Positions 1-64,000 of a DNA stretch of 64,000 nucleotides are shown one piece after another; positions within the stretch are counted from its first letter, which is position 1, and the number at the start of each line of letters is the position of its first letter. The notes under the pieces are model-generated. The model was given only the letters and a program-made list of their open reading frames with translations, had not been told where the DNA came from and did not search any database. Origin of the DNA: an uncultured Clostridium sp. Lineage in GTDB: Bacteria; Bacillota; Clostridia; TANB77; CAG-508. The position numbers and the translations under genes were made by a program. The stretch lies in the NCBI GenBank assembly GCA_946548575.1, contig CAMNPT010000001.1, positions 48,282 through 112,281 on the forward strand. Direction: 5' to 3'.

Positions 1-71
1 TTTCTCCCTTCAGTTTTTTTGTATATTTACTTTTTAAATCTTTAATATATTACGATAGTTTTTGTTATTTG

Positions 72-665
72 TCAAGACAATAATATTTTTTTACTACCTT
101 TCATGTAATCAAGACCAGAAAATATAGTTGCAATTGTTTGTATAATCATTAATAAGGTAACAATAAGATTTAACACCATATCTCCACCTTGTAATACTCC
201 TGAAAAACATTCACCGAATTTATTTAAATCTAAAAATGCTAAAATTATTGCAATCATCTGTGTTACAGTCTTTAGTTTACCCCATTTTGAGGCTGCTATT
301 ACATTTCCACCTTTTTGTTCTGCAACTAATCTGTATCCTGATATTATAAATTCTCTAAATAGCACTATGCTTGGAATCCATGCTGGTAATTTTTGCATTT
401 CTACTAACATTATCATAGCAACTAAAACTAATATTTTGTCAGCTATTGGATCTAAAAATTTTCCAAATGTAGTTACTTCATTGTTTTTTCTTGCTAAATA
501 TCCATCTAATTTATCTGTGATTGATGCAATCACAAATATTATATCTATTATTATCCATTCAATTGGTATCCCAAAAAATCTTCCATCTATTCCTAAAAAA
601 GGTATTATAACCATTATTGGTACTAATATTATTCTAAATATAGTTAATTTATTCGGTAAATTCAT
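72..665 (-). CDS. pgsA: CDP-diacylglycerol--glycerol-3-phosphate 3-phosphatidyltransferase
   Basis: CDP-alcohol phosphatidyltransferase motif DKLDGYLAR...FGKFLDPIADK; multi-TM; 197 aa. Confidence 0.85.
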   Translation of the reverse strand: MNLPNKLTIFRIILVPIMVIIPFLGIDGRFFGIPIEWIIIDIIFVIASITDKLDGYLARKNNEVTTFGKFLDPIADKILVLVAMIMLVEMQKLPAWIPSIVLFREFIISGYRLVAEQKGGNVIAASKWGKLKTVTQMIAIILAFLDLNKFGECFSGVLQGGDMVLNLIVTLLMIIQTIATIFSGLDYMKGSKKILLS

Positions 666-704
666 TTTCTCATTCCTTTCGCCATATAAAATAAATGATT
701 ATAA

Positions 705-1940
705 TTAATTATTTTTTTCATTTAAAATTTCAATAGCTTTTTTCAATTGTGTATCATCTTTCTCTTCTATATTTAATACATTTTTTACCGTATCTGGTAG
801 TTTAACATTTGAATCTGGCTCTATTCCAATTTTATTAATTTTAGTTTTATTTGGAGTTAAATATTCTTCACATGTAATTTTTAATCCACTACCATCTGGT
901 AAAGTTAATAATTGTTGAATTACACCTTTTCCATAAGTTTTTTCTCCTACTATTACAGCTTTACCATTGTCTTTTAAAGCTCCAGCTAGTATTTCAGATG
1001 AACTTGCAGTATTTCCATTTGTTAAGATTACAGTTGGCACATTAACTATTGGATCTTCTTTAGACTTCATTATTTTTTCATTATTATTTTTATCAACTTC
1101 ATATAAGATTACTTTATCTTTTTCTAATATGTAATCAGCAATTTCTAATGCTTCGTCTACAATTCCGCCACCATTATTTCTTAAATCTATTATAAGTGAC
1201 TTTATATTTTGTTTTTGTAATTCTTCATATTTACTTTTAAATTCTTCAGATGTATTTTCATCAAAAGAAGTAAATTCAATATAACCAATATTTTTATTTA
1301 TTACTTTTCCTTCTACTGGATTTATTCTTATATTTTCTCTTATTAATTGAAACTCTTTAGTTTCTGTTCCTCTTAAAATTTGTATTTTAACAGTAGAACC
1401 AGCCTCTCCTTTTATTTTATTAGCTGCAACAGACATTTCATCTGCCGTGTATTGAATATCATCTACTGATATAATTAAATCACCTGGCAAAATTCCTGCT
1501 TTTTCTGCAGGACTTCCTTTTATTGATGATAAAACCATAATTTTATTTTTCTCTGTATCTTTTACCATATATATACCAATACCAACAAAATTTCCAGTTG
1601 TATCATCTAGAAAATCTTTCATCTTATCTTTTGATATATATTCAGTATACGGATCATTTAAGCCTTCGATATATCCTTTTATTGCTCCTTCTTCAAGTTT
1701 TTCTTCATTAACTTCACCTAAAAAATATTTATCAATAAGTTTTTTATATTTTTCTAATTTAGTTGATATATCTCCACTATTACCTATCAAAGAACTTATA
1801 TCTGATTTATTTGTACCTATGCTATTGTTTGATATTAAATATTTATACATTCCTATGGTTGTTAATAAAAAAGTAATAAAAGCTACTAAAGCTATTAACA
1901 TTATGACCTTATATACTTTAAATCTCTTTTTTTCTTCCAT
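705..1940 (-). CDS. ctpA: carboxy-terminal processing protease (S41 peptidase with PDZ domain)
   Basis: N-terminal TM, PDZ-like region, S41 core with GNTASSSEILAGAL and LIIDLRNNGGG. Confidence 0.8.
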   Translation of the reverse strand: MEEKKRFKVYKVIMLIALVAFITFLLTTIGMYKYLISNNSIGTNKSDISSLIGNSGDISTKLEKYKKLIDKYFLGEVNEEKLEEGAIKGYIEGLNDPYTEYISKDKMKDFLDDTTGNFVGIGIYMVKDTEKNKIMVLSSIKGSPAEKAGILPGDLIISVDDIQYTADEMSVAANKIKGEAGSTVKIQILRGTETKEFQLIRENIRINPVEGKVINKNIGYIEFTSFDENTSEEFKSKYEELQKQNIKSLIIDLRNNGGGIVDEALEIADYILEKDKVILYEVDKNNNEKIMKSKEDPIVNVPTVILTNGNTASSSEILAGALKDNGKAVIVGEKTYGKGVIQQLLTLPDGSGLKITCEEYLTPNKTKINKIGIEPDSNVKLPDTVKNVLNIEEKDDTQLKKAIEILNEKNN

Positions 1941-1976
1941 TTGCTTTCATCCCTTTTCAAATTTTATTCAAACATT

Positions 1977-3188
1977 CTATAAATAATTCCTTGGATCTTG
2001 TCTACAAGCATATGTTCCTGGACTAGTTCTCACTTCGAAATGTAAGTGTGGACCTGTTGAATTTCCCGTTGAACCAACTCTCATTATTTGTTGTCCTTGT
2101 TTTACTGTATCTCCTGCAGATACTGTTCTTGAACCATCTTGTCCATGTGCATATAGTGTATATAGACCATTATAATGTGCAATTAATATGTAATTTCCAT
2201 AACTTCCACTTAATCTTGTTGATGTTACAACATATCCATCTGCTACTGCATATACTGGTTGACCATTTATACCACCTGTTCCAAAATCAACAGCTCCATG
2301 AAAATGACCACTTTTATAATACATACCTGTTGTTATAGTTGTATATCCAGATGGTACAGGGTAAATAAATCCTGATGAGCCCGCAGATGTTGGAGTTCCA
2401 CTTGAACCTGATTTACCTGAATTTGATGATCTTCTTGCAGCTTCTTCTTGTGCTCTTTTTATAGCTGCTTGTGCTGCTTGAATTTGACTATCTATTGATT
2501 TATTTGCCTCTCTTAATTCATCTATTTGTTGTTGTAATTTTTTCTCATCTTCAGATAATTTTTCCACTTGTTCATCTTTCTCAGCTTTTGCAGTTTTTAA
2601 TTGTACTGTTGCACTTTGTTTACTAGCTTTAGAAGTATCTAATTCTCTTTTACTGTTTTCTAAATCTTCTTTAGCTTTTTGTATTTCCTCTTTTTGTTTT
2701 TGAATCTTTTCTAATAATTCAGTATCTTTTGTTGTTACTTCTGATATTAAATAATAGTTTGAAATTAAATCTGTTATACTATCAGAAGATAAAAGGAAAT
2801 CTAAGTAAGATGTTTCCCCTGCTTCTTGCATAGTAACTAATCTTGACTCTAGTAATTCCTCTTGATTTGTATAATCCTCTTGTGCCTTATTTAGTTTTTG
2901 TTCTGATTCAGATATCTTGTTGTTTAAATTACTAATTTTTGCATCAAGTTCATCAATTTGCTTTTGATAATCATTAATTTGATTATTAAGTTTGTTTACT
3001 TCATCTACAGTTTTATTTTTTTGTTCTGTAACTTCTTCTTTTTTCTCGTTAGCTTCATTAATTTTTTCCTGATTTTCTTGTTTTTGACTATTTAATTGAC
3101 TAGTACTTGCAGCTAAAGAAACTCCTCCTTGCATTAACATTATTAATACTAAACAAACCCCTAAAAATTTTAAAACTAAACTTTTCAT
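1977..3188 (-). CDS. M23 family metallopeptidase with N-terminal coiled coil (PcsB/EnvC-like)
   Basis: signal peptide, long coiled coil, C-terminal M23 motifs HGAVDF...GSTGNSTGPHLHFEV. Confidence 0.8.
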   Translation of the reverse strand: MKSLVLKFLGVCLVLIMLMQGGVSLAASTSQLNSQKQENQEKINEANEKKEEVTEQKNKTVDEVNKLNNQINDYQKQIDELDAKISNLNNKISESEQKLNKAQEDYTNQEELLESRLVTMQEAGETSYLDFLLSSDSITDLISNYYLISEVTTKDTELLEKIQKQKEEIQKAKEDLENSKRELDTSKASKQSATVQLKTAKAEKDEQVEKLSEDEKKLQQQIDELREANKSIDSQIQAAQAAIKRAQEEAARRSSNSGKSGSSGTPTSAGSSGFIYPVPSGYTTITTGMYYKSGHFHGAVDFGTGGINGQPVYAVADGYVVTSTRLSGSYGNYILIAHYNGLYTLYAHGQDGSRTVSAGDTVKQGQQIMRVGSTGNSTGPHLHFEVRTSPGTYACRQDPRNYL

Positions 3189-3218
3189 AAGTTCCTCCTA
3201 TTTTTACTTTTACCCATT

Positions 3219-4497
3219 TTAATTTTGCGTATTAGTATTTTGTGTGTCATTTTGTTCATCTGTTTTGTTTTCATTTTTCTCTTCGTCTTTTTTGCTAGCA
3301 TCTGGTATTAAACCATTTGTTATGTATGGCATTGGATCTGTAACAACCCCATTTAGCCTTACTTCAAAATGTGCATGTGCACCTGTAGAATATCCTGTTG
3401 AACCAACCTTTAGTACAGATTCTCCTCTTTTTACAGTTTGTCCGAACTTCTACTAAAATTTCTGAACCATGTGCATATAAAGTAGAAACTCCTCCTCCAT
3501 GGTCTATTATTACCATATTTCCATAAGCAGAATTGAACGCTGCTTTTGTAACAATTCCATCATTTGCAGCTATGAAATTAGCTCCCATTGGCGCACTGAT
3601 ATCTACACCTGTATGTAATTTTGTATAATGTAATATTGGGTGAAATCTCATCCCATATTTTGAACTTATTCTTGTATAACCCGGAACAGGCCAAGCAAGT
3701 TCTCCACCTATATATTTTGAATCTATTCCTTCTAAAGCTTGTGCTAAGATTTCTCTATTTATTTCATTAAATCTTGCATTATACTCATCTATTTGAGTCT
3801 GTAATTCTTTTTCTTGATCAGATAATTTTTCAATAAAATTTTGTCTAACTGTTTTTGTATTTTCAAGAATTTTGGCTGTTTTTGTTTGATTTGATTTTAT
3901 TGTACTTAAATTATTTTGTCTATTTTCAATTTCTTTTTTTGATTTTTCAATTTCTTCTTTTTTTGTTTGCATTTCCTCTAATAATTCACTATCTCTAGTT
4001 GCAAGTTCTGTTATAAGGAAATAATTGGATAAAAACTCAGAAACACTTTTAGAACTTAAGATAACATCTAAGTATTGTGTATCACTAGATTCATAAACTG
4101 CAATCAATCTACTGTCTAGTAATTTTTTTTGTTTTTTAAAGTTTTCTTCAGCTACATTTAATTTAGCTTTTACTTCATCCATTGTACTTTGTAATTTTAC
4201 AATTTCAACATTTAGTTCATCCAATTCTTGTTGTGATTTTTCTATTTTTTCATCCAACTTTTCAATTTGTTGTAGATTTTGTGACAATTCACTTTGAACA
4301 TTTTCTAATTCATCACTTTTTTCATTTATTTGTTCTTGTAATTTTTTTTGTTCATCTTGTATGTTTGTTTGTCCTTCACTATCTTCAGCATAAATATATG
4401 TAAAAATACTAAAACTACAAATTATAAAAGCTAAAAATATACATAAATTTTTATTCATATTCTCCCCATTAATTAATAAATGATATTTATTTTTCAA
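3219..4497 (-). CDS. second coiled-coil M23 metallopeptidase, disrupted by a single-base frameshift (extra base at + strand 3444)
   Basis: ORF 3364..4497 ends in nonsense tail; alternate frame continues VEVGQTVKRGESVLKVGSTGYSTGAHAHFEVRLNGVVTDPMPYITNG to a stop at 3219; gene sense reads gtt-C-gga. Confidence 0.75.
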
Positions 4498-4498
4498 A

Positions 4499-5425
4499 TT
4501 AAACTTTTAAGTATTTTCTCATAGAAATAACACTACCAATTGCACCAATTCCTATTCCAAGTAACATATATGTAAATATAATAGAACTGAACATATCAGA
4601 AAAACTTATTAAGCTCATATTAATTACTTGCATAAACTTTGAATTAACAATTTGTTCAGCTAAGAAACTATAAGCTAATCCAACAACCACTATTGATATA
4701 CTACTAGCTAATAATCCAATAATCATACCTTCTACAATAAACGGCCATCTAATAAAGCTATTTGTTGCTCCAACATATTTCATAATAGATATTTCTTTTC
4801 TTCTTGCATGTACTGTAAGTTTTATTGTATTTGCAATAATAAATATAGATATTATAACTAATAAAACTAAGATTACTCCAGTTACAATTTTTATTCCATT
4901 AGCTAAATCTATTAATGTTGAAACGGTTTCATCTTTACTTGTTATTTTTTTCACATAATCAAAAGTTAAAATTTGGTCTTGTACTTGTTTACTTTGATTT
5001 AGATCTGTTAGTGTAACAACATAAGATGCTGTAAATATATTGTTTTCTCCTTCATATCCTTCTAACAAATCTTTTTTATCTCCAAATTTTTCTTTCATTT
5101 GGTCTAATGCTTGTTCTTTAGAAACAAATTCAGTTGTACTTACTCCATCTATTTTTCTGATTTTCTCGCCTAATTTCTCTATTTCTTCTTGATTTGCTTC
5201 ATTTTTTATAAAAACTTGAATTCCTTGTGCAGATTCTATTTCTTTTACAAAATAATTTATATTTTCACTAAGTATTAAAAAAACTCCAAATATTATCATT
5301 GTTGCACACATAATCATAAGTGATGCACCTGTTGATTTTTTGTTTTTGAATACGTTACTAAATCCTTCTCCTATTAAATATCCTAATCTGTTATATCTCA
5401 TAATCATACCCACCTCTTTTATCAT
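4499..5425 (-). CDS. ftsX: cell division permease-like protein FtsX (true start probably at MRYNRLGY, ~5401)
   Basis: FtsX topology: N-terminal TM, large extracellular loop, three C-terminal TMs; directly downstream of ftsE. Confidence 0.8.
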   Translation of the reverse strand: MIKEVGMIMRYNRLGYLIGEGFSNVFKNKKSTGASLMIMCATMIIFGVFLILSENINYFVKEIESAQGIQVFIKNEANQEEIEKLGEKIRKIDGVSTTEFVSKEQALDQMKEKFGDKKDLLEGYEGENNIFTASYVVTLTDLNQSKQVQDQILTFDYVKKITSKDETVSTLIDLANGIKIVTGVILVLLVIISIFIIANTIKLTVHARRKEISIMKYVGATNSFIRWPFIVEGMIIGLLASSISIVVVGLAYSFLAEQIVNSKFMQVINMSLISFSDMFSSIIFTYMLLGIGIGAIGSVISMRKYLKV

Positions 5426-6077
5426 CTCTTATGATTTCGCCTTTACGAATATGGATAACTCTTTTTTTCATTTGATCTACTATATCTTTTGCATGTGTTG
5501 CAACAACTACTGTAGTTCCTCTCATATTAATATCATTTAATAAATTCATAATATCCCATGCTGTTTCTGGATCCAAATTTCCTGTTGGCTCATCTGCAAT
5601 TAACATTGATGGGTTATTTACTAATGCTCTTGCTAAAGCAACTCTTTGTTGTTCTCCACCTGATAGTTCATTTGGATACATTTTTGCTTTACCACTTAAT
5701 CCTACAAGTGATAAAACCATTGGTACTTGCCTTCTTATATGTCTTGGTGTTGCTCTTACTATATACATAGCATATGCTACATTGTCATATACTGTTTTAT
5801 CTGGTAAAAGTCTAAAATCTTGAAATACAACTCCCATACTTCTTCTTAAATATGGAATTCTACTTGGTTTTAAAAAAGTTGTATCCTTTCCATTTATTAT
5901 TATATTACCACTAGTTGGTTCTTCTTCTTTTAATATTAATTTTATTAATGTAGATTTACCACTTCCTGATGAACCTACTAAAAACGCAAATTCTCCTTTT
6001 TCAATAATGAAATTTGCATTTTTAACAGCTTTTGTACCTGTATCATAGGTTTTATTAACATTTCTAAATTCTATCAT
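5391..6077 (-). CDS. ftsE: cell division ATP-binding protein FtsE
   Basis: ABC ATPase Walker A GSSGSGKST, signature LSGGEQQRVALARAL, Walker B LIADEPT; 228 aa. Confidence 0.85.
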   Translation of the reverse strand: MIEFRNVNKTYDTGTKAVKNANFIIEKGEFAFLVGSSGSGKSTLIKLILKEEEPTSGNIIINGKDTTFLKPSRIPYLRRSMGVVFQDFRLLPDKTVYDNVAYAMYIVRATPRHIRRQVPMVLSLVGLSGKAKMYPNELSGGEQQRVALARALVNNPSMLIADEPTGNLDPETAWDIMNLLNDINMRGTTVVVATHAKDIVDQMKKRVIHIRKGEIIRDDKRGGYDYEI

Positions 6078-6185
6078 TTTTAGTATGCTCCTTACTTTTT
6101 CGCATATTTTTTCTATTCTACATTATCATAACAATAAAATCGTTTTTTTTCAAGGTTTTTCGCAAAAAAAATTATGTCATTTATG

Positions 6186-7112
6186 TTACAAATATTGATT
6201 AATAATATCTTGAGAAGTAATATGAAAATATTCCATTAATTTTTCTGCTTTTCCAGATTTTCCAAATGTATCATTTATCCCTAGTCTAATTAATTTCGTA
6301 GGATATTCTGTTGTTAATACTTCTGATATTGCAGAACCTAATCCTCCTATAATATTATGGTCCTCTATTGATATTAGTTTTTTTGTTTCTTTTGCACTTT
6401 TTATTATAATTTCCTTATCTATTGGCTTTATTGTATGAATATCTATAACTCTAATATTGATACCTTGCTCTTTTAGTATTTGTTGTGCTTTTAGTGCTTC
6501 TGCTACTGTTACTCCTGTTGCGAATACCGTTCCGTCTGTTCCCTCACCTATTTGAACTCCTTTACCTATTTCAAATTTGTATTCTTTCTCATATATGACA
6601 GGTGTTGCTAATCTTGCTAGTCTTAAATACACTGGTCCTTCTTTTTTAGATATTTCTTTAACCGCCCATTTAGCTTGAGTATCATCTGATACTGATATAA
6701 CAGTCATATTTGGCAAAGTCCTCATCATTGATAAATCTTCTATCATTTGGTGTGTTGCACCATCTTCACCTACAGTAATACCACTATGTGTTGCACAAAT
6801 CTTTACATTTAATTTTGGATAACATATACTACTTCTTATTTGGTCATAGCTTCTTCCTGCAGCAAATACTGCAAATGTGCTTACATAAGGGATTTTTTTA
6901 CAAGTTGCAAATCCTGCAGCTGTTGCCATTTCATTTGCTTCAGCTATTCCCATATCAAAAAATCTTTCTGGAAATTCTTTTGCAAATAATTCAGTTTTTG
7001 TAGCTCCTGCTAAATCCGCATCTAAAACTACGATATTTTTGTTTTCCTTTCCTAGCTCTAAAAGAGCTTCTCCATAACTTTGGCGTGTAGCCTTTTTTAT
7101 TTCTAAATTCAT
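6186..7112 (-). CDS. transketolase, C-terminal (pyrimidine-binding) subunit
   Basis: transketolase Pyr/C-terminal domains; pairs with the N-terminal subunit gene upstream. Confidence 0.8.
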   Translation of the reverse strand: MNLEIKKATRQSYGEALLELGKENKNIVVLDADLAGATKTELFAKEFPERFFDMGIAEANEMATAAGFATCKKIPYVSTFAVFAAGRSYDQIRSSICYPKLNVKICATHSGITVGEDGATHQMIEDLSMMRTLPNMTVISVSDDTQAKWAVKEISKKEGPVYLRLARLATPVIYEKEYKFEIGKGVQIGEGTDGTVFATGVTVAEALKAQQILKEQGINIRVIDIHTIKPIDKEIIIKSAKETKKLISIEDHNIIGGLGSAISEVLTTEYPTKLIRLGINDTFGKSGKAEKLMEYFHITSQDIINQYL

Positions 7113-7139
7113 AATTTTATCTCCTCTTTAAATTTAATC

Positions 7140-7967
7140 TTATTCTTCTAACTCTTTCATAGCTTGTTCAAATTGTTCTTCATTAGGTGCTTTTCCATGC
7201 CATTGAACTTGATTTTCCATAAAAGATATTCCTTTACCTTTTATGGTTTTTGCAATAATGCATGTAGGTTTACCTTTTATTTCTTTTGCAACTTCAAATG
7301 CCTTTATAATTTCATCTATATTATGACCATCTATATGAATTACTTGAAATCCAAAACTTCTAAATTTTTCATCTATCGGATATGAATTCATTACTTTATT
7401 TATTTCACCATCAATTTGTAAATTATTATTATCTATAATTACACACAAATTATCTAATTTATAGTGACTTGCAGCCATTGCAGATTCCCAAACCTGTCCT
7501 TCTTCTATTTCGCCATCTCCCATGATACAATAAACTCTATAATCTTTTTTATCTAGTTTACCAGCTAGAGCCATTCCATTTGATACAGATAATCCTTGTC
7601 CTAGTGAACCACTTGTCATATCTACACCTGGAATCTTTACCATATCTGGATGACCTTGTAGCATTCCATCAATATTTCTAAATTTATCAAGTTCTGAAAT
7701 ATCAAAAAATCCTCTATTTGCTAAGCATGAATATAAAACTGGTGAACAATGTCCTTTTGACAAAACTAATCTGTCTCTATTTTCCCATTTTGGATTTTTT
7801 TCATCAATATTTAATTCTTTAAAATATAATACTGTTAGTATATCTGCAATAGATAAAGAACCGCCTGGATGTCCAGATTTATTACTATATACTGCCTGTA
7901 TAATTCCTCTTCTTACACGTTTTGCCATATTTTCTAATTCTTTTATTTCTTCCACATTATCACTCAC
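7140..7967 (-). CDS. transketolase, N-terminal (TPP-binding) subunit
   Basis: TPP-binding GDG...N motif region GHPGGSLS, CIMGDGEIEEG; naturally split two-gene transketolase. Confidence 0.8.
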   Translation of the reverse strand: MSDNVEEIKELENMAKRVRRGIIQAVYSNKSGHPGGSLSIADILTVLYFKELNIDEKNPKWENRDRLVLSKGHCSPVLYSCLANRGFFDISELDKFRNIDGMLQGHPDMVKIPGVDMTSGSLGQGLSVSNGMALAGKLDKKDYRVYCIMGDGEIEEGQVWESAMAASHYKLDNLCVIIDNNNLQIDGEINKVMNSYPIDEKFRSFGFQVIHIDGHNIDEIIKAFEVAKEIKGKPTCIIAKTIKGKGISFMENQVQWHGKAPNEEQFEQAMKELEE

Positions 7968-8050
7968 CTTTCATTTACTTTTATAATATATCATATTTAA
8001 CATTATTTTACTACTTATTTATCAATTTTTTCATCAAAAAATAAACATTG

Positions 8051-8079
8051 TTGTAAAATATAAAATTTCATAATATAAT
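8051..8079 (+). promoter_or_regulatory. sigma-A type promoter for pepV (TTGTAA-17-TATAAT)
   Basis: TTGTAA at 8051, 17 nt spacer, TATAAT at 8074, about 30 nt upstream of the RBS/ATG. Confidence 0.5.
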
Positions 8080-8109
8080 AAAAATATAAAATATGAAAGG
8101 ACTGATTTT

Positions 8110-9513
8110 ATGTTGAATAATTATATTGATAATCTAAAAGATGAAATTATTAAAAAAACTCAAGAATTAATTCAAATTCCAAGTGTTGATTCCATTTGTG
8201 TAAATCAAATGCATCCTTTCGGTGAAAATGCAAATAAAGCTTTGGAATATATTTTAGAATTAGGAAAATCCTTAGGCTTTAGAACAAAAAATGTAGATGG
8301 ATATTGTGGTTTTATAGAATTTGGAGAAGGTAATGACTTAATTGGAATTATTGGACATTTAGATGTTGTACCAGAAGGTGAAAATTGGACTTTTCCTCCT
8401 TTTAGTGGAACTATATATGATAATAAAATATATGGTAGAGGTGCTATTGATGATAAAGGACCTGTTATCGCTTCACTTTATGCAATGAAAGCAGTTATGG
8501 ATAATTATAAAATAAATAAAAGAGTTAGACTAATTTTAGGTTTAAATGAAGAAAAAAATTGGAAATGTATCAATTATTATAAAGAACATGAAGAAATTCC
8601 AAAAATAGGATTTAGTCCTGATGCTGATTTTCCTGTTATTTATGCAGAAAAATCTATTATCACTTCATATTTTAAAGAACATTATGTTGATAAGAATTCA
8701 GATTTATTTATTAAAGAAATAGATTGTAATAATGCTATAAATGTTGTTCCAAAAATATGTAGTTGCATCTTGAAAATAAATTCTGAAAAGATTACAATGG
8801 ATAATTTAATACATGATATTCAAAATATTTTAAATAATTATGACTATGAAATAGATATTTATAAAATTAGTAATGACGAATTAAAACTCACTTCACATGG
8901 TATTCAAGCACATAGCGCACATCCTAATCTTGGAGTTAATGCAATTTCTAGATTAATTATTATTTTAAATGACATTTTTAATAAATATAACTCACCAATA
9001 GAAATTTTTAATTTCTTTAGTAAGTATATCGGCATTCAGTATAATGGTGAAAATCTAAATATAAATGTTAAAGATGAATCCGGAATTCTTACTTTAAATG
9101 TTGGTGATTTTACTTTAAAAGATAATGTTTTATCTATTGGATTAAATATCAGAATTCCAATAAATACTACTATTGCCGATATAGAAAATAAAATAATTAC
9201 AATAACTAAAAATTATTCTAATTTATCTTTTGCAACAACACATCAAATTCCTAGCTTATTTATACCAAAAGATAATCACCTGATTAAGACACTTTGTAAA
9301 ATTTATAATGAGGAAACAAATTCAAATGAAGAACCTATTGCAATTGGAGGTGCAACTTTTGCAAGAGCTTTCCCAAATTGTGTTTCTTTTGGGGCAAATC
9401 TTGCCCATCAGAAAGACATGTGTCATCAAACAGATGAATTTATTACAATAGATAATTTAATAATTGCTTGTAAAATATATGCAAAAGCAATAAAAACTTT
9501 AGCAGATTCTTAA
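8110..9513 (+). CDS. pepV: M20 family dipeptidase (peptidase V-like)
   Basis: M20/ArgE/DapE motifs IGHLDVVP, GRGAIDDKGP; 467 aa typical of PepV/Sapep. Confidence 0.8.
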   Translation: MLNNYIDNLKDEIIKKTQELIQIPSVDSICVNQMHPFGENANKALEYILELGKSLGFRTKNVDGYCGFIEFGEGNDLIGIIGHLDVVPEGENWTFPPFSGTIYDNKIYGRGAIDDKGPVIASLYAMKAVMDNYKINKRVRLILGLNEEKNWKCINYYKEHEEIPKIGFSPDADFPVIYAEKSIITSYFKEHYVDKNSDLFIKEIDCNNAINVVPKICSCILKINSEKITMDNLIHDIQNILNNYDYEIDIYKISNDELKLTSHGIQAHSAHPNLGVNAISRLIIILNDIFNKYNSPIEIFNFFSKYIGIQYNGENLNINVKDESGILTLNVGDFTLKDNVLSIGLNIRIPINTTIADIENKIITITKNYSNLSFATTHQIPSLFIPKDNHLIKTLCKIYNEETNSNEEPIAIGGATFARAFPNCVSFGANLAHQKDMCHQTDEFITIDNLIIACKIYAKAIKTLADS

Positions 9514-9529
9514 TGCTAAAGTTTTTTAT
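9493..9529 (+). terminator. rho-independent terminator of pepV
   Basis: hairpin AAACTTTAGCA...TGCTAAAGTTT followed by a T-run; overlaps the stop codon. Confidence 0.6.
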
Positions 9530-9546
9530 TATATAAAATATAAAAT

Positions 9547-9735
9547 CCCCGCCTTAGCCGTCAGATGTTTGAATTTTTAAGGACCTGCTCCTAAAAACAG
9601 GTGGGTGCCTACCTAGATATTCCTGGGCTTCTCACTATATAATGTAAGCTTGCACGCCATATCCAGAGAGTTGGCCCCTCTTTATATGTGTTGGTTCTAA
9701 AAATTCTGTCTATACGCACTACGCAGGGTAAAATT
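9547..9735. ncRNA. GC-rich (~45% GC) ~190 nt candidate structured RNA between convergent genes; identity unresolved (6S RNA-like size; not tRNA, tmRNA or RNase P)
   Basis: sharp GC island in ~27% GC context with no ORF; preceded on + strand by TATAAAAT boxes and flanked on the minus side by TTGTAA-17-TAGAAT; terminator hairpins on both sides. Confidence 0.4.
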
Positions 9736-9933
9736 ATTAACTTATTTTTTTATTATTCTTATTCTACCATACATTAATTTTATTTACAACTAATATTATT
9801 TATTTAAATATTTCTATTTTTTTATTTAAATCATCTAAACTCTCTTTTTTTGTTTTTTTCTCACTTAATCTCACTTTTTCACATCTTGATTTTCATTATA
9901 AAATATGTTAAAATTAGTTAAGATTTGTGGGGA

Positions 9934-9967
9934 AAAAAGTAGTTAATAAGCTACTTTTTTTATTTTT
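9934..9967. terminator. bidirectional terminator hairpin (AAAAAGTAG-loop-CTACTTTTT)
   Basis: perfect 9 bp stem flanked by A/T runs on both strands; downstream of hlyIII. Confidence 0.6.
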
Positions 9968-10640
9968 ACATTACATATAATAATATACAGAAAAATTGCA
10001 ATATACTTCCTAATAAAATAAACAAATGAAATATTGAATGCATATATTTGTGTTTTTTTCCAACAGCATAAATAATTGCACCTACTGTATATGCTATACC
10101 TCCTGCAACTAATAAAATTAGTCCATTAATTCCTAATATTTTTGGTAATAAACTTGCTTTTATAATAATACACCATCCCATTACCAAATAACATATCATA
10201 GAAAATACTTTGAATTTTTTTATATCAATTGAATTTAAAACAATTCCTAATATAGCTACACCCCATATTATTCCAAAAATTGTCCATCCTGCTATTGAAT
10301 CTACATTCCTAATAGAACATAATGCAAATGGTGTATATGAACCTGCAATAAGTAAAAAAATTGAACAATGATCTAATACTTGAAATACTTTTTTTGCATA
10401 TTTAGTTGGACTTAATCCATGATAAATACTTGACATTGTATATAAAATAATCATTGTAGCACCATAAATTGCACCACTTACAACACCATATACATTATGA
10501 TGAACTGCTGCAAATATAACACATAATACTGTAGCGACTATTCCAAGTACTCCTCCAACTATGTGTGAAGTCATATTAAATATTTCTTCTCCTTTTGTAT
10601 ATGTTGGTAATATTCTATCTTTTAATTTAGTTCTATTCAT
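9966..10640 (-). CDS. hemolysin III / PAQR family channel protein
   Basis: 7-TM protein with the HlyIII conserved His motifs; 224 aa. Confidence 0.8.
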   Translation of the reverse strand: MNRTKLKDRILPTYTKGEEIFNMTSHIVGGVLGIVATVLCVIFAAVHHNVYGVVSGAIYGATMIILYTMSSIYHGLSPTKYAKKVFQVLDHCSIFLLIAGSYTPFALCSIRNVDSIAGWTIFGIIWGVAILGIVLNSIDIKKFKVFSMICYLVMGWCIIIKASLLPKILGINGLILLVAGGIAYTVGAIIYAVGKKHKYMHSIFHLFILLGSILQFFCILLYVM

Positions 10641-10824
10641 ATTTATTCCTCACTTTTTCTTCGTTTTGTCTTTGTAATTATAACATACAATGTATTCTAT
10701 TTAAAGTTAATTTTAAAAAAATTACAAGTTTTTGCTATTCTTTTTTAATTTAATTTACGTAATATCGTTTGTTCTTTACATAATTTAGAGGTTCATATAC
10801 ATAATATTATTATTTGTATCTTAA

Positions 10825-11527
10825 TTATTCTTTAATTTCCTTAGATAACTTTTGTATTGCTTTTGTTTCAATTCTTGATACATAGGAACGAGAAATTCCC
10901 ATCATTTTAGCTATTTCATTTTGAGTTTTTGGTTTATATCCATCTAATCCAAACCTAAGTTCTAAAATTCTTTTTTCTCTATCTTTCAATATTTCCTTCA
11001 TTTTTTCATAAAGTAATTTAATTTTCATCTTTACATCTACTTCATCCTCAATATTTCTTTCATTATTCTCCAATATTTCTTGAAGTGTAACTACATTATC
11101 ATCTTTATCTTTTCCAATAGGCTCATTTAAATATACCTCTGCTCCTAATTTTTTTGTTGCTCTTAAGTGCATCAAAATTTCATTATCTATACATCTTGAC
11201 ACATATGTAGAAAGTCTAGCACCTTTTTCAATTTTAAAACTATTTATTCCTTTTATTAAACCTATTGTCCCTATAGAAATTAAGTCCTCTTGGTCAACCT
11301 TTGTAGTATTATATTTTTTAGCTACATAAGCTACTAATCTTAAGTTTCTTTCAATCAATATATTTCTAGCCTCTTCATCTCCTTTTGCCATTTGTTCTAG
11401 ACAGTTTTTCTCTTCTTCAGATGATAATGGCTCTGGAAATACATTGCTACTTTGTATATATCCGTACAACAAAAACAGCTGATTTTAAAAATCCAAGTAA
11501 ACCACTTACACAAAGAGTTGTAAACAT
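10825..11527 (-). CDS. sigK: sporulation sigma factor sigma-K (pro-sigma-K with N-terminal pro-sequence), +1 frameshift at + strand 11464
   Basis: ATG with GGAGGTG RBS encodes MFTTLCVSGLLGFLKSAVFVV (pro-sigma-K-like); frame then shifts (gta-C-gga) into YIQSSNVFPEPLSSEEEK...regions 2-4 (DLISIGTIGLIKGINSF, GISRSYVSRIE). Confidence 0.75.
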
Positions 11528-11628
11528 AAATGCACCTCCAATTTCTTGTTATTCAAATTATATGAATAAAATTTTTCAAAAGTGCATGACCTTTATTTTT
11601 TATTCATATATTTTATTAGAGGTGTTAT

Positions 11629-12354
11629 ATGAGTTTTGTTATAGATTGTATAAAAGGTATCGCAATTGGAAGTGGAGCCATTTTACCTGGTATTAGTAGT
11701 GGTGTATTTATGGTTATTTTTGGGATTTATGAAAAATTTTTGGATAGTATATTAAACTTTTTTGATAATCCTAAAAAAAATTTTTTGTTTTTATTACCTT
11801 ATATTATTGGTATTTTTTTTGGTGTTTTTATCTTTGGTAATATTTTAAATTACTTATTTATTAAATTTCCAATACAAATTAAGTGTTTATTTTGTATATT
11901 AATTTTGAGTAGTCTTCCAAAATTAATAAAAGAAACCAATACTAAGGTTTCTTTTAAGTTTTATTACATAATCTATATATTAATTGCATTTGCAATTGGT
12001 TTTTTTTCTGTTTATTTAGAAAAAAATATTTCTTTTGATGGATGTTTTAATTATAATTTTTTCTATTTATTTTTTTGTGGTTTTCTTATGTCTATTGGTG
12101 TTGTTGTTCCTGGACTAAGTAGTACAGTTATTTTAATGTTGTTAGGTATTTATTCAGTATATTTAAATTCAATTTCTTATATATATCTACCAATTCTATT
12201 ACCTATGGGATTTGGGCTAATTATTGGCTCATTATTTTTTATGAAATTAATTAAATATTTATTAGAAAATTTTTATGCCCAGACATTTTATAGCATCATT
12301 GGTTTTAGTTTAGGATCTATACTTGTTCTTCTGCCTTTTACTTTTTTCTTCTAA
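11629..12354 (+). CDS. DUF368 family membrane protein
   Basis: polytopic membrane protein with duplicated G(I/L)S(S/R)(S/G) motifs typical of DUF368; GAGGTG RBS. Confidence 0.6.
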   Translation: MSFVIDCIKGIAIGSGAILPGISSGVFMVIFGIYEKFLDSILNFFDNPKKNFLFLLPYIIGIFFGVFIFGNILNYLFIKFPIQIKCLFCILILSSLPKLIKETNTKVSFKFYYIIYILIAFAIGFFSVYLEKNISFDGCFNYNFFYLFFCGFLMSIGVVVPGLSSTVILMLLGIYSVYLNSISYIYLPILLPMGFGLIIGSLFFMKLIKYLLENFYAQTFYSIIGFSLGSILVLLPFTFFF

Positions 12355-13579
12355 TTATCCAGTTTTTTTCACATTTTATTGGTAGTTTCATCTTTACTTT
12401 TTGCCCTTTTACTCCTGGGCTTATTTCCTGTATTTCTTCATTTGTTTCAACATCATATAATTTTTCTATTTTAAATTCTTCTGCTTTAATTTTATTTGGT
12501 ACAATTATTTCCAAAACATCTCCAACTGATAATTTATTTTTTATTTCTATTATAGCTAAATCATCTTCACAATTATCAATAATTTTTCCACCAAATTCAT
12601 AATTTTCATTATATTGTTTTCCACTATATTCTTGGATATCTTTGTTATTTCTTTCATTAAAGTAAAATGTTGTTAATCCTCTTGTCTTTACTTTTTCTAA
12701 CTCTTTTAAATATAAATTATAGTCATAATTTTCAGGATCTTTTTTATAATCATCTATTGCATTTCTATATGCATTTATAACACTTGCTAAATAATATTCT
12801 GTTTTTAATCTTCCCTCAATCTTTAGGCTATCTATTCCCATTTCAATAATTTCTGGTATTTCTTTTATTAAACATAAGTCTTTTGAAGAAAAAATGCTTG
12901 TACCATATTCATTTATTTCTATTGGCATAAATCCTCCAGGATTATTTTTTTCTTCTGCATACAAATTATATGACCATCTACAGCTTTGCGCACAATCTCC
13001 TAAATTTGCGCTTCTACATGATAAAAAATCACTTAAGAAACATCTTCCAGAATATGCAAAGCATATAGCTCCATGAACAAATATTTCTATTTCCATTCCA
13101 TCTGGTTTATTTTCCATTATGTATTTTAGTTGTTCTTTATTTATTTCTCTAGCCATTATCATTCTTTTTGCTCCATTTTTGTACCAGAAATTTGCTGAAT
13201 GTAGGCTTACAACATTTGCTTGTGTGCTTACATTTATTTTTACACTTGGAGCATACTGTTTTATAACTTCTATAACTCCTCCATCTGCTGCAATTATTCC
13301 ATCAGGTTTTAACTCTTCCAATTTTTTTGCCATTTCTATTATTTCATCATATTTTTCGTCCCAAGCAAAAATATTTAAAGTTACATATACTTTCTTTCCT
13401 ATGCTATGGGCATATTTTATTGTTTTTTCTAAGTCATCATTTTCCATATCTGCTCTTGTTCTTAATGATAATGATGATGTTCCAGCATAAACTGCATCTG
13501 CTCCATAAAGAAAAGCTATTTTTGCTTTTTCATAAGAACCAGCTGGTGCTAATAATTCTATTTCTTTCATTTTTATCAC
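12338..13579 (-). CDS. U32 family peptidase (YrrO/TrhP-like, possibly tRNA U34 hydroxylation)
   Basis: U32 collagenase-family N-terminus MKEIELLAPAGS...; 413 aa; lies near an O-methyltransferase as in B. subtilis yrrM-yrrN-yrrO. Confidence 0.75.
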   Translation of the reverse strand: MIKMKEIELLAPAGSYEKAKIAFLYGADAVYAGTSSLSLRTRADMENDDLEKTIKYAHSIGKKVYVTLNIFAWDEKYDEIIEMAKKLEELKPDGIIAADGGVIEVIKQYAPSVKINVSTQANVVSLHSANFWYKNGAKRMIMAREINKEQLKYIMENKPDGMEIEIFVHGAICFAYSGRCFLSDFLSCRSANLGDCAQSCRWSYNLYAEEKNNPGGFMPIEINEYGTSIFSSKDLCLIKEIPEIIEMGIDSLKIEGRLKTEYYLASVINAYRNAIDDYKKDPENYDYNLYLKELEKVKTRGLTTFYFNERNNKDIQEYSGKQYNENYEFGGKIIDNCEDDLAIIEIKNKLSVGDVLEIIVPNKIKAEEFKIEKLYDVETNEEIQEISPGVKGQKVKMKLPIKCEKNWIIRRKK

Positions 13580-13716
13580 TACTTTCTTATAATTTTGTTT
13601 ACCATAATATTATATAAGTCTTTGAAAACATTGTCAATACTTTATTTTTACCATATTTTATGTTATAATATAATTAAGTAACTTTGTTGTAAATTTTTTT
13701 AAGGAGGTAATTTTAT

Positions 13717-14520
13717 ATGCGACAAATACCATCATTAGATCAAGCTTTTAAAGGAGCAAAAAGTGTTCCGGAAGTTATCCGGAATCAGATTGGACTTCTT
13801 AATTTAGAAGCTAAATCTAATGAAATAACAATATTTACCCGTCGACTAGAGTTATATTACAGTTACATAACTGATAAAACTCTACTCAAAACTCAAAGAG
13901 AATTTTTTGAAGGCTTCTATCACGAAATTGATGAAAAATATCCAGATATTCTTTTTAGACTAGAGGGTAGGCGAAAATCATTCATAAGTGCATACAAAAA
14001 GCTCTGGCGAGCAGATTCTTATGCAACAATGAAAGATATTTCCGGTTTTAGAATTACCCTTTTTGGGGATGATTCTGAAAAACTCATTAAGCAGTGCTAT
14101 ACTGTAATGGATTTGCTATTTAATTATAGCTTAAATGCTGAAGAAGTAGAACCATGCATGGCAACACCGCTAAAGGATACAAAACGTTCAGGTAACTCAT
14201 CATTACTCTCTGAAGATATCCAGCCTTATGTTAAGGATTATATTCATAATCCAAAAGAAAATGGATATCAAAGTCTTCACATGATTTTCCAAGCAAAGCT
14301 TGGCTATTATTTCGAAGTTCAAATTAGGACATTTGATATGCATATGCATGCAGAATATGGTCAAGCTTCACACGCTGTTTACAAGAAAAAATATGATGAA
14401 CTGGAATTTGACCGAAGTTTGGTTAATATTCCTGGATATTGTATAATAGGAGATAAACTATATGACTGGGTAGGTCTAGAGGAATCTCAGGAGATTCTGC
14501 GTAGACAGAAAACCTTCTAA
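13717..14520 (+). CDS. RelA/SpoT-domain protein (small alarmone synthetase-like, possibly toxSAS-like); GC-rich insertion
   Basis: motifs EGRRKSFISAYKKL, DISGFRITLFG, ENGYQSLHMIF, FEVQIRTFDMHMHAEYG; ~40% GC vs ~27% flanks; strong RBS AAGGAGG. Confidence 0.7.
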   Translation: MRQIPSLDQAFKGAKSVPEVIRNQIGLLNLEAKSNEITIFTRRLELYYSYITDKTLLKTQREFFEGFYHEIDEKYPDILFRLEGRRKSFISAYKKLWRADSYATMKDISGFRITLFGDDSEKLIKQCYTVMDLLFNYSLNAEEVEPCMATPLKDTKRSGNSSLLSEDIQPYVKDYIHNPKENGYQSLHMIFQAKLGYYFEVQIRTFDMHMHAEYGQASHAVYKKKYDELEFDRSLVNIPGYCIIGDKLYDWVGLEESQEILRRQKTF

Positions 14521-14528
14521 AAAAATTT

Positions 14529-14563
14529 CCCACCATTAAGCAATTGCTTAGGTGGGATTTTTA
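14529..14563. terminator. strong bidirectional terminator (CCCACC...GGTGGG stem with inner TAAGCAATTGCTTA palindrome)
   Basis: long GC-containing hairpin flanked by A-run upstream and T-run downstream. Confidence 0.7.
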
Positions 14564-15148
14564 TTTTAATATACTTATTGCAAGTCCATCTCCAACATCT
14601 AAAATTTCTGTATCTAAATTTGGATTATCTAGTACTTCTTTTATATATTCTCTTAAATTTCTAACTGCTGTTCTTTGTTTATGTTTATTATAATCACTCA
14701 TGACATAACCTTTGTATAAAATATTATCTGCAAAAATTACTCCGCCTTTTTTTAATAATCTTAATGATTCTTTTAAGAAAAATGGATATTTTCCCTTTGC
14801 TGCATCAATAAATATCATATCATATTTTTTATCTAAACTTGGGAGAATTTCAACAGCATCACCCTCATAAATATTTATTTGTCTTTTTACATCTGCTCTT
14901 TTTATATTTTCCCTTGCTTCTATTACTCTTTCTTTTTCTCTTTCTATTGTATCTATAGTTCCATCTTCACTTAAAAATTCTGAAAAACAAATTGCAGAAT
15001 AACCTACTGCTGTACCAATTTCTAGAATATCAATTATTTCTTTATTTTCTAAATATTTTTTTATTGTTTCTAATGTGTCATCCATTATTATTGGAATATG
15101 ATCTTCTAAAGCTTTTTGTTTAATTTTTTGTAATTCTATCTTATTCAT
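14561..15148 (-). CDS. class I SAM-dependent O-methyltransferase (YrrM/TrmR-like)
   Basis: O-methyltransferase family 3 fold, SAM-binding ILEIGTAVGYS, DMIFIDAAK; 195 aa. Confidence 0.7.
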   Translation of the reverse strand: MNKIELQKIKQKALEDHIPIIMDDTLETIKKYLENKEIIDILEIGTAVGYSAICFSEFLSEDGTIDTIEREKERVIEARENIKRADVKRQINIYEGDAVEILPSLDKKYDMIFIDAAKGKYPFFLKESLRLLKKGGVIFADNILYKGYVMSDYNKHKQRTAVRNLREYIKEVLDNPNLDTEILDVGDGLAISILK

Positions 15149-15620
15149 GTTCTATTCCTTTTTCACCAGTATTTTCTTCATATACTGACATTATAATTGA
15201 TTGAAAAAATTTATTATGATTTCTAAATTGTTGTACACTTGATAAAGCTTTAATAATTTCTTCTTCATTTTTTCCATTTTGCATTTCACGTTTTATTTTT
15301 TTAACCATTTGTTGTCTTTTTGAAAATGTATCATTTATCCATCCTTCAAAATAAGCTCCAAATTTCTTATATTTCTCTTCAGAATTTAATTTTTCGATTA
15401 ATTCAGCTATTGATTTATTATTGTAAACATAATCAAATATCAATTCCATAATTTCTATTTTTACCTTATAATATTCCTTATTTTCAGATTGAGTTTTTTT
15501 ATTTTTTTCTGTTTCTATTGGTTTGATATATATTTTATCTACAAAACTTGAATAAACATTTCTATCTGGAACTTTATGTAATCTATTAGTTCCATTATTT
15601 TTTTTATTAGAGTATCTCAT
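15141..15620 (-). CDS. hypothetical protein
   Basis: 159 aa ORF, lysine-rich; 8 nt overlap with the downstream methyltransferase suggests an operon. Confidence 0.4.
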   Translation of the reverse strand: MRYSNKKNNGTNRLHKVPDRNVYSSFVDKIYIKPIETEKNKKTQSENKEYYKVKIEIMELIFDYVYNNKSIAELIEKLNSEEKYKKFGAYFEGWINDTFSKRQQMVKKIKREMQNGKNEEEIIKALSSVQQFRNHNKFFQSIIMSVYEENTGEKGIEHE

Positions 15621-15629
15621 ATTTATCTC

Positions 15630-17448
15630 CTATTTATTATTTCTAGCTGCCCTTTCACGTTCTTTACTATCTAATATTTTCTTTCTTAAACGAATTGATT
15701 TTGGAGTTACTTCTACTAACTCGTCATCTTGTATAAATTCAATTGCTTTTTCTAATGACATTTGAATAGGTGGCACTAAACGCAATGCTTCATCTGAACC
15801 AGAAGCTCTAGTATTTGTTAAGTGTTTTTCTTTACATACATTTATTGCTAAATCCTCTCCCCTCGAATTTAGACCAACTATCATTCCTTCATATACCTCT
15901 ACACCAGGTCCGGATAAACAATTCTCCTTTATCTTGTGCATTATATAATCCGTAAGTCACAGATTTTCCATTTTCAAAAGCTATAATTGTTCCTCTAACT
16001 CTAGATTGAATATCACCTTTATATGGTTCATAAGAGTCAAATATATGGTTCATTATACCTTCACCTTTTGTGTCTGTTAAGAATTCTGTTCTGTAACCAA
16101 TAATTCCTCTTGCTGGAATTTTAAACTCTATTTTTGTATGTCCATCTTCTGCTGGCTCCATATTTACCATTTCAGCTTTTCTTCTACCTAGCTTTTCTAT
16201 AACATTTCCAACACAATCATCTGGTACATTTACAACTAATAATTCAATTGGTTCACATTTTACTCCATCAATTTCTTTAAAAATAACTTTTGGTCTAGAT
16301 ACTAAAAGCTCAAAACCTTCTCTTCTCATTGTTTCTATTAATACTGATAAATGAAGTTCTCCTCTTCCTGAAACTTCGAAACTATCTGGTGTTTCTGTTT
16401 CTTTGACCCTTAAAGATACATTTCTCTCTAATTCTTTAAATAATCTATCTCTTATATGTCTTGATGTTATTAAATTTCCTTCTTTTCCTGCAAAAGGTCC
16501 ATTATTAACACTAAATGTCATAGAAACTGTAGGCTCATCAATATCTACAAATGGGATTTTTTCTGGATGATCAAAATCACAAATTGTATCTCCAATATTA
16601 ATATTTGAAAGGCCTGCAAGTTCTATAATATCCCCAGCTTTACCTTCTTCTACTTCTACCTTATTTAAACCAATATGAGTATAAATTTTGGCGATTCTTC
16701 CTTGCAAAATTTTATCTTCTTTTCCGCAAATTGAAACAGGCATACCTAATTTAATAATTCCTCTTTCTACTCTTCCTACTGCAATTCTACCAACATAGTC
16801 ATCATAATCTATATTAGAAACAAGCATTTGAGCAGGTCCTTCTTCATCACAATTTGGTGCACTAATAGTATTTATAATTGTATCAAAAAGACATGATAAA
16901 TCTTCTGAATTATCATTTAAATCCATCTTTGCTATACCTTGTTTTGCAGATGCATATACAACAGGAAATTCTAACTGTTCATCAGTTGCATCTAACTCTA
17001 TAAAAAGTTCAATTACTTGATCCACAACTTTTTCAGGAGTAGCTCCAGGTCTATCTATTTTGTTAATAACAACTATTGGTTTTAATCCTAATGCTAGAGA
17101 TTTTTTTAAAACCTCTCTTGTTTGAGGCATTGCACCTTCAAACGCATCAACCAATAAAAGTACTCCATCAACAGTTTTAAGAACCCTCTCAACCTCTCCA
17201 CCAAAATCAGCATGGCCTGGTGTATCTACTATATTAATTTTTATATCTCCATGCATAACTGAAGTATTTTTAGAAAGAATTGTAATTCCTCTTTCCTTTT
17301 CTTGGTCATTAGAATCCATTACTCTTTCTTGTATTTGTTCATTTTCTCTAAAAATATTACTTTGTTTAAGCATTGCATCAACCAATGTAGTTTTACCATG
17401 ATCTACGTGTGCTATAATTGCTATATTTCTTATTTTTTCATTTATCAT
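15630..17448 (-). CDS. typA: translational GTPase TypA/BipA, +1 frameshift at + strand ~15912
   Basis: N-terminal AHVDHGKTTL, DTPGHADFGGEVER; ORF 15889..17448 ends ...GELFIRTWCRGI* while the next frame continues GPGVEVYEGMIVG...KSIRLRKK (ORF 15630..15941); atc-C-gga. Confidence 0.8.
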
Positions 17449-17466
17449 TTTTCTTACCCCTCCAAA

Positions 17467-17545
17467 TTGCCATTAGGGTCGGAGATAAATGGCAACTTAT
17501 GTTCGACAAACAAAAATTGCCATTTATCTCCGACCCCAATGGCAA
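17467..17545. repeat. 29 bp inverted repeat (TTGCCATTAGGGTCGGAGATAAATGGCAA / one mismatch) with a 21 nt loop, immediately upstream of the typA RBS
   Basis: read directly; GC-rich arms; on + strand followed by a T-run; on minus strand abuts GGAGGGG-ATG of typA. Confidence 0.7.
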
Positions 17546-17577
17546 CTTTTTATCTAAAATATTATATAACTTTTTTA

Positions 17578-18174
17578 CTATTTTGTCAAATCTATTATTT
17601 TATCCATTATTTCCTTTGTTACTTTATCTAATGTTTCTTTATCTTTAGCTCCTTTATATTCGCTAAAATCCAGTGGTTTTCCATAGGTTATTGTAACTTT
17701 CCAATTTCCTTTTTCTCCACCTTTTATTCCACAGGGTATTACAGGTGCTCCACTTCTTAATGCAAAAAATGCTGCACCATCTTTTACTTGTTCTCCTTTT
17801 GCTAATCCATTTCTAGTTCCCTCTGGAAATAGTGCTAAACAGTATCCGTTTTTTAATGTTTTTAATGATTCTTTTATTGCATTTATCTCTTTAGAATCTC
17901 TTTTTACGAGTATTGCATCAAAAACATGTCCTAAAAAAGCGAGAAATTTACTTTTGGTTAATTCTTCTTTTGCTAAAAATCTTGTATATCTTCCACATGT
18001 TACTTCTATTAAAGGTGGGTCTAAAAAGCTTTTATGGTTTCCACATATTATAACTTGTCCCTTTTTTGGTATGTTGTTTTTTCCTATTACTTTTGCTCTA
18101 TATACTATTTTGCAGTATGCATAAATTGCTCCTTTTACAATTCCTCTTCCTATCGTTTTTAAAATTTTTTTCAT
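17578..18174 (-). CDS. plsC: 1-acyl-sn-glycerol-3-phosphate acyltransferase
   Basis: acyltransferase HX4D motif region CGNHKSFLDP and FPEGTRN; 198 aa. Confidence 0.8.
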   Translation of the reverse strand: MKKILKTIGRGIVKGAIYAYCKIVYRAKVIGKNNIPKKGQVIICGNHKSFLDPPLIEVTCGRYTRFLAKEELTKSKFLAFLGHVFDAILVKRDSKEINAIKESLKTLKNGYCLALFPEGTRNGLAKGEQVKDGAAFFALRSGAPVIPCGIKGGEKGNWKVTITYGKPLDFSEYKGAKDKETLDKVTKEIMDKIIDLTK

Positions 18175-18183
18175 ATTTTCCCC

Positions 18184-18843
18184 CTATTTTTTTATAATGT
18201 CTATAATTTTTTTAACCACTTCTTCTATTGTCATATTGCTAGAATCTATATATATTGCATCTTCAGCTTGTTTCAATGCTCCAACTTTTTTTTCTTTATC
18301 ATTTTTATCTCTTAATTCTATATTTTTATATATTTCTTCATAACTCATATTTATTCCATTTTCTTGATTTTGTTTATATCTTCTTTTTGCTCTTTCTTCT
18401 ATACTTGCATCTAAATATATTTTTACATCTGCTTTTGGAAATACATAAGTTCCTATATCTCTTCCTTCCATAATAACATTATTTGTTTTTGCATATTCTC
18501 TGAAAATTTCATTTAATTTAAATCTTACTTCTGGTATTGATGATATTTGTGATACAATATTAGATACATCTTTTTCTCTAATTCTTTTACTTACATCTTC
18601 TCCATTTAAATAAACAATATCTTTATTATCTTCAATTTTAAATTCAATTTTAATATTATCTAAAAGTTTTATGATTTTTTCATTTTCTTGTAAATCTATT
18701 CCTTGTCTTATTGTTTCTAAAGCTACGCATCTATATGCTGAACCTGTTCCTATATTTATTAATCCTAATTTTTTACTTAAAATCTCGGTTACTGTTCCTT
18801 TTCCGCTTCCTGCTGGTCCATCTATTGCTACTATGAAAGACAT
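18184..18843 (-). CDS. cmk: cytidylate kinase
   Basis: IAIDGPAGSGKGTV P-loop, cytidylate kinase length 219 aa; operon with plsC. Confidence 0.85.
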   Translation of the reverse strand: MSFIVAIDGPAGSGKGTVTEILSKKLGLINIGTGSAYRCVALETIRQGIDLQENEKIIKLLDNIKIEFKIEDNKDIVYLNGEDVSKRIREKDVSNIVSQISSIPEVRFKLNEIFREYAKTNNVIMEGRDIGTYVFPKADVKIYLDASIEERAKRRYKQNQENGINMSYEEIYKNIELRDKNDKEKKVGALKQAEDAIYIDSSNMTIEEVVKKIIDIIKK

Positions 18844-18855
18844 TTTTATTCCTCC

Positions 18856-19723
18856 TTATTCTCCTTCTTCTGGTATATATATCTGTTTTGCTACTACATC
18901 TACTTCAACAACATTCATTGCTGTTAATTTTTCAATTTCTTTTTTTGATTTATTTTTAAATTTACTTAATCCATCCATAACATTAAAACCATATACTATA
19001 CTAACTTCCATATAAATTTTTGCGCCTTCTCCAAAATTATCAACCCTTGTTTTTAAAATTTTATGAATTGCTGGTGTTTGTATTGCCAAATATTCTAGTA
19101 TTTGTCTAAATACTAAATCTGATATAGTAAATTTACCTAAATAACTGAATGTTGGTCTTATTATTGACTTTTCTGAAATATATGGTTTTTCTCCTTTTCC
19201 TTTAGTTTTAAAAATTTGAAGTGGGTCTAATAAATATCCTGAAAAATCCTTTTTTATTTCAAATGTAGGAACTGGTATTACGTGTTTACCCTCAGTTACT
19301 CTAATTTTCCTTGCTGTTTGCATTTCTTCTTCTGTTGCAACGTCAGTAATATATGTTGTATCTGAAATCTCAGGTAATCCTAAATTTGATGCAATTTTTT
19401 GAACCATTCCATCTGAAGTTCCCAAAATTAATATGCTTTCTGGTTTGTATTTTTTTAATGCTTTTATTATTTCCTCTTTTTCTTCATCTTCATAAAATAA
19501 AGCATGTTTAACTGTTGCAACTTTTGTGTCTGCTTTTTTTGCAGATGATCCAGCTATAACTGCATTATCTTTAATTAATAAACCATCATCAATTATAAAA
19601 TGTGTATTTTTTTCTCCGGCTACCATTTGTGCTCTATAGCTTTTCCCAGTGCCTGATGGTCCGTACAAATGCATATACTTTAATTTTATTTAAAAATGGC
19701 AATTTCATATCTTTTAATAACAT
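18856..19723 (-). CDS. P-loop ATPase fused to Asp23/Gls24 (DUF322) domain, +1 frameshift at + strand 19663
   Basis: ATG with GAGGAG RBS encodes MLLKDMKLPFLNKIKVYAFV then gta-C-gga shifts into GPSGTGKSY...; C-terminal Asp23-like region. Confidence 0.6.
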
Positions 19724-19755
19724 TTTTTTCTCCTCTTAATATCCATTTATGAACA

Positions 19756-20775
19756 TTACAAATTTTTTCTTCTAAGTTGTCCACATGCAGCATCAATATC
19801 TGAACCTAGCTCTCTACGTATTGTAGCAACAATGCCATGTTCATTTAAATAATCTCTAAATTTTATTATATTTTCATTTGAGCTTTTATTAAATTTTCCG
19901 TTTTCAATTTTATTAATTGGAATTAAATTAACATGACATAACATCCCATTTAACAATTTTACTAATTCTTTTGCATCTTCTAAATTGTCATTATTATCTT
20001 TTGCTAATGCATATTCAAAAGATATTCTTCTATTTGTTTTTGCAATATATTCTTTACATGCTTTTATTAATTCTTCAATTGGATACATATTATTTACTGG
20101 CATCATACTACTTCTTTTTTTATTATTTGTTGCATGTAGTGAAATAGATAGTGTACATTGTATATTTTCTTCTGCAAGTTTATATATATTAGGAACTAGT
20201 CCACTTGTAGAAACGCTTATATGTCTTGCACCAATATTAAGTCCTTTAGGATTATTTATAATTCTAATACTATTTACTACATTTTCGTAATTATTTAGTG
20301 GTTCTCCTATTCCCATATATACTACATTTGATACTCTTAAATTTGTATCTTGTTCTACTGCTAGTATTTGTTCTACAATTTCACCACTTGTTAAGTTTCT
20401 TGCAAATGCTATTCCTGTTGATGCACAAAATTTACAGCCCATTTTACAGCCAATTTGTGATGAAACACAAATACTATATCCATGGTGATAACTCATTAAA
20501 ACTGTTTCTATTGCATTTCCATCTAATAAATCAAATAAATATTTTATTGTTCCATCTTTTGATTCTTGTTTTTTCAAAATTTTAAAATTACAAATTGTAT
20601 AATTTTGTTTTAGCTTTTCTCTTAATTCTTTAGATAAGTTAGTCATTTCATCAAAAGATTTTACTTTTTCTTGATAAAGCCATTTAAAGATTTGCTCTGC
20701 TCTGTATGGTTTTTCATTTATATTTATTAATTCTTCTTTTAATTCATTTAAATCATAATCTTTTATATTTTTCAT
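19756..20775 (-). CDS. rlmN: 23S rRNA (adenine2503-C2)-methyltransferase RlmN (radical SAM)
   Basis: radical SAM CxxxCxxC (CKMGCKFCAS), RlmN/Cfr family; 339 aa. Confidence 0.85.
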   Translation of the reverse strand: MKNIKDYDLNELKEELININEKPYRAEQIFKWLYQEKVKSFDEMTNLSKELREKLKQNYTICNFKILKKQESKDGTIKYLFDLLDGNAIETVLMSYHHGYSICVSSQIGCKMGCKFCASTGIAFARNLTSGEIVEQILAVEQDTNLRVSNVVYMGIGEPLNNYENVVNSIRIINNPKGLNIGARHISVSTSGLVPNIYKLAEENIQCTLSISLHATNNKKRSSMMPVNNMYPIEELIKACKEYIAKTNRRISFEYALAKDNNDNLEDAKELVKLLNGMLCHVNLIPINKIENGKFNKSSNENIIKFRDYLNEHGIVATIRRELGSDIDAACGQLRRKNL

Positions 20776-20780
20776 ACTTC

Positions 20781-21740
20781 TTATTCAAATATATCAAATT
20801 CTTGTATATTATTTCCCCTCAAATATTCTTTTATATTCATTCTTTTAGCATTTTCACCTTGAATTTCAATTACACTTATTACAGAATTATCTTTTGCTTT
20901 TATGTATAATCCATCTTTCGAATCTGATACAATAACTGTACCGTTTTTATGAATTTTTAAATTATTTTTATCATAATCTATGTCTTTTACAATATTTACT
21001 TTCCAAAATTTTATTTTCTTTCCATTTAAAAAAGTATATGCTCCCATTATTGGGTTTAAGCCTCTTACCAAATTTTTTATTTCTTCTGCTGTTTTGTTTT
21101 CCCAGTCGATTTTTGCCATTTGTTTATTTAACATAGGAGCCATTGTATAATCTTCATCTTGTTTTATTCTTGGCGCTGTTCCTTCTTCGATTTGTTTTAA
21201 TGTTTTTACTAAAAGCTCTCCTCCAACTTTTGAAAGTCTTTCCCATAATTCACCTGTTGTTTCATCTTCTCCAATTAAAACTTCTTGCTTTAAAATTATA
21301 TCTCCTGTATCCATACCTTCGTCCATATACATAGTTGTAATACCTGTTTTTTTATCTCCATTTAAAACTGCCCATTGAATTGGCGCGGCACCTCTATATT
21401 TTGGAAGTAAAGAACCATGTACATTTATGCAACCTAATTTTGGTATTTCTAATAATTCTTTTGGTAAGATTTTCCCATAGGCAACAACACATATAATATC
21501 TGGGTTTAATGATTTCATTTTTTCAATAAATTCATCATTATTTTTTACCTTTGTTGGTTGGTAAATTTCTAATCCATTTTCTTCTGCAAATTCTTTTACA
21601 GGTGATTTTACAAGTTTCATACCTCTACCTTTTGGTTTATCTGGATTAGTTACAACTCCTATTATATTGAAATCATTTTTATATATTGCTTTTAAGCTTT
21701 CCTCTGCAAAATCTGGTGTTCCCATAAAAACAATATTCAT
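20781..21740 (-). CDS. fmt: methionyl-tRNA formyltransferase
   Basis: formyl transferase N-terminal domain NIVFMGTPDFA, HGSLLPKYRGAAPIQWA; operon with def. Confidence 0.9.
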   Translation of the reverse strand: MNIVFMGTPDFAEESLKAIYKNDFNIIGVVTNPDKPKGRGMKLVKSPVKEFAEENGLEIYQPTKVKNNDEFIEKMKSLNPDIICVVAYGKILPKELLEIPKLGCINVHGSLLPKYRGAAPIQWAVLNGDKKTGITTMYMDEGMDTGDIILKQEVLIGEDETTGELWERLSKVGGELLVKTLKQIEEGTAPRIKQDEDYTMAPMLNKQMAKIDWENKTAEEIKNLVRGLNPIMGAYTFLNGKKIKFWKVNIVKDIDYDKNNLKIHKNGTVIVSDSKDGLYIKAKDNSVISVIEIQGENAKRMNIKEYLRGNNIQEFDIFE

Positions 21741-22237
21741 TATTTTTCCTCCTCTGGTTCAACATATTCCAAAGTTCCTGGTATTATTTTATCTATAAAA
21801 ACTTCTCCATTTAAATGATCTACTTCATGAGAAATAGCTTGAGCTAATAACTCTTTGGCTTTAACTCTCATTCTTTTACCTTTTCTATCAGTATATTCGG
21901 CTGTAACTTCAGCAGGTCTAATTACCTTAGCAAATTCATTTGGAAAGCTTAAACACCCTTCTTCTACTTCTTGTTCACCTTTTGTTTTTGTTATAACAGG
22001 ATTTATTAATACAATTGGTCCTTTATCATCATATAAATCTATTACAACAACTCTTTTTAAAATACCAACTTGTACAGCTGCTAAACCTACTCCATTATAC
22101 TTGTGCATAGTTTCAATCATATCATCTATTAATATTTGTAATTTATCATCGATTACTTCTACCTCGCGAGATTTTTTTTTCAAAATCTCATCACCTTCAT
22201 ATCTTAAATTTCTAATAGCCATTTTTACTCCTTTCAA
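21740..22237 (-). CDS. def: peptide deformylase
   Basis: motifs GVGLAAVQVG, EGCLSFP, HEVDHLNG; 165 aa. Confidence 0.9.
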   Translation of the reverse strand: MKGVKMAIRNLRYEGDEILKKKSREVEVIDDKLQILIDDMIETMHKYNGVGLAAVQVGILKRVVVIDLYDDKGPIVLINPVITKTKGEQEVEEGCLSFPNEFAKVIRPAEVTAEYTDRKGKRMRVKAKELLAQAISHEVDHLNGEVFIDKIIPGTLEYVEPEEEK

Positions 22238-22246
22238 AATTCCGAT

Positions 22247-24476
22247 TTAAGCCATATTATTTGGATTAACATCAATACTTATTCTAGTATCTTTCATGTC
22301 CAATTCATAAACTTTTTTTAAACATTTATTTAATATAATATTTGCATTTTCATTCATATTACCTTTAATTATTATTCTATAGCGCCATTTATTTTGTATT
22401 TTATCTATTGGTGCTGGCATTGGCATAAACACTTTAAACTCGTCATTTAAGTTATTATTTAAATATTTATATACCCTATTACTTAATATTTTAATTTTTT
22501 CTTCACTTTTACTTGTAAAACTAATTAATATTATATCGCAAAATGGCGGATATTTCAACTGTTTCCTTAAATGTATTTCTGTTTCATAAAATTCTTGGTA
22601 ATTTTGTTTTCTTGCACATTGAATTGTAAAATTTTCTGGATTATATGTTTGAACAATAACCTTACCTGGTAATTTTTCTCTTCCTGCTCTTCCTGCAACT
22701 TGAGTTAGAATTTGAAATGTTCGTTCATTTGCTCTATAATCATCTATGTTTAAAGAACTATCTGCCGCAATTACTCCTACCAATGTTACATTTGGAAAAT
22801 GATGTCCTTTAACTACCATTTGTGTTCCAATTAATATATCTATGTTTTCATTTTTAAATGTATTTAAAATTTTTTCATGCGAATTTTTCTTTGTTACGGT
22901 ATCAACATCCATTCTAATTGTTTTTGCAGTAGGAAATTGTTTCTTTATTTCTTGTTCTAACTTCTGTGTTCCTGTCCCAAAGTAACGTATTTTTTTACTT
23001 CCACATTCTGGACAAATTGTTACAATATTTTCTTCATATCCACAATAATGACATTTTAGTTTTTTTTCATAACTATGATATGTTAAACTTATATCACAAT
23101 TTTTGCATTTTACTGTATATCCACACTCTCTACACATTATAAATGTTGAATAACCTCTTCTGTTTAAAAATAAGATTGTTTGTCTTCTCTGTTTTAAATT
23201 ATCATCTATTTTTGAATATAATTCTCTACTAAGCATTGAATGATTTCCATTTGCCAATTCTTGTTTTAAATCTATTACTGTTACTTCAGGTAATGATGAG
23301 TTATTAGCTCTCTTTCTTAATTTCAATAACTCTATCTTATTTAATTCTGTTGAATTATAATATGAATTTAAGTCTGGTGTTGCACTCCCTAATAGTAGTG
23401 GACATTTCATTTGTTTTCCTATGAATTTTGCAACTTGTTTTGCATCATATTTTGGATTTGATTCAGATTTATATGAACTATCATGTTCTTCATCTATTAT
23501 TATTATTCCTAAATCTTTAACAGGTGCAAATATAGCTGATCTTGCTCCTATTACTATTTTAGCATCTCCACTTTTTATTTTGTTCCATTCATCATATCTT
23601 TCACCTATTGATAGTTTACTATGTATTATTGCAATTTTTTCTTTTCCAAACCTTGATATAAATCTTTCCAACATTTGTGGTGTAAGTGATATTTCTGGTA
23701 CTAATACTATTGCTGATTTTCCTTTTTCTAATACTTTATTAATTAGTTGTAAATAGATTTCCGTTTTTCCGCGATCCTGTTACTCCATATAGCAAAAATT
23801 CTTTAAAAATATTTCTTTCTATTTGTTCTGATACTTTATTAAATGCATATTGTTGTTCTTCATTTAGCTTTAAATTTTTTGTTTCTTTGATATTTTTACC
23901 CTCTAATGGATTTCTTTCTATTTTCTTTTCAACTATTTCTAAATAACCATTTTTTATTAAAGTATTTACTATTGCTCTAGATGAATCTGTAAATAATTCT
24001 ATTTCCGTGATTGTCGCACCTTCATTATTTTTTACAAATTCTATAATTCTTTTTTGTTTATCAGACTTTATTTTTCCAGTATCTATATCAAATTCAATTT
24101 CATCTAAAGACTTATTTAAATAAATAACATTTATTATTTTATCTTTTACTTTTTTCTCTTTTGTTCTTGTTCCTGGTGCAAGCATTAGCTTTATACAATC
24201 TGATATATTGCAAAAATAATGCTTTGACATCCATTTTGCAAGTTTAATTTGATTTTCATTTAGATTATCTTCTATTTTTTCAATATCTTTTATTTCATAT
24301 TCAGAACTTTCCTTAAAGCCAACTATAAAAGCTTCTTCTAATTTTCCTCCCTTTCCAAAAGGAACTAAGACCTTACTACCAATAACTGTAAGGTCTTGAA
24401 ATTCTTTAGGAATATTATAATCAAATGTTCTATTTAATTTTTTTGCTGTTCTATTTATAATTACTTCTGCAACCAT
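22247..24476 (-). CDS. priA: primosomal protein N' (PriA helicase), +1 frameshift at + strand 23771
   Basis: N-terminal ORF ends ...LLYGVTGSRKNGNLFTTN*; corrected frame gives [42 protein letters not shown] joining ORF 22247..23674 (zinc-finger CxxC pairs, helicase C); tcg-C-gga. Confidence 0.8.
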
Positions 24477-25022
24477 TTTTTATACTCTTCTTCTATTTTA
24501 TCTGCAACTTCATCTGGTGTTAAATTTGTAGTATCTATTACTAAATCATAATTAGACTCATCTTCTTTTCTAACTTTATATAACTCCCAATATCTTTCAT
24601 TTTCAAGTTTATATCTTTTTTCCATGTCAGCTTTTTGTTCTTCTAAAGTTTTAAAATTTTCAGAATCTTTACGATTTTCATCTTCTAATGCTCTTTTTGC
24701 TGCTACATCTATATCTACTTTTAAATATACTTTAAATGACTCAGGTACTGCATACCAACCTAATCTTGCATCTATTATAAAATTATCATTGGTTTTAGCA
24801 TATTCTTTAGCGCTACTTTCTATTTGTATATCTATTTCTGGATGTTCTTTAACATAAACATTAAAAGATGTAACATCCATATCCATATCTTTTGCTAGTT
24901 TTCTAAAATAATCTCCATTTCTATATATTCCATAATCTAATTTTTTCATTAATATTTTAGATACTGTTCCTTTTCCGACTAGCTAATTCTCCACCTAAGG
25001 TAATGATATGTTTTTTTTCCAT
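24461..25022 (-). CDS. cytidylate-kinase-like (Cytidylate_kin2 / AAA) family protein, +1 frameshift at + strand 24977
   Basis: ATG MEKKHIITLGGELAS then agt-C-gga shifts into GKGTVSKILMKKLDYG...(ORF 24461..24949); sits where gmk normally lies next to rpoZ. Confidence 0.6.
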
Positions 25023-25025
25023 TTT

Positions 25026-25244
25026 TTATTTCCCTTCTATATTTTGATTATTTTGTTCTTCTATTTTTACTGTACCCTCTGCAATTTCATTTGCAGCTAG
25101 TGTTACTGGAGAATCTTCTTTAACACTAGTTTTTGCTTCTGAACCTGAAGCTATTTGTCTTGCTCTTCTAGCTGTTGCTATTACTAACTCATATCTATTA
25201 TTTGCTTTTGTTAAAAGTTCTGCTACTGTTGGTTTTGTTATCAT
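25026..25244 (-). CDS. rpoZ: DNA-directed RNA polymerase subunit omega
   Basis: ELLTKANNRYELVIATARRARQI omega signature; 72 aa. Confidence 0.85.
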   Translation of the reverse strand: MITKPTVAELLTKANNRYELVIATARRARQIASGSEAKTSVKEDSPVTLAANEIAEGTVKIEEQNNQNIEGK

Positions 25245-25270
25245 TAAAATCCCCCCTCTATATTTATAAT

Positions 25271-25552
25271 TTATTTTCCACTATCTGATAATTGTTTATT
25301 AATTTCTTCTTGTGCCATTGTTTTATCAATTCTTCCACCTACTGTTTCAGGTTGAACAGCAGATAATATAATATGACCTGAATCCATAATTAATACTGCT
25401 CTTGTTCTTCTTCCATATGTAGCATCAACAGCAGTTTTATTATCTTTAGCATCTTGTATCATCCTTTTTATTGGTGCTGATTCTGGGCTAACAATTGCTA
25501 CTATTCTATCAGATGAAACTATATTTCCAAATCCTATATTTACTAATTGCAT
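25271..25552 (-). CDS. remA: RemA (YlzA, DUF370) family regulator
   Basis: [28 protein letters not shown] signature; 93 aa; conserved position between yicC and rpoZ. Confidence 0.8.
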
Positions 25553-25566
25553 ATAATCAATCCTTT

Positions 25567-26445
25567 CTATTCTATATTTTGTACTTGTTCTCTTATGTTT
25601 TCAATTTCTGTTTTTATGTCTATAACTCTATTGGTTATTTCTAAATTATTTGCCTTTGAACCAATTGTATTTGTTTCTCTATTCATCTCTTGAGTAAGAA
25701 AATCTAGTTTTTTTCCTATAGCTTCATTTGAATTTAATAATGTTTTAAATTGTTGAATGTGAGAATCAAGCCTTGTAACTTCTTCTTCAATAGAACATTT
25801 ATCTGCATATATAACAACTTCTTCTGCTAATCTTCTTTCATCTATTTCTTGAGTTTTTAATATTTGCTTAATTCTTTCTTTTAATTTTACTACATATTCA
25901 TCTATAAGTCCAGTAGAAAGTTTAGATATTTCATCCACCTTTTGTTTTATAATATTTAATCTTTTTAATAAATCTTCTGAAATTTTTATTCCTTCTGTTT
26001 GTCTCATTTCTATTAATCCATCTGTAGCTTCTTTTACAACATTTAAAATTTCTGATTTAATAATTTCATCATTTTCACTACTTTGTTGAATTTTCAATAC
26101 ATCAGGATATCTTGCTATATCATTTACTTGAATGTCAGCTGATATGTTTTCTTGTTCGGCTAAATTTCGTAATTCATTAATATAAATTCTAGCCAACTCA
26201 GAATTTATTTTTATGTCTTTTCCTTCTAAAGAATTATTTTCAAATGTAACAAAAACATCTATCTTTCCTCTTTTTGCTTTTGATGAAATTTCTTTTTTTA
26301 TTTCTTCTTCTAAATAACTAAGTTCTTTCGGCATTTTTACTGAAATATCTAAATATCTATGATTAACACTTTTAATTTGTATTTCATAATTTCTTAAATT
26401 TGTTGAATCACTAGCTTTTCCATACCCAGTCATACTTTTAATCAT
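25567..26445 (-). CDS. yicC: YicC/YloC family stress-induced protein
   Basis: MTGYGKA N-terminus and C-terminal [14 protein letters not shown] motif; 292 aa. Confidence 0.8.
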
Positions 26446-26906
26446 TTTTTATTTGCTCCTTTTTTTACATTTTTTTTAGTTGCAACTTTTTTTACAGGTT
26501 CGTCTTTTTTTACTATTTCTGATATATCACTTAATTCATTTAAAGTTTTTCTTTTATTTAATGTATAAATGATTATTACTTTTAATATATAATAAATTGT
26601 AAACATACAAAATGATACAAATATATAACTTTTATAATCAATTTTCAATATATTTGTAATATGTATAATTGATAATGAATGAAATGAAAGTATAAATAAC
26701 TCTATACTTGTTAATACAATATTTCCATTATCTTCTCTGTAAGCTTTTTCTAAAAATAAGATTCCTAAAACTAGGTATATACCTGCGAAAAACTGTATAT
26801 CATAAACTAATCTTTCTAAATTCATTCTAGTATATGCAAGGTTTAGAACGAAAAAATATAACATTATACAAATAGCTTTTATTACATTTTCTATAATCCC
26901 TTTCAT
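26442..26906 (-). CDS. hypothetical membrane protein
   Basis: 154 aa, 4 predicted TM segments, lysine-rich C-terminus. Confidence 0.4.
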   Translation of the reverse strand: MKGIIENVIKAICIMLYFFVLNLAYTRMNLERLVYDIQFFAGIYLVLGILFLEKAYREDNGNIVLTSIELFILSFHSLSIIHITNILKIDYKSYIFVSFCMFTIYYILKVIIIYTLNKRKTLNELSDISEIVKKDEPVKKVATKKNVKKGANKK

Positions 26907-26915
26907 TATTTCCTC

Positions 26916-27656
26916 CTAATCTTCTAACTCATACATTATAATACTTAATATGTTTATAGCAACTGTTTCTGTTCTAAGTATTCTTTTCCCTAGAGTAACA
27001 GATATAGCTCCGTTTTGAGTTAAAGATGAAAACTCTTCTTCAGAAATTCCTCCTTCTGGTCCAACTATAACTGCTATTTTTAAATTATTTTTGTTTAGAT
27101 TTTGTAATTCTTTTTTTATAGTGTTTTGTTTTTCATTTTCATATGCTAATAATACTATATCATATTCCTTTATTAAATTACAAATATTTTTTATATTCAC
27201 TATATTATTTATTTTTGGAATTATATTTCTTCCACATTGCTTAGCCGCAACCTCTGAAATTTTTTGCCATCTTTGTATTTTTTTAGTTTTATCTTTTTCA
27301 TCTAATTTTACAACACATCTTTTCATTTCTACAGGAATTATATCATAAGCTCCAAGTTCTACAGCTTTTTGAATTATCAATTCCATTTTATTAGACTTTG
27401 GTAATCCTTGAAATATTGTAACTTTAGTTATTGGTTCTATATCAGATTCTAATGTATTTATTATTTCACATTCAATTTGCTTTTCATTTAATTCGCATAT
27501 TTTACATAAATAATCTTCACAGTTGTCCTTATCACAAATAATTAATTCTTCACCAACTTTTTTTCTTAGTACATTTTTCACATGATTTACATCTTGTCCA
27601 ATAATTAATATTTTATTATCTTTAATTTGTTCTTGTGTTACAAAAAATTTTGGCAT
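26916..27656 (-). CDS. rsmE: 16S rRNA (uracil1498-N3)-methyltransferase RsmE
   Basis: RsmE family; C-terminal GPEGG motif region VIVGPEGGISEEE; 246 aa. Confidence 0.8.
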   Translation of the reverse strand: MPKFFVTQEQIKDNKILIIGQDVNHVKNVLRKKVGEELIICDKDNCEDYLCKICELNEKQIECEIINTLESDIEPITKVTIFQGLPKSNKMELIIQKAVELGAYDIIPVEMKRCVVKLDEKDKTKKIQRWQKISEVAAKQCGRNIIPKINNIVNIKNICNLIKEYDIVLLAYENEKQNTIKKELQNLNKNNLKIAVIVGPEGGISEEEFSSLTQNGAISVTLGKRILRTETVAINILSIIMYELED

Positions 27657-27680
27657 ATTGTTCTCCTTTTTATGTACAGT

Positions 27681-27709
27681 ATTATATCACAAAAAATAAT
27701 TTTTGCCAA
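27681..27709 (-). promoter_or_regulatory. sigma-A promoter for rsmE (TTGGCA-17-TATAAT with TG extension)
   Basis: minus-strand TTGGCAAAAATTATTTTTTGTGATATAAT about 35 nt upstream of the rsmE RBS. Confidence 0.5.
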
Positions 27710-27790
27710 CAGGTACAAAGAGACACTCTTTGGCATATTTGTCAAAGAGTGTCCCTTTGTTCCTATAAGAGGAAATAAAAGAACTTCCTC

Positions 27791-28330
27791 TTAATAGTTT
27801 TCTGATTTTATTTCAAAATATGCTTTTGGATGTGCACATACTGGACATACTTCTGGAGCTGATTTTCCTATAACTATGTGTCCACAATTTCTACATTTCC
27901 ATATTCTGTCTCCATCTTTACTAAATACTAAATCACCATTGATATTATCTAATAATTTTTTATATCTTTCTTCATGTTCTTTTTCAATTTTTCCAACTGA
28001 TTCAAATAAAAATGCTATATCATTAAACCCTTCTTCTCTAGCTTCTTTTGCCATTCTGTCATACATATCTGTCCATTCAAAGTTTTCTCCTTCAGCTGCC
28101 ATTTTTAAATTTTCAGTTGTTGTTTTTATATTTCCACCTTGTAATAATTTAAACCATATTTTTGCATGTTCCTTTTCATTATCAGCTGTTTCTTGAAAAA
28201 TTGCTGCTATTTGCTCATATCCTTCTTTTTTTGCTTTACTTGCAAAATATGTGTATTTATTTCTTGCTTGTGATTCTCCAGCGAATGCTTCCATAAGATT
28301 TTTTTCTGTTTTACTTCCTTTTAATTCCAT
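27791..28330 (-). CDS. rbr: rubrerythrin
   Basis: ferritin-like diiron ExxH motifs plus C-terminal rubredoxin CxxC...CxxC (CRNCGH...CPVCAHP). Confidence 0.9.
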
Positions 28331-28380
28331 AATAATCTTCCTCCTTTTTTATGTCAAAAACTCTGTCCTAATATGGACAT

Positions 28381-28433
28381 TGGTACCGATGGTGGAACTC
28401 GAACCCACATGGTTTCCCGCACGATTTTGAGTC
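28381..28433 (-). repeat. truncated copy of the 3' half of tRNA-Leu(CAA) (53 nt, one mismatch) in direct orientation
   Basis: TGGTACCGATGGTGGaACTCGAACCCACATGGTTTCCCGCACGATTTTGAGTC matches 29850-29902 and diverges after the anticodon loop. Confidence 0.8.
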
Positions 28434-28692
28434 TTTAAAGTTATTTCATACTAATTTATATTTAGTATGAAATAACACTTTAAAACAAGTTCAAAATCAT
28501 TGATTTTCTGCGTTTATTGACACTTTTCTTACCTGCATAAGTATAACATAATTTTTATACATTTGCAAGTTTTTTGCAAAAATGTTAGATGTAAATTGTA
28601 TACTGAAAATCCTAAAAAATATAAGTGAAGTAACCGGTCATATAGTAACAAGACCCCTTTTCCTAAAGATTTCCTTTATAAAAAGGATAAAA

Positions 28693-29742
28693 CTATATTT
28701 CTAATTCTAAATAAGCATATTTACTATCTTCAAAATTTTTTATATCCTCTATTATATTTTTTCCTTTTTCAGATATATCACTTATTCTTTTTATAGTTCC
28801 ACTTTCATCTATAACTAATGGATTTGTGTATCTCTTTTTTACTTTTATGCAAATACAATATTTATCTTTAATTTCTATATTGCTTCTGCCAACTTCTGTA
28901 CTATTTGAAAAGACCTCAAATGCATTTCTGATTTTCTCATTTGAACAATGTTTAATTTTGTTTACTATTTCTTTTTCAGAATACTTATATAAATCTTGTT
29001 CTGTGATATATTTTTCTTCTACCATTTTTCTTAATATATCTGTCCAAAATTGCATAATCATATTGTTTTCACTATTTCCAGAAAATAAATGCCACATTAT
29101 ACTTGCTCTTTCTATGTATTCTTCTGCTATGTTTAAATTTTGAAACCCTATTTCATCTTCTCCATCTTCATTCTTTAATACTTTTAAATCGTTATATATT
29201 CTTTTGATAGATTCTATTGAAAAAGCATCTTGTGTAACTAAACCATCACTTAGTGTATATTCCAATCTATCAGCAGATAATCTTGGGCTATCATTATCTG
29301 CAATTGGATATATATGATAATCTACTATCTCCTCTAATTTTATATTATCTCGCTTTAATAAAGCCATTATTTCTTTTGATTCTTTTATGAACTTTTCTGT
29401 ATGTTCTTCTGTTGATTCTTGCTTTTCATAGTCTCCATGTAAATAATCAACTACATGACTGAAAGATGGAGTTGCTATGTCATGATATAGCCCTGCGATT
29501 GTCTGTTTTTTATCTCTGGTAAAATTCCATACAATTAAAGCAACACCTATACTATGTTCATATCTAGTATGAAAAAATTTATACGGTATCAATCTTGTAT
29601 GTTCACATGCTGATATCATACTTATTCCCTTTAATCTTTGCATTTCTGGTACATTTGTGTATTCAATTAAAAAATCTGGTATATCTTTTGATAAAATTTC
29701 AAAATAATTTTTAATTTCTTCATTCTCTATTTGAAAATCCAT
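28693..29742 (-). CDS. HD domain metal-dependent phosphohydrolase
   Basis: H...HD motif (EHSIGVALIV...GLYHDIATPSFSH); 349 aa; bracketed by tRNA-Leu and its partial repeat. Confidence 0.65.
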   Translation of the reverse strand: MDFQIENEEIKNYFEILSKDIPDFLIEYTNVPEMQRLKGISMISACEHTRLIPYKFFHTRYEHSIGVALIVWNFTRDKKQTIAGLYHDIATPSFSHVVDYLHGDYEKQESTEEHTEKFIKESKEIMALLKRDNIKLEEIVDYHIYPIADNDSPRLSADRLEYTLSDGLVTQDAFSIESIKRIYNDLKVLKNEDGEDEIGFQNLNIAEEYIERASIMWHLFSGNSENNMIMQFWTDILRKMVEEKYITEQDLYKYSEKEIVNKIKHCSNEKIRNAFEVFSNSTEVGRSNIEIKDKYCICIKVKKRYTNPLVIDESGTIKRISDISEKGKNIIEDIKNFEDSKYAYLELEI

Positions 29743-29849
29743 AAAATTTTTCTCCCTATATTTTTTCTATTTTTTTATAGATGTAAAAAACTTACTGATA
29801 CTAAAAAAATTGAAGAAAATAAGTCTTCAATTTCTACAACAAATTAAAT

Positions 29850-29932
29850 TGGTACCGATGGTGGGACTCGAACCCACATGGTTTCCCGCACGATTTTGAG
29901 TCGTGTGCGTCTACCAATTCCGCCACATCGGC
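29850..29932 (-). tRNA. tRNA-Leu (anticodon CAA), CCA encoded
   Basis: cloverleaf readable on minus strand: GCCGATG acceptor, anticodon loop CUCAAAA, long variable arm, T-arm GGGTTCGAGTCCC, terminal ACCA. Confidence 0.85.
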
Positions 29933-29988
29933 ATATGATATTAATCTGTGCTAACTTTATATATATTAGCACAGATTTTCAAAATTGT

Positions 29989-32292
29989 CTAGTTTATTTC
30001 TGTATCAAATTCAAAAACTGAAATTGTTTTTATATTTACTTTTGAAAAATCATCTTTTTCATCTTCAAATTGTAATATTTTAAAACTATCTTTGTTATTA
30101 ATTTTTAATTCTAATTTAGATGTATCTACCAATATTTTCGAAGATAAATCTTGTCCTACTGGTAGTGTTTTATTTTGGTTATCATAAAAAATACAGTTTG
30201 TATAACTTATTGCATTTGAACCTTCTTTTAGATTAATTTTATAGAAATTAATTTTATTTGAATCTCCTAATAATATCTGTTCTAATTCTTTTTCAGGATT
30301 AATATCAAATATATTAATTTCTCTATCATCAATTTTGTCATCAGAAAATGCTTTATATACAGGTAAGCTTTCTGGTATAACAACTTTTGTTAGTGCTTTT
30401 TTTGTATCTGATATAACCTTTTCTAGTGATAATTTAAATCCAAGTTGTTTAGTGCTTTTATTAATTTCTAATATATTAAATTTATCTTTAGCTAATTCTC
30501 TGTGTTTTTTATTTTTTATTTTTGATACTTTTGTACTATCTTGAATTATTCCTCCAAATATATCAAATTCTTCATTTTCTGTTAATGTTTTTGCTTCTAT
30601 AGCTTCTTTTTTTAATTCTTTCAAACTATTATCTATATCTTTTTTTAGAAAATCATTAATTTTAATTTTATTTATTAAATCTAAAAGAGTTGTTGATGTT
30701 ATATAAATACTATCAGTTTCATCTTTACTTAAAACTTTTCTTTGTATTTTATCCATTGTAATTCCAAATTTTTCAAAATCATCTTCATAATTAAAAACTT
30801 TTTCAATTTTCTTTATTATATTAACTTCTTCAACTTCTCCCTCTGGTAAAGTTTTCATTTCATCTTTATTACTATATTTCCAAAATTCAAAAATACTTTT
30901 TTTATGGCTATCGATTTCATCAATAAAAGAAGTAGCATTTTCAATTTTCTTTTGCATATTTTTATTTTTTAATTTTAAGCTGTTTAAATCCATAAATATA
31001 TTTTTTAATTTATTTTCTTTTTCTTCTATTTCTTTATACAACTCTATTAATTCTTCTAAATTATAATTTGATTTTTTCTTTCTTTTTTGAGGTAATTCTT
31101 CATAGTCTTCAGAATTTGAGTTATCAATTATTTCTTCTTTATTTTTTATTTCATTTTTTAATTTATTTTTGTTATTTTTCTTGCTGTATTTAAAGTAATA
31201 TTTAAATTTACCAAAAAAAGTTTTTTTACATTCTAAAAAAGTTGATATTTGTTTTTCCTTAGCTAAATATTCTATTTCTTGTTCTGCTATTTCAATTTTT
31301 AATGTTTCTAATCTCTTTTTATTTTCCTCTATTAATTCATTTGCAACTTCTAATTTTTTTTCTCCTATTTGATATTGTTCATTTAACCAATTAGCAATGT
31401 CTACATATTGAATTTTTTTATTTTCTAAGTAAAATTCTATACTTGCAGACTTATTTATATCTGTTTTAAATTCAAAATAATGTGGTAGCTCTGTTTGTAA
31501 AATAAACATTGCTTTTAGTAATTTATAAAAACTCTGAGCATCTTCTTTATTTTTTAATTCAACCTTATAGTAGCTTTTTATTTTCTGATAAACTTCTGTT
31601 TCTCCTACAATACATATACTTAAATTGTTTTTTTTGTCATAAACTTCATATATTGATGGCCAATCTTTAGTAAATAACCATAGATAATTTTCTATATCTT
31701 CATATTCTGATTTTGATAAATATTCATTACTAAATTCAGCATTTCTAACTGGAACAAATATTTTAGATGATCTACCTTTTTCTATTTGTTTTTTTAATAA
31801 GTAAAAAAATGTTGAATAATCTGAATCTTCTGTTGGAACCAACATAAAATATTCATCTGTAATATCTGAATAATATATTTGCCATAAAAAATTATTTTCA
31901 TATTTTATTTTAAATGGTATCTTTTTATTTAACTTTTCTTGTTCTTCTTCTACCTTTTCAATTTCTTCTATTTTTATCTGTTTTAGCATATTTAAAAAGG
32001 TTGTATAATTTAAAATATTTTCTTCTTTTTTATTATCTAGATAATCAGACAATGGTTTGGATTTTTTGTATTTTTCTTCAATATCATCTAGTCTGTTTGT
32101 TGGAGATAATAATATTTTTATATCTTTTACTGATAAATATCTATATTGTCTATATTGTTTATCATCATAAGTTTTAGTTGCTCTAAATTCTAAGGAGGTT
32201 TGTTTTTTTAGTTCTTTTGGAATATTATTTAAATCTAAACCTAAATATTCTAACTTTTCTTCCATATTTTCATTTACTGATTTTTTAAGCAA
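29989..32292 (-). CDS. large hypothetical protein (767 aa), K/E-rich with coiled-coil segments
   Basis: uninterrupted ORF, no recognisable catalytic motif; adjacent to tRNA-Leu. Confidence 0.5.
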   Translation of the reverse strand: MLKKSVNENMEEKLEYLGLDLNNIPKELKKQTSLEFRATKTYDDKQYRQYRYLSVKDIKILLSPTNRLDDIEEKYKKSKPLSDYLDNKKEENILNYTTFLNMLKQIKIEEIEKVEEEQEKLNKKIPFKIKYENNFLWQIYYSDITDEYFMLVPTEDSDYSTFFYLLKKQIEKGRSSKIFVPVRNAEFSNEYLSKSEYEDIENYLWLFTKDWPSIYEVYDKKNNLSICIVGETEVYQKIKSYYKVELKNKEDAQSFYKLLKAMFILQTELPHYFEFKTDINKSASIEFYLENKKIQYVDIANWLNEQYQIGEKKLEVANELIEENKKRLETLKIEIAEQEIEYLAKEKQISTFLECKKTFFGKFKYYFKYSKKNNKNKLKNEIKNKEEIIDNSNSEDYEELPQKRKKKSNYNLEELIELYKEIEEKENKLKNIFMDLNSLKLKNKNMQKKIENATSFIDEIDSHKKSIFEFWKYSNKDEMKTLPEGEVEEVNIIKKIEKVFNYEDDFEKFGITMDKIQRKVLSKDETDSIYITSTTLLDLINKIKINDFLKKDIDNSLKELKKEAIEAKTLTENEEFDIFGGIIQDSTKVSKIKNKKHRELAKDKFNILEINKSTKQLGFKLSLEKVISDTKKALTKVVIPESLPVYKAFSDDKIDDREINIFDINPEKELEQILLGDSNKINFYKINLKEGSNAISYTNCIFYDNQNKTLPVGQDLSSKILVDTSKLELKINNKDSFKILQFEDEKDDFSKVNIKTISVFEFDTEIN

Positions 32293-32307
32293 AGTAGTTA
32301 CTCCCTT

Positions 32308-33237
32308 CTATTTTATTATTTCATAGAAATTCTTAAATTCATATCCTTTTTCTTTAAGTAAATCAATTATTTGTAGCAAACTATCAGCAGTAACACTTTT
32401 TGCTGGTGCGTCATGCATTAATACCACAATACTATTTTTGTTTTCTGATGTTTCATTAATTCTTTGCAATTCAAATTCAACAGAAAGATCATTAGTTTCT
32501 GCATCACCTGATAAACAGTTCCAATCTACTGTTACTATTTCATTTTGACTAAGTAAGTCTTTAGCTTGTTTTTTTACATCAGCATATTTTCCACCTGGTA
32601 AACCTCCAGGATATCTAAATAAGTGAGCATTATATTCATTTATTCCTAATGCTTGTCTTATTTTTTCCATACTTAAATTATATTCATCTAACACAGCTTG
32701 TGGTGATGAATATATTTGTGAATATACATGAGAATAACCATGACTTGCTATAAAATGGCCTTCTTCATAAATTCTTTTCACCATTTCTGGTCTTGATTCT
32801 ACCATAGAACCCAAAACAAAAAATGTTGCTTTTACATTTTTTTCTTTTAATATATCTAATATTCTAGGTGTAACAGATGATGGACCATCATCAAAAGTCA
32901 AAAATGCTCTTTTTGTTTCTGATTTATAAATATTTTCTATGTTTTTTCTACCCTCATCTGTTAATTTTGGCAATTTTGCCAATCTTTCTTCTTCAGCTTT
33001 TTTTTCTTGTTCTTCTTTTATTTTCTCTTTCTCTATTTTTTGCTGTTCCAATGCTTGTAATTGTGATTCATATTGTTTATATACTTTATATTCTTTTATT
33101 GTTTTATTAATGTTGTTTTTGATTATAATAGCGCATATGAGTGCTATAATAATAATTATTATTATAAATATCTTCTGTTTATCAATTTTAGCTTTTGTAT
33201 TAAATCTATAGATATCTATTTGATCATTATCCCCCAT
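32308..33237 (-). CDS. polysaccharide deacetylase (NodB/CE4 family) with N-terminal TM anchor
   Basis: NodB motifs FLTFDDGP, HGYSHV; 309 aa. Confidence 0.8.
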   Translation of the reverse strand: MGDNDQIDIYRFNTKAKIDKQKIFIIIIIIIALICAIIIKNNINKTIKEYKVYKQYESQLQALEQQKIEKEKIKEEQEKKAEEERLAKLPKLTDEGRKNIENIYKSETKRAFLTFDDGPSSVTPRILDILKEKNVKATFFVLGSMVESRPEMVKRIYEEGHFIASHGYSHVYSQIYSSPQAVLDEYNLSMEKIRQALGINEYNAHLFRYPGGLPGGKYADVKKQAKDLLSQNEIVTVDWNCLSGDAETNDLSVEFELQRINETSENKNSIVVLMHDAPAKSVTADSLLQIIDLLKEKGYEFKNFYEIIK

Positions 33238-33309
33238 AACTTCGCTTCCTTTAATTCTACATATATTTCTTCGACTATATTATACAACATTTTTCATATA
33301 TTGCCAAGA

Positions 33310-34887
33310 TTATTTTTTCATTAGATTTTTTATATATTCAATTTCTTCCTCTACATTTAATCTCATAAATATAGGTTCACCTTTTTCAATTACCTTAACA
33401 TTACTAATCTTGTTATATTCTTTAATCAATTCCCATGTTTTTAAATTCTCATCTTTAATTCCAAGTTGTCTAAATATGTTTTCTGCTGTATCATTCATAA
33501 ATGGTTTAATTAAAATTGCTATTTTTCTTAAATTTTCTGTTAAATGATATATACAAGATTCCAATTTTTCTTTATTTTCCTCATTTTTTGCTAAAGCCCA
33601 TGGCATTGTTTCATCTATATATTTATTAGTTCTTGAAATCAACATCCATATTTCTTGCAATGCATTTGATATTTCATATTCTTTCATCTTTTCTTCAAAG
33701 TTTTTAATCTCTACATTTGTAAAGTCTTCCAACTCTTTGTCAATTTCATTCGGTGTTCCATTATAAAGTGGAACATTACCATCAAAATATTTATTTATCA
33801 TAGATATAGTTCTATTTAAAAGATTGCTTAAATCATTACATAAATCAAAATTATATCTTTCAACAAATTCCTCTGGTGTAAATAAACCATCCTGTGATAC
33901 GGGAACTTCTTTTAATAAAAAATATCTTGTTGCATCTAAACCATATCTATCAATTAAAGTTTCAGGATAAATTACATTTCCTTTAGATTTAGACATTTTT
34001 CCATCTTTCATCATAATCCAGTTATGAACTAATATTGTTTTTGGCAAAGGTAAATCTAATGCCATTAAGAATATTGGCCAATAAATCAAATGAAATCTTG
34101 CTATATCTTTACCAACCACTTGTAAATCTGCAGGCCAATACTTTTTGAATTTAGAATCATCTTCTGACATATATCCAAGAGCTGTTAAATAATTTGTTAA
34201 AGCATCAACCCATACATATATAACATGTTTAGGATCTTTTAAAACTTTTATTCCCCAATCAAAAGATGTTCTTGTTACACATAAATCCTCTAATCCTGGT
34301 TTTATAAAATTATTTATCATTTCATTTTTTCTATATGCAGGTTTTATAAAATCTGGATGTTCATCATAATATTTTAATAATCTATCAGCATATTTTTTCA
34401 TATTAAAGAAATATGCTTCTTCTTTCATCAATCTTACTTCTCTTCCACAATCAGGACATTTTTTATCTACTAATTGTGTTTCTGTAAAAAAAGTTTCACA
34501 AGGTACACAGTACCATCCTTCATATTCCCCTTTATATATATCTCCCTGTTCCATAAATTTATTAAATATTTTTTGAACTATTTTTTCGTGTCTCTCTTCT
34601 GTTGTTTGAATAAAATCATCATACTTAATATCCATTTTACTCCATAAATCTTTAGCGATTTTAGCTATTTCATCTACATATTCTTTCGGGCTTTTACCAA
34701 CCTCTTCAGCTTTTTCCTGAATTTTTTGTCCATGTTCATCGGTTCCTGTTAAAAGATACGTATCTTCTCCTTTTAAACCATGGTATCTTTTTATGCTATC
34801 TGCCAAAACCTCTGTATATGCAGTACCTATATGATATCTTCCACTTGGATAATAAATTGGGGTTGTTATATAAAATTTTTTGCACAT
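33310..34887 (-). CDS. metG: methionine--tRNA ligase (short form)
   Basis: class I HIGH ([11 protein letters not shown]) and KMSKS motifs, zinc knuckle CPDCG; 525 aa. Confidence 0.9.
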
Positions 34888-34905
34888 TTTTTATTTTCTC
34901 CTTTC

Positions 34906-34966
34906 TTCAACCAAAAGGTCCGTCCCTCTGGTTTTTTCAACCAAAGGGACGGACCTTTTGGTTGAA
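34906..34966. repeat. 21 bp perfect inverted repeat (TTCAACCAAAAGGTCCGTCCC...GGGACGGACCTTTTGGTTGAA) with 19 nt loop, between the P-type ATPase 3' end and the metG RBS
   Basis: read directly; GC-rich stem; loop repeats TTCAACCAAA. Confidence 0.7.
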
Positions 34967-34976
34967 CCTTTTATTT

Positions 34977-37682
34977 TTAATTTATCTTAAATATCTTAAA
35001 TGTTTCTACAATTACAATTGGTGCTAATATTAAACAAATTAGTTCTATAATATTTTGTGTTGGTAATATTGGTATACTAAATATAGTTCTTAATGTTGGT
35101 ATCGCTAATATTATAAACACAAGGACTGCTGATATTGCAATTGCTCCTACCAATTTCATATTGTTAAATACTTTGGTTTTAAATATAGATTTTTTATTAT
35201 TTCTTACATTAAATATATGAACTAATTCTGAAAGTGCTAGTGTTATAAATGCCATTGTTCTTCCTACTTCTATTTTTGATTCATCAAGAGTTAAACCATT
35301 TATGGCTTCGTTTGTTGTTGCTAATCCTATTACAAATGCAGATAATGTAAGTAGTCCTATCATAAAGCCTTGATATACAACTCTCCAAGTCATTTCTTTT
35401 GTAAATACACCTTGAGTCGATTTAATTGGTTTTCTTTTCATTATATCTTCATTTGCTGGATCAAATGCTAATGCTAGTGCAGGTAAAGAGTCTGTAACTA
35501 AATTTATCCACAATATATGTATTGGTAGTAATATTTCTAAGTGTGTTGTATCTGTAATTCCAAACCATTTAGCAAATAATGGTGATAGTAAGGTGGCTAA
35601 AAATAAAACAACTACCTCTCCTACATTACTTGATAACAAAAATTGTATTGCTTTTAATATATTGTCATATATTCTTCTTCCCTCTTCGACTGCTGATACA
35701 ATTGTTGCAAAATTATCATCTGTTAAAATAACATCTGCAGCTTCTTTTGCAACATCAGTTCCTACTATTCCCATTGCACATCCTATATCTGCAGTTTTTA
35801 GTGCTGGGCTATCATTTACTCCATCTCCGGTCATTGCTACAACTTCACCATTTTTTTGCCATGCTCTCACAATTCGAACTTTGTGCTCTGGAGATACTCT
35901 AGCATATACTGAATATTTTCTAACATTTTTTTCTAATTCTTCATCAGTCATTTGTTCTAATTCTAATCCTGTTATTGCTTCTTCATCTTTTTCCAATATT
36001 CCGAGTTTCTTTGCAATGGCTGTTGCAGTCACTTTATGATCTCCTGTAATCATAACTGTTTTTATTCCTGCAGTTTTACATTTTTCTACTGCTTTTTTTG
36101 CTTCTTCTCTTGCTGGATCTATCATTCCTACCATACCAATAAATATTAGGTCTTCTTCGATTTTTTTCATTTCCATATTATTTGGTATATGATCCATTTC
36201 TTTATATGCACAAGCTAGTACTCTTAATGCTTCTTGTGCCATTAATTCATTTTCTTGTTTGATTTTCTTTTTATAATCTTCTAAATCTGTTTTTATATTT
36301 CCATTTATTTGATATGAATTACATCTCACAAGTAATTCATCTATTCCACCTTTTGTGTATACTATATATTTTTCTCCAACTTTATTTACAGTTGTCATTA
36401 ATTTTCTATCTGAATCAAAAGGAATTTCTTGTTCTCGTGGCCATCTATCATATATTGATGGATCAAAGTCTAATTTGAATGCCATGTCTACCAAAGCTGT
36501 TTCTGTTGGGTCACCAGTTAATTCTCCATTATTTGAAATTTTTGTGTCATTACATAACATATTTGCATAGACTAATTTTTTTAATTCTTCATCTATATCA
36601 TTTTCTGATATTTTTGTTAAATCTTTCACATTATTATTCCAGAATATTTTTTCTACAGTCATTTTATTTTGAGTAAGTGTTCCTGTTTTGTCTGAACAAA
36701 TAACTGTACTGCTTCCTAATGTTTCAACAGCTGGTAATCTTTTTACAATAGCGTTTTTCTTTACCATCTTTTGAACACCAATAGCTAAAACTATTGTTGA
36801 TACAGCTACTAATCCTTCTGGTATAGCTGCAACAGCTAAACTTACAGCAGTCATAAACATATTCATTGGTTCTTTACCTTGAATTAATCCAATAATAAAT
36901 ATAAATGCACAAATTGCTAAAGCAACAATTCCAAGTGTTTTTCCTAATTTATTTAATCTATCTTGAAGAGGTGTTATTTGTTCTTCAACATTTTCTAGCA
37001 TTCCTGCTATTTTTCCTACTTCTGTTTCCATTCCAGTTTCAACAACAATGCCTTTTCCTCTACCATAAGTAACTAAGCTAGAAGAAAATAACATATTTGT
37101 TCTGTCACCTAAACTTATTTCAGTATCATCAATTTTTTCTATAAACTTTTCAACAGGAACAGATTCACCTGTTAGAGATGCTTCTTGTGATTTTAAATTA
37201 ACTGCTTCTATAATTCTTAAATCTGCTGGTATATAATCTCCTGTATCTAAAACAACTATATCCCCTGGTACTAGCTCTTTTGCAGGAACCACTATAAGTG
37301 TACCCCCTCTAATAACTTTTGATGCATGGTCTGTTAATTTTTTTAATGCTTCTAATGATTTTTCTGCTTTTGCTTCTTGAGTTACGCCTATAATTGCATT
37401 AACAATTATAACAATTAATATGATAATTGTATCTGTAATTCCTTCTCCTTCTGATACCCCTACTACTCCAGAAACTATTGCTGCAATTATCAAAACTATG
37501 ATAGAAAAATCCTTAAACTGTTCTAAAAACTTAATTATTAAAGATTTCTTCTTTTTAGTTTTCAATTCATTAAAACCAACCTTTTCTTGTCTTTTTTTGA
37601 TTTCTTCTGTACTTAGTCCATTTGATATATTTGTTTCTAATTCATTTTCAACCTCTTCTATACTATAATTAAACCAATTCAT
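34977..37682 (-). CDS. P-type cation-transporting ATPase (P2-type, Ca2+ pump-like)
   Basis: DKTGTLT phosphorylation site, TGDGVNDSPALK, 10 TM architecture; 901 aa. Confidence 0.85.
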   Translation of the reverse strand: MNWFNYSIEEVENELETNISNGLSTEEIKKRQEKVGFNELKTKKKKSLIIKFLEQFKDFSIIVLIIAAIVSGVVGVSEGEGITDTIIILIVIIVNAIIGVTQEAKAEKSLEALKKLTDHASKVIRGGTLIVVPAKELVPGDIVVLDTGDYIPADLRIIEAVNLKSQEASLTGESVPVEKFIEKIDDTEISLGDRTNMLFSSSLVTYGRGKGIVVETGMETEVGKIAGMLENVEEQITPLQDRLNKLGKTLGIVALAICAFIFIIGLIQGKEPMNMFMTAVSLAVAAIPEGLVAVSTIVLAIGVQKMVKKNAIVKRLPAVETLGSSTVICSDKTGTLTQNKMTVEKIFWNNNVKDLTKISENDIDEELKKLVYANMLCNDTKISNNGELTGDPTETALVDMAFKLDFDPSIYDRWPREQEIPFDSDRKLMTTVNKVGEKYIVYTKGGIDELLVRCNSYQINGNIKTDLEDYKKKIKQENELMAQEALRVLACAYKEMDHIPNNMEMKKIEEDLIFIGMVGMIDPAREEAKKAVEKCKTAGIKTVMITGDHKVTATAIAKKLGILEKDEEAITGLELEQMTDEELEKNVRKYSVYARVSPEHKVRIVRAWQKNGEVVAMTGDGVNDSPALKTADIGCAMGIVGTDVAKEAADVILTDDNFATIVSAVEEGRRIYDNILKAIQFLLSSNVGEVVVLFLATLLSPLFAKWFGITDTTHLEILLPIHILWINLVTDSLPALALAFDPANEDIMKRKPIKSTQGVFTKEMTWRVVYQGFMIGLLTLSAFVIGLATTNEAINGLTLDESKIEVGRTMAFITLALSELVHIFNVRNNKKSIFKTKVFNNMKLVGAIAISAVLVFIILAIPTLRTIFSIPILPTQNIIELICLILAPIVIVETFKIFKIN

Positions 37683-37814
37683 TTTATTTTACCTCCAATA
37701 TCATTTTAGTGACAAAATACTTTGTTATATTTTATCTATGTTTAAAATAAATCTTTATAATTTAAAAAAGACTTTTAAAAGAAACGGTTCTGTTCCTTTT
37801 TAAAGTCTTCATAT

Positions 37815-37889
37815 TGGTGACCCCTACGGGAATCGAACCCATGATTCCACCTTGAGAGGGTGGCGTCTTAACCGCTTGACCAAGGGGCC
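37815..37889 (-). tRNA. tRNA-Glu (anticodon CUC as read), CCA encoded
   Basis: GGCCCCTTGGTCAAGCGGTTAAGAC...anticodon stem CCACC/GGTGG with loop CUCUCAA...GGTTCGATTCC...GGGGTCACCA; terminator hairpin downstream. Confidence 0.75.
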
Positions 37890-37927
37890 AAATATATTAC
37901 TATATATTTATACCACTTTTTTATTAT

Positions 37928-38320
37928 TTAGTCAAGGTTTAACAACTCTTTTATTCTAGTATTTTGTTTTGTTAAATACAAATATCCAATTAATGCTTCA
38001 AATGCTGTTGCATACATATATGTTTGTACATCACAATTTTTAGGTAAATGATGATTTTCTGTATTTCTACCTCTTCTTACAATATCTTTTTCTTCTTGTG
38101 TTAGGTTATTTTGAATCTTTTTTAAAAGTTCTGCTTGTGCAGATGCTTTAACATATTTTATTGTCTCTATATGTAACTTATGAGGTTTGAGTTTTGTTTC
38201 ATTTATTAATTTTGTTCTTACATACAATTCATATACAGAATCTCCAACATAAGCCCATGTTAATGGTGACAACATATTTACTTCTTGTTCATTTTTTTCT
38301 ATATTTATAATATCTTCCAA
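37928..38320 (-). CDS. mrnC: Mini-ribonuclease 3 (Mini-III, YazC)
   Basis: RNase III-like signature PLTWAYVGDSVYELYVR; 130 aa. Confidence 0.8.
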   Translation of the reverse strand: MEDIINIEKNEQEVNMLSPLTWAYVGDSVYELYVRTKLINETKLKPHKLHIETIKYVKASAQAELLKKIQNNLTQEEKDIVRRGRNTENHHLPKNCDVQTYMYATAFEALIGYLYLTKQNTRIKELLNLD

Positions 38321-38321
38321 T

Positions 38322-39248
38322 TTATTCTCCTTTTTGCTCTATTGTAATTTTTCCTAATCTTCCATTTTTAAATTCATCTAGTATTATCCTTGCTGTTTTC
38401 TCTTCATCTATATTTCCACCTGATACTATGCATCCTCTTTTTCTTCCTATTTCAAGCATTATCTCATATATGTTAAAATTTTCTGGTTGTTCTTGATTTA
38501 GTGTTTGCTCAATATATTCTGGTGTTAAACCGTATCTTTCACAAATATTCTTTCTGTAATTTTCTAATAAAAATTTTAACAATTGATATGCTATTTCTGT
38601 TCTTTGTAATATATTTTCTTTTATGGTTCCTGTAAAAGCTAGATTTAAACCTACTTCTTCACTTTCAAACTTTGGCCATAATATTCCTGGTGTATCTAAT
38701 AATTCTATTTTCTCATTTATTCTTATCCATTGTTTTTGTTTTGTTACACCTGGTCTATTTCCAACTTCTGCTGTTGTTCTTTTTGAAATACGATTAATAA
38801 AAGATGATTTTCCTACATTTGGTATTCCAAGAACCATTGCTCTAATTTTTCTTCCTTTACGACCTTTATCTGATTGTTTTTGCATATCATCTTCCATTAT
38901 TTTTTCTATTTCTAAAATACATTTATCTATTCCTTTTCCAGAATTTGAATCTACTAAAACTGCTGATATTCCATGTTTATAGAAATAATCTATCCATTTT
39001 GAATTTTGTCTTTCATCTGCTAAATCACTTTTGTTTAATACAATTACTCTTTTTTTATTTTTAGTTAAATTTAATATATCTGGATTTCTGCTTGATATTG
39101 GTATTCTTGCGTCTAATAACTCTATTATAATATCTACTATTTTTAAATCTTGTTCTATTTGTCTTCTAGTTTTTGCCATATGTCCTGGATACCAGTTAAG
39201 GTTGATTTTGTGATAACCATTATCTTCAATTCTACTCATTTTTTTCAC
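38322..39248 (-). CDS. rbgA: ribosome biogenesis GTPase A (YlqF)
   Basis: circularly permuted GTPase: WYPGHMAK, LNKSDL, GIPNVGKSS, DTPG; 308 aa. Confidence 0.85.
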   Translation of the reverse strand: MKKMSRIEDNGYHKINLNWYPGHMAKTRRQIEQDLKIVDIIIELLDARIPISSRNPDILNLTKNKKRVIVLNKSDLADERQNSKWIDYFYKHGISAVLVDSNSGKGIDKCILEIEKIMEDDMQKQSDKGRKGRKIRAMVLGIPNVGKSSFINRISKRTTAEVGNRPGVTKQKQWIRINEKIELLDTPGILWPKFESEEVGLNLAFTGTIKENILQRTEIAYQLLKFLLENYRKNICERYGLTPEYIEQTLNQEQPENFNIYEIMLEIGRKRGCIVSGGNIDEEKTARIILDEFKNGRLGKITIEQKGE

Positions 39249-39255
39249 TTCCTAT

Positions 39256-39756
39256 CTATATTTCATAATAATATATGTTTTCAGGTAGACTTAATCTTTT
39301 ATATATTCCGTCTTTAATATATTTTCCACCAATATGTTTATAAAACTCATTAGATGGGTTTCCTTTAAGACATGCTATAATCATCTTGTCACATCTTAAT
39401 TCTTTTAGTTCTCTTATCGCTTCTTCTACTAATCGTCTTCCAAATCCATTTCCTTTATATTTTTTTATTATATATAAAGCAAAAATTTCTCCACAGTTTT
39501 TAAATTGTTCATCCTCAGATACTCCAAAATTCACAAATCCAACAACTTCATTATCTATTTCTAAAACAAATTGATGATTGTTATTTACATCAAATTTCTC
39601 ATATGAAATTTGAGCTCTTTCATTTTCATTATTTTTTAATTCTTCTAAAAACCAATCTGGAACAATACCCTTATATGTTTCATTCCAAGCTATTGTTACA
39701 ACATGAGCTACATCTTTGCAATCTTTCTGTTCTCTTTTTCTTATTAAATAGTTCAT
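39256..39756 (-). CDS. GNAT family N-acetyltransferase
   Basis: acetyl-CoA binding motif GNGFGRRLV; 166 aa. Confidence 0.7.
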   Translation of the reverse strand: MNYLIRKREQKDCKDVAHVVTIAWNETYKGIVPDWFLEELKNNENERAQISYEKFDVNNNHQFVLEIDNEVVGFVNFGVSEDEQFKNCGEIFALYIIKKYKGNGFGRRLVEEAIRELKELRCDKMIIACLKGNPSNEFYKHIGGKYIKDGIYKRLSLPENIYYYEI

Positions 39757-39768
39757 ATAACTTCTCCT

Positions 39769-41028
39769 TTACTTGAATTTTATATTTACTTCTCCGTTTT
39801 GAGATATGATTATACTATCTATGTTTTTTAATAAAATATCTCTTGTTAACGTATCAGTTTTACTTCTTTTAAATTTTCTATTTAATTCATTCAACACAAC
39901 TTCAGTTAATTTATCTTTTCTAATTGAATGGCTTGTACAAGAACCATTTCTTACATAAGATGTACAATGATAATATTCATAATTCTTTACTTTTCTTAAT
40001 GTAAATGAACTTCCACAATTTGCACACTTTAAAAAGCTATAAAATAAATCTTTTTCCTTATTATTTCTAGCAGCTTTATTTTTGTTTAGTATTTCTTGTA
40101 CTTGAGCAAACTTTTCTTTTGATATAATTGGCTTGTGATGATTTTCAGTTATTATCCATTCATCTTTATTTGTTGTAATTAGTTTATGAGTGCGATAATT
40201 TTCTACCTTCTTCTTTCCTTGAATTAAATCTCCTGTGTATACTCTATTTTGAAGTATTACATTAATCATTTTTACATTCCACTTTTTGTCTACTTGTATA
40301 TTGTTATTTTTTGTTTTATATAAAGCAGGTGTTAAAACATTTTTCTTATTTAATTCATTAGCGATTTCATTTGCTGTTTTTCCTTCTATTATATCATTAA
40401 ATATTTTAATAACATTCTTCGATGCTTCTTCATCTATTATTAATTTATGTTTATCTTTTGGATTTTTTAAATATCCATATGTAGCAAAAGTTCCAATAAA
40501 CTCTCCATTTAATCTTTTAGTTAGCAATGCACTTTTAACCTTTTTAGAAATATCTTTTGCATAGGCATCGTTTAATAAATTCTTAAAAGGAACAATAAGG
40601 TTGTCCATTGAATCCGGATTTTCAAAACTATCTATATTTTCTATTACTGATATAAATCTAATATTTAATGCAGGAAAGATATTTTCAAAATACATGTCCG
40701 CTTCTATGTGACTTCTTGCAAATCTAGATAAATCTTTTACAATTATACAATTAAACTTTTTATTTTTCATATCTTGTAATAGTCTTCTAAATCCTGGTCT
40801 ATTAAAATTAGTACCACTATACCCATCATCAATATAGTAATCTACTAATTGTAAATCACTTTTATTAACAATATATTGTTCTATTAATTCTCTTTGATTA
40901 ACTATACTATTTGATTCCATATTTTCATTATCTTCTTTTGACAATCTTAAATATGCTGCTACATTCCAATTTGATATTTTAATCACTCCTATAATTTTAA
41001 TATAAACATATAATGTCGTATACCTCAA
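39769..41028 (-). CDS. large serine recombinase (resolvase domain + recombinase domain + zinc ribbon)
   Basis: N-terminal catalytic region VAAYLRLSKEDNE...NQRELIEQY, resolvase core, C-terminal CANCGS...YYHCTSY zinc ribbon; start codon uncertain (probably a non-ATG start near 40975). Confidence 0.8.
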   Translation of the reverse strand: MRYTTLYVYIKIIGVIKISNWNVAAYLRLSKEDNENMESNSIVNQRELIEQYIVNKSDLQLVDYYIDDGYSGTNFNRPGFRRLLQDMKNKKFNCIIVKDLSRFARSHIEADMYFENIFPALNIRFISVIENIDSFENPDSMDNLIVPFKNLLNDAYAKDISKKVKSALLTKRLNGEFIGTFATYGYLKNPKDKHKLIIDEEASKNVIKIFNDIIEGKTANEIANELNKKNVLTPALYKTKNNNIQVDKKWNVKMINVILQNRVYTGDLIQGKKKVENYRTHKLITTNKDEWIITENHHKPIISKEKFAQVQEILNKNKAARNNKEKDLFYSFLKCANCGSSFTLRKVKNYEYYHCTSYVRNGSCTSHSIRKDKLTEVVLNELNRKFKRSKTDTLTRDILLKNIDSIIISQNGEVNIKFK

Positions 41029-41092
41029 TCAGCCTTAAACCTATAGTTTACTTTTTCAGTCATTATTCTAATAAAATGAGTAACTAATAATT

Positions 41093-41548
41093 TTATTTTT
41101 TAAAATGTTTATTCATTAGTTTTTCTATTAACTCTTCTTTTAATTTCTCATTTTCAGTATTTTCCACTAATTTAATTATTTTTTCTTCATTTTCATGGTA
41201 AGATAAATCTTTAAAATAATTTTGTTTATTTTCATTTGATTTGTTAAATATGTATAAAATTGTAGCAGATAATAAATCTATAAAACAACCACAAATTGTT
41301 CCAGCGACCAATGTTTCTGTAATTTTTAATGCATAAATAACAAAACTCGCTATTATTAATAAAATTCCAACCCATATCATCCAGATAGCATTTTTTACTA
41401 TCATTTTATTTTGTTGTATTTCTTCTTTATGATACTCTTCCGAACTTAGTTTAGGTGAGCCTTTTATTTTTACCCTATTGCTTTCTTTGGTTAATTTATT
41501 GTTATCCGATATTTCAAATTTATTTTGTTTCGCCATTATCTTCCTCAC
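41093..41548 (-). CDS. hypothetical membrane protein
   Basis: 151 aa, two central TM helices, charged termini. Confidence 0.4.
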   Translation of the reverse strand: MRKIMAKQNKFEISDNNKLTKESNRVKIKGSPKLSSEEYHKEEIQQNKMIVKNAIWMIWVGILLIIASFVIYALKITETLVAGTICGCFIDLLSATILYIFNKSNENKQNYFKDLSYHENEEKIIKLVENTENEKLKEELIEKLMNKHFKK

Positions 41549-41807
41549 TTTTTATTTCGTTTTCAAGATCATCTAAACATCCTAATATAAGTCCATTTAT
41601 AAAAACTGTATTTCCACAATTTCTACATGATACGGGTATTAATGGTTGAAATTTTCCTCCTAATTTCATTTCCTTTTTTTCTCCAACTTCTATCGGTGTA
41701 ACAATTGAAGTATCCACTGTCCATTCCGCTGATTGGCAATATGGACAATTAACTCCTTTCCATTTTTCATTTAATTTTTTTAATAATATTTCATTATTTA
41801 TTTTCAT
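41520..41807 (-). CDS. hypothetical zinc-ribbon protein
   Basis: two CxxC pairs (CPYCQS...CRNCGN); 95 aa; overlaps the downstream membrane-protein gene. Confidence 0.45.
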   Translation of the reverse strand: MKINNEILLKKLNEKWKGVNCPYCQSAEWTVDTSIVTPIEVGEKKEMKLGGKFQPLIPVSCRNCGNTVFINGLILGCLDDLENEIKSEEDNGETK

Positions 41808-41861
41808 AAGCCTCTCCTTATCATTTATTGAATTTTATTTTTTAATTTTATAAACACTAAA

Positions 41862-42404
41862 TTATTTTATCCATTCTTCTTTTAATAATCCAGTTATATA
41901 TTCATCTTCATAGTTACCTGTTGCTTGTGATATAATTTTTTTTCTTCTTATACCTTCATCTTTGTATCCAAACCTTAATTGCATTTTGTGTGATTTTTCA
42001 TTTTCTTTAAAGTAACCATTTTCCAATCTTCTAAGTCCAAGTTCTTCAAAAGCATATTTAATTCTCGCCCCAAATGCTTCTGTTCCATAACCTTTTCCTT
42101 GATATTTTTCGTTTAACCAAATCCCACCACCTGCTGTACCATGTACATTGCTTATATTAGTTAATTGAGTCCCACCTATTACCTTGTTTTCTTCTTTTAG
42201 AACAATAGCAAAGTTATATAAATTGTTTTCAATAGATTTAGTTATAAAACTTTTAGCATCTTCTTCTGTATATGGATATGGTACTTGTGCTAGCCACTTT
42301 GTTACATTTAAGTTATTTAATCCTTCAACTACATCATTAACATCATCTAATCTCCATTTTCTTAATATTAATCTATCTGTTTCTATTATTATATCTTCAT
42401 TCAT
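41862..42404 (-). CDS. GNAT family N-acetyltransferase (RimJ/RimL-like)
   Basis: QGKGYGTEA acetyl-CoA motif; 4 nt overlap (ATGA) with the upstream DinD-like gene. Confidence 0.7.
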   Translation of the reverse strand: MNEDIIIETDRLILRKWRLDDVNDVVEGLNNLNVTKWLAQVPYPYTEEDAKSFITKSIENNLYNFAIVLKEENKVIGGTQLTNISNVHGTAGGGIWLNEKYQGKGYGTEAFGARIKYAFEELGLRRLENGYFKENEKSHKMQLRFGYKDEGIRRKKIISQATGNYEDEYITGLLKEEWIK

Positions 42405-43270
42405 CTTTTTTTACCTTCTTTATCTCCGATTTGTTTTTGTTCATCTATGTACTTATAGTTTAAACTATTACTTTTAGATATAGCAGACTTTTTAGTTTCT
42501 TTTTCGTATAAGTCTTTTGCTCCTTTTGCAACTCCTCCACCACGCTTAGCTACATTCAAGTTTTCTTTTAATCCCTGTGGATGCTCTTCTCTTGCTATAT
42601 CTCTTGTTGCAATCTCACCTATATTAGTAAGTGCCACTTCTATATCTGTCATATTATCTCTTAAAGATTCCTTCCTAAGGCCTTTTAATTTTTTATATTC
42701 GCTAGCCTTCATTCCAGACCAACCTTTGTATATTTCATTTGTTAAAAGTGCATATTCAATTGGCTTAGTTATTCCTCCCTCTTTCCAAACATCAGTAAGT
42801 TTAAATCTATCTACAATACCATTTAATCTTGCTTTTATCCATTCATCACTATATCCTTTATTACGATAATATTGTACGGCTCTATTAACTGCAATTTCTG
42901 GATCAAATACTTCATCAATTCTCTCACTACCTAAATTTGCAAGCCAAACTTTAAAAGGTTCTGCTTTGCTACTTGGAACAGATTCAATAAGTCTAAAAAT
43001 ATCACGAGTTGTCATTGCATCTCTTAAACGCATTTTTCCGTCTGGAGCTAACATTTTCAACTGACTACAATTTGTAGTCACTTCACTACCTTCTTTTTTT
43101 AATCTATTTTTTAAAACAGACCAATATTTTCTTGGTTTAGGACTATCTGTTAAAGCATTTATAACATCCACAACACTAAAAAAATATTCTTCTTTTTCAC
43201 TATCCCATACACTTCTAATTTCTTTATCTTCAAATAAATTTGAAATCGTTTCTATTTTGTTATTATCCAT
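42401..43270 (-). CDS. Bro-N domain protein, DNA-damage-inducible protein D (DinD)-like, paralog 1
   Basis: start MDNNKIETISNLF with AGGAGG RBS; Bro-N-like N-terminus (IRSVWDSEKEEYFFSVVDVINAL); C-terminal half near-identical to paralog 2. Confidence 0.6.
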   Translation of the reverse strand: MDNNKIETISNLFEDKEIRSVWDSEKEEYFFSVVDVINALTDSPKPRKYWSVLKNRLKKEGSEVTTNCSQLKMLAPDGKMRLRDAMTTRDIFRLIESVPSSKAEPFKVWLANLGSERIDEVFDPEIAVNRAVQYYRNKGYSDEWIKARLNGIVDRFKLTDVWKEGGITKPIEYALLTNEIYKGWSGMKASEYKKLKGLRKESLRDNMTDIEVALTNIGEIATRDIAREEHPQGLKENLNVAKRGGGVAKGAKDLYEKETKKSAISKSNSLNYKYIDEQKQIGDKEGKKR

Positions 43271-43305
43271 AAAATTCCTCCTTTCTAATTTATTTATTAC
43301 GCATA

Positions 43306-43324
43306 TCCCGTCGAATTCGACGGA
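43306..43324. promoter_or_regulatory. perfect palindrome CCCGTCGAATTCGACGG(A), copy 1, ~40 nt upstream of DinD-like paralog 1
   Basis: read directly; same motif at 43838 and 44905. Confidence 0.6.
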
Positions 43325-43331
43325 TTTAGTA

Positions 43332-43805
43332 TTAATCTTCAATCATATCTATCATTCTCATATGATATCCATTTCTTTCATAAAATTTTATTGCATTTTC
43401 ATTATATCCAAATACTGCAATCATTATTTTTTCACAGCCAATACTCTTTAAATAATCTCTCATACTTTCTAATAGTTTTTCACCTATATGCTTACCTCTG
43501 TATTCTTTTGAAACTACCAATTCTGTTATTCTTCCTCTTTTAGGTGCTTTAAAATCGAACCTAATTTCTTCATCGTTATTTACTATTCCAACTACTAGTC
43601 CAACAATTTTTTCATTTTCTTTAAATAGTAATATTTTTCCATTACATTTTTTAACCTCTTCAATAGTTTTTTCAAAGTATTTTTCTCTATAATCATCTCC
43701 AACAATATTATATCCTTCTTTGTCAATATCTGATAAATATTGTTGCAATTCTAGTAATAAATCTTTTATTTGTTCATTATAGTTTGGACTATATTCTATT
43801 ATCAT
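43332..43805 (-). CDS. GNAT family N-acetyltransferase
   Basis: RGKHIGEKLL acetyl-CoA motif; 157 aa. Confidence 0.7.
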   Translation of the reverse strand: MIIEYSPNYNEQIKDLLLELQQYLSDIDKEGYNIVGDDYREKYFEKTIEEVKKCNGKILLFKENEKIVGLVVGIVNNDEEIRFDFKAPKRGRITELVVSKEYRGKHIGEKLLESMRDYLKSIGCEKIMIAVFGYNENAIKFYERNGYHMRMIDMIED

Positions 43806-43837
43806 TATAATAAATCCTTTCCTTTTCGTTTTTTAAT

Positions 43838-43855
43838 CCATCGAATTCGACGGGA
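43838..43855. promoter_or_regulatory. palindrome copy 2 (CCATCGAATTCGACGGG), ~35 nt upstream of GNAT 43332..43805
   Basis: read directly. Confidence 0.55.
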
Positions 43856-43904
43856 TATTATCTATTTATATCAAATCACGAAAGATGTTAAGTTTATTAA
43901 GTGT

Positions 43905-43994
43905 TCATTTTTGAACACTTTTAGGAAGTTTTGCATTTGCCCATTCTTCACAGTTGATGTTTGTACTTGGCAACTTTTCTTTTTTATCTTCCAT
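43905..43994 (-). CDS. small ORF A (29 aa, MEDKKEKLPSTNINCEEWANAKLPKSVQK), member of a 3-copy small-protein family
   Basis: RBS AGGAAAG; paralogs at 45582..45701 and 46318..46437 differ mainly at codon third positions. Confidence 0.5.
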   Translation of the reverse strand: MEDKKEKLPSTNINCEEWANAKLPKSVQK

Positions 43995-43995
43995 A

Positions 43996-44868
43996 TTACT
44001 CACTTTCCTTTTTATTTCTATTATCAATTTGTTTTTGTTCATCTATGTACTCATAATTTAAACTATTGCTTTTAGATATAGCAGATTTTTTTGTTTCTTT
44101 TTCATACAAATCTTTTGCTCCTTTTGCAACTCCTCCACCACGCTTAGCAACATTTAAATTTTCTTTTAATCCCTGTGGATGTTCTTCTCTTGCTATATCT
44201 CTTGTTGCAATTTCTCCTATATTTGTGAGAGCGACTTCTATATCTGTCATATTATCTCTTAATGATTCTTTTCTAAGTCCTTTTAGTTTCTTATATTCGC
44301 TAGCCTTCATTCCAGACCAACCTTTATATATTTCATTTGTCAAAAGCGCATATTCATAATTATTTGTAATACCATTTTCTTTCCAAGTATCTGTCAATTT
44401 CTTTCTATTTAATATTCCATTTAATCTTTCTGAAATCCATTTATCACTATATCCTCTGTTTCTGTAATAATCTATCGCACGATTAACCGCTATCTCTGGA
44501 TCGAATACTTCATCTACTCTCTCTTTTCCAAGTGACGCTAACCACATTTTAAATGGTTCCGCTTTCGGAGATGAAACTGATTCAATAAGTCTAAAAATAC
44601 CTTTTGTATCCAAAGTGTCTGTTTCTCTCATTTTTCCATCTTGTGCTTTCATTTTCAACTGCACGATATTTTCGTGCAGTTCACTTCCTTCAGATTTTAA
44701 CTTTCTTTTTAAATCACTCCAATAATTTCTTGGAATATTACTATCTGTTAATGCACTTATAACATCTACGACACTAAAAAAATATTCTTCTTTTTCAGAA
44801 TCCCATACACTTCTAATTTCCTTATCTTCAAAGAGATTTGAAATCGTTTCTATTTTGTTATTATCCAT
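43996..44868 (-). CDS. Bro-N domain protein, DinD-like, paralog 2
   Basis: start MDNNKIETISNLF with AGGAGG RBS; 3' ~300 nt nearly identical at DNA level to paralog 1. Confidence 0.6.
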   Translation of the reverse strand: MDNNKIETISNLFEDKEIRSVWDSEKEEYFFSVVDVISALTDSNIPRNYWSDLKRKLKSEGSELHENIVQLKMKAQDGKMRETDTLDTKGIFRLIESVSSPKAEPFKMWLASLGKERVDEVFDPEIAVNRAIDYYRNRGYSDKWISERLNGILNRKKLTDTWKENGITNNYEYALLTNEIYKGWSGMKASEYKKLKGLRKESLRDNMTDIEVALTNIGEIATRDIAREEHPQGLKENLNVAKRGGGVAKGAKDLYEKETKKSAISKSNSLNYEYIDEQKQIDNRNKKESE

Positions 44869-44904
44869 AAAATTCCTCCTTTCTAATTTATTCATTACGC
44901 ATAT

Positions 44905-44921
44905 CCCGTCGAATTCGACAG
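44905..44921. promoter_or_regulatory. palindrome copy 3 (CCCGTCGAATTCGACAG), upstream of DinD-like paralog 2
   Basis: read directly; flanks identical to copy 1. Confidence 0.55.
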
Positions 44922-44992
44922 ATTTATATTAATATCAAACATTCTTTCTCTAATTTTGTTTTCAAAGGTCTCGGATTCGATACCTTTAAAAT

Positions 44993-45136
44993 TTATATTA
45001 CGTTTTTATCTATCCAATTTAAAAAATCTTTACTTGCATTTTTTATTTCATAATATGATATTTCTGCAACTTCATAGTCATGTATTTGTTTAATTTCATT
45101 TTCTATTTCTTTCTTATCACAAAGTGTTGTTGCCAT
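44993..45136 (-). CDS. possible small ORF (47 aa) immediately downstream of HD gene
   Basis: ATG 7 nt after the HD stop with no clear RBS; weak. Confidence 0.25.
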   Translation of the reverse strand: MATTLCDKKEIENEIKQIHDYEVAEISYYEIKNASKDFLNWIDKNVI

Positions 45137-45143
45137 AATAAAT

Positions 45144-45566
45144 TTATCCATTATAATTACCTCTCAATTTTTCTATTAAAATTTTTGCATCACAATATGT
45201 TTTTGATTCTTCTCCATATCTATTTTTTATATCTTCTAATCTTTTATCATATCCCACATCATTACCATATTTATCAATTTGCATATCTGCTTTATTTAAT
45301 ATTTCCAAAAATAATGATGTATATTCTGAATTTATATCTCCATGATAATAAACTTCTTTCCAATATTTATAATTATTTCTTTTTAGTATATCTCCACCTA
45401 TATGTGCGTGTTTTAAATTATCTCCATATTCATCATATCCAATATCATGATTAAATCCTAACACAAGTAAATCTTGTAATTCAAATTCATTCAAATTATA
45501 TCTTCTTCCAATTTCTATCATTTTTCTTGCAACTGCTATTGAATGTTTTAGTCTATCTTCATCCAT
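45144..45566 (-). CDS. HD superfamily hydrolase (small, 140 aa)
   Basis: HSIAVARK...GFNHDIGY...HAHIGGDIL HD motifs. Confidence 0.6.
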   Translation of the reverse strand: MDEDRLKHSIAVARKMIEIGRRYNLNEFELQDLLVLGFNHDIGYDEYGDNLKHAHIGGDILKRNNYKYWKEVYYHGDINSEYTSLFLEILNKADMQIDKYGNDVGYDKRLEDIKNRYGEESKTYCDAKILIEKLRGNYNG

Positions 45567-45581
45567 ATATTCTCTCCAATA

Positions 45582-45701
45582 TTATATTTTCATCAAAATA
45601 TGTAATATATTTAAAGCAATAATGTCTGTATTTTCAATGTTTTTAGGAAGTTTTTCATAAATCCGTCTCTCCCAGTTGATGTTTGTTTTATTCTCCTCCA
45701 T
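45582..45701 (-). CDS. small ORF B (39 aa, MEENKTNINWERRIYEKLPKNIENTDIIALNILHILMKI)
   Basis: RBS GAGGAAG; conserved TNINW/C...IY.KLPK.IEN core shared with ORFs A and C. Confidence 0.5.
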   Translation of the reverse strand: MEENKTNINWERRIYEKLPKNIENTDIIALNILHILMKI

Positions 45702-45794
45702 CTATATCACTTCCTCATTTTTACAATTCAATACTTTCTATATTCTAACATAAAAACAAGTGATTTTCAAATAATCACTTGCTTTTCATGATTT

Positions 45795-46244
45795 TTAACC
45801 TTTATATCCTCTTAAAAAACTATCTAATTCTTTTTCATTATTAAAAATGTTTTCAAATATATTATATAAAGTATCTGTTGCCTCATATTCACCGATAGCA
45901 TAGCATTTTTTTCCTAATCCGTATGCTATTCCTGATTCTATATGTGCGGCTTTTCCAGCTGGTAATACTAGTAATAAATTTCTAGAACTCTTTTCCCCTT
46001 CTAAATCTTGATTAAACAAATTTAAAACAACATCACTTTTTAGTCCTAAGGATTCAAATTCTGCTTGTTTTTCTTCCGGAGTTTGATTTTCATTACCATA
46101 TCCCCAACTGTCTTCATTTTTTAAGAAACAATAATAAGAAATATTATATTTATCAAATATATCACATATTTTTAAAATATTTTCCTTATTTCTAGCTCTT
46201 CCTGCTATAAAAAATTCGTATTTTTCCATAATCTTTTCCTCCAT
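45795..46244 (-). CDS. nucleoside 2-deoxyribosyltransferase-like protein (likely start MEKYEF at 46229)
   Basis: FFIAG...LLVLPAGKAAHIESGIAYGLGKKCYAIG resembles the PF05014 fold; RBS GGAGG. Confidence 0.5.
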   Translation of the reverse strand: MEEKIMEKYEFFIAGRARNKENILKICDIFDKYNISYYCFLKNEDSWGYGNENQTPEEKQAEFESLGLKSDVVLNLFNQDLEGEKSSRNLLLVLPAGKAAHIESGIAYGLGKKCYAIGEYEATDTLYNIFENIFNNEKELDSFLRGYKG

Positions 46245-46317
46245 AAATAATTTTTAATTTCTATTCAGAATTTCACAGTTATACAATTAAATATAAGTAG
46301 TTTTACATCAAATACGA

Positions 46318-46437
46318 AAAAATCTCGATGTAAAAAATTGAATGTTTTCAATAGTTTCAAGGAACTTTCTATAAATCGTTTTATCGCAGTTAATACTTGT
46401 ACTTGCACAACTTTTTTCATTATTCATTTTATTCACC
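46318..46437 (-). CDS. small ORF C (39 aa, MNNEKSCASTSINCDKTIYRKFLETIENIQFFTSRFFRI)
   Basis: RBS AAGGTGA; third member of the small-protein family. Confidence 0.5.
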
Positions 46438-46540
46438 TTATTTCCTTTTAAACTCTATTTTTATTTGCACCAATACGTTCAATATATTTTTTCAGATTCT
46501 ATTCCTAAATTCATATTTGTTTTCACTTCATAATTTTAAA

Positions 46541-46612
46541 AAAAATATAGAATATATGTATTTTTATTCTATATTTTATCCTATACTTTATTCTATACTT
46601 TGTCAATATTTT
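46541..46612. repeat. iteron-like cluster of TATAGAAT / TCTATACTTT repeats including an 8 bp inverted pair
   Basis: TATAGAATATATGTATTTTTATTCTATA then TCCTATACTTTATTCTATACTTTG; at the distal end of the co-oriented cargo array. Confidence 0.5.
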
Positions 46613-46638
46613 GTTAAAACAAATGTCATAAATCCATT

Positions 46639-47139
46639 TTATAATGTCCTATAATTATTTTTGTCAGCTCTATCATCTAATTTTCTATCAAATTGCTCAT
46701 TTGCATAAAACCAATCAGTTTTTTTATCTTTTGGGTGTGCTTTTCTTCCTTTATCTGCTAACATATCAAACAAAACTGCAATTGGTATAATCATTCCAAT
46801 TACTGACATAAATAAATTAAGATAAGTTCCTATTAAGTCTACATCACCTTCAACTGCAGCTAATAAAACTTGAACATTATTATATATATCTACTCCAAAA
46901 TACATTCCATAAGCTAGTAGATAAATTAAAGCTCCTACTAATTTTCTTTTTACTACTAAAACCATACATGCTAATGTAACAAATAGTAATCCTATTTCCA
47001 TTTCTAAATTTAATGGTGTTATTGCAAATTCCATATTCATTTGTGCAGTTACTGCTACCATTATTCTAGAAGCCCAAAATAATATCATAAACATAACTAA
47101 TAAATAAGTTGAGAAATTTTTCATTTGTTTTACCTCCAT
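46639..47139 (-). CDS. hypothetical membrane protein
   Basis: 166 aa, 4 TM helices, charged C-terminus. Confidence 0.4.
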   Translation of the reverse strand: MEVKQMKNFSTYLLVMFMILFWASRIMVAVTAQMNMEFAITPLNLEMEIGLLFVTLACMVLVVKRKLVGALIYLLAYGMYFGVDIYNNVQVLLAAVEGDVDLIGTYLNLFMSVIGMIIPIAVLFDMLADKGRKAHPKDKKTDWFYANEQFDRKLDDRADKNNYRTL

Positions 47140-47199
47140 TTCAATATGTATAAAGGTGAAGTTTTATCTCCACCTTTATTAGTATTTTTATTCTTTTTA

Positions 47200-47526
47200 T
47201 TAATCTACAAAGTCAAAATCATCTTTAAATTTTTCTTTAAATATTTCAAATACTTTATTTAGTATTTCTTCATCTTCAATACTAACATAAGATTCTTCTT
47301 CAACATTGTCACCTTCAATGTCTTCAATTTTTAGTATAACTACCTCTCCTTCTTCTTCCTCTCCTTCTTTTGTAATAGGTAATAATACTACATATTCTTC
47401 GTCATCTAATTCAATAAGATCTAAAAATTCAAATTGTACTTCATTTCCATCCTCATCATTCAATACTACAATATTGTTTAAATCCTCGCTTTCGTAATTT
47501 TCATCCATAATTTTTTCTCCTTTCAT
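47200..47526 (-). CDS. DUF1292 family acidic protein (YrzB-like)
   Basis: acidic 108 aa with ...VVLNDEDGNEVQFEFLD...EYVVLLP signature; conserved downstream of ruvX. Confidence 0.65.
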   Translation of the reverse strand: MKGEKIMDENYESEDLNNIVVLNDEDGNEVQFEFLDLIELDDEEYVVLLPITKEGEEEEGEVVILKIEDIEGDNVEEESYVSIEDEEILNKVFEIFKEKFKDDFDFVD

Positions 47527-47564
47527 TTTTTTATATTATTTATTTTTTATATAATATAGTATTT

Positions 47565-47999
47565 TTAATTATTTTGTAATGTATTTTTTTGTTTATTTAA
47601 ATATGTTTCTAAAATATATACTGCAGATATAGTATCTACTATATTTTTCTTTTTATTCTTATTAATATTTAAAAAGTTCATTGTTTTATGTGCTTCAACA
47701 GTTGTTAATCTTTCATCCATAGTTTCAATTTTTATTTTATTATATTTACATTTTAATTTATGAATAAATTGTTCTGTAATTTCTACTCTTTTTGATATTG
47801 TTCCATTCATATTTAAAGGTTTACCAACTACAATTGTTTCTACCTCATATTTTTGTAAAATTTCGTCTAATCTGCGTAAAACTATTTTATCAGAACCATT
47901 TCTATTTATAGTTTCTAATCCTTGTGCTGTAATATTCAACTCATCTGTTATAGCAACTCCAACTCGACTATCACCATAATCAATTCCTAATATTCTCAT
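47565..47999 (-). CDS. ruvX: Holliday junction resolvase-like RuvX (YqgF)
   Basis: MRILGIDYGDSRVGVAITD N-terminus; 144 aa. Confidence 0.85.
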   Translation of the reverse strand: MRILGIDYGDSRVGVAITDELNITAQGLETINRNGSDKIVLRRLDEILQKYEVETIVVGKPLNMNGTISKRVEITEQFIHKLKCKYNKIKIETMDERLTTVEAHKTMNFLNINKNKKKNIVDTISAVYILETYLNKQKNTLQNN

Positions 48000-48001
48000 T
48001 T

Positions 48002-48256
48002 CTATTCTTCAATTCCTATATATTTTTTTACCATTTTTTCTAGTAATTCATCTCTTTCTATTGTTCTTATTTTGTTTCTTGCATCATTATGGCTAGTTAT
48101 ATAAGTTGGGTCTCCTGATAATATATATCCAACAATTTGATTAATTGGATTATATCCTTTTTCAACTAAAGCATCATATACTTCTTTTAGAATTTCCTGA
48201 CATTTTTCATTTTCCTCTCTGTCAACTTTAAAACGCATAGTTTTATCAAATTCCAT
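48002..48256 (-). CDS. ireB: IreB family regulatory phosphoprotein (UPF0297)
   Basis: 84 aa, ...[35 protein letters not shown] signature; conserved partner of ruvX. Confidence 0.75.
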
Positions 48257-48309
48257 ACTATTTCACTCCTCTTTTAACCAAAATGAACACATCTTAATTG
48301 GTTTTATTT

Positions 48310-49443
48310 TTATATATTTGTAATATCACTTTCAGATATCTCTGCATTGTCTAAATATTCTTCTAGCTTCTTCAATATTTCCTCTAATCCAGTACCTTTG
48401 TAATATGATGATATAACAAAATTTAATCTTGGTACTGCAATTTCTTTTAAATCTTTTTCTGTTTTCTTTTTTATCCTTACACCTAGATTATATTGTTCTA
48501 TTTCCTCTGCTGTTAAACTAATTTTCATCCCTTCAATATTTGTTTTTATATCATTTAAGAAATCTCCTACACCTTCTGTTTCAACTCCAGAAAATGCAAT
48601 TACAAATTTTGGTCCCATATATCTAACAAATACATATTCATCAGATAAACTTGTTTTTACATATTCACTTATTTCTTTAATTACTTTGTTTCCTAGCTCT
48701 CTAGAGAAATTATTATTTATTTGTTGTATGTTTGTTATTTTAAACATACATATTGTAGATACCGTATACTGGTCAATGACTTTTTTTCCTTCACCATATA
48801 AATATTCTTCTGAATATAAACCTGTAAATAGGTCCTTTCTAACAATTGACTCTAATGTTTTTTGATGTACTACTGTTTTTAATACAGATACAATATTTTC
48901 TTTAATAACTTCTAAAACCGTTATATCCACATTATCAAAATCGTGAGGTGTTCCACTTTCCATAATCCAGTATCCAATATATACATTATCTATATATAAA
49001 GGAAAGAACACTGCTGATTTAGCTCTTCCAAATTCCATTTTTTGATATGGAAGTCTTTCACTTTCACTATTTACAGTTACATATTTAGGTGTTGCTGTTT
49101 CTATACTGTCTTTAAACATTTCAAGTTCATGTAACCCTTTTAATGAGTTCCAGTGCTTTTCATCTACATTAGATGCCTTTATTTCATATTCTGCACCATT
49201 AAATACCACTATAGTTGAATATTTTATTTCATATCTTTCTATTAAAACATCATTAATTTTTTTAATTTTTTCATCAACCGTAGATGTTTCACCAATAGCA
49301 TTTATAAAATCTTGGACAACTGATAGATTTGTTATTTGTTGATTTGTATTTCGTAATTTTTGTATATTTCTGTGAATTTTTATATTATATATAACTAATC
49401 CTAATATAATTAAAACTAGTATTACAACTACTGCTATTATCAC
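48310..49443 (-). CDS. membrane-anchored protein with degenerate GGDEF-like domain
   Basis: N-terminal TM; C-terminal diguanylate-cyclase-like fold in which RYMGPKF replaces GGDEF. Confidence 0.5.
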   Translation of the reverse strand: MIIAVVVILVLIILGLVIYNIKIHRNIQKLRNTNQQITNLSVVQDFINAIGETSTVDEKIKKINDVLIERYEIKYSTIVVFNGAEYEIKASNVDEKHWNSLKGLHELEMFKDSIETATPKYVTVNSESERLPYQKMEFGRAKSAVFFPLYIDNVYIGYWIMESGTPHDFDNVDITVLEVIKENIVSVLKTVVHQKTLESIVRKDLFTGLYSEEYLYGEGKKVIDQYTVSTICMFKITNIQQINNNFSRELGNKVIKEISEYVKTSLSDEYVFVRYMGPKFVIAFSGVETEGVGDFLNDIKTNIEGMKISLTAEEIEQYNLGVRIKKKTEKDLKEIAVPRLNFVISSYYKGTGLEEILKKLEEYLDNAEISESDITNI

Positions 49444-49468
49444 CTATGTTTACCCCCTTTTGTTTTTA

Positions 49469-64000: not shown

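Follow-up and report, generated by a model that had tools for sequence, protein, structure and literature searches.

What is a RelA/SpoT-type gene doing inside an operon whose other genes serve translation and tRNA modification? In the 64-kb stretch of DNA analysed here (the window), a plus-strand open reading frame for a 267-aa protein matching PF04607 (13717..14520) lies between two minus-strand genes, one for a U32-family peptidase that resembles TrhP/YrrO (12338..13579; Pfam PF01136 and PF16325) and one for a SAM-dependent O-methyltransferase (OMT) that resembles TrmR/YrrM (14561..15148; Pfam Methyltransf_3, E=5.5e-31). The frame, called below the small alarmone synthetase (SAS) gene, runs against the typA-orf159-OMT and U32 genes around it. 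For the U32 gene, TrhP is the best NCBIfam match (352 bits, under the cutoff of 534), and a comparison of N-termini with relatives places its likely true start at the ATG at 13570 (MKEIELLAP...).

The inserted segment can be delimited with relatives in which OMT and U32 abut. When the region was aligned by blastn with one such empty slot (L009), homology stopped at 13578 and restarted at 14559, which leaves a cassette of 980 bp (13579..14558, no strand assigned). The SAS gene has a Shine-Dalgarno sequence, AAGGAGG, read from the sequence 8 nt 5' of its ATG (13702..13708, plus strand). A consensus scan found a promoter-like site for the gene, TTTACC-16-TATAAT (13647..13674, plus strand; 10/12 matches, a pattern match only), and a perfect sigma-70 consensus promoter facing U32, TTGACA-17-TATAAT (13609..13637, minus strand; 12/12). 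About 40 relatives whose slot is occupied have the identical 12/12 promoter 5' of U32; the tight empty OMT-U32 junctions lack it. Between the convergent SAS and OMT genes, RNA folding predicted a bidirectional intrinsic terminator hairpin (14528..14557, no strand assigned), with an A-run on one side (14519-14525) and a T-run on the other (from 14558). Its folding energy is -19.7 kcal/mol (z -4.5), and 0 of 200 shuffles fold as well. The first-pass annotation, which had a RelA/SpoT gene splitting two tRNA-modification genes at 13581-14565, with its own promoter region and a strong bidirectional terminator, thus described the arrangement well and its borders almost exactly.

The SYNTH core of the protein is preceded by an N-terminal three-helix region and followed by a conserved unit of three strands at the C-terminus. 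RelA_SpoT (PF04607) is its sole Pfam domain (residues 84-225, E=1.1e-21; 77.6 bits against a cutoff of 27), and neither the protein nor the rest of the window shows HD or TGS similarity. Ten residues are invariant in the family (R85, K87, D107, R112, Y184, Q185, E200, Q202, R204 and H219), and the catalytic and acceptor-site residues are also invariant in every one of 33 slot paralogues. The segment from the G-loop to Syn5 is the best-conserved part, with 30/53 residues identical to B. subtilis Rel by a hand count on the alignment. Variation is greatest in the N-terminal helices and the insert loop, whereas the active site is fixed; in the window protein the loop has lost 14 residues, a deletion specific to its lineage. 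In the AF2 model (pLDDT 92.4), the C-terminus forms three short strands and 42 residues follow the Syn5 motif. The conserved C-terminal unit and the variable N-terminal helical region could be regulatory or sensor elements. Judged by sequence and predicted fold, the protein is a synthetase of the RSH superfamily. Its domain content is that of a small alarmone synthetase (SYNTH only) and not of a long RSH (HD + SYNTH + TGS (+ACT)), in line with the earlier description of a protein with all core synthetase motifs that is longer than RelQ/RelP.

Sequence and structure searches ranked its possible relatives in the same order. A profile search against PDB sequences matched Rel (8e-22), RelA (1e-17), RelP (1e-13), RelQ (1e-8) and FaRel2 (0.012), the last over the ATP-site strands only, and left CapRel and Tas1 undetected. 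Foldseek with the AF2 model again put long Rel first, then RelP and RelQ (all at probability 1.00); the weakest RSH matches were CapRel (2.7e-4, TM 0.31) and Tas1 (0.03). These rankings by profile and fold compare the toxic subfamilies through their solved representatives only. The protein reached 25.6 bits with the NCBIfam model GTPPhKinYjbM (cutoff 320) and 81.6 bits with TIGR00691 for long RSH (cutoff 499). With the YjbM score below its cutoff and RelP/RelQ ranking under long Rel, the clustering with housekeeping RelQ/RelP that would have spoken against an unusual synthetase was not seen.

The SAS gene stands out from its surroundings in base composition. Its GC content had been put at about 40%, which was too high, but the anomaly is real: it measures 34.1% against 26.5% for the window, within the top 0.2% of 804-bp windows. 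Its GC3 is 23.9%, compared with 7-17% in neighbouring genes, and it ranks highest in both GC and GC3 among the 63 window ORFs of >=120 aa (z=3.9). Strand orientation was rejected as the source of the high GC3, since the plus-strand genes at 8110-9513 and 11629-12354 have a GC3 of 0.10-0.13. GC3 is raised in 29/33 slot SAS genes, across lineages.

The idea of a recent insertion is contradicted by the relatives. SAS genes occupy the same place at protein identities of 73%, 54% and 36-39%, and the cassette region is collinear with that of the closest relative, L007, at 82% nucleotide identity; a recent horizontal insertion into this genome is ruled out by this collinearity and deep synteny. An insertion found throughout the clade with host-like composition had also been envisaged, and here the insertion proved widespread but its composition not host-like. 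Synonymous divergence was considered as a sign of older alleles (SAS pS 0.67 against 0.37-0.51 in the flanks) and set aside, because the values are near saturation and the GC3 differs strongly. A phage or plasmid origin was likewise rejected, with nothing above ~34% identity in INPHARED, PLSDB and IMG/VR and weak fold matches only in BFVD.

Over 80 loci of related species, an RSH-superfamily gene adjoins U32 in 41, and the OMT and U32 matches lie between 25 and 3522 bp apart. Depending on the species, the slot holds divergent SAS paralogues, tandem SAS pairs, RSH-like proteins of 520-712 aa that Pfam does not recognise, a long Rel, or nothing. A further candidate, a 244-aa slot protein (cluster c22, L045/L057), looked RSH-like by eye and was dropped for want of hhalign support. 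The long Rel genes in the slot are co-oriented (L048, L120-L123), and L071 has a slot SAS alongside a canonical 733-aa long Rel. Whether U32 and trmR are contiguous elsewhere had been posed as a check: they are in five relatives (L009, L010, L012, L042 and L082), in which OMT and U32 are only 10-25 nt apart, with an RBS. The empty slots are scattered over the U32 and TypA trees, and the slot gene is variably present even among the closest relatives. Unrelated cassettes are found between flanks that are 90-94% identical, and in species pairs with U32 proteins 97-99% identical the SAS proteins share only 30-93% identity. The slot thus holds variable content between conserved core genes, as defence hotspots do.

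Does the synthetase have a partner? None had been noticed, and we found none in the window: no ORF fits the intergenic spaces of 137 bp and 40 bp on either side of the SAS gene, and the window holds no (p)ppGpp hydrolase. We also rejected the idea that orf159 (15141-15620) is a hidden antitoxin, since L007 has it whereas L078 and L002, both with related SAS genes, lack it. The family member is a single gene in L001, L087, L090, L091 and L092. Only in L002-L004 does it have a neighbour, an HD_4 hydrolase (SAH) that is divergently transcribed beside a 54%-identical orthologue. The locus is therefore not an operon with an antitoxin, as a classical toxSAS module would be. The toxSAS label given at first pass lacks support on two counts: a bicistronic arrangement is missing here and in all family contexts examined, apart from the divergent SAH in one lineage, and long Rel, RelP and RelQ are all ahead of the solved representatives FaRel2, CapRel and Tas1 in sequence and fold.

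The reading that we consider probable, if by no means assured, is that of an accessory, Rel-like (p)ppGpp synthetase from an uncharacterised SAS subfamily, residing in an exchangeable 'RSH slot'. The cassette would encode a catalytically intact, monocistronic small alarmone synthetase in which the R85-x-K87 strand and D107 form the ATP-binding part of the SYNTH core. A guanosine nucleotide would stack on Y184 of the Rel-type G-loop (PKxNGYQSLH), and E200/Q202 would move the beta,gamma-pyrophosphate from ATP onto the 3'-OH of GDP or GTP to give (p)ppGpp; the preference for guanosine we infer from motif conservation only. The gene would be transcribed from its own promoter-like site against the surrounding genes, the terminator would stop both convergent transcripts, and the outward-facing perfect promoter would re-drive transcription of U32 behind the cassette. 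By analogy, the enzyme may resemble RelP/RelQ in role, as an accessory, strain-variable source of alarmone, distinct both from the housekeeping long Rel and from either member of a toxin-antitoxin pair. The alarmone setting of its relatives speaks for this: a long Rel in the same slot, a slot SAS together with a long Rel in L071, and the HD_4 hydrolase beside the orthologue in L002-L004. The OMT-U32 position would then be a dedicated slot for RelA/SpoT-superfamily genes in a clade of small-genome gut Clostridia, probably old, repeatedly emptied, and exchanged by recombination in its conserved flanks. Set against this explanation, cassette swaps, presence/absence, tandem paralogues, large variants and raised GC3 are typical of conflict or defence genes and not of housekeeping signalling.

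A self-contained conflict or defence effector is a possible, though doubtful, alternative. Such a SAS would stay inert by means of its own C-terminal unit, its N-terminal helices or oligomerisation until a phage trigger released an alarmone flood that aborts infection, and phage-driven diversifying selection would swap the cassettes. The hypervariable slot with unrelated cassettes between conserved flanks, the divergence of SAS proteins where U32 is nearly identical, the patchy presence among closest relatives, the tandem paralogues and 520-712-aa variants, the concentration of change in the N-terminal helices and insert loop around a fixed active site, and the GC3 raised across lineages are all consistent with it. 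A distant family member adjoins JetA/JetD and a ParE toxin-antitoxin pair, and there are precedents in CapRel, a single-polypeptide toxSAS, and in the pppGpp-making GRel, an antiphage effector that is harmless alone. The PADLOC and PHROGs searches argue the other way: PADLOC returned only PDC-S33, over residues 170-212, and we set aside this and the PHROGs matches because they are confined to a 40-residue catalytic motif. The lack of close homologues in the phage, plasmid and IMG/VR collections, and of a pZFD-like C-terminal domain or YXXY motif, also counts against this alternative, as do a slot filled almost only with RSH-type genes, unlike the mixed systems of known defence hotspots, and the long Rel found there in some species. 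Between the window and L007, moreover, the rate of evolution of the SAS does not exceed that of non-core genes nearby. A bolder form holds that the OMT-U32 (trmR-trhP-like) junction of this clade is an undescribed hypervariable locus dedicated to RelA/SpoT-fold enzymes, which diversify under phage or competitor pressure as cassettes are exchanged, genes duplicated in tandem and domains gained, and that the partner-less SAS is a trigger-activated (p)ppGpp abortive-infection effector of a new single-gene RSH immunity class; we regard this as speculative and unlikely.

The chemistry could also differ, with an adenosine- or tRNA-directed pyrophosphokinase that makes (pp)pApp or pyrophosphorylates the tRNA 3'-CCA, as a true toxSAS would, its hydrolase encoded elsewhere and its function perhaps tied to the tRNA-modification genes on either side. 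All RSH synthetases have the catalytic Tyr, Asp and Glu, so these residues are compatible with this; the gene does sit between two tRNA-modification genes, and the L002-L004 orthologue adjoins a SAH, an enzyme type that neutralises all toxSAS classes. We nevertheless find it improbable. No part of the protein is more Rel-like than the acceptor-site segment, and FaRel2 aligns over the ATP-site strands alone. Among RSH structures, Tas1 and CapRel match the fold least well, and an unguarded toxin gene with a strong RBS would be unlikely. The pI of the protein is 6.3, so as a whole it is not basic, unlike what might be expected of a tRNA binder. Finally, the gene might be a decaying relic of an ancestral rel locus whose function is gone, given the long Rel in the slot of some relatives, the repeated emptying of the slot and the 14-residue deletion in the window protein. 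We give this very little credence. The dN/dS of the SAS gene is 0.11 against its L007 orthologue (range 0.11-0.29), the catalytic residues are all kept in the 33 slot paralogues, and an allele at least 90% identical occurs on 15 contigs from several sources. Because of this constraint, and because the reading frame, strong RBS, promoter-like site and terminator are intact, the SAS gene appears from its sequence to be a functional, intact gene.

Beyond the gene itself, the interest lies in the locus, a single chromosomal position that holds a long Rel, a divergent SAS, tandem SAS, large RSH-like proteins or nothing. It offers a natural series for asking how gut bacteria with reduced genomes lose, replace or repurpose stringent-response enzymes, and whether partner-less guanosine-specific synthetases can serve as conflict systems. 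An answer to either would extend the continuum between toxSAS and SAS that Jimmy et al. 2020 (PMC7229694) proposed.

Among known systems, the Firmicute long Rel (B. subtilis Rel 8acu/6yxa, S. aureus Rel 7oiw) is the best match in sequence and fold. The RxKS, DxxGxR, KDYIxxPKxNxYQSLH, EVQIRT and AxHxxYK motifs are common to both, the helices that precede SYNTH in Rel align with the helix ahead of strand 1 here, and sister lineages hold a long Rel in the identical genomic slot. The window protein differs in its lack of HD hydrolase, TGS and ACT domains, in an extra loop of ~25-45 residues between Syn2 and Syn3, in its 42-residue C-terminal beta unit and in being encoded on the opposite strand. 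With RelP and RelQ, which are non-toxic and have no antitoxin, it shares a single synthetase domain and a putative role accessory to a long Rel, the two coexisting in L071. The similarity is only weak, however, and the window protein is 40-60 residues longer; its model has a small beta unit where RelP/RelQ carry a C-terminal helical tetramerisation bundle.

The toxSAS modules (FaRel, FaRel2, PhRel, PhRel2 and CapRel; PMC7229694) resemble it as variably present SASs outside RelP/RelQ, and, as with FaRel, an SAH lies next to one orthologue, but the window family has no conserved bi- or tricistronic operon and its pI is near neutral. Nor does it appear to be a CapRel-type fused toxin-antitoxin, given the CapRel TM of 0.31 and the 42 residues after Syn5 with neither YXXY nor a pZFD-like domain. 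In PANGU, the guanosine-specific, pppGpp-making GRel/Pag1B is an immune effector harmless alone (bioRxiv 10.64898/2026.04.06.716658). That system, compared by architecture only, pairs Pag1B with a nucleoid-associated sensor in a bicistronic arrangement, and the C-terminal domain of Pag1B mimics DNA; the window has neither such a sensor nor such a domain. The slot is like the core-genome defence hotspots of P. aeruginosa (cDHS, PMC10250203) in its variable cargo between conserved core genes, exchanged via the flanks. It is unlike them in that the cargo is almost exclusively RSH-superfamily, one to two genes, always antisense to the flanks, without a mix of known defence systems and without integrase or mobile-element marks. 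Full-length relatives of the window SAS form at least about 200 clusters at 50% identity, among which we found no curated model or characterised member. Our best reading from sequence and model is of a recognisable but unstudied protein of an uncharacterised, Rel-like SAS subfamily, which we set, by description only, beside cloRel, the likewise uncharacterised SAS subgroup of Firmicutes (Atkinson et al. 2011, PMC3153485).

The gene is a 267-aa ORF at 13717-14520 on the plus strand, between minus-strand U32 and O-methyltransferase (OMT) genes as the first-pass annotation had placed it, and its sole Pfam domain is RelA_SpoT (PF04607, residues 84-225, E = 1.1e-21). On one side lies the U32-family gene (12338-13579, minus strand; TrhP is its top NCBIfam match but scores under the cutoff) and on the other the OMT gene (14561-15148, minus strand; Pfam Methyltransf_3). 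The small alarmone synthetase (SAS) gene has an AAGGAGG ribosome-binding site 8 nt 5' of its ATG. Pattern matching recovered a promoter-like TTTACC-16-TATAAT for it (13647-13674, plus strand) and a perfect TTGACA-17-TATAAT facing U32 (13637-13609, minus strand). Between the convergent SAS and OMT stops lies a hairpin with an A-run and a T-run beside it (14528-14557; dG -19.7 kcal/mol, z -4.5). The promoter-like site and the hairpin agree with the promoter region and bidirectional terminator proposed earlier. Comparison with a relative whose OMT and U32 genes abut bounds the cassette at 13579-14558.

The core synthetase motifs are likewise all present, with catalytic and acceptor residues invariant across an alignment of the window SAS and 28 database relatives: R85, K87, K95, D107, R112, Y128, Y175, Y184, Q185, E200, Q202, R204 and H219. 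Among them are residues of the strand at the ATP site and of the EVQIRT strand, as well as the catalytic Asp and the Tyr of the G-loop. A confident AlphaFold model (pLDDT 92.4, pTM 0.88) predicts three N-terminal helices (17-74) followed by the SYNTH core, in which a loop of 25-30 residues runs from the second motif to the third, and, in the C-terminal part, a small unit of three strands (241-265). Within the family, the acceptor-site segment 172-224 is the most conserved and the N-terminal helices and loop are the most variable; the alignment also shows a lineage-specific 14-residue loop deletion in the window protein (pI 6.3) and a conserved C-terminal end in the family consensus, IPGY...D..GLEES.EILRRQKTY.

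Among the known RSH enzymes compared, long Rel is the closest by sequence. In a phmmer comparison of the window SAS with PDB sequences, Firmicute long Rel came top and RelP and RelQ were much weaker. The family profile gave E-values of 8e-22 for Rel, ~1e-17 for RelA, ~1e-13 for RelP, ~1e-8 for RelQ and 0.012 for FaRel2, the last confined to the ATP-site strands; CapRel and Tas1 were not found by this profile search. The Foldseek ranking agrees (Rel and RelP/RelQ 1e-7 to 1e-5, CapRel 2.7e-4, Tas1 0.03). Segment 172-224 is the top-scoring stretch against every (p)ppGpp synthetase, with 30 of 53 residues identical to B. subtilis Rel (manual count on the alignment). The guanosine ring of the substrate is gripped in RelSeq by the equivalent loop (Y308, N306, K305; PMC7983052), whose counterpart P-K-x-N-x-Y-Q-S-L-H is retained in the window SAS. 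No family-level NCBIfam model exists for the protein. An exhaustive profile search with a limit of E<=1e-30 returned 202 clusters (50% identity); most of the 150 listed are 270-330 aa and align over almost their whole length. By these matches the window SAS therefore belongs to a distinct SAS subfamily, for which we found no characterised member; it might be identical with cloRel, an uncharacterised Firmicutes subgroup of SAS named by Atkinson et al. (2011, PMC3153485).

To place the cassette in context, we scanned with the U32 protein, keeping one genome per species. This gave 80 loci (numbered with the prefix L), every one of them in a MAG of uncultured Clostridia from gut or rumen; U32 identities are 68-91%. 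The OMT and U32 matches lie from 25 bp to 3.5 kb apart. In five loci (L009, L010, L012, L042, L082) only 10-25 nt, ribosome-binding site included, separate the OMT stop from the U32 start, which reads as an operon junction; L039 and L049 hold short scars. An RSH-superfamily gene adjoins U32 in 41 of the 80 loci, and 27 of these 41 carry the window's SAS family. The slot SAS and the RSH-like genes of 392-712 aa are invariably on the strand opposite U32. Other occupants include tandem SAS pairs (L065, L078, L083), proteins of 392 aa that match RelA_SpoT weakly, a 673-aa protein (RelA_SpoT E = 6e-7), a family II pyrophosphatase and a CmpB-type membrane protein. Catalytic residues are retained in every slot SAS paralogue. 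About 40 occupied loci have a perfect consensus promoter upstream of U32, which is missing from the tight empty junctions. The 147-bp spacer of L049 retains nothing but a terminator hairpin and a perfect TTGACA-17-TATAAT promoter, and looks like the scar left by a deleted cassette.

The large slot genes (L018, 712 aa; L019, L024, L029, L034, L044, L046, L070, L080) and those of 392-418 aa (L017, L024, L025, L029) form a side observation. The 520-712-aa proteins have no significant Pfam match, carry RxKS, DxxG and NGF.AIY...EVQLQ, and align to the SAS profile over all motifs (174 columns, hhalign E = 1.6e-5). They look like strongly diverged members of the RSH fold that carry long additional domains, in some loci next to a second RSH-like gene.

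Positional orthologues of the window SAS, all between U32 and OMT or typA, share 73-75% (L001/L007), 54-56% (L002-L004) and 36-39% (L087, L090) identity with it. The whole region including the cassette is collinear with L007 at 82% nucleotide identity; SAS protein divergence between the two is comparable to that of neighbouring non-core genes, and dN/dS of 0.11 indicates purifying selection. Fifteen contigs, drawn from several sources, carry an allele at least 90% identical. In neighbour-joining trees of U32 and of U32+TypA (approximate, with uncertain rooting), occupied slots are spread over the whole tree and empty ones dispersed among them, which fits an old occupant lost repeatedly. Closely related species can nevertheless hold unrelated cassettes: L017 and L025 have flanks 94% and 90% identical, whereas their 1.18-kb SAS genes have no nucleotide similarity (30% protein identity), and of L020 and L080 one has a 331-aa SAS and the other a 704-aa RSH-like gene.

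Base composition sets the gene apart, though less than first annotated: GC is 34.1% rather than ~40%, yet the SAS tops all 63 window ORFs in both GC and GC3 (z = 3.9), its GC3 being 23.9% against 7-17% in neighbour genes. Strand orientation is excluded as the source because other plus-strand genes have normal GC3. Among slot SAS genes (L001-L085), 29 of 33 exceed the local median (mean GC3 0.22; local median averages 0.14), and the anomaly therefore belongs to the gene family clade-wide and not to the window alone.

Long Rel proteins also occupy the slot. L048 holds a 568-aa Rel (4280-5983; HD_4, RelA_SpoT, TGS and ACT) encoded in the direction of U32, and its relatives P0183 and P0188 sit in the same place (typA-OMT-rel-U32, all co-oriented). 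The compact Rels of this kind, co-oriented with the operon in L048, L120 (5001-6689) and L123 (5001-6716), are 562-571 aa long; their best database matches listed are close relatives (57-70% identity). Because their synthetase motifs are altered (VETKH for GRxKH, EAQICS for EVQIRT, DLFSIKI, YQAIH), they may be mainly hydrolases, SpoT-like. L071 combines a slot SAS with a canonical 733-aa long Rel ~2 kb past U32. The 64-kb window contains no second RSH gene. Across the wider clade the slot is thus a place for RSH genes, and a housekeeping Rel does not preclude a SAS. In L002-L004 an HD_4 small hydrolase, divergent from the SAS, lies between it and U32. These ENA ruminant metagenome scaffolds, the lineage with a hydrolase beside the SAS, also have several broken core genes: typA is in two parts (138 + 443 aa) or three, argS in two (458 + 76 aa), and OMT is called as 75 aa, which points to error-rich assembly, pseudogenisation or unusual decoding.

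Two further features lie upstream of OMT. The typA/bipA gene (15630-17448, minus strand) has a frameshift near 15925, where a single additional C (TTT ATC C GGA CCT) divides it into ORFs of 519 aa and 103 aa. The separate species L001/L007 has the same extra base (TTT ATA C GGA), and the reading frame is unbroken in 14 other relatives; the two species still share 99% TypA identity, with dN/dS at 0.018. In the zero frame the site reads CGG, presumably a rare codon in such an AT-rich genome, and a stop comes 6 codons later. The break may be a programmed +1 frameshift, or else a split that is tolerated. Between typA and OMT, orf159 (15141-15620, minus strand; 8-nt overlap with the OMT start) is a second insertion that varies among relatives: L007 has it (63% identity), and L009, L008, L078, L011 and L002 lack it; loci without it have a typA-OMT gap of ~140 bp or other sequence there. 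Its Pfam search gave sub-threshold matches only (GCR1_C, DUF1699).

The SAS gene is intact and under selection, with its own signals, a Rel-like active site and no partner gene. We infer that the enzyme would make (p)ppGpp by pyrophosphorylating GDP or GTP and supply alarmone in an accessory role. The terminator and the outward promoter of the cassette probably maintain expression of the flanking genes. The main rival is a self-contained defence effector switched on by a trigger. It is favoured by the exchange of cassettes, the diversity of paralogues, the variability of surface regions and the base composition, and by two precedents, CapRel and the pppGpp-making GRel effector of PANGU; however, there is neither mobile-element nor defence-model signal, slot cargo is limited to RSH-type genes and some species have a long Rel in the same slot, so we consider it possible but unlikely. 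The slot SAS may still have a conflict role. One distant family member (34% identity), a single antisense gene at L091 6001-6924, has prfA-like/LemA genes on one side and a JetA/JetD (Wadjet-type) gene on the other, and a ParE toxin-antitoxin pair lies at a distance of 2.5 kb. No other defence-like neighbourhood was seen for the family.

Chemistry directed at ppApp or tRNA is improbable: the acceptor site is of the Rel type, the pI is close to neutral, and FaRel2, CapRel and Tas1 are only weakly similar. A relic without function, at odds with purifying selection, is more improbable still. The toxSAS reading first proposed finds no support in that form.

The gene adds a new member to an uncharacterised SAS subfamily; what was not expected is an exchangeable slot dedicated to RSH genes. 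The window SAS would resemble RelP and RelQ as an accessory SAS, but membership tests place it in neither. Its SYNTH domain is closest to that of long Rel, whose HD and TGS domains it lacks. It is without the operon feature that defines toxSAS modules and without the pZFD of fused CapRel, and the slot behaves like a core-genome defence hotspot but differs from one in its cargo.

Follow-up and report, generated by a model that had tools for sequence, protein, structure and literature searches.

A probable tandem array of small integrative units at the 5' end of rbgA in an uncultured Clostridium sp.

The window, a stretch of 64,000 nucleotides from an uncultured Clostridium sp., contains an accessory island of co-oriented genes at positions 46386-39193 of the minus strand, flanked on both sides by core genes. 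A preliminary description had recognised here a one-strand accessory array with a large serine recombinase (LSR) between core genes, and all genes listed in it were indeed found on the minus strand. Its span of 46640-39769 had to be replaced by the limits given above, which run from crossover to crossover. The following features were located:

46427-46308, minus: small ORF 1, 39 aa
46244-45795, minus: 149-aa ORF, no family assigned (unit A)
45701-45582, minus: small ORF 2, 39 aa
45566-45144, minus: HD protein, Pfam HD, E = 3e-7 (unit B)
45151-44993, minus: CutA1, 52-aa ORF with a 156-nt in-frame internal deletion (unit B)
44895-43996, minus: Bro-N/PDC-S13 copy 2, Pfam Bro-N (unit B)
43994-43905, minus: small ORF 3, 29 aa
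43805-43332, minus: GNAT2, domain match to GNAT (unit C)
43342-42401, minus: Bro-N/PDC-S13 copy 1, Pfam Bro-N (start at 43270 in the gene order of unit C)
42404-41862, minus: GNAT1, domain match to GNAT (unit C)
41807-41520, minus: zinc-ribbon ORF, paired with the 2-TM ORF (unit C)
41548-41093, minus: 2-TM ORF, weak matches to CyanoTRADDas_TM and PycTM (unit C)
40986/41028-39769, minus: LSR, Pfam Resolvase, Recombinase and Zn_ribbon_recom
39756-39256, minus: GNAT166, domain match to GNAT (unit C)
38322..39248, minus: rbgA, target gene, encoding an essential ribosome-biogenesis GTPase; unit C supplies the first 18-19 codons
43303-43326, 43835-43858 and 44901-44924, no strand: 24-nt palindromic motif ATATCCCGTCGAATTCGACGGATT, three copies found by repeat search

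The three GNATs, the HD hydrolase and the zinc-ribbon/membrane pair reported earlier were all present, GNAT166 lying just beyond the range first given. The 52-aa CutA1 ORF was absent from the earlier gene list. The GNATs scored best as RimI/RimJ/PseH-like and no DUF1778 or RHH partner was found for them. The two Bro-N proteins had been described as DinD-like. Their Bro-N domain was recovered with Pfam and both match the PADLOC candidate PDC-S13 (E about 1e-113), but with NCBIfam DinD they reached a mere 18.8 bits, far below the cut-off of 242. PDC-S13, of which a literature search returned no mention, was the only candidate family in the PADLOC search, next to weak matches to PycTM and PDC-M11A. 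The 149-aa protein could not be retained as nucleoside 2-deoxyribosyltransferase-like: it gave no Pfam, NCBIfam or PDB sequence match (PF05014, PF15891 and solved NDT structures included), and BLASTP against a genuine PF15891 (Nuc_deoxyri_tr2) cargo protein of related locus L010 showed no similarity (E = 1.8). The copies of the palindrome precede Bro-N copy 1, GNAT2 and Bro-N copy 2, respectively, the first two forming inverted repeats that flank GNAT2. At related locus L005 a symmetrically altered palindrome, CCGTCAAATTTGACG, precedes the Bro-N gene.

The LSR counts about 405 aa from a probable GTG start (ORF as called 41028-39769) and was identified by PF00239 (8.8e-22), PF07508 (3.8e-22) and PF13408 (6.9e-15), with PDB matches to TnpX and SPbeta SprA/YokA. 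Its alignment to SprA (545 aa) stops at about residue 394. In the AF2 model (overall pLDDT 62) only helices H354-368 and H379-385 extend beyond the zinc ribbon, with a local pLDDT of 80-90. The protein is therefore predicted to be a short LSR, with a coiled-coil motif cut to about 30 residues compared to 60-75 in other LSRs. It is the sole gene conserved across the related elements; no accessory gene is kept, and no candidate directionality factor is conserved across them. The long coiled coil and directionality factor expected of LSR elements were not found here, which is regarded as a variant feature and no ground for exclusion.

The preliminary description had also noted a family of paralogous ORFs of 29-39 aa. 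Three such ORFs are real and mutually similar, and one repeat family covers them all, but they do not constitute a protein family. Motif ACAARYATYAACTG occurs exactly three times in the 64 kb, each time on the minus strand and within the island region; with one mismatch allowed, four matches were found against 0.41 expected from shuffled sequences. The three sites were also the sole matches in the window of an nhmmer junction profile. The ORFs gave no domain or family match, with none in Pfam even at E <= 10.

Their nature became visible in L003, a conspecific metagenome contig in which window positions 43950-39194 are missing as one block of about 4.76 kb and the flanks are 99-100% identical. 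In this empty site, rbgA begins with MEDKKEKLPSTNINW-YPGHM (MEDKKEKLPSTNINWYPGHM), so that the N-terminus of small ORF 3 runs directly into the RbgA body. It follows that each small ORF represents an attL-type junction, in which an old rbgA ribosome binding site, ATG and 8-20 codons are joined at AACTG to the other arm of an element. Together, window and contig provide an attL/attR pair and the matching empty attB, with AACTG alone as shared core. The units and junctions were delimited accordingly:

46357..46417, minus: junction 1 (attL-type), crossover AACTG with its G at 46387; before it the native/oldest rbgA 5' end (ATG at 46427, ...STSIN), after it the P' arm of unit A
45673..46386, minus: unit A, 714 nt, no recombinase, 149-aa ORF as its only cargo
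45643..45703, minus: junction 2 (attL-type), crossover AACTG with its G at 45673; before it the P arm of unit A, after it the P' arm of unit B
43951..45672, minus: unit B, 1722 nt, no recombinase; HD, deleted CutA1, Bro-N copy 2
43921..43981, minus: junction 3 (attL of unit C), crossover AACTG with its G at 43951; before it the P arm of unit B, after it a P' arm of type x
39193..43950, minus: unit C, 4758 nt, autonomous, encoding the LSR
39163..39223, minus: attR, crossover G at 39193; before it the P arm of the element (..AATGGTTATCACAAAATCAACCTTAACTG), after it the rbgA body GTATCCAGGACATATGGC (W-YPGHMA)

Compared with the empty site, identity is 100% for both the left arm of junction 3 and the right arm of attR, and 37% for the right arm of junction 3. 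The P arm of attR is conserved in loci L005-L009, L028 and L031. The same layout, always on the strand of the LSR and rbgA, was directly observed in the three junctions of the window and in 35 others from 16 other loci. The left-arm consensus reads ATG..AAAGTTt.CC....ATCAACTG and the right-arm consensus G..A..ACGaATTTAt..AAAC.., and the junction resembles a dyad, AGTT being found some 25 nt to the left and AACT some 22-25 nt to the right. Past the crossover the segment is conserved as DNA and not as protein: in the 35 junctions the frame stays open for 0, 1, 5, 13, 15, 21, 26 or 30 codons.

Small ORF 1 reads across junction 1, near which a promoter-like TTGACA-17-TAGGAT is found at 46606-46578. 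The 3' end of unit A is a substitute rbgA start, comprising a terminator hairpin (45781-45757), a promoter-like TTGAAA-17-TGnTAGAAT (45770-45742), a ribosome binding site, an ATG and codons for ...KTNINW; that of unit B supplies the rbgA start MEDKKEKLPSTNINW. In unit C the order is GNAT2, Bro-N copy 1, GNAT1, zinc-ribbon ORF, 2-TM ORF, LSR and GNAT166, followed by a new rbgA ribosome binding site and start, MKKMSRIEDNGYHKINLNW. The core of this unit recurs in L005 with 94.7% identity and lacks GNAT2 and GNAT166 there. These two genes joined unit C without junction sites, so some of the shuffling is not site-specific. The cargo as a whole is a miscellany of accessory and defence-like genes (GNATs, Bro-N/PDC-S13, HD, the zinc-ribbon and 2-TM pair) in no functional pairing with the junction ORFs. 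A relaxase, coupling protein or replication gene was found in none of the units.

Conservation of the target was equally a direct observation. In over 20 independent genomic contexts (L005-L013, L016, L017, L028, L031, L040, L042-L057), an LSR homologue of 49-93% identity stands directly before rbgA, while the RbgA proteins themselves share only 40-68%, which argues for target specificity and horizontal spread. Comparison of related genomes, as the preliminary description had proposed, showed that presence of the island varies and that its recombinase-associated junctions are exact at AACTG. Homology of the cassettes shared with other loci (149-aa ORF, HD-CutA1 and GNAT2) likewise stops exactly at AACTG. 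The cassette of the 149-aa ORF recurs in L009 (4992-5581) between other neighbours, with 87.7% nucleotide identity across the ORF. For HD-CutA1 the right arms in the window and L039 are 93% identical and the left arms 54%, the left arm in L039 being the P arm of an LSR. For GNAT2, the right arms of the window and of L040/L038 are 99-100% identical and the left arms 48-54%; both loci carry the type x P' arm of unit C behind a different left arm. In L037, from the same sample as L003, a further cassette is present between unit C and rbgA.

Unit B is decaying: CutA1 is deleted in the window and intact in L003, where HD is frameshifted. These lesions, together with the LSR fragments or frameshifts seen in L028 and L040, point to decay. 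Units A and B are each bounded by two junctions and gave no LSR match. They are either decayed elements or native LSR-less cassettes, and both readings fit equally since no LSR remnants were found in them.

Very probably, the region consists of three small integrative units that were lined up in tandem by repeated LSR-mediated integration at the 5' end of rbgA. An incoming unit would bring a two-armed site, P and P', whose P arm consists of a ribosome binding site, ATG and about 8-20 codons ending in ...INW and would mimic a dispensable N-terminal extension of RbgA. Crossover with the chromosomal site would take place inside AACTG, at the Trp codon before the conserved YPGHM. The P arm would become the new rbgA start, keeping the essential gene whole, and the former start would be left at the distal end of the unit, fused to the P' arm, as a "small protein" of 29-39 aa. 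The next integration would again occur beside rbgA, making the newest unit the proximal one and retaining all older junctions. Unit C still encodes its LSR and is polymorphic in natural populations, and units A and B would be decayed elements or native cassettes moved in cis or in trans, in the manner of CIMEs. Since all units are co-oriented with rbgA, read-through of cargo and rbgA may occur; the unit ends have promoter-like sites of their own. From sequence we infer catalysis by the LSR and the crossover dinucleotide. The units are presumably expressed, and the LSR-less ones presumably mobile.

In the preliminary description the small ORFs were antitoxin-like or regulatory partner proteins, each controlling the enzyme downstream in a two-gene toxin-antitoxin or defence module. 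Three similar ORFs with a good ribosome binding site and ATG do precede three enzymes, a mere 13 nt separate the stop of small ORF 2 from the HD start, which makes translational coupling conceivable, and the Bro-N proteins match a defence candidate. The conserved N-terminal part, however, is that of RbgA, as L003 demonstrates, the remainder is unconserved at the protein level, and the ORFs match no family. Lack of conservation of the small ORFs was an outcome that the preliminary description had itself named as refuting, and at the protein level it is what was observed. Elsewhere the junctions precede unrelated genes (RhuM, KilA-N, hydrolases, OLD-family ATPases, LSRs and others), and the GNATs are of the RimI/RimJ type and partnerless. 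The partner-protein explanation is largely refuted, and we give it hardly any credence. It is also very doubtful that the repeated element of 60-100 nt is a riboswitch, attenuator or leader peptide common to the cargo genes. An ungapped conserved block of about 100 nt does stand before each first cassette gene, and a recombinase half-site does not explain why TTTTTACATaTTT or ATCTTTCGTrAT is fixed at +70 to +82 from the crossover. Against such a leader, no Rfam family reached threshold (best E-value 0.75, located elsewhere), RNAalifold returned zero consensus pairs for 27 sequences, the upstream half is rbgA coding sequence and the downstream genes are mutually unrelated.

A stronger form of the accretion explanation, not opposed to it, is an integron-like gene-capture platform, in which the LSR-less units, 0.3-3 kb in size and mostly with a single gene, would be mobile cassettes in their own right. 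The short LSR, with its little coiled coil, would integrate, excise and reshuffle them at the rbgA start; with equivalent left arms, attL would act as attP and attR as attB, making a directionality factor unnecessary. In favour of this, the LSR-less units, 18 in number and 332-2938 nt long (median about 1 kb), are all free of LSR remnants; the LSR units number 17 and measure 2.3-4.9 kb. At L037, L038, L039 and L041, an LSR unit is separated from rbgA by LSR-less cassettes, which thus arrived later than that unit. The left arms of attB, attR and attL follow one consensus with equal spacing, and both the conservation of the LSR alone and its short predicted C-terminus would fit. On the other hand, decay of LSR genes is demonstrable (L028, L040), known cis-mobilisation, in which composite units are excised and re-integrated, could yield equal gene orders, the LSR model is weak overall, and the equivalence of site types is read from sequence. 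Single-cassette circles were not seen either: one metagenome scan, which looked for P arms continuing into sequence other than rbgA, matched four contigs, all chromosomal tandem junctions, and revealed no excised circle (an attP located on a contig that is closed or terminally redundant). We regard the capture of genuine cassettes as possible, if on the doubtful side. More tentative still is the proposal that a family of short LSRs (about 400 aa) maintains a cassette array at the rbgA start of gut Firmicutes as a serine-recombinase counterpart of the integron. If true, such LSRs would take up, excise and reorder recombinase-less single-gene cassettes, each provided with a surrogate rbgA start, and interchangeable left half-sites (attL resembling attP, attR resembling attB) would dispense with a directionality factor.

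Several known systems were compared with the tandem array at rbgA. GNAT type II toxin-antitoxin systems (AtaT/TacT/ItaT) were rejected on account of the small ORFs, which lack Pfam matches and have variable C-termini and RbgA-derived N-termini, and of the RimI/RimJ/PseH-like GNATs. With integrons the array shares co-oriented, mostly single-gene cassettes between recombination sites, next to a site-specific recombinase, and a diverse accessory and defence cargo. Membership was rejected, since the recombinase is a serine enzyme and not the tyrosine recombinase IntI, and the junctions have no consensus secondary structure. Moreover, the recombinase lies inside the mobile unit, the sites are dyads in double-stranded DNA, about 50 bp long, and not folded attC-type single strands, and insertion takes place within the coding start of an essential gene.

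Tn1549-family ICEs of Streptococcus suis are already known to integrate at the 5' end of rbgA (PMC7168690). Target gene and gene end are thus shared; those ICEs are large and conjugative, and the units here measure 0.7-4.8 kb and have no conjugation module. In Dehalococcoides, a CcrB-like LSR (DsiB) builds tandem islands at ssrA, also a single-copy essential gene, with a repeat of the gene end at each boundary, and islands without an integration module were proposed as CIMEs (PMC3146451). Those islands occupy the 3' end of an RNA gene, have a six-gene integration module including a second, small serine recombinase, and are much larger.

The SCC/SCCmec elements of staphylococci (CcrAB/CcrC) similarly depend on an LSR acting at one site of a conserved housekeeping gene, and form tandem units split by repeated att sites, with recombinase-less beside autonomous units, defence genes among the cargo and mobilisation in tandem (PMC11470126). 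The array does not belong to SCC, because the LSR scored 109 bits with the NCBIfam CcrB model (cut-off 900) and the target is the 5' end of rbgA and not the 3' end of rlmH (orfX), so that a unit must bring a ribosome binding site, start codon and N-terminal codons. In addition, a single short LSR is involved, the units span 0.3-5 kb compared to 20-60 kb for SCC, and the hosts are uncultured gut Clostridia and Bacilli. The three-step model for CIMEs of streptococcal ICEs and IMEs, with integration, decay to an att-flanked integrase-less unit and entry of a new element into the att site beside the target (PMC5704250), fits units A, B and C and the decay observed: att-flanked units devoid of integrase and transfer genes stand in tandem with an autonomous element at one target. 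Classical CIMEs derive from conjugative or mobilisable elements using tyrosine integrases at the 3' ends of tRNA or protein genes, whereas many LSR-less units here are of single-gene size and have no relaxase, coupling or replication genes. Arrays of this kind are thus already known from SCC, the Dehalococcoides ssrA islands and CIMEs, and the array at rbgA is regarded as a further member, arguably a variant.

All genes between 47.5 kb and 38.3 kb of the window are located on the minus strand. The G+C content is 22–33% throughout and the island (46386-39193) is not set apart by composition. It consists of three tandem units upstream of rbgA, designated A (714 nt), B (1722 nt) and C (4758 nt), the last with a large serine recombinase (LSR). 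Listed in order of transcription, the features are:

47526-47200, minus strand, DUF1292 gene
47139-46639, minus strand, membrane protein of 166 aa
46427-46308, minus strand, small ORF 1
46244-45795, minus strand, ORF of 149 aa
45701-45582, minus strand, small ORF 2
45566-45144, minus strand, HD protein
45151-44993, minus strand, CutA1 fragment of 52 aa
44895-43996, minus strand, Bro-N protein 2 (PADLOC candidate PDC-S13, E ~1e-113)
43994-43905, minus strand, small ORF 3
43805-43332, minus strand, GNAT2
43270-42401, minus strand, Bro-N protein 1 (PADLOC candidate PDC-S13, E ~1e-113)
42404-41862, minus strand, GNAT1
41807-41520, minus strand, Zn-ribbon ORF of 95 aa, overlapping the 2-TM ORF
41548-41093, minus strand, 2-TM ORF of 151 aa (weak CyanoTRADDas_TM and PycTM matches)
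40986-39769, minus strand, LSR of 405 aa
39756-39256, minus strand, GNAT166
39248-38322, minus strand, rbgA
after rbgA, minus strand, mrnC

An ORF of 768 aa (49469-51775) lies upstream of a GGDEF gene. Its central portion is long, of low complexity and rich in repeats (KRGRGRP repeats, Q/N/Y-rich tracts), its C-terminal portion is similar to a ParA/MinD-like ATPase, and the contig tables list no Pfam family for this ORF.

A repeat search of the window revealed a 56-nt family in three copies (D4), spanning all three small ORFs, and the motif ACAARYATYAACTG occurs exactly three times in the 64 kb, at 46387, 45673 and 43951, all on the minus strand. The similar short ORFs pointed out in the preliminary description were thus confirmed, with repeat and exact motif found only there; a profile search yielded no further copy in the window. 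An exact look-up of the small ORF 2 protein retrieved four metagenome contigs, three of which match the window at 99.9–100% identity, ruling out an assembly artefact for the window structure. The fourth, L003, is of the same species (98–100% identity over shared stretches) and lacks window 43950-39194.

The start of rbgA reads MEDKKEKLPSTNINW YPGHMAKTRR... in L003 and MKKMSRIEDNGYHKINLNW YPGHMAKTRR... in the window, where small ORF 3 reads MEDKKEKLPSTNIN CEEWANAKLPKSVQK followed by a stop. From this comparison, small ORF 3 is therefore the former 5′ end of rbgA, severed from the gene by a 4758-nt element which supplied an RBS, an ATG and 18 codons of its own. The left junction, attL, joins the old rbgA start to element arm P′, and the right junction, attR, joins element arm P to the body of rbgA. 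L003 is 100% identical to attL in the left arm and 37% in the right, and 44% and 100% identical, respectively, to attR. AACTG is the sole sequence common to both element ends and the empty site, the expected pattern for serine recombinases, which make no target duplication. This precise insertion of an LSR element relative to the empty site supports the island and recombinase part of the preliminary description.

Junctions 1 and 2 share both halves with junction 3, namely an rbgA-type left arm (RBS, ATG, ...(S/N)IN, AACTG) and an element-type right arm (G..A..ACGgATTTAT..AAAACTTCC...). With an nhmmer profile built from the three window junctions and iterated on the loci fetched with the LSR, 38 junction-type sites were found, all oriented like the LSR and rbgA. 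Six of them lie in L001 and L003, of the window's own species, the L003 site at 2693 being the rbgA start itself. Five junctions follow each other in L009, four occur together with two LSRs in L010, and three each were found in L006, L014, L015, L017 and L033. Every left arm contains an in-frame ATG 8–20 codons ahead of the Trp codon, and the reading frame past the crossover ends after 0, 1, 5, 13, 15, 21, 26 or 30 codons. No Pfam family matched the small ORFs at E≤10. The junctions are conserved at the DNA level and not the protein level, and the small ORFs do not constitute a protein family. The proposed modules of a small protein with an enzyme are hereby refuted, the small ORFs being att junctions with rbgA 5′ ends whose frames beyond the crossover are not conserved; nothing links any cargo gene functionally to them.

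Other explanations of the repeats were considered. An Rfam scan of 38000-48500 for a known RNA or riboswitch gave two chance-level matches only, both elsewhere, and RNAalifold predicted 0 pairs in the P′ leader over 27 junctions. An offset of 6 nt between left arms of the attB and attP types was rejected, as left arms of other clades align with the same spacing. Even at E≤50, L005, L007 and L008 showed no extra junctions from the core TM gene to the first junction, so the genes in that stretch are probably native.

Scanning genomes for the LSR produced 30 loci, which belong to uncultured Clostridia, Bacilli and Mollicutes-like MAGs of gut or rumen. A homologue (49–93% identical) lies directly upstream of rbgA in L005-L013, L016, L017, L028 and L031, and across these loci RbgA identity is merely 40–68%. 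The same arrangement was seen in L040 and in all contigs retrieved with two further LSR homologues. The protein search gave 7970 homologues at E≤1e-20, about 400–410 aa long. Two complete LSR units stand in tandem in L010 (5052-11817) and L040 (507-8190). The LSRs of L040, of which the copy adjoining rbgA is frameshifted, are only ~46% identical, indicating that distantly related recombinases use the same rbgA site.

The best-supported reading of the island is site-specific tandem accretion at the start of rbgA. Recombination between the P|P′ site of a unit and the site in the chromosome would take place inside AACTG, with the P arm substituting for a dispensable N-terminal extension of RbgA. 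RbgA of Bacillus subtilis begins with MTIQWFPGHM, which identifies the residues ahead of the Trp as an extension. The essential rbgA would survive, its old start stranded as an attL junction, and the co-orientation of the units would make read-through into rbgA possible. Promoter-like sites are present at unit 3′ ends, for example TTGAAA-17-TGnTAGAAT (45770-45742) following a terminator hairpin (45781-45757), and TTGACA-17-TAGGAT lies ahead of junction 1. Both arms contain an outer AGTT/AACT motif at ~22–25 nt from the crossover, resulting in a dyad of ~50 bp, as is typical of LSR sites. Excised circles were found neither among contigs with identical or related LSRs nor in a metagenome pattern scan.

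The units recur in other combinations. The cassette with the 149-aa ORF is found in L009 among other cassettes (87.7% nucleotide identity over the ORF). The HD-CutA1 unit is placed after the P arm of an LSR in L039, as is the GNAT2 unit in L038 and L040, the latter also standing alone between two junctions in L038; compared with these loci, both units are 93–100% identical to the right of AACTG and ~50% to the left. L037 derives from the same sample as L003, ERZ27257205; there, a further cassette and not rbgA comes after unit C. Over 17 loci, 18 units without LSR measured 332–2938 nt (median ~1 kb) and 17 units with LSR 2.3–4.9 kb (median 3.5 kb).

Decay of unit B is reciprocal between two strains: in the window (45151-44993), 156 nt of CutA1 are missing in frame between direct repeats of 22 nt, and in L003 (1363-1677, 104 aa) the gene is intact; there HD, intact in the window, is split by a frameshift. 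LSR fragments or frameshifts occur in L028 and L040. Homologous recombination adds to the shuffling, as seen from the unit C core, 94.7% identical in L005 without GNAT2 and GNAT166, from the entry of these two genes into unit C without junction sites, and from the mosaic Bro-N genes (89–92% identity at the ends). The GNAT166 stretch (39763-39242) occupies the interval from the LSR stop codon to the P arm and is missing from the otherwise collinear elements of L005-L009, L028 and L031. The RBS of GNAT166 is the one that in those elements belongs to rbgA, and downstream of GNAT166 there is a new AGGAAGTGA RBS; with no junction site alongside, GNAT166 arrived by a different route.

The alignment of the LSR to the 545-aa SPbeta integrase stops where the SPbeta coiled coil begins. 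At that position the AlphaFold model (pLDDT 80–90 over residues 310–402, only 62 overall) predicts ~30 residues (H354-368, H379-385). No directionality-factor candidate stands out, since the LSR is the sole gene conserved among the elements. In both respects the system departs from textbook LSR systems. Together with the single consensus common to the left arms of all site types, a short LSR with little coiled coil and no conserved accessory gene permits a freely reversible, integron-like reaction with attL acting like attP and attR like attB. Such reversibility is allowed rather than proven, and would explain the LSR-less cassettes proximal to rbgA.

The cargo of the window comprises three RimI/RimJ-type GNATs, two Bro-N/PDC-S13 proteins, an HD protein, a damaged CutA1, the Zn-ribbon and 2-TM pair and one orphan ORF, the 149-aa ORF, for which the label '2-deoxyribosyltransferase-like' found no sequence-level support. 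Related arrays carry RhuM (six times), KilA-N (four times) and Bro-N, as well as serine hydrolases, Schlafen/AlbA_2, SWIM, a trypsin-like peptidase, an AAA_21 plus OLD-TOPRIM ATPase, ADP-ribosylglycohydrolase, DUF6602, a GATase/C26 peptidase, glyoxalase and a genuine Nuc_deoxyri_tr2 protein. Such a defence-like and detoxification mix is the usual cargo of small mobile elements. A toxin-antitoxin or defence assignment was not supported, PADLOC giving candidate or weak matches only. The Zn-ribbon and 2-TM ORFs (41807-41093) are 99–100% identical to their L005 copies, the adjoining LSR only 93%; they could be a small membrane-effector defence pair.

Two additional motifs were observed. A near-perfect 24-nt palindrome with core CCGTCGAATTCGACGG (43303-43326, 43835-43858, 44901-44924) lies just upstream of both Bro-N genes and, inverted, upstream of GNAT2, which is flanked by 24-nt inverted repeats 508 nt apart. 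A symmetrically altered form, CCGTCAAATTTGACG, precedes the Bro-N gene of L005, and the core also occurs within KilA-N genes of L006, L007, L008 and L028. Conceivably it acts as an operator, forms a hairpin or serves as a secondary recombination site. In 27 junctions (46317-46305, 45603-45591 and 43881-43869 on the minus strand of the window, and all junctions in L005-L033), the motif TTTTTACATaTTT or ATCTTTCGTrAT follows the crossover downstream at a fixed, ungapped spacing of ~+70 to +82 nt, well beyond the normal 50-bp LSR site. No consensus fold was seen at the RNA level, nor was the geometry convincing for a promoter; a sigma-70 promoter was rejected by eye, the downstream RBS being too near in several cassettes. 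The motif could be a site for an accessory protein or an oriT-like sequence.

With the modules of small protein and enzyme removed as a false lead towards an undescribed toxin-antitoxin or defence architecture, an annotation rule emerges: short repeated ORFs whose N-terminus is that of an essential gene close by are att scars marking unit boundaries. The miniature LSR elements, defined to base-pair resolution, are a widespread and apparently undescribed family in uncultured gut Clostridia, Bacilli and Mollicutes-like MAGs; a literature search on serine-recombinase cassette arrays at rbgA in Clostridia returned nothing specific for this LSR family. Natural attB, attP, attL and attR sequences are available from the loci, and, as tools for genome integration, short LSRs whose sites are defined hold practical interest. 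The arrays also bring together, in compact form, candidate genes for defence and detoxification (Bro-N/PDC-S13, RhuM, KilA-N, OLD-family ATPases, Schlafen/AlbA_2, GNATs, glyoxalase). The many LSR-less single-gene cassettes raise the testable question of integron-like gene capture by serine recombinases in Firmicutes, and the stakes would rise if these cassettes are captured in trans.

Among known systems, Tn1549-family ICEs of Streptococcus suis integrate at the rbgA 5′ end (PMC7168690), an accretion and CIME model has been described (PMC5704250), tandem islands at ssrA in Dehalococcoides are built by CcrB-like serine recombinases, and some of these islands have no integration module (PMC3146451), and tandem SCC-like defence cassettes are mobilised by Ccr recombinases (PMC11470126). 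The island works like each of these. It is nevertheless no SCC member, as the CcrB model scores far under the cut-off and the target is another, no ICE or IME, as transfer genes are absent, and no integron, as its recombinase is of the serine type and it has no folded attC sites.

What the first reader, a model, noticed from the sequence alone, without database searches (positions are those of the whole stretch)
43306..44921. Perfect 18 bp palindrome CCCGTCGAATTCGACGGG recurring three times upstream of island genes
Copies at 43306-43324, 43838-43855 and 44905-44921 each sit 35-45 nt upstream of a start codon (DinD-like 1, GNAT, DinD-like 2). A palindrome that is GC-rich for this genome and placed in this way suggests a shared dimeric repressor operator or a recombination site. 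It is not a Firmicutes LexA (Cheo) box.
Basis: seen in the sequence. Interest (0 to 1): 0.55.

Follow-up and report, generated by a model that had tools for sequence, protein, structure and literature searches.

The report
Orphan copies of defence-gene palindrome
The three palindromes are real but imperfect, and they are stray non-coding copies of a palindrome normally found inside KilA-N-type candidate anti-phage genes, where each gene keeps its own version, which points to a DNA site recognised by such proteins rather than an ordinary local operator.

Summary
Three copies exist (43307-43324, 43837-43854, 44905-44922), but none is a perfect 18-mer. Only TCGAATTCGA is shared perfectly, and copies 1 and 3 lie in one 0.9-kb duplication. 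They sit 36, 31 and 36 nt upstream of minus-strand starts, in a variable island of candidate defence genes.

The same 16-mer occurs in 109 viral contigs and in at least 120 genome stretches. Below about 60% GC, most hits lie inside one gene family, KilA-N proteins (PADLOC PDC-S22). There, 30 nt of coding sequence form a palindrome whose middle triplets differ between genes but stay complementary: 93.9% paired against 76.3% in shuffles, 0/500. The window copies match the version in KilA-N cassettes of sister islands over 18 nt. A fourth, decayed copy of another version lies at 44961-44990.

The window's own DinD-like genes (PDC-S13) carry a second kind of in-ORF private palindrome.

The closest known analogue is BstA and its cognate DNA element aba.

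Best reading: orphan protein-recognition palindromes sitting at cassette joints. Whether they function in this island is uncertain, because they are no better conserved than their flanks. A classical operator is weakly supported, and an att site for the serine recombinase is unlikely.

The parts
43303..43326 (-). Palindrome copy 1, CCG/CGG version. The sense strand reads AATCCGTCGAATTCGACGGGATAT. It starts 8 nt after the GNAT stop codon and ends 36 nt before the ATG of Bro-N/DinD-like gene 1.
   Evidence: The 18-mer TCCGTCGAATTCGACGGG is identical to the in-ORF palindrome of KilA-N genes in L156, L164, L188, L224 and L398.
43835..43858 (-). Palindrome copy 2, in inverted orientation. The sense strand reads ATATCCCGTCGAATTCGATGGATT, with one G.T position. 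It lies 31 nt upstream of the GNAT ATG and about 45 nt downstream of an inter-cassette repeat.
   Evidence: (I5)
44901..44924 (-). Palindrome copy 3. It is the duplicate of copy 1, with two T.G positions on the sense strand, and lies 36 nt upstream of the ATG (44868) of Bro-N/DinD-like gene 2.
44961..44990 (-). Fourth, decayed palindrome of a different version (GGT/ACC). It carries remnants of KilA-N codons: NINFKGIESETFEN compared with NPNFKGIEFDTFKN.
   Evidence: The same tandem arrangement is conserved in L116, L349, L354-L357 and L370.
42401..43270 (-). Bro-N / DinD-like gene 1 (PADLOC PDC-S13, E = 2e-113).
43996..44868 (-). Bro-N / DinD-like gene 2 (PDC-S13). It is 83% identical to gene 1.
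43332..43805 (-). GNAT acetyltransferase gene (157 aa), bracketed by copies 1 and 2. It is present or absent between palindromes in different genomes.
43059..43083 (-). In-ORF private palindrome of Bro-N gene 1. The sense strand reads AAGTGACTACAAATTGTAGTCAGTT and encodes EVTTNCSQL.
44657..44681 (-). In-ORF private palindrome of Bro-N gene 2 at the homologous position but with a different sequence. The sense strand reads AACTGCACGAAAATATCGTGCAGTT and encodes ELHENIVQL.
43890..44035 (-). Inter-cassette repeat with a small ORF (45 aa). One of three copies in the island; it precedes copy 2 and the GNAT gene.
   Evidence: (D4)
39769..41028 (-). Large serine recombinase at the downstream edge of the variable island.

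Best explanation
The three sites, plus a fourth decayed one, are non-coding 'orphan' copies of a defined palindromic DNA element. Its consensus is TTTAA(A/T)-NNN-RTCGAATTCGAY-NNN-(A/T)TTA(A/G)A.

SHOWN. The element's native home is inside the coding sequence of KilA-N-domain single-gene defence candidates (PADLOC PDC-S22, about 275-295 aa). In that family the 30 nt encoding F(K/N)xx(E/D)F(D/E)xx(F/I)(K/R) form a dyad. The core TCGAATTCGA and the outer TTTAAA arms are fixed. The middle triplets differ from gene to gene but remain complementary, and the encoded amino acids change with them. The window copies carry the CCG/CGG version. They are identical over 18 nt to the version in KilA-N cassettes of sister islands from low-GC gut bacteria, one of which (L398) also holds a DinD-like gene. 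In the window they lie in the leaders of two unrelated cassettes, at points where flanking sequence has been exchanged between genomes.

INFERRED, by analogy with BstA-aba. The element is a DNA site, read as a dyad or as an extruded hairpin or cruciform, that is recognised by the N-terminal DNA-binding domain of its cognate KilA-N protein. The variable triplets would give each gene a private version.

INFERRED for this island. No KilA-N gene was found in the window, so the copies could act only in trans on a CCG-type KilA-N protein encoded elsewhere, either as operator-like sites on the GNAT and DinD-like cassettes or as decoy/immunity sites. They probably arrived by recombination at the palindrome with a KilA-N cassette.

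My confidence in the identity (an orphan PDC-S22-type palindrome) is about 0.85. My confidence in the protein-binding mechanism is about 0.4. My confidence that the copies still function in this island is about 0.3.
For: Not chance: 0 of 100 shuffles give a match. The 16-mer is in 109 viral contigs, about 45 of them below 40% GC, and 58 of the 109 extend the palindrome by at least 3 bp. A control palindrome of the same composition is in 25 contigs, 1 of them low-GC, with no extension. A truncated sample of 120 genome stretches shows that below about 60% GC nearly all hits lie in one ORF family spanning Bacteroidota, Verrucomicrobiota, Clostridia, Bacilli, Nitrospirae, Methanoregula and Sulfurovum. 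A KilA-N gene spans the motif in 62 loci. That family is Pfam KilA-N and PADLOC PDC-S22, E = 1e-107 to 1e-140. In a sample of homologues retrieved through peptide patterns elsewhere in the protein, not through the palindrome's DNA sequence (34 distinct), 93.9% of cells are paired against 76.3% in shuffles (0/500). There are 76 double-sided changes against 25 expected (0/500). Slid registers reach at most 57.5% pairing, and 7 of 13 pairs are compensatory. The 18-mer of window copy 1 is identical to that in the KilA-N genes of L156, L164, L188, L224 and L398, and L398 also carries a DinD-like gene. A fourth palindrome of the GGT version retains KilA-N-like codons. PDC-S22 genes sit between the repressor and the integrase in Staphylococcus phage EW and in Streptococcus satellite phages, much as bstA sits downstream of cI. 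BstA has a KilA-N-like N-terminal domain and a cognate, DNA-based element overlapping its own gene (PMC8585504). The palindrome leads two unrelated cassettes independently: GNAT alone in L234, and DinD-like alone in L348, L359 and L405.
Against: No KilA-N gene is in the 64-kb window. Among close relatives the 18-nt palindrome is no better conserved than the 38-nt leader (4 variable sites in 18 nt against 5 in 38), and L347 has two hits in it. PDC-S22 is only a defence candidate, and its binding to the palindrome is untested. The protein does not hit the BstA model, and aba has terminal direct repeats rather than a dyad. Symmetric covariation is explained equally well by plain base-pairing in a hairpin, or by template-switch homogenisation of palindrome arms. 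In phages many orphan copies look like terminator hairpins.
Confidence: 0.45

Rival explanations
1. The copies are recombination scars or hot spots with no present function. Palindromes shared between otherwise unrelated DNAs give short homology and stall replication, so cassettes get joined there. On this view the window copies are leftovers of joins with KilA-N cassettes.
For: Flanks on either side are swapped while the palindrome stays. L359 and L405 differ on the left, L348 differs on the right, and the GNAT gene is present or absent between two copies. In Staphylococcus prophages the two flanks match different phages and break exactly at the palindrome. Some KilA-N genes are truncated at or near it. 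A KilA-N codon relic lies next to copy 3. The palindrome shows no extra conservation over its flanks, and it is decayed in L347.
Against: The distance to the ATG (30-36 nt) is kept in leaders that otherwise differ. Most deviations keep G.T pairing on the sense strand. The same element is kept intact in many unrelated phage genomes. The joint at copy 2 is not at the palindrome: homology starts about 190 nt upstream of it.
Confidence: 0.3
2. The copies act as an RNA hairpin in the leader or intercistronic RNA: a 7-8 bp GC-rich stem with an AAUU loop. It would stabilise or process the transcript, or weakly terminate transcription between cassettes.
For: All genes are on one strand, and copy 1 starts 8 nt after the GNAT stop. 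The centroid hairpin energy is about -10 kcal/mol. About 5 of 7 stem deviations in the non-coding copies are G.U on the sense strand. In phages the element occupies terminator slots: L074 compared with IME1318_01, the L005 group with a U tract, and the L006 group between convergent genes.
Against: There is no U tract on the sense strand in the window, and the only terminator-like call is on the antisense strand. Folding z-scores of the copy 1 and copy 3 regions are unremarkable, at -0.3 and -1.8. A functional terminator or stabiliser would not be expected in the middle of the KilA-N ORF. At the variable positions of the KilA-N palindrome, G.T is not favoured over A.C (3 against 5). GAA is never replaced by GAG at the centre, and in the Bro-N family the symmetry runs right to a single central base, which fits a DNA dyad better.
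Confidence: 0.15
3. This is the first reader's idea: the copies are the operator of a conventional dimeric repressor, encoded by the host or the island, that co-regulates the GNAT and DinD-like genes.
For: The site is a 16-18 bp GC-rich dyad placed 31-36 nt before three start codons. A shared upstream motif resembling TTGATAT.AAT is compatible with an extended -10 box placed so that the dyad would cover roughly +1 to +20.
Against: Pfam finds no HTH or other regulator among the island ORFs. There are no further copies in 64 kb. The promoter scan is no better than shuffles, at 53 hits against 58. DinD-like homologues at 71-81% identity lack the motif. The identical element occurs across phyla inside ORFs and between convergent phage genes. 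It shows no extra conservation.
Confidence: 0.07
4. The copies are the recombination (att-like) site of the adjacent large serine recombinase, which would move cassettes in and out.
For: A recombinase lies at the island edge. Island content differs between strains. The GNAT gene is bracketed by two copies.
Against: By established knowledge, large serine integrases need a non-palindromic central dinucleotide for polarity, and here the centre is AT. Only some joints carry the palindrome. Most cassette joints carry a different repeat of about 150 nt. The palindrome occurs widely without any such recombinase nearby.
Confidence: 0.03

Closest known systems
BstA abortive-infection protein and its cognate anti-BstA (aba) DNA element (Owen et al. 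2021, PMC8585504)
   Same: It is a single-gene defence protein of about 300 aa with an N-terminal KilA-N(-like) DNA-binding domain, encoded in the prophage lysogeny region. A short DNA element overlapping its own gene acts as DNA, and each homologue has its own cognate version. PDC-S22 shares the domain order, the size, the placement between repressor and integrase, and an element in its own gene that differs between homologues.
   Different: PDC-S22 does not hit the PADLOC BstA model. aba is 63 bp, lies at the start of the gene (29 bp upstream plus 34 bp of coding sequence) and has terminal direct CCCGCC repeats. Here the element is a 30-bp dyad about 190 nt inside the ORF. Neither an immunity function nor binding has been tested for PDC-S22. 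The window copies are outside any KilA-N gene.
parS inside spo0J/parB, and origins inside initiator genes such as ori-lambda within gene O (from my own knowledge, not tested here)
   Same: These are conserved protein-binding DNA sites embedded in the coding sequence of the protein that binds them, and kept at the nucleotide level across distant taxa.
   Different: Those sites are essentially invariant or are iterons. They do not show gene-specific symmetric variation, and they serve segregation or replication rather than defence.
Intrinsic (bidirectional) terminators and REP-type intercistronic hairpins
   Same: These are GC-rich stem-loops between co-directional or convergent genes. Several phage copies sit exactly where a canonical terminator sits in a related phage.
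   Different: Terminators and REPs have no sequence conserved across phyla and do not sit in the middle of ORFs. The window copies lack a U tract on the sense strand, and they are not abundant in the window.
Integron attC sites
   Same: These are imperfect palindromes at the boundaries of promoterless cassettes in co-oriented arrays, where structure is conserved more than sequence.
   Different: There is no tyrosine integron integrase here, the R''/R' consensus does not match, and there are no extrahelical bases. Only a minority of the joints carry the palindrome, and the array is in a low-GC gut bacterium next to a serine recombinase.

Membership tests
BstA-aba self-immunity system | The protein matches the BstA family model. 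| tested here: not met
   A PADLOC scan gives PDC-S22 for the KilA-N proteins and PDC-S13 for the window's DinD-like proteins. No BstA hit appears at E <= 0.01.
BstA-aba self-immunity system | An N-terminal KilA-N(-like) DNA-binding domain plus a C-terminal domain, about 300 aa in total. | tested here: met
   This is met for the PDC-S22 carriers of the palindrome: Pfam KilA-N with E = 1.6e-21 over residues 10-136 of 295. The window's own genes have a Bro-N domain instead.
BstA-aba self-immunity system | The gene is encoded in the prophage lysogeny region and expressed from the prophage. | tested here: inconclusive
   Placement between repressor and integrase is seen in Staphylococcus phage EW and in Streptococcus satellite phages. 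Many other copies are stand-alone chromosomal genes. Expression was not tested.
BstA-aba self-immunity system | A short DNA element within or overlapping the gene suppresses the protein, with cognate specificity. | not testable with these tools
   An in-gene element with gene-specific symmetric variation is present. Suppression and specificity need phage-challenge and binding experiments.
BstA-aba self-immunity system | The aba architecture: about 63 bp at the gene start with terminal direct repeats. | tested here: not met
   The element here is a 30-bp dyad about 190 nt inside the ORF. The aba sequence is taken from PMC8585504.
Operator of a dimeric transcriptional repressor | A dyad placed over or just downstream of a promoter. 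| tested here: inconclusive
   The dyad lies 31-36 nt before the ATG. The promoter scan is no better than shuffles. Only a weak shared motif resembling an extended -10 box lies upstream.
Operator of a dimeric transcriptional repressor | A cognate regulator is encoded nearby, or a regulon of sites exists. | tested here: not met
   Pfam finds no regulator among the island ORFs. There are no other sites in 64 kb. The whole genome is not available.
Operator of a dimeric transcriptional repressor | The site is conserved above its flanks among orthologous leaders. | tested here: not met
   There are 4 variable sites in the 18-nt palindrome against 5 in the 38-nt leader. The motif is absent from homologues at 71-81% identity.
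Intrinsic terminator | A GC-rich stem-loop followed by a U tract on the transcribed strand. | tested here: not met
   The stem is present. The sense strand continues AUAUGCGUAAU or AUUAAAAAACG, and the only scan hit is on the antisense strand.
REP-like dispersed element | Many copies dispersed in intergenic regions of the genome. | tested here: not met
   All copies in the 64-kb window lie within 1.7 kb of one another in the island. The rest of the genome is not available.
Integron attC | An integron integrase, R''/R' core sites and extrahelical bases. | tested here: not met
   There is no tyrosine integrase; the recombinase is a large serine type. The arms are fully paired and do not match RYYYAAC/GTTRRRY.
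att site of a large serine recombinase | An imperfect dyad around a non-palindromic central dinucleotide. | tested here: not met
   The centre of the dyad is A|T within GAATTC. The requirement itself comes from established knowledge of serine integrases.

The most novel reading that the evidence does not exclude
At least two families of single-gene candidate defence proteins carry a 'private' palindrome inside the part of the ORF that encodes their N-terminal DNA-binding domain. The families are KilA-N/PDC-S22 and Bro-N/PDC-S13. On this reading the palindrome is the cognate DNA (or extruded hairpin) ligand of the protein it helps to encode, a generalised form of BstA-aba self-recognition. Non-coding copies such as the three in this window, and those in Staphylococcus and other phages, would then be immunity sites or decoys that mobile elements carry to silence a matching defence protein.
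Probability: 0.25. Interest if true: 0.9.

Novelty: new variant of a known kind. Interest (0 to 1): 0.68.

Why it matters
If the palindrome is the cognate DNA ligand of KilA-N-type defence proteins, the one described case (BstA-aba) becomes a general design. The design would be a self-recognition site written into the defence gene's own codons, with a gene-specific version that changes the protein sequence along with it. This would make the unknown mechanisms of PDC-S22 and PDC-S13 directly testable through synonymous recoding, binding assays and decoy plasmids. It would predict a class of DNA-only anti-defence elements in phages and islands. It would also explain why unrelated phage modules and island cassettes are joined at identical short palindromes. 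For genome annotation, these palindromes should not be read as operators or terminators by default.

Tried and rejected
1. Coding explanation. The palindrome is in frame with an upstream extension of DinD-like gene 1 (KSVEFDG...). Copy 3 has stop codons just upstream, and a strong RBS plus ATG follow it, so I rejected this.

2. Synteny break at copy 2. I first read copy 2 as the boundary of the GNAT module. Alignment shows that homology starts about 190 nt upstream, at a small-ORF repeat, so I withdrew that reading.

3. Known RNA families. Rfam E-value scans of the island, of five KilA-N loci and of four DinD-like loci gave nothing relevant, only chance hairpin hits.

4. Literature. A search for the exact 16-mer, and for KilA-N with palindrome or hairpin terms, found nothing. 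PDC-S22 and PDC-S13 appear only in surveys, and no follow-up on aba turned up.

5. Consensus RNA structure of the inter-cassette repeat. RNAalifold predicted none.

6. A G.U-versus-A.C test to choose between RNA and DNA. It is confounded by coding constraints and is not informative at the variable positions.

7. A family-wide operator of DinD-like genes. I rejected this because only the closest homologues have the motif.

8. Solved structures. There are no sequence relatives in the PDB for either protein.

9. Cognate matching in Staphylococcus. Phage EW's KilA-N gene carries a CGT/GCG version, not the CCG version found as orphan copies in other Staphylococcus prophages, so this gave no support.

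10. Protelomerase, parS, dif, CRISPR-repeat and frameshift-signal readings. I considered these from memory and dropped them for lack of any matching feature.
Full report
OBSERVATION

A search for the 18-mer with up to 3 mismatches finds exactly three sites: 43307-43324, 43837-43854 and 44905-44922. They have 1, 2 and 2 mismatches, and none is expected in 100 shuffles. Only the 10-mer TCGAATTCGA is perfect in all three. A fourth site at 44971-44980 has one mismatch.

All genes here are on the minus strand. The palindromes lie 36, 31 and 36 nt upstream of the starts of a Bro-N/DinD-like gene (42401-43270), a GNAT gene (43332-43805) and a second Bro-N/DinD-like gene (homologous ATG at 44868).

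Copies 1 and 3 belong to one 0.9-kb duplication at 89-92% identity. The conserved unit is an asymmetric 24-mer, and copy 2 is inverted relative to the other two. The GNAT gene is therefore bracketed by inverted 24-mers that are 96% complementary (I5).

SETTING

The region from about 41.0 to 46.5 kb is a variable island. On one side lie conserved genes (IreB, RuvX, DUF1292 and a 166-aa membrane protein). On the other lie a large serine recombinase, then a GNAT gene absent from the sister contig L110, and a YlqF-type GTPase.

Metagenomic contigs that encode the identical GNAT protein show the same chromosomal slot with different gene content (RhuM, DUF1016/YhcG, AAA_18, LigT and others). They also show the GNAT-DinD pair in at least one unrelated context.

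PADLOC assigns the two DinD-like proteins to the defence candidate PDC-S13 (E = 2e-113).

Many cassettes are separated by a repeated element of about 150 nt that carries a small ORF. The window has three copies, and L111 has seven. The palindrome occurs at only some of the joints.

THE ELEMENT IS NOT LOCAL

The 16-mer CCGTCGAATTCGACGG occurs in 109 IMG/VR contigs with GC content from 25 to 73%. About 45 of them are below 40% GC. In 58 of the 109 the palindrome extends by at least 3 bp, typically as AAAC...GTTT. A control palindrome of the same composition occurs in 25 contigs, almost all of them GC-rich, with no extension.

A scan of species-representative genomes stopped at 120 stretches. Below about 60% GC, nearly all hits share flanks that translate to NNPxFKPVEFDGF+xQAG. 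This is one protein family. tblastn finds it spanning the motif in 62 loci and partially in 8 more. Pfam calls it KilA-N, and PADLOC calls it PDC-S22 with E = 1e-107 to 1e-140 over the full length.

THE KEY RESULT

I collected KilA-N homologues through peptide patterns taken from elsewhere in the protein, not through the palindrome's DNA sequence (one of the six patterns, WEQFNNPN, lies immediately upstream of the palindrome). I then extracted the 30 nt that encode F(K/N)xx(E/D)F(D/E)xx(F/I)(K/R).

In 34 distinct genes this stretch is a near-perfect palindrome centred on GAATTC. Examples:
- TTTAAACCCGTCGAATTCGACGGGTTTAAA (FKPVEFDGFK)
- TTTAAAGGTGTCGAATTCGACACCTTTAAA (FKGVEFDTFK)
- TTTAATTATGGCGAATTCGCCATAATTAAA (FNYGEFAIIK)
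- TTTAAACTGGTCGAATTCGACCAGTTTAAA (FKLVEFDQFK)
- TTTAATTTGGTGGAATTCCACCAAATTAAA (FNLVEFHQIK)

The formal counts are:
- 93.9% of cells paired, against 76.3% in column shuffles (0/500).
- 76 cells with changes on both sides, against 25 expected (0/500).
- A covariation score of 0.466 against 0.155.
- At most 57.5% pairing in slid registers.
- 7 of 13 pairs compensatory.

The amino-acid pairs that co-vary (P/G, G/T, L/Q, V/H, Y/I, S/G) are exactly reverse-complement codon pairs. The constraint is therefore on the nucleic acid, not on the protein.

Which strand and which nucleic acid are involved is not resolved. Overall, G.T exceeds A.C by 25 to 11, but this is driven by conservative or synonymous codon changes. 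At the variable positions the counts are 3 against 5.

LINK TO THE WINDOW

The 18-mer of window copy 1, TCCGTCGAATTCGACGGG, is identical to the in-ORF palindrome of KilA-N genes in low-GC gut MAGs (L156, L164, L188, L224). Those genes sit in arrays with the same inter-cassette repeat, RhuM genes and a serine-recombinase fragment.

L398 carries both a DinD-like gene and, 1.8 kb further on, a CCG-type KilA-N gene.

The fourth window palindrome (44961-44990) is of the GGT/ACC version. It retains flanking KilA-N-like codons: NINFKGIESETFEN compared with NPNFKGIEFDTFKN. It is conserved in tandem with copy 3 in several contigs.

No KilA-N gene is in the window itself.

BEHAVIOUR AS A JOINT

Among 57 distinct leaders of DinD-like homologues, only the closest relatives (about 87% identity or more) have the palindrome.
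- In L359 and L405 the sequence to the left of TAAAT|CCG is unrelated to that in the window.
- In L348 the left half and its upstream repeat match the GNAT leader, the GNAT gene is absent, and the sequence to the right differs.
- In L234 the palindrome leads the GNAT gene with no DinD-like gene after it.
- In Staphylococcus prophages the two flanks of the palindrome match different phages and break at it. In phage IME1318_01 the same slot holds an ordinary terminator hairpin with the same U tract.
- Some KilA-N genes stop or start near the palindrome.

The joint at copy 2 is not at the palindrome. Within close relatives the palindrome is no better conserved than its flanks.

SECOND FAMILY

The two DinD-like genes in the window each contain a 25-nt in-ORF palindrome at the homologous position, but with different sequences. 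One lies at 43059-43083 and encodes EVTTNCSQL. The other lies at 44657-44681 and encodes ELHENIVQL.

Across 35 distinct homologues this holds generally:
- 85.7% of cells paired, against 61.4% in shuffles (0/500).
- 119 double-sided changes, against 43.5 expected (0/500).
- A covariation score of 0.684 against 0.218.
- At most 35% pairing in slid registers.
- 10 of 12 pairs compensatory.

In many members the symmetry runs right to a single central base. This fits a DNA dyad or cruciform better than a simple RNA hairpin.

COMPARISON WITH WHAT IS KNOWN

The only described system of this kind that I found is BstA (PMC8585504). BstA is a prophage abortive-infection protein with a KilA-N-like N-terminal domain, encoded downstream of cI. 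It is silenced by aba, a 63-bp DNA element that overlaps the start of its own gene. aba acts as DNA, and each homologue has its own cognate version.

PDC-S22 shares several features with BstA:
- the domain order and the size;
- the position between repressor and integrase in Staphylococcus phage EW and in Streptococcus satellite phages;
- an element in its own gene that differs between homologues.

It is not a BstA family member, and the element has a different architecture. The claim is that it works like BstA-aba, not that it belongs to that family.

Other comparisons fail on defining features, as set out in the membership table. These are terminators, REP elements, attC sites, serine-recombinase att sites and a classical operator.

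CONCLUSION

What the sites are is well supported: orphan copies of the PDC-S22 private palindrome, sitting at cassette joints in a defence island.

How the element works is inferred. Most likely it is a DNA dyad, or an extruded hairpin, recognised by the cognate KilA-N protein.

Whether the three copies still do anything in this island is open. I put about 0.3 on function in trans, about 0.3 on an inert scar, about 0.15 on an RNA hairpin role, and less than 0.1 on a classical operator.

Noticed in passing
window 43059-43083 and 44657-44681 (minus strand), and homologues L347-L426: The Bro-N/DinD-like (PDC-S13) genes carry a 25-27 nt in-ORF palindrome at a fixed position (aa ~64-72). It differs between the two window paralogues and across the family but stays symmetric: 85.7% paired against 61.4% in shuffles, and 10 of 12 pairs compensatory.
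   Followed up: yes
L267-L346 and many of L001-L266 (KilA-N / PDC-S22 genes), e.g. L267 1690-1719: A 30-nt palindrome centred on GAATTC lies inside the KilA-N coding sequence. It occurs across bacterial phyla and archaea and shows compensatory covariation that changes the encoded amino acids with it. I found no description of it in Rfam or in the paper library.
   Followed up: yes
window 43890-44035, 45578-45749, 46291-46456 (minus strand); L111 (7 copies), L110, L234, L156, L233, L247: A repeat of about 150 nt lies between cassettes. It has an RBS, a small ORF with a conserved start (MNENKTNINW / MEDKKEKLPSTNINCEEW), a variable and partly palindromic middle, and a conserved tail (..ATTGAAAA..TTGAGATTTTTACATAT). 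Several synteny breakpoints fall in it. No consensus RNA fold and no Rfam hit were found. It might be a cassette boundary, a promoter or a recombination site.
   Followed up: partly
window ~41030-46640, compared with L110, L113, L114, L116: The same chromosomal slot, between the DUF1292/166-aa membrane protein genes and a large serine recombinase, holds different sets of small co-oriented genes in different metagenomic contigs (RhuM, DUF1016/YhcG, AAA_18, LigT, HD, GNATs, Bro-N). It is an integron-like cassette array in a genome of about 26% GC.
   Followed up: partly
window 39256-39756: A GNAT gene (166 aa) sits between the serine recombinase and the YlqF-type GTPase in the window and in L116, but is absent at that place in L110. 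The region beyond the recombinase is therefore variable too.
   Followed up: no
window 44993-45151: A 52-aa ORF matches only the C-terminal half of CutA1 (profile positions 53-98 of 99) and overlaps the end of the HD-domain gene (45144-45566). It is probably a gene fragment.
   Followed up: no
window 43899-43920; L110 5884-5909: A perfect 9-11 bp hairpin, AAGTGTTCA(N4)TGAACACTT, lies at the stop codon of the 45-aa small ORF, about 45 nt upstream of palindrome copy 2. The copy 2 region as a whole folds with a z-score of -3.6.
   Followed up: partly
L363, L365, L366, L367, L418, L391, L368, L369, L375 (leaders of DinD-like genes) and L247 ~1850-1890 and ~3190-3230: A different conserved leader motif, AGGAATTAGAGAGGTGATTACGAC(N4-6)TTAA(A/C)CCC, precedes more distant DinD-like genes and other cassettes. 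It has no Rfam match at E <= 0.1 and might be an uncharacterised cis-regulatory RNA.
   Followed up: partly
L010 ~2990-3040, L120 (phage IME1318_01) 120-170, L121 (phage StB12) 30-70, L074: In Staphylococcus prophages the palindrome lies between the lysin gene and the att end. The flanks match different phages and break exactly at it. IME1318_01 has a canonical terminator hairpin in the same slot, with the same downstream U tract.
   Followed up: partly
L428 1195-1425 (Mannheimia phage vB_MhS_3927AP1) and phage 1152AP2: A 76-aa truncated KilA-N gene ends three codons after the palindrome-encoded peptide (..NPNFNLVELHQIKCNN*). It may be a retained fragment consisting of the N-terminal domain plus the palindrome.
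   Followed up: no
aba sequence quoted in PMC8585504: The BstA aba element contains TTTAAC(N15)GTTAAT, which resembles the outer arms TTTAAC...GTTAAA of the PDC-S22 palindrome. This may be coincidence.
   Followed up: no
L110 11431-11486: A 56-nt near-perfect palindrome with 24-bp arms lies between the mini-RNase III gene and a P-type ATPase gene in a sister contig. I did not examine it in the window.
   Followed up: no
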